A stretch of 55,696 nucleotides of DNA, counting the filler, from Platydemus manokwari (taxonomy: Eukaryota): assembly GCA_037951405.1 (NCBI GenBank). It is 4 parts of 4 records of this genome, joined end to end, with 100 filler letters (N's around TTAATTAATTAA, not from the genome) between each part and the next. Parts side by side here need not be neighbours in the genome. Positions count along the whole stretch, not along the records: positions 10,428 to 29,350 come from JBBMOY010177784.1; 3 more parts are not named here. One strand, 5' to 3'. Below, piece after piece: positions 1 to 55,696 of the stretch. How positions within the stretch are numbered: position 1 is the stretch's first letter; every line of letters begins with the position of its first letter. A program made the position numbers and the translations under genes. Below the pieces are notes generated by a model, which searched no databases, was not told where the DNA came from, and worked only from the letters and a program-made list of their open reading frames with translations.

Positions 1-74
1 ATTGTACAAGATTTTCTTTAATAAACACTCAATTGTTCTAAAAAAATTCCGGTTTTTAAGTTATAGACCCAATA
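1..74 (+). mobile_element. 3' terminus (TIR) of a probable mariner-type DNA transposon
   Basis: Near-identical to the reverse complement of 45047-45119. Similarity stops at a TA dinucleotide in both copies. The other copy carries ...CAT TAC TTT GGA TAA (HYFG*), resembling the mariner transposase C-terminus, followed by AATAAA and the TIR-like end. Confidence 0.5.
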
Positions 75-2759
75 GATACACGCAGACTAAATGATCGCGA
101 TGATAGTAATCAATTAGATGCCTCAAAAATATCAATCCATAGAAAGAATCCGTTCGTCAATTGGTGCACATCAACAACAGAGAAGGAACACCGTGATAAG
201 CCTATAACTTTTAGACTGTTCTAACTATTAAAATAGCAAAACTTAAAAACAGCAGGTCGAGACACAGGACAAGTCCATAAACGGAATTTAATCTAAAGGA
301 GAATTGCCAGTCTTTTACGATATCTATTTGCCGTAATTATTTACGAGTTTATATTGACTTTTATGGTAAGTAATTTTTGTCTTTTTTCTATATTTTGTCT
401 GCTGATTCCGTTGTGATCTGATAATTGACTTTGTTTTTCTGTGGAATTTTTAGTTGCGATTTTGAGTGTAATGTGTTGACGATTTTATTTAAATTGTAAA
501 TCGCACTTATAACTTTGAATATTTAGAGTTAGTAAATAATCTGAATTACTATTCAACAATTTCAAAGTTAACCATTAGTAATTTTAAATAGTTCCAGACG
601 ATAAATAAACCCATCTTAAAAGCAACATTGAACTTTATCATTTTAAAATCGTCACAGATGATCTATATGCTCCATGGACTCATTTTAAAATCTGATAAAA
701 TTAAATTTATTCATTAACATACACAACTGAAAGGTCACATAGCCTTCAAGGTTGTCAAATCGACAAGTTTAGAAATTATATTTAATGATAAAATATTATA
801 TTATTAAAGTAGAGTAAAGCTCCCAATGCTCATTTAAATCAAATTTAATTTTGGGTATTTACAACTTCAACTTGTTTCTATAATAGTTATTATATTTTAC
901 AATTTCATAAAGCCCAGTACCACTATTGTTTGTATCGAATACCTTATTGAGTTATCAAGATATAGAATCATTTAATAATTTGCTAACATAGATATAAAAC
1001 TGCTATGATTAAGAGCACTTATTGTCGACTATCTGCCCATAGTTTTCTTTCAAAAATATTGTTAACAAATCTCAAATAGTGGAGTCAAGCAAAGAAATTT
1101 TGAAATGGAAATTGAACTAATTAGCAAAAAATTGTAATTTATAATTAATTAAAAAGTGAATGCTAATAACAGAATGAAATAAATGTTATATTACAAAAGA
1201 TTCCATCATATTTGATAACACCTGTGTGATCTACGAGAATTATTCTCCAAATCTTTTAAAACCAGCACTATAAAAAATACATATTTTTAGAGTTATTAGT
1301 AGATTTTTCATGCATGGTTAAGTTATTCTCCTACTCAAACTATTGTCACTCCATTTATCGGTATAAATATATAAAATGCAACTGATGAATGAAGGATGCA
1401 ATGTGACTTCAGGTAAACGCTATGGTGTTCCACATAATATTCTGGAAATCTCCCTTTAAAATAAGATGGAGAAATGAACAAAGAAAGTCAGAAGATAGCT
1501 GAGGAATGACATTTAGTTATGAGAATGAGATTATTTGTGAGCATCATAATACAATCAAAACATAGTCCTTCGTATTTTGGCATTATCAACTTGGAATTGT
1601 TTTCAAATTTTTGTGATTAGTGTATGAATTTCAATTTCTTTAACTCTTATTACGCTTGGCATTTTCTGTGTTGAACTGAAGTACGATGTACTGAATGAAC
1701 AGCTAGTTTATACAGCTGTTCCTAGTGACCGGATCATGTGTGTGTGTTCTCGCTATTTCTTGTTCTCTTGTTATAAAAACATAGGATGCTATTTTTATTA
1801 CTAATTTTTTATCAATAACATTTGTTTTCAATTTAATTTTTCTGTCAAATTTTGGTAACAAAAGTTATATTTTTCCATTTCTTCTTTGTTATTAGTCATT
1901 ATTATTTATGACGTAATGTTTTGGATTTTTTGTTTGTTTTCGAGTCTTATTAAGAAGATTAAGAAATTATAAAATAACTCTTTACTTTTCAATTTTTTCT
2001 ATTTTACAGCTTTTATCTATTATTAGTAGTTAAAATATGAAATCTCCAGTAAAAAATAAAAAATTCAATGACCAAAATGTCTAATGGGTCTTGAATTTGT
2101 GTAAAAATATTTAAAAAAACATTTATATCTTAAGATCTAATATCATTTTTAGATGTGTTTAATAAGATGTAATATAATGCGGGCATCTATGTCTAACAAT
2201 ATTTTAACATTGTTTTTAGTGATTTAAATCTATTTGCGATTTTTGTGGATTCTAAAAACTGAAATTGTTTCAAAATAAAGGCATTATATTTCAAAACAAA
2301 ATTGAAAGTATAAATAAAATTAAAATGTTATTATTTATGTTTAAGTTTCAATCAAACAGTTGTATTTGTATATATAATTTTCTGATTTAAAAAACTTACC
2401 CATAAATACTTGTAACTGCATCGAAATCTGGATTGTCATTAAAATTTTTTGATTATTTTTATTTACATCATTAAAATATCTGATTATTAATCTGTTTCTT
2501 CAAATGACAAATTGAAAATACTTGCATTGGTTATTGGGTAAGGTTTCATGGGGTTAATAAAAATCAATCATTATTAATTTTATTTTTGAAGTCCATATTT
2601 TATGTTACATCTAAATTATATGAGAATAACAATTTTACAGTGGAAAAATATCCTATAAGACTTGAATAGTCTTCCTGATTTAGAAAAAATGAAAAATAAT
2701 TAAATCCCACACGAATCAAGATAAATAATATAAATTAATTTTACATCACAGACTCGACT

Positions 2760-3427
2760 TATATTCTCCAATTTATTGCAGTCATAAATCCAATATCGTT
2801 TCGCATACCTGGAAATCAATTATTCAAGTTATCTCCGCATCTCGTCACTCTGTTTCGCTCTCGCTGAAGTTGAAGCAAGAAAAAATAAAACCATGAAATT
2901 ATTGATGAATCTCTGTAGGGTGAGGGAGTTCCACATCACTCATGTCTTTCATAGTCATGCTCTCGTAATTAGTTTTAGGGCGCTTGGCGACGGTAGCAAA
3001 TCGACACAAAGTTATTACGATTCTTCTATATGTTTCATTTTATTGCTATCTGTACAAGTACACATGACTAGCGAACATATCTCGTTATAAATGAGATTTT
3101 TTATCTTTTGTGTGTGCTTGTGCAAAAGCGTGCAAATATTGCACACGAACCAAACAAAATGTCCATCAAACCTCAAGGCAGATTGGCAGATAGCCTAGAC
3201 GTTAATTAACAAAAGCATGCGGCACTTGAAGGGAGTAAACCGTGATGGCGAATGAACGCGAGTCAGTCAGCCATTTACTGGTTGTGTGGCTTTGTCTGCT
3301 CGCTCGGTGAAATAGCGAGTGAAGAGTGTTATTAGTTATCATTAGATTATAGCATTGTGTTATTAGCACTATGATAATTGCATTCGAACCTCAAATTATC
3401 GGGAAAGAGTAAATTTTAGCTGTTTTG
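2760..3427 (+). promoter_or_regulatory. Putative promoter and 5' non-coding exon of the NR4A gene
   Basis: Locally GC-richer island about 2.2 kb upstream of the coding exon. It ends at a strong donor TTG|GTAAGA (GT at 3428-3429). The coding exon has an acceptor (ttttag, 5601-5606) only 2 nt before the ATG, which implies an upstream UTR exon or trans-splicing. A half-CRE (CGTCA) lies near 2843. Confidence 0.4.
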
Positions 3428-5608
3428 GTAAGATTTCTTTATGTTTTGATATTTAATTAAAAATTCAATTTGATTATTTATTATTTTGCTTATTAAAAAT
3501 AACTCATAATTATTTGTATTTTCACAGCCAACGTGAACCAAATAGTTATCGAAATAATAAAAAAAATTTATCTTTTCGTATTTTTAATTAAAAATGAAAC
3601 CGTTTTCGTTGAATATAATTTTATTACGACAATATTAAATATACAAAAAGCTTTAAAGTGAATTGTGCTTCGAAAATCTATTTGAATTATACGTACATAC
3701 TCGCATTAAATTGGTAAACACTTCGGCTTCTACTAACTGATGGTCATATTGTGCTCAATGTTAAGTAAACACAATTCGAGGGTTCAAAAATATTTGCAGC
3801 AGCAATATTGGATTACTGGTAGAATTCAATTCATACAGAACCAATGTGTTCAGCTTTCGTTAATTGTTTGCCAACCACAATATGTGTGATGGAAAGGTAT
3901 TGAGCAATGGAATTTGATTATTTAGCTATCACATCTCTTTCGATTTCTGAGTTGCACATAAATCAGAATAGAATGAACATAGTTACTGTCGTTAATTGAT
4001 TAGCACATATCAATGACTCCCAGATGAAAACAAATTATTGAGTTATAATCCATTTTGTTTGCTACCTTTCATTGTTATGAATATTTGAAATTTTCAAACC
4101 AAACATCGAAGCGATTTCAATTGAAAAATAAAATTCCAGTGAAAGAGTAAGTCGGTTGTCGAATTTATGTATTAATGATAATGTGGATGTGGTAGTTGCA
4201 TTTTATCATTAAATGTTATGATATAATATCAACCTCAGTGTCACACTCAAATGTCACCGTGACATATACGGCATGACATATAACTAACAACAGCATTATT
4301 AGTGGAACCAAATAAAACTGATAGATCAAGTAAATAATTTCGATAAATGCCATTATCGAGATATAGGTCGAAATGATTTTTGGGGTATTGGAGAATTATT
4401 CAGTTCATTCAGGTCATCACATGATTGAAGAATGTAATAGAATCTAATGGCATTGAAGAAAAAGCATTTCAAACCAACTAAAAAATCGATAAATGTTTTT
4501 CCCGATTACAGCTTTTCGTTTTTTTCAATATATTTCAAATGAGGATTTTTTTATTCATCTAAGAAAAACCTCCAGAATTGGATTATATTAAAGAGATGAA
4601 AAATCCAACTGTTAAAATTGATAGTTGAAATTCTGGAAAAAAACTAGCGCATTTCTTCTGAAATTGAAAATAGACAAAAACATTTATCTGGTCAGTGATT
4701 TTGAATTCATATTTTCTGGATTGGTTTTAAAAGAACTCCATAGGTTATGATTATTGTAAAAGATTGTTAAGGAGTGTAGAAATTTAGTTTTAAAATACCT
4801 TTAAAATATGAATTATTCGAATTTAAGACGGTGATATAAAGAATATTAACTGGAAAATAATTATCAAAACCTTAAAAAGATTCTTATGGACCACATAAAT
4901 GCAGTTTATTTTATTTTATTTCTATAGTTGAATAATTATTTTTATTATATTAACATTTATGAAATCATTTATAAATTAATGTCTCTGAATATTAAGTAGA
5001 ACTCTCATAATATTTCTTAAAATTTTAATTACGAGATGTCAATAAAATATCCAATCTTATTTAATGGCTATAAAACATAAACAAATTTTATGTTAAATTC
5101 CATTTATATTTCAATGAGATGAATATTAAAATGAGAAATATTAGCTCGAAATTATAATTTCCTATTAATTCAAAGCAAAAAGTTTTCAAATGATAGAATA
5201 ATTTTGATTTTATTGATACTGAAAATAATTTCAAAATAAAGATGATAGAAAAAATAAATCGCATATATGAGTATAAAAAATAGAATGATATTTGAACAAT
5301 TATTTTCAAAATTCTATAATCAAAGACAAAACAGAAATTCTATGTACCAATTTGGAGTTTAAGTAATAGTATCAAATCAATTTACTATTCTGTGCCAGAC
5401 ATTAATACCCATAAATTGTTGATGGTGATATAAACGAATACAAAAATAATAATATATTTCATTATTTGCTATTAATTACGTTTGTTATGTAAAATTCGGT
5501 TACCAAAATTTGGAAATATAAATCATGTTTTATTCTGAGTTCATTTTTTATTTTAAGTTCAATGGATTTCATGGTTGATATCATGTTAAAGATGTTGTCA
5601 TTTTAGAT

Positions 5609-7983
<2,375 letters not shown>

Positions 7984-10327
7984 TAATAAAATCAAAGGTG
8001 ATTGCTAAAAAATGTTTTTGAATCTACAAATATAAATATTTTTAAAAATTGGAAATAGCGCAAAAAATGGTATTGTAAACACTGATAAATCAAATATATT
8101 TTCAATGCCGACTAAAATAAACAATTTTTAATTTATAGTTTATCATTCCAACTACATTTAACTTCTAATCTAATATGTTTTGAACTAATTCGCAAGAGAA
8201 AATTTCGTTCCAACCCTGTATTGATTAATTAATTATAATATTAAGAATGTAACAGTTCATGTCAGAATATTTGTAATGATTTTAAGATAATTTCAGTGAA
8301 TATGATTACGAAGTATGATTGAAAAATAAAATATAAATCAATATCGGAAATATTGATTTATCGATAAGTGTTTTAGTGTGCCATGAATTTATTTTCAGAT
8401 GAAAATTATCAGCTGTTTCGTTCGATATAATTCTTATCGTGATAGAGGACATCAGATAAATTATTGATTTTTTTACGAAATTAAGGAAATTTCAAAAATT
8501 CCAACCAATGTCCTATTAATCCACTTGTAAAAATCATCATAAAAATATTTCACCCTATCAAATATTGGGCTCAAACTTATGATTAAAATTTACTGTTTTT
8601 CTCTAATTGATATATCATCAATAATAGTGTAAATAAAAAGTACATATTACATATATTATTTAAATAAAAATGTGACAGGTCGTTATTGATTATGAAGACA
8701 TTATATGGGCCAATTTGAAACTAAGTATTTTCAAAACCGTGTATCCGTTTAGCTGAATTTCAATTACACTTCATATTTTTCAACCTGTGTAATACCACTA
8801 GTTCATCAAGCGAGCTCCAAATATCAGGAATAAAATGAAATCATTTCCAAAAATGAACCACAGTTTTGGAGTTGAGATACAAAATGGTTAAATACTGATC
8901 AGAAGCATGTTTTAAATTTATAACATTCATTTCATTTCATTATATTGATATTAACCTATCTAGTTTGCTTAAAAATAGCAAATGCGAATTTAAAATCACA
9001 CAAAATTTTGTAAATATAAACAATTCCCCGAAATCTTAACATTAATTATCATATCTTTTGTTTTTATTATTAAAAAAATATTAATTAACCACCAAGTATT
9101 TTTAATATTTTTTATTTTTAAAATTGATATTCATACATAATTGCACAATTTCATAAATTAACTTCATTACACAAAATATAACCGATCATTACTAATTGAC
9201 TAAGTTGGATCATGACTAGTGGATTCGTATATTTTTCTATTTGGTATTTCTACAAATGATTAAAGTTGTCACTGCAATTAAACAGTGTAAATTTCAACAC
9301 CGAATTACAAACACTGGTATGGTTGTTTTACAAATATTGTAAAACTTTCGTGCTATCAACATTGATTAGTCGATATATTTCAATTACTGTCAGTTAGCTA
9401 TTTTACATGGTAGTTGCTCATGGGATTCCTTGTACTGGATTGATTCATAGCACCATCGCTTGTAAAACAAACTCTAAATCAATAATGTAAAATTATTACG
9501 AAAATCGCTAAACAGTTATTTAGATAATCTTAGATTATATTAACTATTTAGAATTATTAAATAATACATTTAAACAAGGGATTAAATAATCTATTAAACA
9601 AATCCAAAAAATTTATTAGTTAATATTATTAACTTTAATGCGAATTCCAGAATTTCAAACTCGATGGAACTTAGAACAAGACAGGAAAAATATTTATTAT
9701 AATATAATTACTTTAATTTACCAATGATTATGAAATTATTAAATTTCAAAACAATTTTTACTATGTTATTCAGTAATGAAAATAAATAATACAATAATTT
9801 TATTCATAATAATTGCTGTGATCATGGTTTATGACAATTCCAAAGCTTGGTTCACCGATGGACCGCTTAGTAACCCTTCCTACTCATCAGTTTTGGTTAA
9901 GACCTAACATCTACTTTATTGGTGAATTCAAACAGTCAGTTTAATCATTCAACTTAACTATCACTCGACTGTAAATGGAAGTTGTGATTGTCTTTTTATT
10001 CTTTGCATCACCATCAAAATCACATTAGGAAATAATTTTGAATTTCAGATTTAATCCAATAGATACTTAATTTTTACCCGAATACTTTCCTGTTTCACAA
10101 TGTTATGCATATTTCGTACAATTTTTTATGCAAAATAAAAATATTATTTTCAATCGTTAAATATTTGCTTTTTAAATCTCGAAATATGTTAGATGTAGAA
10201 AACGTTGTTTTTAAAATTAGATTGATTCCTTTTCTCATTTACAAGATATTTAATATTCGGTATTAAAAAATGGTGTTAATGTTTAATAAATTTATTTTCT
10301 TGCAATGGTATCATGCTTTGCATTACT

Positions 10328-10427
10328 NNNNNNNNNNNNNNNNNNNNNNNNNNNNNNNNNNNNNNNNNNNNTTAATTAATTAANNNNNNNNNNNNNNNNN
10401 NNNNNNNNNNNNNNNNNNNNNNNNNNN
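10328..10427. other. Artificial assembly spacer (44 N + TTAATTAATTAA + 44 N)
   Basis: Exactly 100 bp with a palindromic 12-mer that places stops in all six frames; identical to the other two spacers. Confidence 0.97.
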
Positions 10428-10489
10428 TTGAATATTTTTATAAATTAAAACAGGCCCTGTTTTGTTTTCTGCATCTTCACCTTCAAAGA

Positions 10490-10650
10490 CATTATAAACA
10501 TCTTTGGGTGGTAAAATTCCATAAGGATCATAATAAATTTTATTAAGTTTATGTGTTGAAACTCAATAAGAACCATCTTCTTTTGTAGTTTCTAAATTCA
10601 TTTTAACATATTTTTGTCAGATGACTTTGCTAAAGTATCTCTCATATTAA
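10490..10650 (-). mobile_element. Decayed Maverick/Polinton adenain-like cysteine protease fragment
   Basis: The minus strand reads MRDTL..(frameshift)..KYVKMNLETTKEDGSY*VSTHKLNKIYYDPYGILPPKDVYN. This matches the Polinton protease pattern MRDxL...INLD..xxGTHWV...YFDSFGxxPP, with the Trp codon mutated to TGA. Confidence 0.55.
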
Positions 10651-12063
10651 TTTTAATTTAAATCATCATCAATATCTTTTAAATAAAAATTAGTAGTTTT
10701 ATTAATTTTATTTTTATCCAAAAATATTTTTATAAAATCCATTTTTTTAAAAGATAAAAAATTTAACTTGTTTAATGTGTAGAATATATTTCCACTCTCA
10801 AACTTGTCTAAGGTGTAATTATAGTGATATTTCTTCTTCATTAAAGTCTGTTAAATTCCCAATTAGATATGTTATTTAAGAAGTGATTTTGATAACACAT
10901 TAAGTGAATATCAGAAAATAGATTACTTGATTTACTTCTGTAATAGATAAATAATCTGGCAGAAGACTATAATCGGATAATTATGAATAATATTCGGTTG
11001 TTGAGACATAACATAAATGGTGTTACTGCTCAGATAAAACCACAGTAGCTTTGAACAACATATTCAGGTATTAAAAGTACATTGTAGAAGAGTATATGGA
11101 CAATTGAGAACACTAGGTAATAAATAATAGCCAATTTCTTATATGAATGAATTATAAATGTAGATGTTTTCTTTCGACTAGAATTTTTTTGCTTCTTGAC
11201 AAAAATAATTTCAGAAATTAGGAAAACTGAAAATAGATGAGAATGATGTTAATCAAATACTGTAAATCTAATAAGAATAAGAATTGTGCTTCATTAAATC
11301 CCATCAAGTAATATTACTACAGTCTAATAAATATTTCTCTTTTTTTAAAGAATGGTATTTATTATTATGACAGATACATCAGAGAGAAAAATCACATCTT
11401 ACATTATTGCTACATTTAGATAAATAAATGAATTCATTAAATAGATTCTAATAAATTAATTTGAAAATATTTTCAGTTTCACAAGAAGCATAAAGAATTG
11501 AATTATAAACTTTAAGTTTTGAGAACAAAGTAAATATCTGGTAAATTGTTTGAGATTTATAGTCGAATAATTTATATCCATTATGCATATTTTTACCATT
11601 TGATTTTATTTGGCAAAAACTTTAAGTCATGTATTTAATATTTGGTTTAAATAATATCACATAAACGGTTTCTAAATTTAATTCGTTGAAATTTCTTGAA
11701 ATAATAATAATTTGATTTACCTCATAAATAAATAAAAAGTAGCACATTTCACAATCAATTTAATAAATATTTAGGAAAACAGACGATATGTAAATACCAA
11801 AATGATGACGAAATTTTATAGAATTCTCTGTTTCTATTTATGAGACAGACTTTCCGAATTTTTTAAAGTCGAATATATCACAATAAAAATTATGTTTTAT
11901 AATCAGTTATATTATTATAAAATAAACGAATATTTCTAAACAATATGGTGAGATACATTTTCATATTAAATGATCTAAAAATTTAAACACAAGTAGATAA
12001 AATCAATTAATTTATCACATAAATAATGAGTTAAGTGTTTCGAAGATAGATCTTAATAATCAT

Positions 12064-12972
12064 TTAATGGCACTCGTATTCCTCTTGTTTTTTAGATTTG
12101 CAAATGTTACCAGTGGATGTTATTTTTCTAATTAATGAAGTATTAGTAAAACAAAATCCAAATAGCTTCAACAATTTAGTAGCATTTTCTGTAGATCCAG
12201 CCAATTTTCCTGAACCTATAACACCCCATTGATTTGCAGCCATATTGTCAATGAAACTATCAACATCGAATATTGATGTTGATAAAACTCCAAAGACCAA
12301 ATTTTTAATACCGATTAAATTATGAAACTCATGGATCGGGTAATAACATGCAAAATAACTTTGACATTTACCTTCTGTTAAATAAGCCACTAGATTGTTC
12401 GCGACAATTTGTATTTCAGATTTGTACTTATTCATCGAATTGATGAGATCTATGTTTCCCCATGCAATTAATCTATTATTTTTATATTTAGCAGTTGCAG
12501 CAGATACTCTACCTTTGCTGAGAGTTCCAATTGAAATTAAATCACTTTGGCTTTTCTGTGAAATTGTAAAAAAATTATTCTTAGTATTCATGTGATGAGC
12601 CCGAAGTCCTTTTAGAACTTCATATCTAGCATGGATCGGATTTGAAAACTAAATCAACATATAATAGAAATTCAATGATGTATGAAGTGAACTCACCTGA
12701 AACGCGAAATTATTATTGAAATATGCTTTAACATTTTGGCAATCATTATGTGATTCACAAGTCTGTTCGAAAATGTAAAAGTAACACTTCATCGATTTCT
12801 CATCAAAATAAAATATTTGGCAATTTATAGATGTGCATCGAATAACACAATCAAATAAACTACTTGCTTTCGTTACGCTTGACTCCTTGAATACACAAAC
12901 TATTTTGCTAACAAAATTAAATTGACAGTAAATACAAGTTAGATTTAAAATTGTTAAAAATAGCTTTATCAT
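12064..12972 (-). CDS. Putative secreted protein, 286 aa: signal peptide + PAN/apple-like domain + TCAF/FAM115 N-terminal-like domain (copy A); exons 12972-12697 and 12648-12064
   Basis: ATG at 12972 (the ORF-track start at 12984 is a TTG). A 48-nt phase-0 intron CAG|gtgagt...tttag|TTT joins two ORF-track entries into an 861-nt CDS. Hydrophobic N-terminus, then C-x3-C-x4-C-x2-F-x-F...C. The exon structure is conserved in copy B. Confidence 0.88.
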
Positions 12973-13654
12973 TTCAAATGGCAAATAAATTTAGTTGTAA
13001 ATATTTTGTGAAATTTTCATGAATTTTCTTTAACCAATAATATTCTTGTTTAAATTTATTAATATGAGTACTTCTAATTGATCATCACTAACGATTTTTT
13101 TTATACTTTCACGTCTAATAACTTATAAATAACTTACTACGTTTCGATTGAATTTACGTTTTGTTAATTTTTGTATCGATTTAATAAGAAATTTTAGATG
13201 TCATATTAATATTGTTTGAATTGCGATGCTTAACGATTTTGGAAATTCAAAGATAAAATTGAAAAACGTTTTTAATAACCGTTATTTTATAATTGGTAAA
13301 AACCGATTTTATGCAGGTAATTTCAAAACACAAGTAAAGTGTTTTGTATTGATTGGTAAAAGTGAAGAGATGTAACCCCATTATTGAACCCAAATTATTG
13401 AACTTAAGAAATGAGAAAAATTATGAAAAATCTTTGAAAATCCTTTTTAACAATATAAAATCTTTCATTTCGAACAGGCGAATACAAATGCAAACGACAA
13501 AAACGTTGAGTCTTAGCTAGTAATTTAGCATGAGTGACTAGAATTAATCTTTGTTTGTGCTCACCATAACTACATTATTGACATAAGTGATGGCAAATTT
13601 TATATTTTAAAAAATATGTGTTAAAAATGACACGAAAACAACTTAAATCTAAAG

Positions 13655-15300
13655 GTTATCACTCTCACCGAGATTGAGGACAACTTCAAAAAACTGGCAA
13701 ACTCGGCACCTGGAAATGTTGGGATCACTTACAAAGACTGGAGATTAATCGACCCCCTGCACATCCTCTTACAATCGATGTTTAATAGTATTCTCAAGAA
13801 CAAAGTAATACCGGATTAATGAAAATAATGCAACACTAATCTTCTCCTGAAACCTAGAAAATAATCAACATCCCCAATGGTCACATCCTGGCGTCCCAAT
13901 GCTCTCACGGACTCGCCTTACCGAATCATCACTACAATACTAAACCTAAGGCTAATGAAATTGATAGATGCTGGAAACACACTGTCACCAAATCAAAAAC
14001 CAATGTTTGCATCAGAAGGATGCGCAGAGCACATTGCCTTTCTGTTATCACTGCAAGAATACGTGGCCCAGCACAACAAGGACTTACATCTCCGCCAGAT
14101 CGATCTCAAAAAAGCCTTCCCAAGTCTACTACACGAGGTCATCTGGTATACGCTTAACAAAATTGGTTGCAATACTCATTACATTGAGATGATCAAGGAC
14201 ATATACCAGGACTCCAAATGAACTTATATCTGTGGAATTCTGAAGACACCGCCAATTTCAATCTGCGCGGAGTAAAACAAGAATGTCCCTTGTCAATGAC
14301 ACTCTTCTGCCTGGCAATTCATTTCTTCCTGCGCTCCTCAGCCAGTATACCAGGGCTTCTCACAATATATTACACTTAATTCTCAACACTGGCCTACGTT
14401 GACGATAACGTTATCATAGCAAATTCTGGAAAGAACTTGGAAAACCGTCTATATCAACTTATTCATCATGCAAAGGTTATTCTACTGACAATCAATACCT
14501 ACAAATGTGGCTACTTCTTCAAAAATAATAAGAACCGAATCAACCAGGCAATATTCAAAGAATTAGTGCCAGTCGTTTATAGTCACAATCGCTAAAAATA
14601 TCTTGGGGTGCCCTTCAGTCTACCCAAGCGATCACAGGTCGACAACATCCTGGAATCAATCATCACAGACTTTGAAGAGATTGCAGACTCCAGACTGCAT
14701 CCTTCACAAAAATTCCAGGCTTAAAAAATTTTTCTGCACTCGAGATTGCCTTTTCATTTCCGAATTCAACAAGTAGAAACTACCAAATTTGATTCAAGTA
14801 AACTGATTGCAAACCAAAATAATGAATCAGTACCATCATTTGACAAAAAAATACATCGAATATCTCGCAAAATACTAGAAATGGACGGATCAAACTCAAG
14901 AAACAACTACTTCTGCTATGCACCCACCAAACTAGGCGAGATCGGACTCACTACATCCAACATTGAATGTTGCATACAGAGTATTGTCGGTGCCTTCTAT
15001 TTTTTCACAAGCCCTGACCAAGAATTTAGAACATTTATGTCAAACCACATAATCAACATTGTGAAGCACAGAATGACTCAAATGATCTCGCGGTAGCACT
15101 TCTCTGGATCTCTGACAAACTATCGACTGAAAAACCATCCTCAGCAGCAACATGGTGGACCAAAACTGGCTTTGCAGTCAGAAAACATAGGAAGAGCCAA
15201 ACCGATGTGAGATTCTACAACCACCACATTGAAATTCTCCAAGAAACTCACAATGGACAACAACAAGACTTAATATTTCAACTCTCAGACATTCTACACG
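13655..15300 (+). mobile_element. Degenerate non-LTR retrotransposon, RT region, probably RLE clade (NeSL/Utopia/R2-like); truncated at both ends
   Basis: Motifs occur in order, with stops and frameshifts: SAPGNVGITYKDW..IDP, SWRPNAL, NQKPMFASEGCAEH, IDLKKAFPSL, GVKQECPLS, LAYVDD (YADD box, about 14390-14405), YLGVPF, LHPSQK..A, and YAPTKLGEIGL. Confidence 0.85.
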
Positions 15301-15698
15301 ACTCGTATTCAAAAATGTATTCAAAAATGTATGACAATAAATGAAGAAAAAACAGATATATAAAATCCAAGATTTTAATTAACGATTTGAAGATGCTAAG
15401 CTGAAAGAAAATAAACATATTAAGTTCAAAAAATCAATAGATCGAACAATTTGGCAAAAACATTTTATTAACAGGGCAGTAAATCAATCTGAGAAATTAA
15501 ATACTGCAAAATATAACGATTTCATAATTTTGGACTTCGAAAATAAGTGACTATGAATGAAGTGTCTATTTTAAAACTTCTGAGAAAGCACTTATTATTT
15601 TATTGTTGGTAAACATTTATCAATAAATCATTGCATGAAGTAAATTTGAATACAGGATCAGGAATTAGAATGATAATTCAATACACATGAATGCATTT

Positions 15699-16865
15699 CC
15701 GTAGATTAAGTGTATTAAGACCTACCTGTTTTGCATAAATATTCAGTCTAAAATCCATGGGTTTTAATAGGTGTAGTCAGCAACATAGCTTGTTGGATCA
15801 GCCATTGATGCATGTGATTAGTTAGTTTTCTGTCATTATTCAGCTGCTTCATTATGCTATACAACAAATTGATATTTCAGCTAACAAATTTGTGTGCAAT
15901 TTTTTATCCCAGTAAAATGGCTGAAGGCGAATTTCTTTTACTGCAAGATGCCATTTAAAGTCGTTGAATTTGCCAAACTCAACGGGAATGGAGTTGCAGA
16001 ACGTGAATTTGAACTTCCCCTACTGTCAAGATGATGAAGACATTGTCCAAAGAAAAAGATTATTCGAAGAAGATGCCAAAAGAGAATCAAAATTTGCCAA
16101 AACATGGAGCACAGTGTCCAAAGCTTGAAGTGAAATTGAAAATTTGGATTCTTGAGCACCGTCAAAGAAGAATTGGAGTCTCAACCAAGATGGTCATGCA
16201 GGAGGTTAAGAGAATTGCACAAGCTCAAGATATCACTGACTTTAAAGGAGGCCTTGATGTTACAGAATTAGAAATTATCAGGGTTTGCAAAATAAGAACA
16301 AGAAAAATTTTGTCCCAACAATTGTCTGAAAAAGTCCTATCTTTTCACAAATTTGTCATCAATACCCGGCAACTGTTTAGCTATGAATTTGTCACAGATA
16401 GGCAATACGAATGAAACGCCTTTGAATTTGGATTGTCGTGATAATCACACAACTGATGAGAAATGAACCAAGACAATTCGTACAACAGGTGAGTGAATCT
16501 GATTCAAACTTAGCTCCATCAGGCCTGTTGAAGAAGCCAACAATCTCACAAGTCTACAATGGGTGAAAACGTCATGGGATGTTATCATAAAAGATGTTAT
16601 CGTCAAATAATTTAAGAAAACAGGTATTATTAATAGATTGGATGGCTTTGAAGATGTTGTTATTTTATCCAAAGTGATTCCTCAGACACAGATGATGAGG
16701 ACATTAAAGAATTAGCAACAAAACCGGTTAATCAACACTTGGACACAGGAGATATGTTTGAGAGTGAAGAAGAATTTTATGGTTTCTATGATGAATAAAG
16801 TAATTCAGATTTTTCTAAAATATTTGATATAAAAATGAGGGGGTCTTAATACACGTAATTTACGG
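15699..16865 (+). mobile_element. pogo/Tigger-family DNA transposon, internally deleted and decayed
   Basis: 24-bp TIRs: CCGTAGATTAAGTGTATTAAGACC (15699-15722) versus the reverse complement of 16842-16865, CCGTAAATTACGTGTATTAAGACC, followed by TA. Transposase remnants include FKVVEFAKLNGNGVAEREF, a CENP-B-type HTH (LEVKLKIWILEHRQRRIGVSTKMV), IGNxNETPL and C-terminal WVKTSWDVI..FKKTGIINRLDGFED. Most of the DDE core is missing. Confidence 0.85.
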
Positions 16866-18475
16866 TAATTATTTTAATACTGAGAACTTTATTGAGAACT
16901 TTATTAATTTTGTTTAATATATATAAGAGGAATATGATAAATCTTTAAATTTATTGATTCAAATGATGTACGAAATTGATAACTGGATATAGATTACAAC
17001 TTTTATTGATTTATTTATATCCTGCATATGTTTTTATTTTTAACCAATCTTTAGTCGTGTATTTCAAATATCAAAATAATTGATATCAACAAATAACACA
17101 CACGCACACTGATGTGAGGGAAATATTTTTTCATCAATTACATTCAGCCAGCAATAGTTTCTGATTACCAATAGCAGCACCTGTTATGCAATGTTAAACT
17201 TATTTTCATTTTTGAGTGTATTGAATGGAAATTGATATGTGGGACACTCAAATGTTGTTGTGATGAATGAATAAGTCATTTAATATATTATTATTAATGA
17301 AATTTATATTTCATAGCATGTATTTTTGTTTAATTAAAGGCGATTTCTCTAAAATTTTATCAAATAAAATATTGATCCAGTTTGAAGGGCTGTTTTATCA
17401 AAGATTGTTGTTGAATTACCGTAATTGTCATTATTTTGTGAATCTTAAAACTGTTGATAAATTTAAAATGTTTTTCACAATTGGTTGTTTAGGCTTTATC
17501 CGATTTCAGGACTCTCAAATACATCAAATTTATTTTATCTGTACACAATCTAAGAAAGAATCTTTGTTACCAGAATATTTTTTTTATTTTTTATCTAAAG
17601 CAATTTCTAGGAATTTTTTAATGAAAAATCTTGACCCATTTTGAAATTATTGTTTTTCGGCTTTCAATGAATTTTACGTGATTGATTTCTTGATATACGG
17701 ATTTTGATAATTTAACAAGAGTAATTTATTTTGATGGTTTTCGGTTTTGTTGTTTATCACATAATTTGATGAATTTACATTCAGATCAGTCGATTATTGA
17801 TATTTTGTGAATCATATAATGCCGTTATAACCTGTAAAAGAATTTGTCTCCAGAAATTATATTGATTGAACATTTTTTTCAAATAGTAAAATAGTTATTT
17901 CAGTAAAATCGATTTCATTCCAAATATTTTATTCGTGTGTAATTATAAAAGCTTGGTAATAGGATTTGACAAAATAATAAAATTTCACAATCTTAAAGCC
18001 AGTATACAATGTTTTATGAACGAAATTGACAAAAAATACAAGTAGTGTTTGAAAAGGTTAAAAGTAGATTTATCATTTTTAAAATGTTTCAAATTTTTTA
18101 AATATATTGTGATACTTTATTGTTCCTCATTTTTCATAGGCCAATATAATCAATAAACACTGACGTACATCTTTTGTGGAGAAGCTATGAATGAGGGAGT
18201 TGATTAAATATTGATTATATGAAAGTGCTGGTACATCTCAAATTTGATAAAATCAATGAAAAGATCAATAAAGAAAGTTTAAATTACTCATTAAATATAC
18301 TACTAAATTAAAGTAAATTTATCAAGCTAAAATACTCTTTTTTAATTTATCAGCTTTATAAAACATTATTTCACTGGATTGTAAATGACTTTACCTTGTT
18401 ATTCCATTAAAATTTTATATAAAAATATATTATATAATATAAGAAGTATAAAATGAAATATTTAGAAAAAATTAT

Positions 18476-18673
18476 TCATCTGATATATTTGGCTTTTTTG
18501 CAATGAAAATGATGATGGAATTCATCAGGGAAATTTATTTTTGTTCTAATTTCTTTGGTTAGCTGATAAATTTTATCAATTTTATCGTTACTGCAGAACT
18601 GAGGAAAACTTTTCATAAATTCTGGTAGAATTTCTATTTTTTTGATATATTTTTCAGTCATTTTGTTCCAAAC
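18476..18673 (-). CDS. Possible isolated exon or pseudogene fragment of unknown protein
   Basis: Acceptor-like attcag| followed by an open frame VWNKMTEKYIKKIEILPEFMKSFPQF...KAKYIR*. No recognised motif and no partner exon found. Confidence 0.25.
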   Translation of the reverse strand, partial: VWNKMTEKYIKKIEILPEFMKSFPQFCSNDKIDKIYQLTKEIRTKINFPDEFHHHFHCKKAKYIR

Positions 18674-21600
18674 CTGAATCTCATTCGTGTATTAAAAATG
18701 GCGTTCAAAATTGAATTAAGGGCAAAGGCAATTCATTTTTAGGATATAAATATGCACACAAAATATCGATAGAAGAACAAATTAATATAGTGGTTGATGT
18801 ATTGTTTCACTGAAACGTAAATATCTATAACAATATCTAGTTGAAGCCTAAAATTTATCTAATAATAATTTGATTTTTTAATATTTTTATCGAAAATAAA
18901 TTTATTTAAGCATGTTTTCAAAGATTTTTCAAAATAATAATAATAATAATCACTGACTTGAAAGTAAAATACAGTTGTGCCACAATGTGTGAAGTACGTC
19001 ATGAGTCTCAATTTTAATATAACAGATTTTCACAACGTTTAATAATATTTTTTAATAAAATCAATTCAAATTTGATAATGCGGTCAAATTATCCCTCACG
19101 TGACATTCCAATCAATCTGATTTCAATGAATTGCAAAACAGCATGACTACGGAAGTCACTTATTAAAGAAGGCTTTTGTAGAAACTGCAAATTATAATAA
19201 AAAAATAGAAATATAAAGATCTTAATTAAAAAAATATTCTTAATATCTTCACCAGTAAACATCTCATATCTCGTTATAATTGTATTAAACAGTTTTATTT
19301 ATACTACTTATTAAAACCAGTAATATATCAATCAAGTTGAATATTGAAAGAAACATTTTTCATTTATTTCTTTTTATATATCTACCAATAAATCTCTCGA
19401 TAATACCTAATCTTCGATTGAGGCTTATCATTATTTTAGAAGATTAATTGAACTAATAAAAATCAATAATGACTTTTGAAAGATCTAAATGTGAACTTCT
19501 ATATCTAAGTTCTGAGTAAACATTCTTTTTTAATATAATTTAATTAGAATTGAAGGATAACAATAATATTTTATATATTTTATAAATATTAATAATAATA
19601 TATTATTTTGGAGACAATCGATTTATTTTTATACACAAATTATTTTATCAATAAGATTATCATTTAATCAATAATAATATTGTTGGTTTCAAGCTAAATT
19701 TAATTCATTGTATTATCCATTGAGTTTATTTGAGTCAACGTGGGATTTGTGAAATCAATAAATCAATAAATCGATTATAATTATCAAATTTGTGAACTCA
19801 ATTGATTTGATTTTTAACGGGTCAGATTACGATTTAAATCGACATGATAACGTGTTGAATTTGCTAAAGATTAATAATATCTGAAACGGATATTTGTATT
19901 TATTGATTTGGTTATATTAAAAATAATAATTAATTACCAAAAATCAATAAAAAATTAATAAATTAAAGTAATAGTTTTAGCAAAATATAAAAGATTTAGG
20001 CATCGCCAAGAAATTAAAAAAATTGACGCGTTGTTTCCTCAAATAGAAGCGTGTTAATATTTTATTGATTATTTGATATATGAATAAAGAATAATTTTTA
20101 ATTGATAAATAAAATAAACAAAATAAGAAAATAAATATTACTCATTGAATAAGAGTCTAATTATGAGCAGCCTTTGAAAATGTCGAACTTGTTTAGCTGG
20201 GTATTAAGAGTAAAAATATTCTAGAACCCGTAAAACCCACGGTCCTGATGAAATAAGTTGGTCGTGGTCACAGAAGCACAGTAACAGTGAATTCAATGAA
20301 GAAATATTTTTTCAAAATATTTCCAGAGATATGATTGATACAAATATGTATAAAAATAGATACAATGGTGAATATTGATATTTCTGAAATAAAACTACAT
20401 TTTAAAAGAGGTTTCAATCAATTCTATGAATAAAATTTTTGGAGTCATGTGTTTTGAACTGCATTCCAACATATTGACTAAAACATGGACTATTTAAGAA
20501 TTCATAATTCATTATGTAGTAATCGAAAATTTCATAAAGTAATCTTAGAACAGAAGGCATTCAATATCACATAGATTTAGACGCTAATTGTCTTTGCTGT
20601 GTATCATTAAATATATCGGCAAGGAAATTTCAATAAATTCCATTATTAATGAATCGATCTTTCTAATAATCAAAATAATTTTTCAATAACAAGTTTTATT
20701 ATTCGATACTATAAAATAACAAAACTATTTTTCTCATTCCAAACAATCGATATCTATGCTTGTTAATTCGCTTACTATTACAACTTTATAAAACTGTGTA
20801 TCATGAATAGATTTAGTTTATCAGGCATCACAGCCGATGAAAAATTAGATGAATTTCATCACTGAATGGTTTTGTCTCTTTTTCTCATTAGAAGTCTTTG
20901 CTATCGGAGAAATTAGTGCCTGATTTAAACAAATATCAGATAAGCTTTTATTTCAAACATTCGATATATTTTTTCAGAATAATATCAACAAAAATAACGC
21001 CATATCACAGCAACTTACAAGGTTTGTTGAAATATTTAAAATATCGCTTAATATTTTGTGCCAGAAATTAACGATAAATTGTGCCACTTTTTAACGAATT
21101 TTTTATTGATATTTACATAACGAGGTCGATAATAAATTGATTACGATAATAAGTGATTACTTTAAAGCTGTATTCTTGATCTAATTTAGAAAGATTTTCT
21201 ACACCTTTTCCAAAATTTTAATTTAATTTAAAAAATCTCATTTTCATCCAGATAATTAAAATAATTGACCAGTTTAGAGAATAATTATTTATTCAAAAAC
21301 GCGTTTTATGTAAAGCCTTAACGGTCAAAGTTGTTTTATCAAAATATTAAATTATCCAACAGACATCATTAATGATCTAAAAATTAACAAATAAAAAGTC
21401 AATTCTTTTCGCACACATTACAATAAATTGAATTGTTTATTGATTTATTATTATTATATATTTATCGATATTTGATATTATAAAACCAATGAAATTTAAT
21501 AGTTTAGAAAGATCAAATCTGATTTGATGTTAAAAATATCGAAGGGTTTTACGATTTGGATTAGAAACCATAAAATCAATAAATTACTTAAATACTAAAA

Positions 21601-22886
21601 TAAATCCTGTTAAACGAAAACTTAATAATGGAACATGCAATCAACAAAATCGAAATATCAGTCCCTAAATTTAAATCTTGTGCAGCTGATTTGTCTCTAA
21701 ATTTATAAAATAGTGCTCTCATTATATGGTTACACAACTTTATTTTCTAACAATACAAAATTTATAACGAAACTACTTTAATAAATAGAGATTGTTATTA
21801 TTTTCAGATAGTCACTCAAATTATTCGTCGAGATACAACTTCAATCTTTTCAAACCTATAATTATCACATTTTATCTCAAGTAGTTGAAAGGGGGGAGCA
21901 ATATTTTTATTTCTGTACTTGATTAGTTATTAATATAAAAAAATATTGGCATTCTTAGTTTCAAAGATAGACTTTATTAATTCCCATGGATATGTATCAG
22001 TGTGGGGTATTTTAATTTTATCAATTCAATTTACCTTGTTCTAATAATAGTTATTCAAGTTGTTTTTGTAAAACTAGGATCTAAACACGAATCAATAAAT
22101 ACTGACAAATAATTTTTGTTCTTTTTGAATATTTATTCAGACTAAATGTATCGCGTTTTGCTTGATTATATTCAAATTAATTTAATTTGCAAACCCAATC
22201 TCTCCTTGTCTCGCTGTCATGGTATGAAGGAAACCTTTCAAGATGATATCATTTATCACGAATAAGGCTCATTCGAAACTTAAATAACATTTTATATGAG
22301 ATTCCTTTTCCATTGTTTTTATATAACATCTTAAATTTATAATTAAAATTGTTGGTCATTTTAATAAAGCATCGTGAAAACAAAAATCGGATAAATTTAT
22401 TTTTCAGAATCAACAAGTTAGAGCACTCATCACATCAAAATAAAATTATATTTGAAATCATTTCAGTAAAGCTAGAAGAAGAAAAAATCAACAAAAGCAC
22501 TCACAATGTGTTTTGACTATGTTATCTCAATTATTGAGAATTTCAGTATTGATTCATGATATTATTGGTGCTATATTTTTAATCACATTATTTATTATGA
22601 TTTACACCACAACGTCAATTGTTAATAACTTGATTTTGGAATAATTTTATAAAACAGTTTTATTTTCATGGAATTTTTTGATTCGGTATTTGTACAAATA
22701 CAATGATTCTTCATTATCAATTTGTTTGATATCAGGTTGATCAAGAAAATATTCAAACAATATGACAAGCTATATTTTGACATCAAACGGTTTAAAACAC
22801 AGTAAAATAAATCTACTAATTTATCACATAAATAATGAGTAAAATGTTTTGAAGATAGATGAAGAGAAAAATGTCTTGATACTCAT

Positions 22887-23792
22887 TTAATGACATTCGT
22901 ATTGGTGTTGTTCTTTAGATTTGCAAATGTTACCAATGGATGATTTTTTCCTAACTCTTAAAATATCAGTTAAACAAAATCCAAATAGCTTCAACAATTT
23001 AGTAGCATTTCTTGTAGATCCAGCCAATTTACCTGAACCAATAACACCCCATTGATTCGCAACCATATTTGCAATGAAACTATCAATATCGAATATTGAT
23101 GTTGATAAAACTCCAAAAACCAAATATTTTATACCAATAAATTTATGAAACTCATCGATCGGGTGATAACAAATAAAATAACTTTGACATTTGCCTTCCG
23201 TTAAATATGACACTAGATTATTGGCGACAATTTGAACATCAGATTTGTAGTTATTCATTGAATTTATATGAACCTTGTTCCCCCATACAATTAATCTATT
23301 GGTTTTATATTTAGCACTTGCAGCAGATGTTCCACCTCCGCCAAGAGCTCTAATTGTAATAAGTTCATTCTCACTTTTCTGTGAAATTGTAAAAAAATTA
23401 TTGTTTGCATTTTTGAAAGGACTATTAATTCCCTTAAGTACCTGATATCTTGCATGGGTCGGATTTGAAAACTAAATAAAGAAATAGAAGATATTTAATA
23501 ATAAATGAAATTTCACCAGTGAAGCAAAATTATTATTGAAATATGCTCGAACATATTTACAATCATTATTCGAATCACAAGTCTCTTCGAAAATATAAAA
23601 GTAACATTTCAATGATTTATCATCAAAGTAAAATATTTGACAATTGATAGAGGTGCATTGAATAACACAATCAAACAAATTATTTCCTTTCGTTACACTT
23701 GACTCCTTGAATACGCAAACCATTTTACTCTCAAAATTAAATTGACAATAAATACAAGTTAGATTTGAAATGATCAGAAATAGTTTTATCAT
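22887..23792 (-). CDS. Putative secreted protein, 286 aa: signal peptide + PAN/apple-like + TCAF N-terminal-like domain (copy B); exons 23792-23517 and 23471-22887
   Basis: 45-nt phase-0 intron CTG|gtgaaa...tttag|TTT at the same position as in copy A. Exon lengths are identical (276 + 585 nt) with no indels, and 74 of 92 exon-1 residues are identical to copy A. Confidence 0.88.
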
Positions 23793-24269
23793 TTTAAATG
23801 ATGTTTTAATGTTTGTAAGAGTTTAAATTTGCTGTCAAATTTTTCTTTAATCATTTATTTTCTTGTAAAAATGTCCAATGATTTGTTGGTATGAATACAC
23901 ATGTGTGTTCACTTATCAAATAACGCCTTTGATTATCATTTTTTTATTCTTATTGATTGGCTTCACGTTTGATGGTTTATATGCAGTATATTATGTTTTG
24001 TTGAGGTTCTTGTTCTACTAAATTGTATCGATTAAATATGAAGTAAAAATTATAAGAATAATGCACAACAACCGGTATTTTTCCAAACTATTTTTGCTTA
24101 TTATTTAATATAATTAGCTGAAAGTGTTTATGTTTTAATTTTCATAGTTTTAGTATGTAAAATACAAGGCTAAGGACTGTTTAAAAATAAAGTATTAAAA
24201 TAAAGAAATGAAAGAACACTTGGTGACTTAATATCCCCCGTTTAGATTGGACTTTTAATACAACTGATA

Positions 24270-25720
24270 ATTATCGCTTGAATCAAATTATTTTTATTGA
24301 ACACCGTCTAAAGGGTATCCCTCTTGTAAGATACTAAAGTAAAATAAAAAACTAAAGGAATGTGTTGTGAAAATGAAAATGATTCCATGCATAAATGAAC
24401 TTAAACAACGGAACTTGAAGTCGATAAGAATCGGTACGAAATTGTGAAGAAAAATATGACGTATGTGTCTTCTAGTAGCTTGAATCTAAATTCACTATGC
24501 ATGGTAGATGGAATATGCTCTTAGTGACATCTTTGAGCATTAATATTAACAACAAATTGACGGATATATTTTATACAAAAGATGATCGACAGATAAAGGT
24601 GATAAAATATCAATGTAACCAATGCAAAATGGTGACATCAAAATACATAAATGATACAGTGCATACATCGACGTCAAATACTGTAACTCTATTAAGTCAA
24701 TCAAATATGTTTGCAAGTACCTGGACAAGGCCAGAGACATAGAGCTTTTGGTGTGCTACCAGAAAGAGTTGATGGAACTGTATCCATATACATTCAGTAA
24801 AGCAAAGAGTATCAAGCAGGAATAAATTAAACAACAATTATGCTATATGACAAATTCTTTCTTTAATCGTAAATGAATGACTCCCATCTGTTGTTTATTC
24901 AGCAGTACATCTGGATAATGAACTTTTATGTCAAAATGATCTTTTGTTTAACTTCTTTTGTATTCGGAGGTTTCTACACATGGAATATAGGCAGTAAATC
25001 TTTTCAAGGACGTAAAAGAAGAAGACGATCTGGCGACTTAAAAACTTCTAAAGATAAACTGTATTCCTTGTAGTCAATTAAGAGGACTAGTTTTTTCTTC
25101 CCATTTTGTTGATAAATGTTTCCAGTCGAACGTCTTTACAGGATTTATCCAGGAACTATCAATGCGTTAGGCATTTTACTTTCCACAGTATATGCAAAGT
25201 TGTGCATTGATTGAAAAGCGACGGACACTGTAAAGTATGGATTTATTCAAGAGGCCACATCCAAAATAATTGTGTGAATTATTTGTAATTCTATTGATAA
25301 TCGCTCTTCTTCATCTCAAGCAAAGTTATGAAAAAAAAGTACATGTCTGAAAGTAATTGGCGTAGAATACATGAATATATTCAAACTTTGATAATGATTG
25401 AGGATTAGTGCTTGTATATCAAAAACAAAGTTCTCAATTAATAAAGATTTTCTAAATAAATTAATTCAAGCAACAATTCGATTACAAAATAGTATAATCT
25501 CAATTGTGGCATTTATGGGAAAAACTGTGCTACTGCTCACAGTTGGAACAACTGCTCATTCCGATATGACATTGCCTTTTAATATTCGATTCGTTAAAAT
25601 ATTGACATGCATTTTTTCAAAGACATTCGGCATAATAAAAGTTTTACAGAAATCACCTTTAGTTTGGGACGAATCCATAGGGATGCATAAAATATCATTT
25701 TCACTTTCACATCAGGAAAA
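24270..25720 (+). mobile_element. Degenerate Helitron Rep/helicase fragment
   Basis: Remnant motifs in order: CMVDGICS, HIDVKYCNSIKSIKYVCKYLDKARD (cf. HINVExCxSVKSIKYxxKYxxKGxD), FYTWNIGSKSFQGRK, LLINVSSRTSLQDL, VGTTAHSDMTLPFNI (PIF1 GRTAHS) and LVWDE (Walker B). Many stops and deletions. Confidence 0.85.
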
Positions 25721-27310
25721 CATCAAAATTATATGCAGGGGATTTTAGCCACACATTTCAATAATCTGTATAATATGAGCTTTTTTATTTTATCTAAATG
25801 ATATTAAAATAGCGATGTATTTATTCTAAATTAGATCAAAAATTAAATCCAGTGTTAAAAAAAATCACAAAATATTAAATTAATATGTAATTTTATTTTG
25901 TTTAAACTGAACAGGTATTGATTAAAGCACAGTGATGAAAATACTTAATTTAATTTATTTTGAAAATTTAATAATTTATTATTTTTATTGATTTTTTTAT
26001 TCGAATATCGTTTCAGGAATATTTTTATCAAAATAACCCTTAATTAGAATATTATAAAACGAACATTCAAATCATTTGATCAATCATAAACAAAAGATGT
26101 GCAATCAAGAATAAAAGCAGTCGCACAATATATTGATTTAACTATTCAGAAAGAAAATCCTACGAATTTGTCAAGCTCAAATATCATTTGAGATTATATA
26201 AATGAATATGGAGTGATGAAAGTTTGAAATTGAAAATTGATAAAAACTCTTTTATCTGATATCTGCTGTTGCCATTATGATATGAAACGGACGCCAATTT
26301 TGGTTATAAGCAATGTTGATAAAATTAAATAGAGACTCGACAATTTCCAGATGAAATTTATTTCAATTTTCATCACAAGAGATGCCTGATAAACTTTATC
26401 GATTCATGATAATAGGTTTACAGAATATTGAAGCAGTATTGGAATTGATATTAATGGATTAAATGAAATAATCGGCTTCACAAATGATCGATTTAGCTTC
26501 AATGGTATGGCATAATAACAAGAAATTATGTGAATTGTTTCTATATGTATTGGTTATTGAATTCATGAATGAACTAATCAATATTATGAGCAATATAATG
26601 AATACAAGTTATAACACCGATTGTTAGCTCCAGTAAATATAAAATATAATTCATCACACACTAATTCATCATCGATATGAAAATGGATGTCTCATCCAAT
26701 AGTAACGATTTTAAGAAATTTCGCAATTCAACATTCTGGGTGCAGAATTATTGTAAAAATAAACTATAAAAGAATTCAAGAAAATATCATTTCAGTTATA
26801 AAATATAAAAAATTGATTTAAACTTGTCATATTTAGACGAAAAATATTTTAGCGGCTTCCATTGTGAATTTTCATTGTTTATCAATTAAAAAATCATAAT
26901 TATTGATTAAAACAATTAAAACAAACATCCCATCTAGTAGTGAAGCAACATTGAAATTGCAATAAATCATATTTAGGGATAATCGAGTAGTAATTACAGG
27001 CCGGTAACAATTGATATTAAAAACAGAAAATTCAGAATAAAATTTAAAAATTAATTTTAATCTTGAATTAAGCAGAAAATACTTAAAATGAATGAAATAT
27101 TGATTTGTCAATCTCGATTAGTGTTTTCTTTAGCAAAATTAATTTTTATTCTCTGAACGTAAATCAGAGTTGGTGACACTGTAATGTATAAAGATAACCA
27201 TGACTGAATGATGAAAATATCGTAACAAAATACGAACTGAGCTTTAGTTCAATATCAAGACTTCATCCCATCATTATTAATAAAACTTTTTTGGAGCAGA
27301 TACATTATTA

Positions 27311-27433
27311 CAGGGGTGGCCAACCGTTTGATCGCGATCGACTGTTTGATCTTGAGGCCAACTTTAGTCGGTCGCGTGAGATGTTATTCAAATGAAAAGT
27401 CGATCTTACGAACACAAAAGTTGGCCACCTCTG
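27311..27433. mobile_element. hAT-family MITE (Buster/Charlie type), 123 bp
   Basis: TIRs CAGGGGTGGCCAAC ... GTTGGCCACCTCTG. 8-bp TSD cattatta (27303-27310) / cattattg (27434-27441) with central TA. Confidence 0.85.
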
Positions 27434-29126
27434 CATTATTGGGCATTATATTATTTTATATTTAACAATGTATTCCTAATCTCCATTTTGTGCACAGTGA
27501 AAAATCCAAACATAAAATTTATGTCAATAAATTTATCAATTAAATTATGTTTTGTATTTGTTTTCTCTTTTAAATTATGTATTTTGTGATGGCCAGTTAT
27601 CACCATGTTTTCCAAATATTTTGATCAATTCTTCTCTTAGCAAAAAAAATTTAATTTGAAAATCTTTTTTTATCTTGTTCTTTGATTTGTTTGAAACGCA
27701 ATTGCTATAATATGCCTCGATAACACAATATTTTATTAATCTATTGGTTCTATACTTAACTATTGTTTTGATAAATTAAAGTCAATGGAGGGCAATTATA
27801 TAAAAGATAGCAAAACAATATGCTTAGTATCGGTGGCATCTCTTGACAAACTGTCAAAGCAATCTCTCATATTATTGTTTTAATTACCGTTGATTATCGG
27901 AAATGCCCATGAATATTGTTTATGTAATTCAATACAATTACCATATCTCCTGAGGTAACAGATGTTTGAAAAATACAAAATAGTAGTCTAAAATTTTTTT
28001 GTAATGAAAAATTATTTTGTCTTATCAATAATTTATTAAAATTTCCAGCTCAAACTTTCGGGCGCACAGTTTTGATTTACTGGAATTGCCTCTTTCGGCA
28101 TATGAGTTTGAAAGTAAATTTAATGGAGATTTCAACATTTGAAATTATATCTGCTAACATTTGTAGTCGAATTCTTGAATCGTTGAGAACACAGAGCAAT
28201 ATCAAAATGGAATTGAATGCTTTGTCATGCTTTGAACAAAACATGAAATGTAGCAGTGTTTGGCGGCACGATTTTAAATTTGAAAAGTACAAAATAAAAA
28301 CGACCGATAAGTGTTTTTATTGTGTCCTGTATTGCACATGTAACTAAGTTCGTTTTCTCAACTTTGTGTAAAAGATAAAATACTTTGCTTCATATTTTTC
28401 TCACATTGAAACATTTATTGCTACCAATTTCTTCATTGCTTTGAAACTAGAGATCATATAAATTTCAAGTGGTTTCTGATGGAAACTTGTTAAAAAGAAG
28501 ACAAAGTTGCAAGTGAAAAGGAATAAAGTTCCATGACAAATCCTAATTTTCATAAAAATCTTCAAATAATTTGCAAAGTAATGCTACAAGTCTTACTTTT
28601 GTTATATTAGGAAAAATATTACAATCACTACAAGTATGCCTATATAAAATTAAAAACAACACAGACACCGACGAATAACTATTTATACAAAAATTATAAA
28701 TACAATTCATAATAATTTTAGTCATGACAGAGGAAAATTAGGTGCGCGCAAGACAGGAGTTTCTGTGATTCTTTTTCTACATGAAGTATATCTATCTAGA
28801 TATTGTATTGATTAAAATATGTTTTTGTTTGAATCATTTCTCAACCTCCAGTAGTATGATTTAACAAATATTATTAGGAGAGGACAATCACGAAATGAAT
28901 AATTTTCCAAAAAATTTTTGAAAAACATTATTTTTTAAAATAGAAAATGTAAAGAAAAAATTTATTAACGTTTTGTGAAAATGTTTCAAGATTTTTATGG
29001 CGTTTGCTCAAGATGGTAAATCATAACGCGATCAATTTTTATATTAAATTGGGTGTTTGTTTGGTACAATGAAATCAAAACGATTTTTAAAAATTGAAAA
29101 TTTTTTATCTTAAAGTTTATCAGAGT

Positions 29127-29450
29127 NNNNNNNNNNNNNNNNNNNNNNNNNNNNNNNNNNNNNNNNNNNNNNNNNNNNNNNNNNNNNNNNNNNNNNNNNN
29201 NNNNNNNNNNNNNNNNNNNNNNNNNNNNNNNNNNNNNNNNNNNNNNNNNNNNNNNNNNNNNNNNNNNNNNNNNNNNNNNNNNNNNNNNNNNNNNNNNNNN
29301 NNNNNNNNNNNNNNNNNNNNNNNNNNNNNNNNNNNNNNNNNTTATTATATNNNNNNNNNNNNNNNNNNNNNNNNNNNNNNNNNNNNNNNNNNNNTTAATT
29401 AATTAANNNNNNNNNNNNNNNNNNNNNNNNNNNNNNNNNNNNNNNNNNNN
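29127..29450. other. Sequence gap (215 N), 9-bp islet, then an artificial 100-bp spacer at 29351-29450
   Basis: N-runs; TTAATTAATTAA at 29395-29406 flanked by 44 N on each side. Confidence 0.97.
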
Positions 29451-32400
29451 TGTGAAATTTATTACCATTTTTAAATGGAAATTTGGTTTTGAAAGGCTGA
29501 AATGACTTATACCGCTTTCATAATCAAGGGCTCATTTATGTGGAAAGGTTTTGTCATCCAGCTTTATAAGAAATGTTCTTGATTTGTAAAATATCGAAAT
29601 CTCGGTCAGGTCAATCGAATTATTACCGTTTATTGTTGCCATTAAACTTCATTCAACAAGAAAACAAATATTTGTTTCTCTCAACGGTCAAGTTCATGGT
29701 GATTGTGAATTGGTTGTCAATAAAATTATCAATAACAACATTAAGCTGTACCAATTATCAGTGATGATTAATTTATTTTGCAGCTTAAATTTCTCACGAA
29801 GAACAATCCGAAACTTAGCACGGGTTTTTTCAAGAATATCATAAAACGTTTATCATACAACTCAAACATCAGCCTTGGCATATATTACAATTGAGCTTCA
29901 TTTAAACAAAATATTTCATTGAATATTTGTAGCGATATTGAACAGTTGATAGGTACAATTATTGATTTTAATAAATGATGTGAACAGAAGAGCTCTCATT
30001 AAACTAGCATAAAAATTATCTCATGGACTTGATTATTTTATCCAACTGAGTGGCGATCTTTATCAAAATTGGTGATGTAAAGTCCGATAATTTACCAAAC
30101 AGAAACTACAAACCAAACAAATCGAAAATTTACACGGCAAAATAATGCGATATCTGATAGATTGATTCCATAAATTTCTATGGAAACAAAGCACAAATGT
30201 GAGCGGCAAGATAAAAAATTGTCCAGAAAACCCATCAATAATGTTTTTTATTTTGATCAATTTCTTTTAATATGGCGCACGAATCACAATAAAATCTTTC
30301 TTAAGACAGACACAACATTCTGTGAGTCATTTTCCAGGATTCGGTCGAGTAGACGATTTATGTGTTTTATATGAATTTTCCAAATCTCGAATTTATTGAA
30401 TTCAGCGTCATTGATTGAAGTCTGGAGAAGAAATTTATACTCCCAGAAATAAATAATTTTTATCGAACATGATTTGTCCATGAATGACAGCAAAATGAGA
30501 CAAAGAAAATAGTCAGTGACTCAATAATTCGATCGGAAACTAGAATGTTGTTTCGATTTGCATTAAAATTTGAAAGGAAACTTCACCATGGCAACAACAA
30601 TAACTTTTGGATTTTTAGAGAATTTTTCATTACTATAAAAATATGATTTTTGGACTTTTATTAACTTAATGTCCGTCCGGATCACAATTATAATGTAAAT
30701 ATTATTTTATAATGTTATTATTATGTTTAAAAATAAAAATTAGTTTTTAATAATGCTCACACGTTCCACGGTAAATATTTATAACTTAAATTCGATCTTT
30801 CGAACGAAAGACTTTCGTACTGATTTATATTTACTAGTAAATCTTGTGTCGAATGACTTATGTCGATGGAGAGATTTCGCGATTCCTTTTATTCGGCATT
30901 AAATTATCAACAATAGATTTTCATTATAAATATAATTTATTCAATAAATAATTATTTCGATTCCACAGCAGCAACTCTCTTACAGTGAAATTGATTATAA
31001 TGTGAAGATGTTGAAATATTTTCTATACCCGCCAAAACAATAATAAAAAAAGCAATCGAAATGCATCTCATCGGCCATACTAGGCACTTGATATGCTGAG
31101 GGATTGTATAAATCGATTGACTAATCCATGCTTTGTCAGTCGTCCTAAATAATCACCAATGGTTACCAGTGAGCAAATAGTATTTTGAGTAAAATCGTTA
31201 CTAATGTACTTTTATACTCGTACTGTCATAAACCGTTTTAAGTTTCAAAAGACAATTGAACCAGTTATTGTCCACAATCAAAATAACCTTGAAATGAATC
31301 ATAATAAAACGGTTAATGATCGATTGCGTTTAATTATTTTCGATTTTAATGACCTTTCGAATTTTGAGTGATTATTTCGTGATCTCTCATATTATTATAA
31401 TCTCGAAAAAATCAATAACACACTTCAAATAAATATATTTTGTATTTTAGTATTGATCTGTGCACAGAATGAATAAATAACTTATTTTCGATCTTTTTCG
31501 TCTGCTTCAATGCATTGTGAAAAATAATACGGTTTTAAACACAAACGTATTCGATCAACATAATGTCTTTCGTTCTAGGAAAATAGTGATATTGATCGAA
31601 TTTTCTTTGAAAAAATTAAGGAATATGAGAACTACTTTTGTAACCTGGTCTTGAGTAGATAAAGACATAATGAATGCAAGCAAAATAACAATGGCAAGCA
31701 ATATGAAGCAAATTGTCGAAAATCAAGGCCATACAAGCATTGTATATAAGATAGTATTTTACAGAAGAAACAAAACTGATCTGATCGAACATTGCTCCAG
31801 GACAAAATTGAACGTTAAGCAAGAAGCACATTAATCACTCACAGAAAATGTCACGAGAATATGTGAGCCAATTCAGAAAGTACATGATTGGAGCATAAAG
31901 AATTGGAGCACTTGAAATCCGCCCAAAAAAATCTTCCCAGAAAATGTTGCCATTTAAATCTCACAGAACATTTTTATCGAAGTACTTCATTTCAATGCAT
32001 TTTGACAACTTACGTACAAAATTGAAATACCTTTCTAAACCTGATCATTGTGAATAATAAGTAAGAACATTCAAACAAGAAATTCACCTCAATTTTTTAT
32101 TTAGGCACGAGAATTTAAAACAAAAGTCACATCACGATTTTCAAATGCTTTATTATTGAAAAAAATAATTTCGACTCTTAATTAGTAAAATAATTAATTT
32201 AATTATCTATTTTAATTAATTCCTAATAATATTATGACCCATAGTCATGTACAAGTCTTATATTTAATCCCTTTCAACTTCACATTACCGCAGCTTTTAT
32301 TTTGTCTACACGATTATTTTCAATCATCCAGTAAGGAACAGTCGACTTCTACAGCCTAAGAGTTCTCGAAAATATAATTTTATTATTTCCACAACTATTG

Positions 32401-34672
32401 TAGTCTGCAAAGTCAGATTTTTGTAAGTTTATTATGATAAATCTTCATATATTATTCTTGGAAAATTCACAATTCAAATAACGACTTAATCCATATACCA
32501 GAAGAAATTTCGAATATTTTTTCATCAATAACCGATTCTCAATTTTTTTACCGCAGGTTGTGTGTTACACTTCTACGTGATTAATTTAACAACGAGGTCT
32601 CTGTTTTCCAGCTAATCCGTCATATATTTTGAATATAATCAAAGATTATCTCTTTGACAATCTTTCGATGATGATTCGTTGAATTGATATGATGTTACGA
32701 TTAAACTTTTTTAAATTAACTTTTTTAAACAACAAAATTCAAATTCACATAAAAAATTGATTCAAAACGATATTAAGTAAATTCATTGAATTTTTTTGAT
32801 GTCTAGGAATTTTGGCACAAAACTAGATATACATATATTAGAAATTTTGTTTCTGTAATTCCGGCTTATTAAAAATATTTCGTTTTTCAGTAGTAGCTTT
32901 TCATTTCCAAATAATATCGATTTTTAATAATTTTTATTAAATTTTTCACGATAAACAGAATTGATTTTAGAGATCGATTTGATTGCCAACTGTGATGTAG
33001 ACAATAATATAATTTATTATAAATAGTTACAATAAATTAATAAATATATGAATGATAATATTTTCAAACTCTTATGAAATAAACATTCCAACCTGATACA
33101 ATTGTATCGCAACGTTCAGAGCACGTCATAAAAGGATAGAAAAATAAAACGCTTCAGTGAAAATAACTTATTATAGCTTGTACTATTGTAACAACTAAAA
33201 ATGAGATTGAAATAAATTTTAATATAGCAATAATAGGCTTTCACTTATTTTTAATGTCGATGATTAGTTTGGATTTAACGAGAATTGAGCATTGCAATGC
33301 CATTAAATATTACCATGGCAGCAAAAAAAACATTTCAATTTCTAATTTGCCTCAAAGGCCAACTGAAAGAAAAAAATAGCGTAAAGAAAAAATAATATAT
33401 ATCCATAACGATGATGAGACTATCAATTTGTCTCATTTTCTGTCTTCTCCACTTGATCGATAACAAGTTCAATTATTCTAATAACACTTATCGATTGGAT
33501 CACTAAGTAACTATGGAAACCCACAAAAAATCTAATAATCAATTCAAAAATGTCATTTATCTTTTACTTTAATCTCAAAATTCCAAAACGCCACTAATGG
33601 AATTTTGGAACGATCCCATCTCACGTAATAAATCATTAATTTAATCATCCTTCAACACTTCAGGCAACATTGATCGGTCTAAATGAACATTGCCTAATAC
33701 ACACCTGTTCCAGCCGATTTAATATTGAGATGTCCTTGATATTTAAGGTGCATCAAAATCCAGCACATTAAATTCCACCAACTGCATTGAATCCAGCAAT
33801 CAACGTAAGAAAAATTTTAAACAAATATGTCATTAAAAAATAAACACCAAACAACCTAACCACTACACTAAATATCAGACGAAAACCGCTCTCATTAATG
33901 AATATCTGCAAAAAATGAATGCATTCGTAATTAGCCATACAGCAACACCAGTCGCATAATGGATAAAATTTTCTTTTAATAAAAAACAAAAAAAAACGTA
34001 AATTTTTTTTGGAACAAAATAAGATGTTGCGCAATTATATTTTCCATGTGTGTATGTATATAGATAGCAATGATGGAAATCTATTTGATTGCCAAGCTCT
34101 TTACAAATAATGGAACACAATCAAAATAAGCTCTCTAAATGAAATATGCCCACCAATATAACACAAAAACAAACAACAAAAATCCATTCGTCAAAAATGA
34201 TATTTGCCAATTATATAAACCATGATAATAACTGTCTCGCTGACGACCGAAACACAGAAAACACACGATGATGATAATGATAATGATGATATCATTTCCA
34301 AATATTGGGTTTTTCGATTTTTTTTCTTAAAAAACACGTTTTTTCCGCTGTATATTTCTCGAATACGTAAATTCCTTTTCGTTGAAACAATGTGGAAAAA
34401 TAAAAAATCAAATGCAGAACACAAAAAATAAACAAACAAAAAAAACCAAGTAGAAACGTTGTGATCATCAACAATAATAATATATGATGCAACAATAATG
34501 GATTTCATGGCGACATAAATTTGTCGGGAATAAATGTCAACATTAATCACAGATCAAATTATACTTTACTATTATTATTATTATTATCGATTTTTTTGTA
34601 ATCACTATTATTATTATTATTATGATTCGCTGTTGGCTAACAAATATTGATTTATTGGTTCTTAGAGAATCG

Positions 34673-34696
34673 GTTGCTAGGCAACGGATGACTCAT
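34673..34696. promoter_or_regulatory. RFX X-box palindrome adjacent to an AP-1 site
   Basis: GTTGCTAGGCAAC (34673-34685) and ATGACTCAT (34688-34696), followed immediately by another GTTGCT half-site. Confidence 0.35.
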
Positions 34697-34825
34697 GTTG
34701 CTAGTGAGATGATGATAATAATAATACATGTTTTTATAGCCATATAAATAATCTATCAACGATTTTTTTTGCCATTGTATATCTGATATAATATCATTAT
34801 CGATCGATTACATTGACTGATAGTT

Positions 34826-35795
34826 TTAGAGATGCATTTTTGGAATATGAATCATGAGATCCATGTAAGCAGATAAATCCTCCATTCCGCTATTAGAATC
34901 ACCGGAATTAAAAATGACATTTTGTTGTCTTGGCAAATCAACGTTCAACGATAAGATGTGCGGCTGATTGGAGAAATTTGTCGACAGATTATTGCGATTA
35001 TTTCCCGAAATCCAAGACGAATACTGGTCGCGTTTCGTAGCGGAATGGTTCTCATTAGTCACGTAACGCTGATGTTGCAACAAATGAAAATCATCAGAAC
35101 TGTAACCGGTATTGAAAATTCCCGAATGCGAATAACCGGATGAGCTCGACACACGAGATGAAGTGGTCGTTGCTGTTAATTGATCATAATTTCCACTAAT
35201 CGTCGACATCGGCGTTCGGAAACAAGGACTGGCATCGATTGATGAACAACCGATATGTTGCAGACTTGGAGATCGTTCGACATTAGCTGATTTGGTAGGA
35301 TCGATTAAATTGGAACCAAATAAAGACGTTGAACTTTCACGTAAACTGAAACGTTTCATGACATTTTCTGGATGATTGTTGTGATAAATATCGTTGGAAA
35401 TACCACTCGAATCTTCTTTAATAGGAGGATATGATGACTCCGATGATAAATAATCTGAATGTTCGGTATTCAACGGAGTTGAGTTATCATTTTGAAGAAT
35501 ATATGTGAAATTGATTTCGTTTTCGGAAAATAAATTCTTTTGACTACGATAAGACGATTCTTTTTCTTTCCGCACGACAGTTTCTGAATCACTGTGATAA
35601 GCTCTTGTTGGTGAACAATTATCAGCTCCTTCTTGAGCACTCAAGCGACGATATCGTGAAACATTTAAACTTATTGGTCGATAATGCGGTTTATAATTGT
35701 AAGATAGTTTGTTTAGATTTTCGTTATTAGGAATTGCAAATAACTTGGCACCAATCTGTATATTTTTTTGAATGTGTCTACGTTTTTTGTTACTT
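34826..35795 (-). CDS. Terminal coding exon of a Ser-rich protein, OSER1 (oxidative stress-responsive serine-rich protein 1)-like
   Basis: About 970 nt open frame in very AT-rich DNA with elevated GC, starting at acceptor ttttcag|A (phase 2). C-terminal EDLSAYMDLMIHIPKM resembles the conserved OSER1 C-terminal motif [17 protein letters not shown] (recalled from memory). Upstream exons were not identified. Coding status is high confidence; family assignment is moderate. Confidence 0.65.
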
Positions 35796-38487
35796 CTGAA
35801 AATCGAAAAATACATTAAAGATAGAAAAATATTTTACAACAATTTTTTTCAATCTTTATATAATTATAACAATTATACTAATATTTAAAAATATACATTC
35901 GCATGTTTTTTAGTGAATATAATAAATGGTTTTCTTCAGTTTTCTTAAATTTCATTATGATTTAGTCGATTCAAATCAAATGCCATGTATCTAAAATATG
36001 AGTTAAATGTATTAATAATCTTAATTCCTTATAAAATATCAGCATTCAATGTTTAAAAGCATAACGACCAAACTATATTTTATAATCATTCTAATTTTCA
36101 AAAATTGAATTAAAGTTTTTAATTTGTTTTACATTGCGTCTAAATAAGTATAAATAACATAGTAAATACATTTCAAAAATCTTGTCTGAAATTTTTAAAA
36201 ACTAATAAGAACAAACAAGTAATAATTTTAAACTAAATTAATGTATCAATTTTCATAAAGTTCAAAAGTTGAAAACTTAATTTTTGTGAACTTTTTTTTA
36301 TTTTTTAAAATTTTTAATAACTTTTTTAATATTAATTTTTGCTCTTTTGTCAACGAAAGCACATTTCTATAAAATTTGCAATTCATTTAATATTTATTAC
36401 TAATGTAAAAAACAGTATTGCATATAAATTTACGAAATAAATGTATAAGCAGATTTCAAAACTATCTTAGACATATTTTATTCATCAAAATTAATTTATT
36501 GCGACACTCTTGACAACTTATTGAAATGCCATATTAGTCGTTTATTTGTACTTCACAAGTTAAGATACTTTAGTCAAGTATCAAATTTGATGTCAGTTGA
36601 AAAAATTAATCTATCGAATTACTAATCAAATCATTTTTATAGAATTATTAATAGATAATGTCATTTTGCAAATCAGTTGATTGCACAATACATACAATCA
36701 CAATGAATTAATTAAAAATTAAGATTTATAAACAATGTTTTATGAGGTTGTTTATATTGGAAATAAGTACTTTAATGATATCCATTGCAAAATATAACTT
36801 TGTTAGATAATGTATTGTGAGTACTCTCTATTTAGAGCGCAATTTGGCTGGCTGAATTTTAGCTTTAATTCACTCATTCTCCGATTAACTTATTTATTAA
36901 TACAATTATTTTGATTTATAATGGAATTATCGGTACTCTTATCTTAATTTAGTTTATTCAAGTCCTTTTCCTAAACTTATAATAATGTCAACTTTTTATT
37001 CAAGTCAAAAGATACCAATACACGATTACTCTGAGATTTATTAATTTATAAGCAATTATTCGAATATAATCAAAAATGATTCAAAAGTGTTAAGTAAAAA
37101 ATATTTAGGCAAAATAGTTAGCTATATTGGGGTTTATGAAGGTATAGTAACGAAATGAAATGAAATTTAAATTCTGATGTTATAGTTAACGAGGAATATA
37201 GCTTAAATTATAGAATTGAAGATAAATAAGTTGCGATTTTGATCCCAACAGAATCTGCTCCAATCAGATACTTAGGAAGTGTTCGAATCACTCTCTTATA
37301 AAAATAATATTAATTTATGCACTACTAGGTACAATTCTATTGTGGACGGCTAGACCCTTCAGGAGAACAGTCGGGTGTGCCCAACTAGTTGGGGAGACAC
37401 TCCTGTGCTTTAAAAAGAAGTTGGAGAAAAATAAGTAGAACCTAGTAAATTTAGAACAACCACACAGCTATCGAGGCAGCTGTAGGCGCATGATAAAAAC
37501 ATAAAAATTTACTCATCATGGTTGCGAAAATGAAAATAGCCAATTTCGGAATTCGAAATAAAATTGAAATTTTTCGCTGTATGCTTCTTTGAACAATAAA
37601 ACGGAGTCGTTTGGGTAAAACTGATTCGTAGGAATGCTTCGTAAATAATAAATGGATAAAACTGAATGCGCTTGAATTCGTCGTTAATAGTTGCTAAACA
37701 ATAATTGCTTCGTTTGAATTTTTCTTCTATTAAAAAGTTTCGCTTGTCGCCGGAATAATCAAATTTAAATCTAACTGAATTAATCGCTTATGATAAAGTG
37801 CAATCAAACTGAATTTGCTTGCTCTTATATACTGAATTTTTAGGGTCACATACGTCATATTAGTGTGTTAATTTTTTGTCTGGTTTTATTTCTAAATTTA
37901 GAAGCTCTGTAGACGTCATATCTAAATTTAGCAACGGCCTACTGTTTTTAGGTACTTGAGTTGCTAAAATGACCTACACTGTTTTTAGTACTGAAGTGGT
38001 TACTAAAAATAGATTTCAAAATTATTTCTTGTCTTTGACTTTGGGTTCTATCTGGGTGACCTTGAGGTCGTTTAAACAAAAGAATTCGTGGTAGAAAAAC
38101 AAAATTTTTGTTTTATTTATTTTTAAATAATTTTTTATGAAAACTTTTAAATTTTATTCATTTTTTTTATCTAACCTAAGAATTTTTAAAATTTAATTTT
38201 TTGTGTTTAATATTCTTTTTATTCTTTGGAACTTGAGTCTTAAAATAATTATTATTTATTTATTTTTTTGTTATACCTATTAAACCAAAATTTAATTTGT
38301 TTTTTAAGATTGAATTTTAGGTTCGCAGGGGGATCAGTAATCCGTATGAAGACCAATTTACTGGAAAATTAATTAATTTAACAAAGCTCTTGCACACAGA
38401 AGAACTGGCACTGTGCTGGGCTTAATTAAGATTTATCTGTTTTAAATGAATGACTGAAACGTTGGCACGAACTGAAATTATCACGAA

Positions 38488-39180
38488 TGTAACGAACTAA
38501 TTTTACTGGTGTTGTATGTTTGCCCACAAATGTACTTCCAAGTTGACAGGGTGAAATTTTAATATCGATTATAGATAGAGCACAACTAATGCAATAATTA
38601 AAATTTATTTGAAGAGAACAAGAATAACAATTCTTATCGGGGAACAAAAAGAAAATGTGCAAAATAGCTAGTACCTTTCCTTAGCAATTAACCAGCAAAT
38701 CCGTAAGACCGACGAAGCAGAGTTTAGTTAAAATAGAGGATATTAATTGCCGACACAAATAGATCAATTATATTAACTGATTAACTTAGAATTATGAATG
38801 AGAAAGGATATATAAAAATGAATGAACTCTTACTATTATTCTAATTTGTGCTGCAGAAACTGTATCAGTGATAATCCGCAACTTGTTCCTTTGTGGGATT
38901 GAAAAATCAATTCCGTCAACTTGATTCTGAATAAACATATTTGAACTAGTTTCATTTCGGCCCTTGCCAATAATGTAGTTAACTTTGTAACGATTCTGCG
39001 TAAATGACTAAGGGAGATCTGATAAATTGACACGGGAAACTAAGATTACTGTGTGGATGAATAGCTTGTTCTGGTGATTTAAGCCCGCCGTTCGTTTATC
39101 GATTTGTGTGTGATGGTTTATATTTGTAGCAGTATTTATAGCGCTTTGGCCTACTGTAGTGCTTGGCTCTTGTCCTTACA
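38488..39180 (-). mobile_element. Possible solo LTR
   Basis: Bounded by TGTAA...TTACA, with a TATAAATA box near the 5' end on the minus strand and higher GC than the flanks. No TSD found. Confidence 0.3.
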
Positions 39181-39578
39181 TTTACGTGAATTATTCTATT
39201 TTTTGTCATTTTTTATTTCATATGATTATTCCATATTTATCGTTAATAATTAATAGCCTTTCTTATCTTTTTTATGATAATGCTATTTATTTACTTATTT
39301 ATTTTTTTCATGTATATTTTCCTATGTATTTCATAATTGCTTATCATAATGAAATTAATATATTTTATTTAATTATTCCCTCTCATTCAATTATATTTTC
39401 TTTTGGTTGATTATTTATTTCTTAATGTCGATTAATCTACTCTGCTTTTCTTTACATGCGCTATGAAATGGTCAAAATTACAGAATACATTATTGATTAA
39501 AATATAATGATTGCACAGATTACTGATTATACGATATAATGATCACAAAAAGCTTCATTAATACGCACTAAAATTACA

Positions 39579-39647
39579 TTAATAAACCACAATATCATTG
39601 TTAATAAGCCACAATATCATTGTTAATAAACCACAATATCATTGTTA
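39579..39647. repeat. Minisatellite, 22-bp unit x3
   Basis: TTAATAA(A/G)CCACAATATCATTG at 39579, 39601 and 39623. Confidence 0.9.
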
Positions 39648-42600
39648 TTGTTAAAGTAATCAAATAGGCCATTATTGTCTTATATCAACGGCTTGACCAA
39701 TGTTGATGTCGTCTTTGCTCAGCGACGTCTTCAGCAGGTTTGCTAACCATAATCAAGGTGTTGCTTATTGTACTGTCTATTGGGTAAGTGCTTGAATTGT
39801 TTATGTACACACAAAACTGGGCTTGCTAAGTTCAATGGTTATATACACTGGGCTTTTGTTGGTTTGGTGAATTAGTAAATTTCTGTAAAGTAAGTTTTTG
39901 GGTCACTGGTAACCTCAATATACCTTTATGTCAGAAGTTTCTTTTAGATAATTTTCTTATTGAGTTCAATAACATATAATGGTGTAGATTATATTAAGAT
40001 AAATTGAAGAAATCGTATCGATTGTAAAAAAATTAATGAAAATAATGATAATAATGATAAATCATATAAATCAGAGAGGCAAAATTTCATATTTAAATAA
40101 AAATACCAACTGGTGAAATAGATAAAAATATAATACGAATTTAGTGAACATATGATTTTTAATGAATGTAATGAATTTTAAAACATCAAAAAATCGGACA
40201 AGAAAAACGAAACAACTGTCCTTTATCGAAAGATGGTGAAATAATATTGAATATAATATGTTTATCAAAGGTTTGTTGAGTTCTTTTAGCGCTTGTCGAT
40301 CGCAGTATAAAAACGATTTTTATTGATTTAATACACATTTATTGATAAATAATTACAAGTATAACAATTTATACCAAATTGATTTTTCTCAAGCAATATG
40401 CTATTCATGGGTGTCGTATGTTTGTTTTCTTTCAGTTTTCTTTATATAAATCAATTTTATTATTATTGGTCTTACATTAACTTGTCCGATCGTCCTCTGG
40501 AGTTTTAATTTGAACAAGGTAGCAATTTGAACCTAAATTATTAACGACCTTCCGTCGTCTCGATCATTCTGCTCTTATATACAATGATAATAATTTTATT
40601 TCAATGATGTACCTCACATTGCCTCTCTAATGCCTCACTCAGTCAATTAATTTAAAAAGTTAAAAGATATAAAATATATTGGTTAATAAAATATAACGCT
40701 AAATAAAATTATAAACCGCCACGATAAAGAATACAAGTTTTCACATTGGGGCACGGATGATTTTTAGTATTCGATTCCAGTCAAAGTCTGAGATAACCTT
40801 TCTCCTTGGTCAGTATTGGAGCGGTATCTTTGAGATATAGCCGTACATAAAAATATTATTGATTTTAAAACAGGATTTTTAGAAGAGGAATATTTTATCT
40901 TGACTTGAATTAATACTTCACACGTAATGTGCACTGGGATTCTAATGAAACAATCCAGATAAATGGATGGCAGAAAATAACTTGCGCTGCTGTAATTTTT
41001 AGCTGGAAATTGTAACAGACGGTTTAGAAAACTGACCTTTGTCAGCCTACTACATTGGATTAGTTGATCAGTTTAGACCAGTTGTTTTTTTGTTAATTGA
41101 TTTGAGATTTATTTAAATATTCAATATTTCACTTGACAGACTAAAACTGGAATATTTTATCCTCTAAATAAAATAATTATTATCATTTTTCATAAAAAAG
41201 CAAAATAATTTTTGCATAAGTAAATATTTTGTTTATATTTTTACCTAATATTTTACCAACATTTCTTTTTTACGTTTTCGGTCAATAATTACATTAAAAA
41301 TTATAATCCTTTATGTATTAAAAATGATCGATATGTGTCAACAACGGCAAGAACTATTAAATATGCACATAACGGCTTATTTACACGAATATTGTCAAAT
41401 TATTAGATAGTGTTATGATCCAAATCCCAATAGATATGCACAAAAACATCAGATTGTAACTGACAAACTTCTGGAAACTGGGAGTAAAACCGATATTCAA
41501 GGAATTTTAGTACAACTCGATTAATAGGCAGAATATGCGAAGTGATTATTCACGGAAATATCTTACCTGTCAATTACGACGTCTTCCTAAATAATGAATA
41601 ATGTTGATCTCTCGGTAATTCTACTCGACATATGTTTCTCAAACAATTGGTAAGAGTCTTCTTAACGAAATTTCGGCAAATTGACCTTGAGGATTTTGTA
41701 CTGTGGTAGTTTCAATCACGGGCCTTCTTAAATGGTTTCACATTGGCGCTGAGTTATATTTAATAAGAATTGTATAATTATCTGTTGTTTTCATGGGGGA
41801 TTTTGACAACGCATATATGTTCGCACAGACAATAACTATGACATTCATTATTTATCGATGTATATTGTTTTGATGCATAACGTAGATTTTTATACTCAAT
41901 TAAATATAGCAATATTTTCAGTTTTATCGATTGTACCGATGAACTAATTTTTTATTACATGAATGCTTGCTAAAATGTAGTAATTATTGTTAATAATTTT
42001 TATTAAATTTTTCTGGGATTCAAAAGAATTTTCGATAAATTATTTATGAAATAAAATGTTTAATTACAAAATAATAATTGTAATAATCTGAAGAAATCCT
42101 CTTAAGGTCCTTGGTTCTGGTCCGCTAGTGGGAATAAGTTACCGTTCTATATCCAGAACTTGTAAGGAAAGCTGTTTTAGTGTATAAATTGTATAGTATA
42201 GTATCAAAATCAATTTGCTTGTTGTTCTAATAATAAACCTTAGTGTAGTCAAACGTGTTATCAATTGGTGTTTTGTTAGATAGACCATATAGGCGATTGG
42301 ATAGTACATAAATTGAGACTGATAATATTAAAATTTTCGAGGGAATTGTTGCCGATCCTACTATCTTTATATTGTATTGATCATGAGGTGAAGAAAGAAA
42401 TCTTAAGGTGTAATAGACTCATAGAGATTGATCAAGACAACATTGATCTTCAAAAAGTTAGGAAAATTGAGACTGATAATAATAAAACAAAATACAACAA
42501 GCCCGAAACAACTCCAACAAATCTGATAACTTCTTGATTAAGGCTTATATATGGAATATCCACTTTACTTCTACGATGTCATGCATTGTAGATCTGATTT

Positions 42601-45046
42601 GTTCTAATAATTTTTTCATTGAACTTAAACTCGAAAATTCTCTTTCTTGATGACCTTGTGTGATATTGCCTCCAATAATATTAAATTTATCATTAGACTC
42701 AAAAGAAATCATTTCTTTTTGTAAGAATTTTCGTCTTACACTCTAAACTAAATTTTGATTCTATTTTGGAACTAGAAGTAGTAATCACTATTAATTGGTA
42801 TAAAAAAGACATGAGGTTAAAACACGATTTATGTCCGTATAAAAAGTTTGTTTCTTCTTTCACAACAACATTAGTGATAAACCTTGATTTAATTGTCAGT
42901 TGCTAAAACTTCTTCATGTTTTTATGTTTCATTCAAAAGACAATTTCACCGAACGAATAATATGTAATTATAATACATCCATTTTAAACAAATATTCGAG
43001 TATTTTCTTTCTTTAACATTCTGTTTTAAAAATAAAATGCTCACATTTTTTTTTTATAAAAAATTATTTTTAAAATCTTTTTTTTTAAATTGAGAGATTA
43101 CAGTAAAGTTTTGAGCAAGACCATTTTATAAATATTAAATGGTCTTTTTTAATATGAGCTTTAATCTTATTTTATAGTAAATCTTAATTTATAGTATTCT
43201 TAAATCAACCTCACACTAATAGCTTCCAAACTATCTCTAAAAAAATTATGCATTGTTAAGATTATCGATATACAGAATCTTTCGAACGTAAAATAATTGG
43301 TTAAGGGTAAAAACAGTGAATGTATCTACTATAATTGATTTTGGACCAGATTTTGCTAAAAGTGAGTTTATTCTTTGTGAAACCGTAGACAGTCTCCCAT
43401 GTGACATGCATAAACTCTTTCTTAATCTCAGTCCTATCCCATTGAAGTAAAATTCAAATGGATTTTATATATGTGCGTGTGTGCGTTGGGAGGACATTGA
43501 GGAGGATACTGTCTCTAATCCCCAGGGAATCCTTGCCATTCAACACCTGTTTCCATAATTGCAACTGGTACAAGTGGAGTCGATAAAAACAGCCACACAC
43601 TAGCTTCTTGGCAACAATCGATTGATGACCATTAAATCAAGTGCTGACAGACATAATTAACAATCAGTAAGGCAGAGAAAATATGTCATGTACTGATGTG
43701 GAGAGATTGACGATCAAGCTGCCTGATATGTACGAAGAATTGACATTTATTGATAACTTATTCACATTGTTTAACATGATTTTCTTTAGCACAAAGACTA
43801 TCAATGTACATCACATTGAAAAGGTGAAATTAAAATCTGATAGAACAATATGAATCTTGGTAAAGTTTTATTACTACCCCAATTTGAAATCAGATTTTTG
43901 CGAAAGATTAAAAGTAGTATGAACTTAAAATTAATACTCAAATCTTGTACCAAATCCTGTGTTTCCTATGTAGCTTATATTTATAACTTAGCTAAATAGC
44001 TTTTATTTATTTAAATAAATTTTCTAAGTTGGAATATTTTTATGATAAATTTTTAATTTAGTCATTTCTAGCGAATTACCTCGACCTTAACAAATTTTTA
44101 TATATCTTCTAAAGTGGTATCTTCCTTGATTGAGCTTGTAGTGGTGCCAGTAGTAAGTTTCGGGGGCATCAAATCTTCATGCTTCCCCAATAGTTCTCTT
44201 CATTTTTGCGTTTTAAATTGAGATTGTTGAGATAGATTCCAAGAGTACTGAGTTCAGTCGGACTAGTTTAGTTCTGAGGAATATGGAATGTGACAGATGG
44301 ACGGTTGACTTTTTGTTTTGTCTTGTAGCATGGTAGTGTTAGCAGTAGGCATGGTTGTAACGAAAAGTTGGTTGGTTGATTGCAGTTATCTTGAAAAAGA
44401 TCATCAGATATGTATCGGATAATTGGATGGTTGAAATGTTTGTCGTGTTCACTGGGCTATGAGTAAGTTGCTGTAGCATGCGGGAATCTGGGTGTGAGAT
44501 CCTATTGGGGCAGCGCAGGTGTGCATATATAAGCTATTAATAAGTTTCTTTAAAAAGGTGATGAATGGTAACTAGATGAAAATACGCTTATCAAGCGTAA
44601 AGGGAAATATGCTCAACCCAATGAAATGAAAAAGAAAAATTCGTGTAAAAATGAAAATAAATTAAGAATGCCCTAAGCATCTACATGGTAAGACATGGAA
44701 TACCGATTAATATCAAGGCCTAGGCTCATCAAATGTGCTATGTAAAACTGACGGGAATGAAATTTATTAAAGAAAGGAAATGTTATTGAGATATTTTAAC
44801 TCGAAACTTCATCCAAATGAACATTATTCTAGCTGATTGTATTATGATGGCCACGAGTAGTTTAGCTCTCACAATAAAAGTGCAACCTTCATTTATTTTC
44901 AAATACGTTTCTAATTCACATTATTCTTGATTTTCTTTTTTCTTCTCAAGAGTTTTTCTTTATTATTATTCGCCATATTATTTCTCATAGTTTTAAGTAT
45001 AGCAAGAATAATGTCATCAAAAATCATCAAAACAAAACAGATAAAG

Positions 45047-45140
45047 TATTGCGTCTATAACTTAAAACCGGAATTTTTTTAGAACAATTGAGTGTTTATT
45101 AAAGAAAATCTTGTACAATTCTGTTATCCAAAGTAATGTC
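45047..45140 (-). mobile_element. 3' terminus of a probable mariner-type transposon at the contig end
   Basis: Reverse complement of 1-74. The minus strand begins GA CAT TAC TTT GGA TAA, then AATAAA and a TIR-like end at TA. Confidence 0.5.
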
Positions 45141-45240
45141 NNNNNNNNNNNNNNNNNNNNNNNNNNNNNNNNNNNNNNNNNNNNTTAATTAATTAANNNN
45201 NNNNNNNNNNNNNNNNNNNNNNNNNNNNNNNNNNNNNNNN
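45141..45240. other. Artificial assembly spacer (44 N + TTAATTAATTAA + 44 N)
   Basis: Same 100-bp structure as 10328-10427 and 29351-29450. Confidence 0.97.
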
Positions 45241-45295
45241 TTTCATTTTGCACATCACTATTTTCATTTCGTGTTTCTAATATTTCCGTCATCAT
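45241..45295 (-). CDS. First exon (partial) of a further PABPN1-like gene copy, cut by the contig end
   Basis: Identical to 52891-52945 (MMTEILETRNENSDVQNE). The upstream about 90 bp is also nearly identical, then similarity decays over a further about 180 bp. Confidence 0.7.
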
Positions 45296-46948
45296 TTTAA
45301 TATTGTTTTGTAATTAATAAATGAAATTATTTTCTCATTCATTTAAACAAAATGAAAACCAATTTCCTTAATTTTAATTTAAATTATTTTAACGGGAATT
45401 TATTAATAATTTGAATGATTAAATTTTATCTTTGAACATGCTTTTATATTTATTGTGGGGATAATTAAATAATTCTTTAATATATCTTTCCATTGAAATT
45501 AGTATCTGGATGAATAAATTTTTATTTATTATTGATTTCCCATTATTTTACAAATACCGGAAACAATTTATTAAACAAATTATTATGCCTGGCCACATAA
45601 TCACTCTTAATTACAAGTGAATCGAAATTTCCCCATTGGTTGCAATTGGCATTTGTGCTTTATCAAATCATACTCATATCAGAATTATTTCTGGAATCCA
45701 ACAGTATTGCATTGTAATGAGAATTTTATTATTTTTTAAAGACATTATTAGTTATTCTTCATTTGGCGATATCTTATTAAATGGAACATTTTATTAATAA
45801 TATTATTTTAATTATAATATTTTATGGAAAAGATTTAAAACTTAGGTGATATTTAAATAAACACAAAAAGCAAAACTTATTTGCAGAACTTCTTCTATGT
45901 TTAATGAAGATTTTAGAAATCGATCAGTAGACAATGATTTCATTGCTATTTGGTTTGGTATTTTTATGGTTTAAATTGGATTTTTGAAAACAATGAATAT
46001 TTATTTCATTTATTTTCATAAATATTTATATGAATCAAATCTGTGACTTTTTATTTCCATTTGTTTTATATTTCGAATGTTTCTTAGATGTGCGAGATAG
46101 TATAAATATAAAAATATAAATAATAAAATAATAGTATCAAACAAAAATAAGAAAAATCAATGACAACACAGAAACAGGAAAGCAGAAACAAAGAATAAAT
46201 GTAGAATAAAATTAATAAGAAATGTGATCACATATAATGAAGCAAGAACAGAACTACAAATAACAAGTAAAATGTTACGTGCTTCGGCTTTAGAAGACGA
46301 GGAGAATAAGGAATAAATACTGAACAAACATACAGATAGACGAAGAAAATTAAATTGGAAAATTTATAGGACCACTGAATAATAAGGAAATTCCAACAAT
46401 TATTTTTAAATTCAACATTTTCGAATTTTATTTTTCACCAGATTTGAATACACTGACTTGACACATCAACCCAAACAGCATTTTCATTTGACATATTTAT
46501 TATATAATAACAGTTATAAATCGGAAACATAATTATCATCTTCATCCAATTGTTTGTAATGTCTCAGACACTATTTCATTCGGTTTAAATCTGATTAAAG
46601 GGGTTCATTCACTCAAATATATAATTAATTGGTGGATCTTGTTTTCAAGCATATTGATCTGTCATCAATATCTCTTAATGATGCACAATGATTTCATTGG
46701 TATTTGTTTAGGTCTTTTAAATTGGGTTTTCGTAAACATTGGACATATTTATTTCAGTTATTTTCAAAAATATTTATGCAAATGAAATCTGTTGAAAGAT
46801 CGATATCAGATTTTGACAACAAAATATTGATAAAGAGAAATAAAATATGTTTATCTGATACGCTCAATATATTTGTGAAAGAAATTACTTAAATGCCATT
46901 TACTAACAATTTAAAAGCAAATATAATAATCAAATGATAGAATTAGAT

Positions 46949-48030
46949 TGGTGGTTTTCAACCAGTGTTCCGCGGAACCTTAGGGTTCAACCAGTACACT
47001 CCAGGGGTTCCGCAATTTCTAAATTTCTAAATTAGAACAACGAACACATAAACAACATGTTAAATACTATGGTTGTCAGGAGCAAAAGAATTGTCTCGTT
47101 TTTATGAATTAAGAGAAAACATGAAAGACTTCGTAGGATGTTGGCCATTGTTGTTCGAAGTTGGCATTGCTCGCCGGTATCTTTCATGGACTAAACCTCT
47201 TGAACAAAAACATGCAGGTCAGGAACAAAAATATCTTGTTTTCTAATGACAAAATTATTGCTTTTCAGAAGAAATTGACAAAATGGAAGAAATAAATATC
47301 TGCAGGAAATTTGGGAATATTTCCAGGTGTTTTTAAAAGGAATTGTCAAGAAATTAGGGTACTGATTTCAAACTATTTGGATACTATGTAATCAAATCTT
47401 GACAAATATTTTCCATTGATATCTGTTGAATAGTATTACTAGATTAGAAACCAATTTGTTGAATTTGAGCCATCTAAAGAACAATTCATATTAACAGAAG
47501 AATAAAAACTTGACAGTGTTTTAAATAACAGGATATTAAAGTTGAAACATTTTGAATTTAACATGAATGCATTTTGGCTGCTGATTGAAAATGAATATCC
47601 TGGAATTCCTCCAGAAAGCGCTACGACTTCTTGTGCAAATTTTCAACCTTATACTAGTGTGCATTTGGATTTTCGCCTCTGACAACCATCAAACACAAAA
47701 AACGAACACAATTGCCGCCTGAAAAGATGGACTTCGCATGTATCTGTCAAAAACATGACCGAATCTTGAAGAGTTGTGCAAGAAACACCAGGCTCAAATT
47801 TCCCACTGATTTTTTGATAAGAATAAATTTGGTCTATTCAAACATGTACAATTTTGTTTTCATTTCATCAACAAACATGTGCAAAACTCTGAACATAAAT
47901 ACTTTTATTTCATTTTTAAATTTAAATGCTGTTTTCTGCACAAAACAATTAAATTATTCTACAATGGTTCCTCGAACCAGAGGAATGTTTCTGCCGAGTC
48001 CTTCTGCAGCAAAAAGGTTGAAAACCAGTG
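46949..48030 (+). mobile_element. Non-autonomous hAT element (Buster/Charlie group) with decayed transposase C-terminus
   Basis: TIRs TGGTGGTTTTCAACC / GGTTGAAAACCAGTG and a perfect 8-bp TSD AATTAGAT (46941-46948 and 48031-48038) with central TA. hAT dimerisation-domain remnants: FWLLIENEYP...ALRLL...FST..CAFGFSPLTTIKHKKRTQL. Confidence 0.92.
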
Positions 48031-50797
48031 AATTAGATAAACAAAATTATTATTACACACATGTACTAATTTTTTCATGATAAAATCTACTCACTGAGAA
48101 ATGTCACGAATAAATAGGATAATAATTGCGAAAATATTCTTTAAAAGTAAAAATGCCCATGTTTTGGTTGCCAAAATCATCATCCTGATTGATATCTAAA
48201 TAAAAATATTTTTTCACGTATATTTAAGTTTGACCAAGAATAAATGAAATTGTTTTAATTAGAGATTTGAAAAATTGAAACTAATTTAATGCAAATTTTA
48301 GTAGTATTTTTGTTTTATTGTGACCGTTATAATAAATAAAATTATTTTTGAAAATTTTATCAACAATTTTCCAAGAGATATTTATCATTATTCGATATTT
48401 AAATCGGATCTAAAATTATTTTCAGACACAAAAAGCAAAAATACTTTTGTCTTTTGAAATGTTCATTAAATTCATTTCAATTTCTCAAATAGCTCATTAA
48501 AACAATTTCATTTATATTATTTCAAACTTGAATATTCGTGAAAAAATATTTTATTTAGATATCGAACGGGATAATAATTTTACCAATCAAAAGCAAAGTA
48601 CAAATCAGCGTAGAAATCAATGCAGTTGAGATTATTACATAAAATACTTAATTAAGAAGGAAAATTAATTATTAAACCATATATAATGTAATTAATGAAT
48701 ACTAAAATAATGCTGATTTTTGAAGGTCTTTGGTGGATTTTTTTACTTGTTTGACTACACTATTTTTGATACCTTTTTGGTAATTTCTTAGTCTCATAGG
48801 TACCATAAGGTTATAATGACCCACAGGTAATCATGAAACTAATATTATGATGTTCTTTCGCCTCGATCAACAGGATGAGTGTCTCTAGACAGTGTTTTGT
48901 TGATTTTATAACTATTCACTTCCCAAATGCCTAGATCACACCTTACCAAAAGGTAATAAATTGATACTAATGATGATAATTTTATTATAAATGAAATGAT
49001 GCGTTATAGGACTTGCTGATTTCAATATATCTTTTGGTTTGGGATACACTTTTATTGCTATACAAATACAATTATGCATTTAATACAAATTTTTAGAAAA
49101 CTTATACAACTAAATGCAATAGTTTTGGCTACAACATCTGGAAAAGTTAATGATTAATAAACTCTCAAGAGAAATAAGCTCAAATCGTTCAAAAGGTTTG
49201 GGATTTTACAATTTCTTGAATGCTTACAGTTTTACTATCGGCGTTGGATTGAATAATTGCCAAAGATGTTTGAGGAACTTGAATGGCTTGATGGCTTGTG
49301 AATTTCATTTCGCGGACTTTGAATAATAAAGTGGTTTCAAATTAAGGGCAAGGTCACTATGAGCCTTTTTATATGGTTGTTTATTCAGGGTTAATTTCCA
49401 TTTAAATTCGGGTGTATTATTTTATTCCAGTGGAATTTCCTAATTTAATCTGGGTTATTATTCTCACTTTAGGGGTTTCTATTGGATAAAATTCAGCATT
49501 GTTATTTATTTCTGTTCAATTGGAATATTTTATTGAAGAGTTACTTTGTTGTCAAGCCAAATAAAATACAGGTATTTATTTTATTCTATTCGATAACTAT
49601 TTTTATAAATGACAAGTATCTCCTATTTATCGACGGTGAATCTATATTTTACGCGTGTATCTATATGTTTTGTTAGGGGAATTATTTTTGGTTTATTAAC
49701 TAACTGTTGTAATTATAATAATAATTATTATTATTTTAATTCTTCCTGTTTTGCTGAAAATTGGCATTTTTACATAATACAGATAAAAAATAAAAATTTC
49801 TTGCATATTTGAATATTACAAAATGTCTTTTTCTTGTTCAGAACACCAATAATGAAAAGAGAATTAAGTGTAAGTTAAGTGTTATTAAGTCGTACAGTTG
49901 TAATTATAAATATAATTTTATAAAAATTCTAAATTTATACAAAATCAAAGCGTTTATCGATTACAAAGCCAATGAGAATTTACATTGGAAGCAAGTAAAG
50001 AGACACCGCTGGAATGTATTAAAATGATATGAAAGCAATAGGAAAATGTGTCAATTTGCCATTTCACGACAAAAGTAAAAAAAGGTAACATTGTTTGTGT
50101 AGGTTTGGAAATAAAGGAAGTTGATTCCGTTGCCGGTAGTAACGGACTTCTAGATTTTAATTTATCACTGATAATTGTAATTCGCTGTATATTCACAACA
50201 ATAAATAAATATTAAGCAGACTCAGTACGAGCCCTTTGAATTCAGAATCGGAATCCCCAAATTTATTTTTTCTTCTATTTTTATATCGTTTACATGAGAA
50301 ATACAGACGTAAGGAAATAAGTATCATATTTGACTTAATATCAGTCATCAAAATCACACAGTTATTCCATATCCCTGTTTGACTGACAGAAACAACTACA
50401 CAAAATGGAGTAAGGCCTGCTACTCATGAAACAAATTATTTCCAAATATAATCATAAGATGTCTCTCTGATTATTTTATTGATTATTTTAATAATGAAAT
50501 AATATCATACATTTCCCAAAACATAATTATAATTATTCGCATTAAATTTATATTATTATAATTATTGATTATTTGTATAAAATCATTTATAATATAATAT
50601 CAATTATAATAACAATAAAAATCACAAATAATCAATAATGATACAAAATAATATTCATATCAATATAATATAATAAAATTAATTAATAATTAATTAATTA
50701 AAAACTTTATAAAACAATAACAAAAAATCGAGTACTTATTTTATTATATTAGTTTCATTTACAATTTTTCTCAGATTTAATAATTGATAGTAATTTT

Positions 50798-51421
50798 TTA
50801 CAATCGATAAGGCTTTCCTTTCAATTGATTTCTTTGTTTAAATGACGAATCACACTTTCGTACTTGATGTATTGGATCATGTTTTCCATTTCTTGTCATT
50901 GGTCTTAGACCTCGACCTCGTATTGGTGGTCGATTAATTGTTGAATATCCTGGAACATTTGTTCTTTTCGTCATCACTTTAATTTTGCGACCTCGAAGTT
51001 CTGTTTCATCAAGTAACATTGATAATTCTACTCCTTCTTCAATCGAAAACTCAATATATGCAAATCCTTTCGGATGGCCAGTATATTTATTAATTGGAAT
51101 TGTGATTTTATTGATTGGTCCACAATCCTTGAAATATGTTTCCAACTCAGTGACAGTAGTTTGATAATCGACATTTCCAACATATATTGATCGATTATCC
51201 ATTTCAGTTTTCTGTTGTTGAGTGAGAGATGGAGGAAATGATTTATTGATTGGAAAGATAGAATGATGAATATGTTTCAACAAAATATCATCATCATTAT
51301 TATTGAATAAATTTTTATAAATATTTTTTATGTTTTCATTCATATCATCAATCGATTGTGTTGTGTTCATTTGAATATTTTGTCGAGATATAATTGAATT
51401 ATTTATTTGATAACAACACAT
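50798..51421 (-). CDS. PABPN1: Nuclear poly(A)-binding protein (PABPN1/Pabp2-like), intronless paralog; alternative start ATG at 51370
   Basis: Single RRM with PABPN1 signatures DNRSIYVGNVDY, YFKDCG, GHPKGFAYIEF, LDETELRGRKIKVMTKRTNVPG, followed by an Arg/Gly-containing tail. The ORF is uninterrupted. Confidence 0.9.
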   Translation of the reverse strand: MCCYQINNSIISRQNIQMNTTQSIDDMNENIKNIYKNLFNNNDDDILLKHIHHSIFPINKSFPPSLTQQQKTEMDNRSIYVGNVDYQTTVTELETYFKDCGPINKITIPINKYTGHPKGFAYIEFSIEEGVELSMLLDETELRGRKIKVMTKRTNVPGYSTINRPPIRGRGLRPMTRNGKHDPIHQVRKCDSSFKQRNQLKGKPYRL

Positions 51422-51843
51422 TCATTTTAAATAAAATGATAATATTAATAAAAATAATTTACAACAGATTTTATTGGTTAAAATACCACATAAATAAATA
51501 TAAATAAATAATAAAATTATTCATTAGTACTCGACATGCATTATTTGATAATTAACAAATCAAAGACAATTTCAATATATTGATTGTTGTAATTTATATC
51601 ACCTTATGTTTCATCACAAATTATTTACAAATTCATGAAATCACATTTTATTTTAATATTCTAAATTATCATAAACATAAACACGGAAATCCGAACATTG
51701 TAAACAAGGAAATGAAACAAATATTTTTCTTAATCAAAACATCAAATCAACAAAACTCTATCGATTAAATTGTTAAATAAAAATATATTCCAAAATATTT
51801 CTAAATAATTTCTGATACAAAATAATCATTATTTCTCCAACAA

Positions 51844-52945
51844 TCAATATGGAGCATATCGGATATTGTTTCGATTTTTCATCTTGGATTTTCTCCACTC
51901 ATTTCTATTATTAGATCTTGACATGTTTTCATTATCATTGTTACTATTTCTCATATTTGAATCTCTTCTCATTGTTTCTGTATAATTTCTCAATGATACT
52001 CTTCCTTTATTCATCAATTTGTTATTCCAACCCTTTTGTCCATTGAAGCCACCATTATTCTCATTCATTCTCGAATAATTACTGAATTTGTTCGACAAAT
52101 TCACAGGTTTTCCTTCACTCTGAAATTGCTTTAGTTGTGATACGTTATATCCATGAATATTTGTTCGTTTCGGCATCACTTTGATTTGACGTTGTCGAAA
52201 TTCGGATTCATTCATCAACATGGCTAACTCGACAGCATCTTTAGTGGAAAATTCGATATATGCATATCCTTTCGGATGTCCAGTATATTTGTTTGTTAAA
52301 ATTGTTATTTTATTGATTTCACCACAACCTTTGAAATAACATTCCAATTCTTCTGCAGTAGAACCATAATCTACCTAAATAATAATAATCATCATATACT
52401 TGTCTGTTCATTTTGGCTAATATAAATCTTACATTTCCAACATATATCGATCTCTCATCTAATTCTGCTTTTTCTGCATCAGTCAATGGAGCAGGAAATG
52501 ATTCTAGAAATAATCAATTCGTTATTATAATTATCACAATATTTATATTCTTATTTCTATTTACATTAAATATGATATTTATCATACAATGCTATATAAT
52601 GGTAAATTATTTCCATAACATCCATAATCAAATGACGGTTATGGAGTTGTATAAGTTATTAAATATAAAATAATATTTCGATTACATTATTATTCAATAA
52701 TCGAGCATTATAATTAATTTACAAATCAAGAAAATCATTCATCAAATCAAATTGTTACCTTTGATTTTCTGAACAGGTGGATTCGGAAGATGTTTATTCT
52801 CATCGAGATTCATATCGAAATCAAATTTCTGAAAATTAATTGATTATAATTATTTGATTATTATTAAATATTGGCAAACCGTTTCTGAATTTTCATTTTG
52901 CACATCACTATTTTCATTTCGTGTTTCTAATATTTCCGTCATCAT
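51844..52945 (-). CDS. PABPN1: Nuclear poly(A)-binding protein (PABPN1/Pabp2-like), 245 aa; exons 52945-52880, 52828-52759, 52503-52433, 52374-51844
   Basis: Three GT-AG introns (51, 255 and 58 nt; phases 0, 1, 0) give a continuous 738-nt CDS: MMTEILE...SET|KFDF...KIK|ESFPAPLTDAEKAELDERSIYVGN|VDYGSTAEELECYFKGCG...GHPKGYAYIEF...KRTN...RYAPY*. Confidence 0.9.
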
Positions 52946-55696
52946 TTTAATATTGTTTTGTAATTAAGAAATGAAATTATTTTCTCATTCATTTAAACAA
53001 AATGAAAAACAATTTCCTTAATTTTAATTTAAATTTTTTTTACCGCTCTTTAATTATAATCTAAATGGTTGAATTTTATCATTGATAGTTTTATATTTAT
53101 ATGGAATTCTATAATAATAATTTTTATATTTGAAATTATTACTTACATGAATAAATTTTATGTATTTCTTAATGATGTCATATTATATTAAAAATCCCGA
53201 AAATTATTTTTTTGCAGTTTTTGGTCTGTTAATTTTTCTGAAGACAGATTTATCTTAAGTCACCTCTTGTAGTTTATTTCTTTCTCAAGTATTACCTCAG
53301 AACTTTTTATTCTCAATTGTTGTTAATATTTTCTTTTTATAACTACTTTCGATTGTCGAAGTCCTTTAAAATAGAATAAATAAATTTACGAAATAGTTCG
53401 ATTGCTTTTATGACCTTAAGTTTTTAGTATGACATTTTCTTTTTTTCAATGTATACTAAAAAATAAGATAATTCTGATATTATTAATTAAATTTTAGTTA
53501 AATTTTTCCTCAATATTAATTATTACACCTTATATAATTGATAGTTATTCCTCTTGAAAAGTGACTATAGGTGTCCGTGAAAATATTATTTAATGTCGCA
53601 GAATATTATGAGTATCGTCATGAGAATTATTATTATTCTGATTCAGTTTAACCTTTCTTTTCATCATAATAATGGGCTTTGTAAATTTCTAAGGTTAATC
53701 GATTAATTTTTTACTCAATGATTATTAAATAAATTGATTAATAAATTCAATTTTTAATGAAAGATTTGTAATGTAACCTATATCGATTTCCTAGAATATG
53801 ATTTGTAACTTCTACTGTTCTATATTAAGTTATGTATCCAATTATATTATGATTATCGTATCAAGTTATTTTCAAGTTGATATTTTTATATATCAACATA
53901 TTGATAGTTTATCTCTCATTTTGTTATATTACAAATATAAGAATAGCTTCTTTTGAATAAACTGTTTTAAACTCGGCAATAATATCAATAATAAATAAAT
54001 ATATAAACAGCTTGCAGTTGATCCAATATAAATTTAGTACAAACTAATTAGTTCTAACTGAAGCATGTAAAGCAATTTAATTAAGAGTTTGTTCATTATG
54101 TTGCTCGTTTACTTCATGGGCGAAATATTGATTTTTCATAACAATACTTTTGTTGAAATCTAAAAATTTACTTAAGAATGCGGAATAATATCTCTAAGAT
54201 CAATGTACTCATATTAAGACCTACTTGTACTCTATATGTTGATTCCAAATAGTGAACAGCTATTTGTTTACTTTTTTATATTTGCTTTCTTTCCATGGAT
54301 TTTTGCAATGATTAATTAATTATTTTGTTTCTGAAACTCTTCCGTAATTATTAAGTTATCTTGTTTATACGTTTGAAATTTTGCCAAATAGTGTTTGCTT
54401 GGTTAATTTTTGATGAATATTACAATAAGACACAAATAGCAAATAAAATTGTACACGACAACAGATTTCTCGTTAGATGATCGAATTATTATCCTTAAAA
54501 TTCAATTCCAAGGATGAGCAGAGCTCTCTAAATATGAAATATACGAAACAGTGTAGATGGTAATGTTATTTTACAATAGGTAATGTTTACTTTGTTAGGG
54601 CTTATTGATGATTCTAATGAGAAAGATCTTCCTATAAAATTATTGGCCAAATATCTTAATTTATGTATCCTCGAACTTGGTTTTTAATATAGTCGGTGGT
54701 TATGCTGATGATAGCTTCTAAGCTTGATTTAGTGGTTTTTTTTATAAAAGGCATGACCATTGATGTTGACTGGCCTTTATATGATCTTTTGTTGAGCAAT
54801 GAATTCGGACGCTTATTTGATAATTCTAATAATTATTCTTGATAATTATGGGGATTTTTTATTTGCATCTGAATTTATTTATTTATTCTATTTATTTATT
54901 CTTCGTTATTTTTGTTACAAAACAAAATAAGAAATTTTTATAAGAATAGTTTTTCAATAAATGTAGATTAAATATATTTAAAATGAAGGCACTTACCCAA
55001 TTATCCTTTACGAGAAATCTTTACATGACGAAGCTTGATTAATATCATTACAAATAAAACAATAATCAATAACTGATTATTACATAATTAATAAAATTAA
55101 CAATTTTCCTATTTTATTCATGCAAGATAAATTAATGTTAAATATAGAAAGATCCATCCAATTATTAATTTAATTCTTTATTCTACTTTTAAACGACTTA
55201 ATAATGTTAACTATCTCATATTTTATGCTATTAAATATTAAATCTTCATAGATTTCTTATCCAATGGTATTTTAAACATTTCATACACAGATTAAGAAAC
55301 GCTATTAGTATAGCACATAAAATAGCTTTTAATTAACAATGTTAGTGTCTTAAGCTGTTATGATTGTCAACTGGATTTTTGCTTCATTGAATCCCAGCAC
55401 TGTTGTCCTATTGAATTAATTCTCGTTACTATAGTTATCACTAATTGTGTGCTTATCTGGGTTTTCATTACCACAAATGGATACATTATATATTAAAAGG
55501 TTTTAATATTGAATTATAAATTTCCCCTATAAAAATTCTTGTACGAGTTATAAAAATTACTGTAGTTATGTTTCTGCTGTTGATTTCCTAGATATGGATC
55601 TCGCCTGGCGCGTCTCGTATCCAAACTTGTGACCTCAATAAATATACTGATGCATATTAAAATCAATACGGCTAAATGCTATTTACGTGGTCTAAC

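What the first reader, a model, noticed from the sequence alone, without database searches (positions are those of the whole stretch)
12064..23792. Duplicated secreted proteins fusing a PAN/apple-like domain to a stand-alone TCAF/FAM115 N-terminal-like domain
Seen: joining split ORFs across 48- and 45-nt introns gives two intact 286-aa paralogs. Exon 1 encodes a signal peptide and Cys-rich PAN-like module; exon 2 encodes a 194-aa domain; the intron is phase 0 at the domain boundary. Inference: exon 2 aligns by eye, collinearly, with the N-terminal alpha/beta (GATase1-like) region of TCAF/FAM115 proteins as I recall it: ARYEVLKGL ~ AFEALMNGV; GRVSAATAKYKNNRLIAWGN ~ GQVLIAASSYGRGRLVVVSH; ANNLVAYL ~ LLNAVGWL; MAANQWGVIGSG ~ MKCGGGLLIGG; KLLKLFGFCFTN ~ NLVTSVAGIYFTD. 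In TCAFs this region precedes an M60 peptidase-like domain. Here there is no M60 domain or HEXXH motif, extra cysteines are present, and the protein looks extracellular. I know of no described family with this architecture. It could be an exon-shuffled, lineage-specific mucus, defence or ion-channel-interacting protein family.
Basis: partly seen in the sequence, partly recalled or inferred. Interest (0 to 1): 0.75.

Follow-up and report, generated by a model that had tools for sequence, protein, structure and literature searches.

The report
Secreted PAN plus TCAF_N-like gene family
Two intact neighbouring genes belong to a family of at least 150 copies in this AT-rich animal genome; each encodes a small secreted protein that joins a PAN/apple module to a stand-alone copy of the N-terminal domain otherwise found in TCAF and IMPa M60 peptidases, most likely as a binding module rather than an enzyme.

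Summary
Both genes are intact 286-codon, two-exon genes on the minus strand, with phase-0 GT..AG introns of 48 and 45 nt at the domain boundary.

- **Family size:** they are two members of a family with at least 150 exon-1 and 150 exon-2 matches in this genome. The intron position is kept in 39 of 40 copies examined. Selection is purifying (dN/dS 0.31 between the two).
- **Exon 1:** a signal-peptide-like N-terminus followed by a divergent PAN/apple module. A family profile hits TgMIC4 and HGF PAN domains (E 5e-5 and 3e-4). The AF2 model's best PDB matches are almost all PAN modules (Z up to 7.4).
- **Exon 2:** no Pfam, PDB-sequence or protein-database hit. Its AF2 model (pLDDT 90) matches only the N-terminal domain of IMPa (Z 10.3; next best 3.1). 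Its best Atlas matches are TCAF_N/IMPa_N_2 proteins (TM 0.67-0.71), and language-model look-alikes are TCAF_N clusters.
- **Absent:** no M60 domain and no HEXXH.

The proposed function, a secreted glycoprotein or glycopeptide binder, is an inference. The organism was not identified. The joined spliced protein was never searched or folded.

The parts
12697..12972 (-). Gene 1, exon 1: start codon, signal-peptide-like 16 residues (12925-12972), then a Cys-rich PAN/apple module
   Evidence: Translation; PAN evidence; hydropathy of residues 4-15
12649..12696 (-). Gene 1 intron, 48 nt, phase 0, GT..AG
12064..12648 (-). Gene 1, exon 2: 194-aa TCAF_N / IMPa_N_2-like alpha/beta domain plus stop codon
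   Evidence: Translation; AF2 model pLDDT 90; fold matches; hhalign
23517..23792 (-). Gene 2, exon 1: signal-peptide-like N-terminus (23745-23792) plus PAN/apple module
23472..23516 (-). Gene 2 intron, 45 nt, phase 0, GT..AG
22887..23471 (-). Gene 2, exon 2: 194-aa TCAF_N-like domain plus stop codon; open from the acceptor site even though ORF listing shows only the part after an internal ATG
11938..13055 (-). Duplicated unit around gene 1: about 80 nt upstream of the ATG to about 125 nt past the stop, 80% identical to the gene 2 unit
   Evidence: blastn of the flanks
22755..23872 (-). Duplicated unit around gene 2

Best explanation
These are two functional members of a large, tandemly and dispersedly amplified gene family of an AT-rich animal genome. 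The genome looks planarian-like, but the organism was not identified. Each gene has two exons and encodes a protein of about 270 mature residues with 12 cysteines, routed to the secretory pathway. Exon 1 supplies the signal peptide and a divergent PAN/apple module. Exon 2 supplies a stand-alone, highly diverged homologue of the N-terminal alpha/beta domain found in front of M60 peptidases (Pfam TCAF_N PF27016 / IMPa_N_2 PF18650). No peptidase part is present. Inferred mechanism, not shown: the protein is a non-catalytic extracellular binder. The PAN module is a fold used by galactose-binding lectins and protein-binding apple domains. The TCAF_N-like module is the fold in which IMPa holds a glycopeptide-binding exosite. 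Together they would bind glycoprotein or mucin-type ligands, for example to organise mucus or to recognise foreign surfaces. Paralogue diversification, fastest in the first ~60 residues and the C-terminal tail of exon 2, would tune specificity. I put about 0.85 on the structural identity and about 0.35 on this particular function.
For: Gene models. Conserved phase-0 intron in 39 of 40 copies. Purifying selection. Family size: at least 150 scored matches per exon out of 494 and 391 first-look candidates, about five in six without internal stops, and several contigs with two copies. Secretion: a basic residue followed by a 12-residue hydrophobic stretch in 32 Met-started members (mean Kyte-Doolittle 2.12), no other membrane-like segment, and an N-x-T sequon at residue 155 in 26 of 42 members. 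PAN. TCAF_N-like fold: AF2 pLDDT 90.1, pTM 0.88; IMPa residues 82-301 at Z 10.2-10.3, 167-177 residues aligned, next chain Z 3.0-3.1; Foldseek E 5.4e-4; Atlas TM 0.67-0.71 to four TCAF_N/IMPa_N_2 clusters; language-model scores 0.94 and 0.93 to TCAF_N clusters. Sequence signal: hhalign score 31.0, P 1.1e-3; with a looser alignment cut-off the alignment is collinear over 183 columns; controls scored 8-22. IMPa's N-terminal domain PF18650 carries an exosite that bound a ligand in a crystal structure (PMC10550946; also described as a proline-binding domain in PMC9513282). The same architecture occurs in more distant proteins P0028 and P0002.
Against: No HMM-level sequence membership: no member hits PF18650, and PF27016 is not in the local Pfam. 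The hhalign probability is only 21%. The family profile found no TCAF or IMPa protein among 1.84 billion representatives. It also shows no similarity to this genome's own M60 protein N-termini (P 0.15). I did not check that IMPa residues 82-301 are the PF18650 domain; I assumed it from domain order. Whether IMPa's exosite residues are conserved could not be examined. No expression, secretion or binding data exist here. Signal-peptide prediction was a hydropathy calculation, not SignalP. Copy number may be inflated by allelic contigs in a very fragmented assembly of about 2 million contigs.
Confidence: 0.7

Rival explanations
1. Exon 2 is a generic three-layer alpha/beta domain that resembles IMPa_N_2/TCAF_N by convergence, not by common descent. 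On this view the family is a true orphan.
For: HMMER-level searches are all blank. The hhalign probability is only 21%. Identity in the structural alignments is only 9-14%.
Against: The match is specific. Only IMPa chains exceed Z 3.1 among 48,161 representatives. Two other methods independently rank TCAF_N first. The profile-profile alignment is collinear over the whole domain and beats reversed, column-shuffled and unrelated-domain controls.
Confidence: 0.1
2. Exon 2 is an enzyme (a class I glutamine-amidotransferase-like or ThuA-like hydrolase), and the family encodes secreted catalysts rather than binders.
For: GATase-like, ThuA and GIFT clusters appear at 0.87-0.88 in the language-model search. 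PF06283 ThuA is co-annotated on some TCAF_N proteins. Cys101, Cys166 and a frequent His103 are conserved.
Against: No GATase1 chain appears among the 50 best PDB rows. The conserved cysteines number 12 in the mature protein, consistent with disulfides. The homologous domain in IMPa is an exosite, not a catalytic site. GIFT and TCAF_N domains are not known to be catalytic (background knowledge).
Confidence: 0.1
3. As with vertebrate TCAFs, the proteins act on ion channels such as TRPM-type channels, here from outside the cell.
For: Only the shared TCAF_N-like fold.
Against: Apart from the TCAF_N-like module itself, the parts of TCAF proteins (helical domain, M60-like domain) are absent. The proteins look secreted. 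More than 150 diverging paralogues do not fit a single-channel partner. This genome has separate canonical TCAF-like M60 genes.
Confidence: 0.05
4. The copies are passengers of a mobile element or decaying pseudogenes without a host function.
For: High copy number. Transposon debris lies between the two window genes. About one copy in six has internal stops.
Against: The duplicated unit is just the gene, with about 80 nt upstream and 125 nt downstream and no terminal repeats seen. The spliceosomal intron is retained, so the copies are not retrocopies. dN/dS is well below 1 across about 170-190 pairs. Cysteines and motifs are invariant.
Confidence: 0.03

Closest known systems
IMPa (Pseudomonas aeruginosa M88/M60-like O-glycopeptidase), N-terminal domain, Pfam IMPa_N_2 PF18650 (PDB 5KDV, 5KDW, 5KDX, 7JTV)
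   Same: Same alpha/beta fold over 167-177 of the 194 residues (Z 10.2-10.3, rmsd 3.6-3.8). Extracellular context. In IMPa this domain holds a ligand-binding exosite.
   Different: IMPa is a bacterial enzyme of about 900 residues with helical, Ig-like and M60 catalytic domains. Here the domain stands alone after a PAN module. Identity is 9-10%, there is no PF18650 HMM hit, and there is a family-specific T-x-G-K-C-x-S-Y-x-x-C-Y-H loop with two conserved cysteines.
TCAF1/TCAF2 (FAM115) and other eukaryotic and bacterial TCAF_N (PF27016) + M60 proteins
   Same: Best predicted-structure and language-model matches.
   Different: Those proteins have 700-920 residues with the TCAF helical, M60-like_N and Peptidase_M60 domains. 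Vertebrate TCAFs are cytosolic channel partners (PMC11300232). The window proteins have none of these domains, carry a signal peptide and 12 cysteines, and are fused to PAN.
This genome's own canonical TCAF-like M60 genes (L061-L065, e.g. L065:232-2514, 760 aa with an HEIGH motif)
   Same: Their N-termini align to TCAF_N-annotated N-termini (hhalign P 2.3e-5, probability 76%), so the fold's usual context exists in the same genome.
   Different: No detectable similarity to the exon 2 family (P 0.15). They are single long ORFs with M60 domains, so they are not recent donors of exon 2.
PAN/apple modules: HGF N domain, plasminogen PAp, TgMIC4 apple domains, Sarcocystis SML-2 lectin, leech anti-platelet protein
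   Same: Same fold (Z 5.7-7.4), the same core cysteine spacing, and profile hits at E 5e-5 to 3e-4. Several of these are secreted carbohydrate or protein binders.
   Different: Below the Pfam PAN_1 gathering score (13.6 against 21.4 bits for gene 1). There are seven rather than six cysteines after the signal peptide. A single module is fused to a TCAF_N-like domain.
P0028 (UniParc UPI000603172D, 291 aa) and P0002 (311 aa, Logan run SRR33002330)
   Same: Same order of parts: signal-like N-terminus, Cys-rich PAN-like stretch, then the exon 2 domain (profile E 9e-14 and 1e-42).
   Different: They come from other, unidentified sources and are much diverged. P0002 appears to read through its intron. 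Neither carries a name.

Membership tests
PAN/apple superfamily (Pfam PAN_1 PF00024) | PAN fold: a central helix packed on a curved antiparallel sheet | tested here: met
   AF2 model pLDDT 81. Nearly all of the top 10 PDB matches are PAN/apple modules, Z 5.7-7.4.
PAN/apple superfamily (Pfam PAN_1 PF00024) | Conserved core cysteine pattern | tested here: met
   C42, C46, C51 and C63 are invariant; C26, C72 and C78 are present in at least 90% of 40 members.
PAN/apple superfamily (Pfam PAN_1 PF00024) | Score over Pfam's gathering threshold | tested here: not met
   Gene 1 scores 13.6 bits against a cut-off of 21.4; gene 2 has no PAN_1 hit. 29 of 40 members hit at E<=1, best 1.7e-4. The family profile hits solved PAN domains at 5.2e-5. 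It is a divergent member.
TCAF_N (PF27016) / IMPa_N_2 (PF18650) domain superfamily | Shared three-dimensional fold with a solved member | tested here: met
   IMPa residues 82-301, Z 10.3, 174 residues aligned, next chain Z 3.1. Foldseek E 5.4e-4.
TCAF_N (PF27016) / IMPa_N_2 (PF18650) domain superfamily | Best matches among predicted structures and sequence-feature look-alikes carry the family | tested here: met
   Atlas rows 1-4 carry TCAF_N or IMPa_N_2, TM 0.67-0.71. Language-model ranks 1-2 are TCAF_N clusters, 0.94 and 0.93.
TCAF_N (PF27016) / IMPa_N_2 (PF18650) domain superfamily | Profile-profile sequence similarity to annotated members | tested here: inconclusive
   hhalign A1 against 32 PF27016-annotated N-termini: score 31.0, P 1.1e-3, probability 21%, collinear. 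The 34 controls scored 8-22.
TCAF_N (PF27016) / IMPa_N_2 (PF18650) domain superfamily | Hit by the Pfam HMM | tested here: not met
   PF18650: no hit in any of 42 members at E<=10 and none in the six-frame genome search (its controls were also silent). PF27016 is absent from the local library, so that model was not testable.
TCAF / IMPa-type M60 peptidase proteins | Peptidase_M60 domain with an HEXXH zinc site, preceded by M60-like_N | tested here: not met
   No M60 hit in either gene or in 42 members. No HEXXH in the translations. The stop codon follows the domain directly.
Class I glutamine amidotransferase-like (GATase1) fold | Fold match to GATase1/ThuA/DJ-1 chains and a Cys-His-Glu triad | tested here: inconclusive
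   No such chain among the best 50 PDB rows. The only hints are ThuA/GIFT clusters at 0.87-0.88 and ThuA co-annotation on some TCAF_N proteins. The triad was not examined.
Secreted protein | Cleavable N-terminal signal peptide | tested here: inconclusive
   Hydropathy and a basic n-region are conserved in 32 members, with no other hydrophobic segment. SignalP was not available.

The most novel reading that the evidence does not exclude
The TCAF_N/IMPa_N_2 fold is an autonomous glycopeptide (mucin-type) recognition module. This animal has detached it from the peptidase context, fused it to a PAN lectin-like module and amplified it into a repertoire of more than 150 diversified secreted receptors. 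These would serve mucus organisation or non-self recognition. If so, it would also point to what the unexplained N-terminal domain of vertebrate TCAFs binds.
Probability: 0.3. Interest if true: 0.7.

Novelty: new variant of a known kind. Interest (0 to 1): 0.5.

Why it matters
The TCAF_N domain has no established function. It has been seen mainly as an appendage of M60 peptidases, or of vertebrate TCAFs whose peptidase-like domain is of unclear activity.

Here it occurs alone, in a secreted, disulfide-rich setting, next to a PAN module, and under purifying selection in well over a hundred paralogues. That argues the domain works on its own as a binding unit, in line with the exosite seen in IMPa.

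It also gives a fold assignment to a large, sequence-orphan gene family of a planarian-like genome. Such families are candidates for mucus, adhesion or defence biology. The practical lesson is that this family is invisible to Pfam and HMMER but clear by structure.

Tried and rejected
**Searches of exon 2 that found nothing useful**
- Pfam scan of each exon product gave only noise for exon 2.
- PDB sequence searches found nothing related, either with the single sequence (weak E 0.057 hit to a GluR0-like periplasmic binding protein, not borne out by the fold search) or with the family profile.
- The word-indexed search of 5.8 billion proteins was blank.
- The full HMMER profile search of 1.84 billion representatives found 36 hits, all family-like short ORFs. 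No TCAF or IMPa protein was among them.

**Family models and own-genome comparisons**
- PF27016 is not in the local Pfam.
- PF18650 found nothing in the genome, and its controls were silent too.
- hhalign of the family against this genome's own M60 protein N-termini showed no similarity (P 0.15), so exon 2 is not a recent copy of those genes.

**Source organism**
- Cluster look-up and contig look-ups gave only accession-level sources.
- The Atlas search with P0028 returned only PAN clusters.
- The organism stays unidentified.

**Literature and other tools**
- Nothing was found on this architecture in planarians.
- The primary IMPa structure paper (PMC5293097) is not held.
- No tRNAs and no notable tandem repeats in the piece.

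Everything was done exon by exon, by reference.
- I considered folding a natural read-through ORF such as L018 (314 aa) and rejected it, because it would include translated intron.


Full report
**1. What is in the sequence**

The usable piece (10428-29350) is AT-rich: 22-29% G+C, apart from transposon-derived stretches at 33-39%. On the minus strand lie two gene-sized units.

| | Exon 1 | Intron | Exon 2 |
|---|---|---|---|
| Gene 1 | 12697-12972, ATG at 12972, 92 codons | 12649-12696, 48 nt, GTGAGT..TTTAG | 12064-12648, 194 codons + TAA |
| Gene 2 | 23517-23792, 92 codons | 23472-23516, 45 nt, GTGAAA..TTTAG | 22887-23471, 194 codons + TAA |

Both introns are phase 0. The mechanical ORF list hides the first part of gene 2's exon 2 only because it starts ORFs at an ATG. 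The frame is open from the acceptor site.

**2. It is a very large family, not a pair**

- Six-frame searches of the window's own assembly (911 Mb in about 2 million contigs) returned the scoring limit of 150 matches for each exon. The first-look candidates numbered 494 and 391. Identities to gene 1 run from 73-83% down to about 30-45%.
- About five in six exon 2 matches have no internal stop.
- Several contigs carry two copies, so part of the family is in local clusters.
- I fetched 40 copies spanning the whole identity range. In 39 of them an in-frame GT..AG intron of 42-55 nt sits at the same codon boundary. One copy (L018) has GC instead of GT.
- Between the two window genes, similarity (80% over 1.1 kb) begins about 80 nt before the ATG and ends about 125 nt after the stop. 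The duplicated unit is the gene itself.
- dN/dS between the two is 0.31 (exon 1 0.14, exon 2 0.44).
- Over about 170-190 pairs of the closer subfamily the medians are 0.17 for the PAN part, 0.30 for the exon 2 core, 0.52 for its first 60 residues and 0.58 for its tail.
- Retained introns, intact frames and purifying selection show real genes amplified at the DNA level, not retrocopies or chance ORFs. Copy number may be inflated by allelic contigs.

**3. Exon 1**

- The first 16 residues consist of a basic residue followed by a 12-residue hydrophobic stretch, conserved in 32 Met-started members (mean hydropathy 2.12). No other membrane-like segment exists in either exon. This looks like a cleavable signal peptide. 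SignalP was not available.
- The remainder has invariant C42, C46, C51 and C63, and nearly invariant C26, C72 and C78.
- Pfam PAN_1 is below threshold for gene 1 (13.6 against 21.4 bits), but it is the only recurrent family across members (29 of 40, best E 1.7e-4).
- A profile of the 40 sequences hits solved PAN/apple domains: TgMIC4 at 5.2e-5 and the HGF N domain at 3.2e-4.
- The AF2 model (pLDDT 81) finds PAN/apple modules almost exclusively at the top: HGF N domain Z 7.4, plasminogen PAp 7.2, MANEC 6.2, leech anti-platelet protein 5.9, TgMIC4 apple-5 5.8 and SML-2 lectin 5.7 (Foldseek agrees).
- Conclusion: a divergent PAN/apple module.

**4. Exon 2**

Sequence methods see nothing outside the family:
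- Pfam.
- PDB sequences, by single sequence or by profile.
- The 5.8-billion-protein word search.
- A full HMMER profile search of 1.84 billion representatives, which returned 36 family-like ORFs and no TCAF or IMPa protein.

Structure is decisive:
- With a 42-sequence family alignment, AF2 gives pLDDT 90.1 and pTM 0.88.
- Against 48,161 PDB representatives, one chain stands out: IMPa of Pseudomonas aeruginosa, residues 82-301, Z 10.3, 174 residues aligned, rmsd 3.7. The next chain scores Z 3.1. All four IMPa entries listed give Z 10.2-10.3. Foldseek E is 5.4e-4.
- Against ESM-Atlas representatives, the four best rows (TM 0.67-0.71 over 167-183 residues) all carry PF27016 TCAF_N or PF18650 IMPa_N_2. 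They include a chordate TCAF cluster.
- The language-model search independently ranks two TCAF_N clusters first (0.94 and 0.93). GATase-like, ThuA and GIFT clusters appear lower, at 0.87-0.88.

- I fetched M60 proteins annotated with PF27016, among them a Lottia protein, a marsupial TCAF2-like protein and many planctomycete and verrucomicrobial proteins.
- I aligned their first 300 residues (A4) and ran hhalign against the family.
- The result was score 31.0, P 1.1e-3, probability 21%.
- The alignment pairs ARY..LKG with LL.GV, the A.G.YK..RLI.W stretch with AA..G.GRVVAFGH, and ANN.V.YL with L..NA..W. With a looser alignment cut-off it runs collinearly on through the W..I..G and KLL..FGFC.T motifs, 183 columns in all.
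- Controls all scored lower: reversed alignments 9.7 and 12.1, thirty column shuffles 8.2-21.9, the M60 region of the same proteins 20.3, and PAN against A4 10.3.

Taken together I regard homology to the TCAF_N/IMPa_N_2 superfamily as likely (about 0.85). It is very remote and not provable by HMM score here. PF18650 gives no hit, and PF27016 is not in the local library.

Family-specific features:
- A nearly invariant T-x-G-K-C-x-S-Y-x-x-C-Y-H loop.
- Five conserved cysteines (95, 101, 166, 183, 193).
- A frequent N-x-T sequon at residue 155.
- With seven cysteines in the mature PAN part, the total is 12. This is compatible with six disulfides, one possibly between the domains (inference).
- There is no M60 domain and no HEXXH. 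The H-E-F-H in gene 1 is HExH and is not conserved.

**5. Context in the same genome**

- The assembly also holds five or six long single-ORF M60 peptidase genes, each with Peptidase_M60; three of the four ORFs scanned also hit M60-like_N, and the one translated (L065) has an HEIGH site.
- Their N-termini align to TCAF_N-annotated proteins (P 2.3e-5).
- They show no similarity to the exon 2 family (P 0.15).
- So the canonical architecture coexists with the new one, and the new family is not a recent spin-off of these genes.
- Exon shuffling at the phase-0 boundary is plausible but not demonstrated.

**6. Beyond this genome**

Among the 36 profile hits, P0028 (291 aa, UniParc UPI000603172D) and P0002 (311 aa, from a Logan assembly) have a PAN-like N-terminus followed by the exon 2 domain. 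The architecture is therefore older than this species, and it is unnamed. I could not identify the source organisms, nor the organism of the window. That is an impression, not a result.

**7. How it probably works**

Shown:
- Intact, selected genes.
- A secretory-type N-terminus.
- A PAN fold.
- A TCAF_N/IMPa_N_2-like fold.
- No catalytic M60 part.

From the literature:
- IMPa's N-terminal domain PF18650 contains an exosite that bound a ligand in a crystal structure (PMC10550946). It is described as a proline-binding domain aiding recognition of glycoprotein substrates (PMC9513282).
- The PAN hits here include the thio-galactose and lacto-N-biose complexes of SML-2 and TgMIC4 (entry titles).

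Inferred:
- The proteins are secreted, non-catalytic, two-module binders of glycoproteins or mucin-like ligands.
- The paralogues diversify mainly in the first ~60 residues and the tail of exon 2.
- I give this function about 0.35. An enzymatic role, a channel-related role and 'no function' are less likely (see the rival explanations).

**8. Novelty and verdict**

Both domain kinds are known. Undescribed in anything I could search are the stand-alone secreted TCAF_N-like domain fused to PAN and its amplification to well over a hundred genes. I classify it as a new variant of a known kind, of moderate interest.

Noticed in passing
window 13428-15427, ORF 13877-14218 (+): Reverse-transcriptase fragment (RVT_1, E 3.8e-10) in a block of raised G+C (0.37-0.39 against about 0.25 around it). 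It is broken into several short ORFs, so probably a decayed retrotransposon lying between the two paralogues.
   Followed up: partly
window 16031-16411 (+): A 127-aa ORF with a weak, below-cut-off match to the Tc5/pogo transposase DNA-binding domain (HTH_Tnp_Tc5, E 0.0044). Likely a DNA-transposon remnant.
   Followed up: partly
window 25398-25745 (+): A 116-aa ORF matching PIF1-like helicase (E 3.4e-8). It is a fragment only, and possibly Helitron-derived.
   Followed up: partly
L061-L065 (G000 contigs C1456555, C1430533, C1009525, C26392, C1518412), e.g. L065:232-2514: The same genome carries five or six M60 peptidase genes as long uninterrupted ORFs of 560-760 aa. The one translated (L065) has an HEIGH site. 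The N-termini of three of them (L061, L062, L065) align to TCAF_N-annotated proteins (P 2.3e-5), although the nearest database relative, P0037, has no PF27016 annotation. The absence of introns is striking in a genome whose small genes have them.
   Followed up: partly
L018 (G000:C1496751) 981-1892: One family copy has GC instead of GT at the donor site, and its 60-nt spacer reads through in frame, giving a 314-aa open frame. L015 and L040 also give 301-316-aa read-through frames. P0002 from another source looks the same. Gene callers that ignore introns will report these as single-exon proteins with an insertion of about 20 aa.
   Followed up: no
G000 contigs C1370648, C1604853, C1783061, C1144548, C348892, C103899: These contigs each hold two family copies a few kb apart, some on opposite strands and some with stops. 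The family therefore forms local clusters that mix intact genes and pseudogenes.
   Followed up: no
window 11938-12063 and 22755-22886: About 125 nt downstream of the stop codon is conserved between the two paralogues, including a shared block ending in GTGATAAATTA. It is probably the 3' UTR with the polyadenylation region.
   Followed up: no
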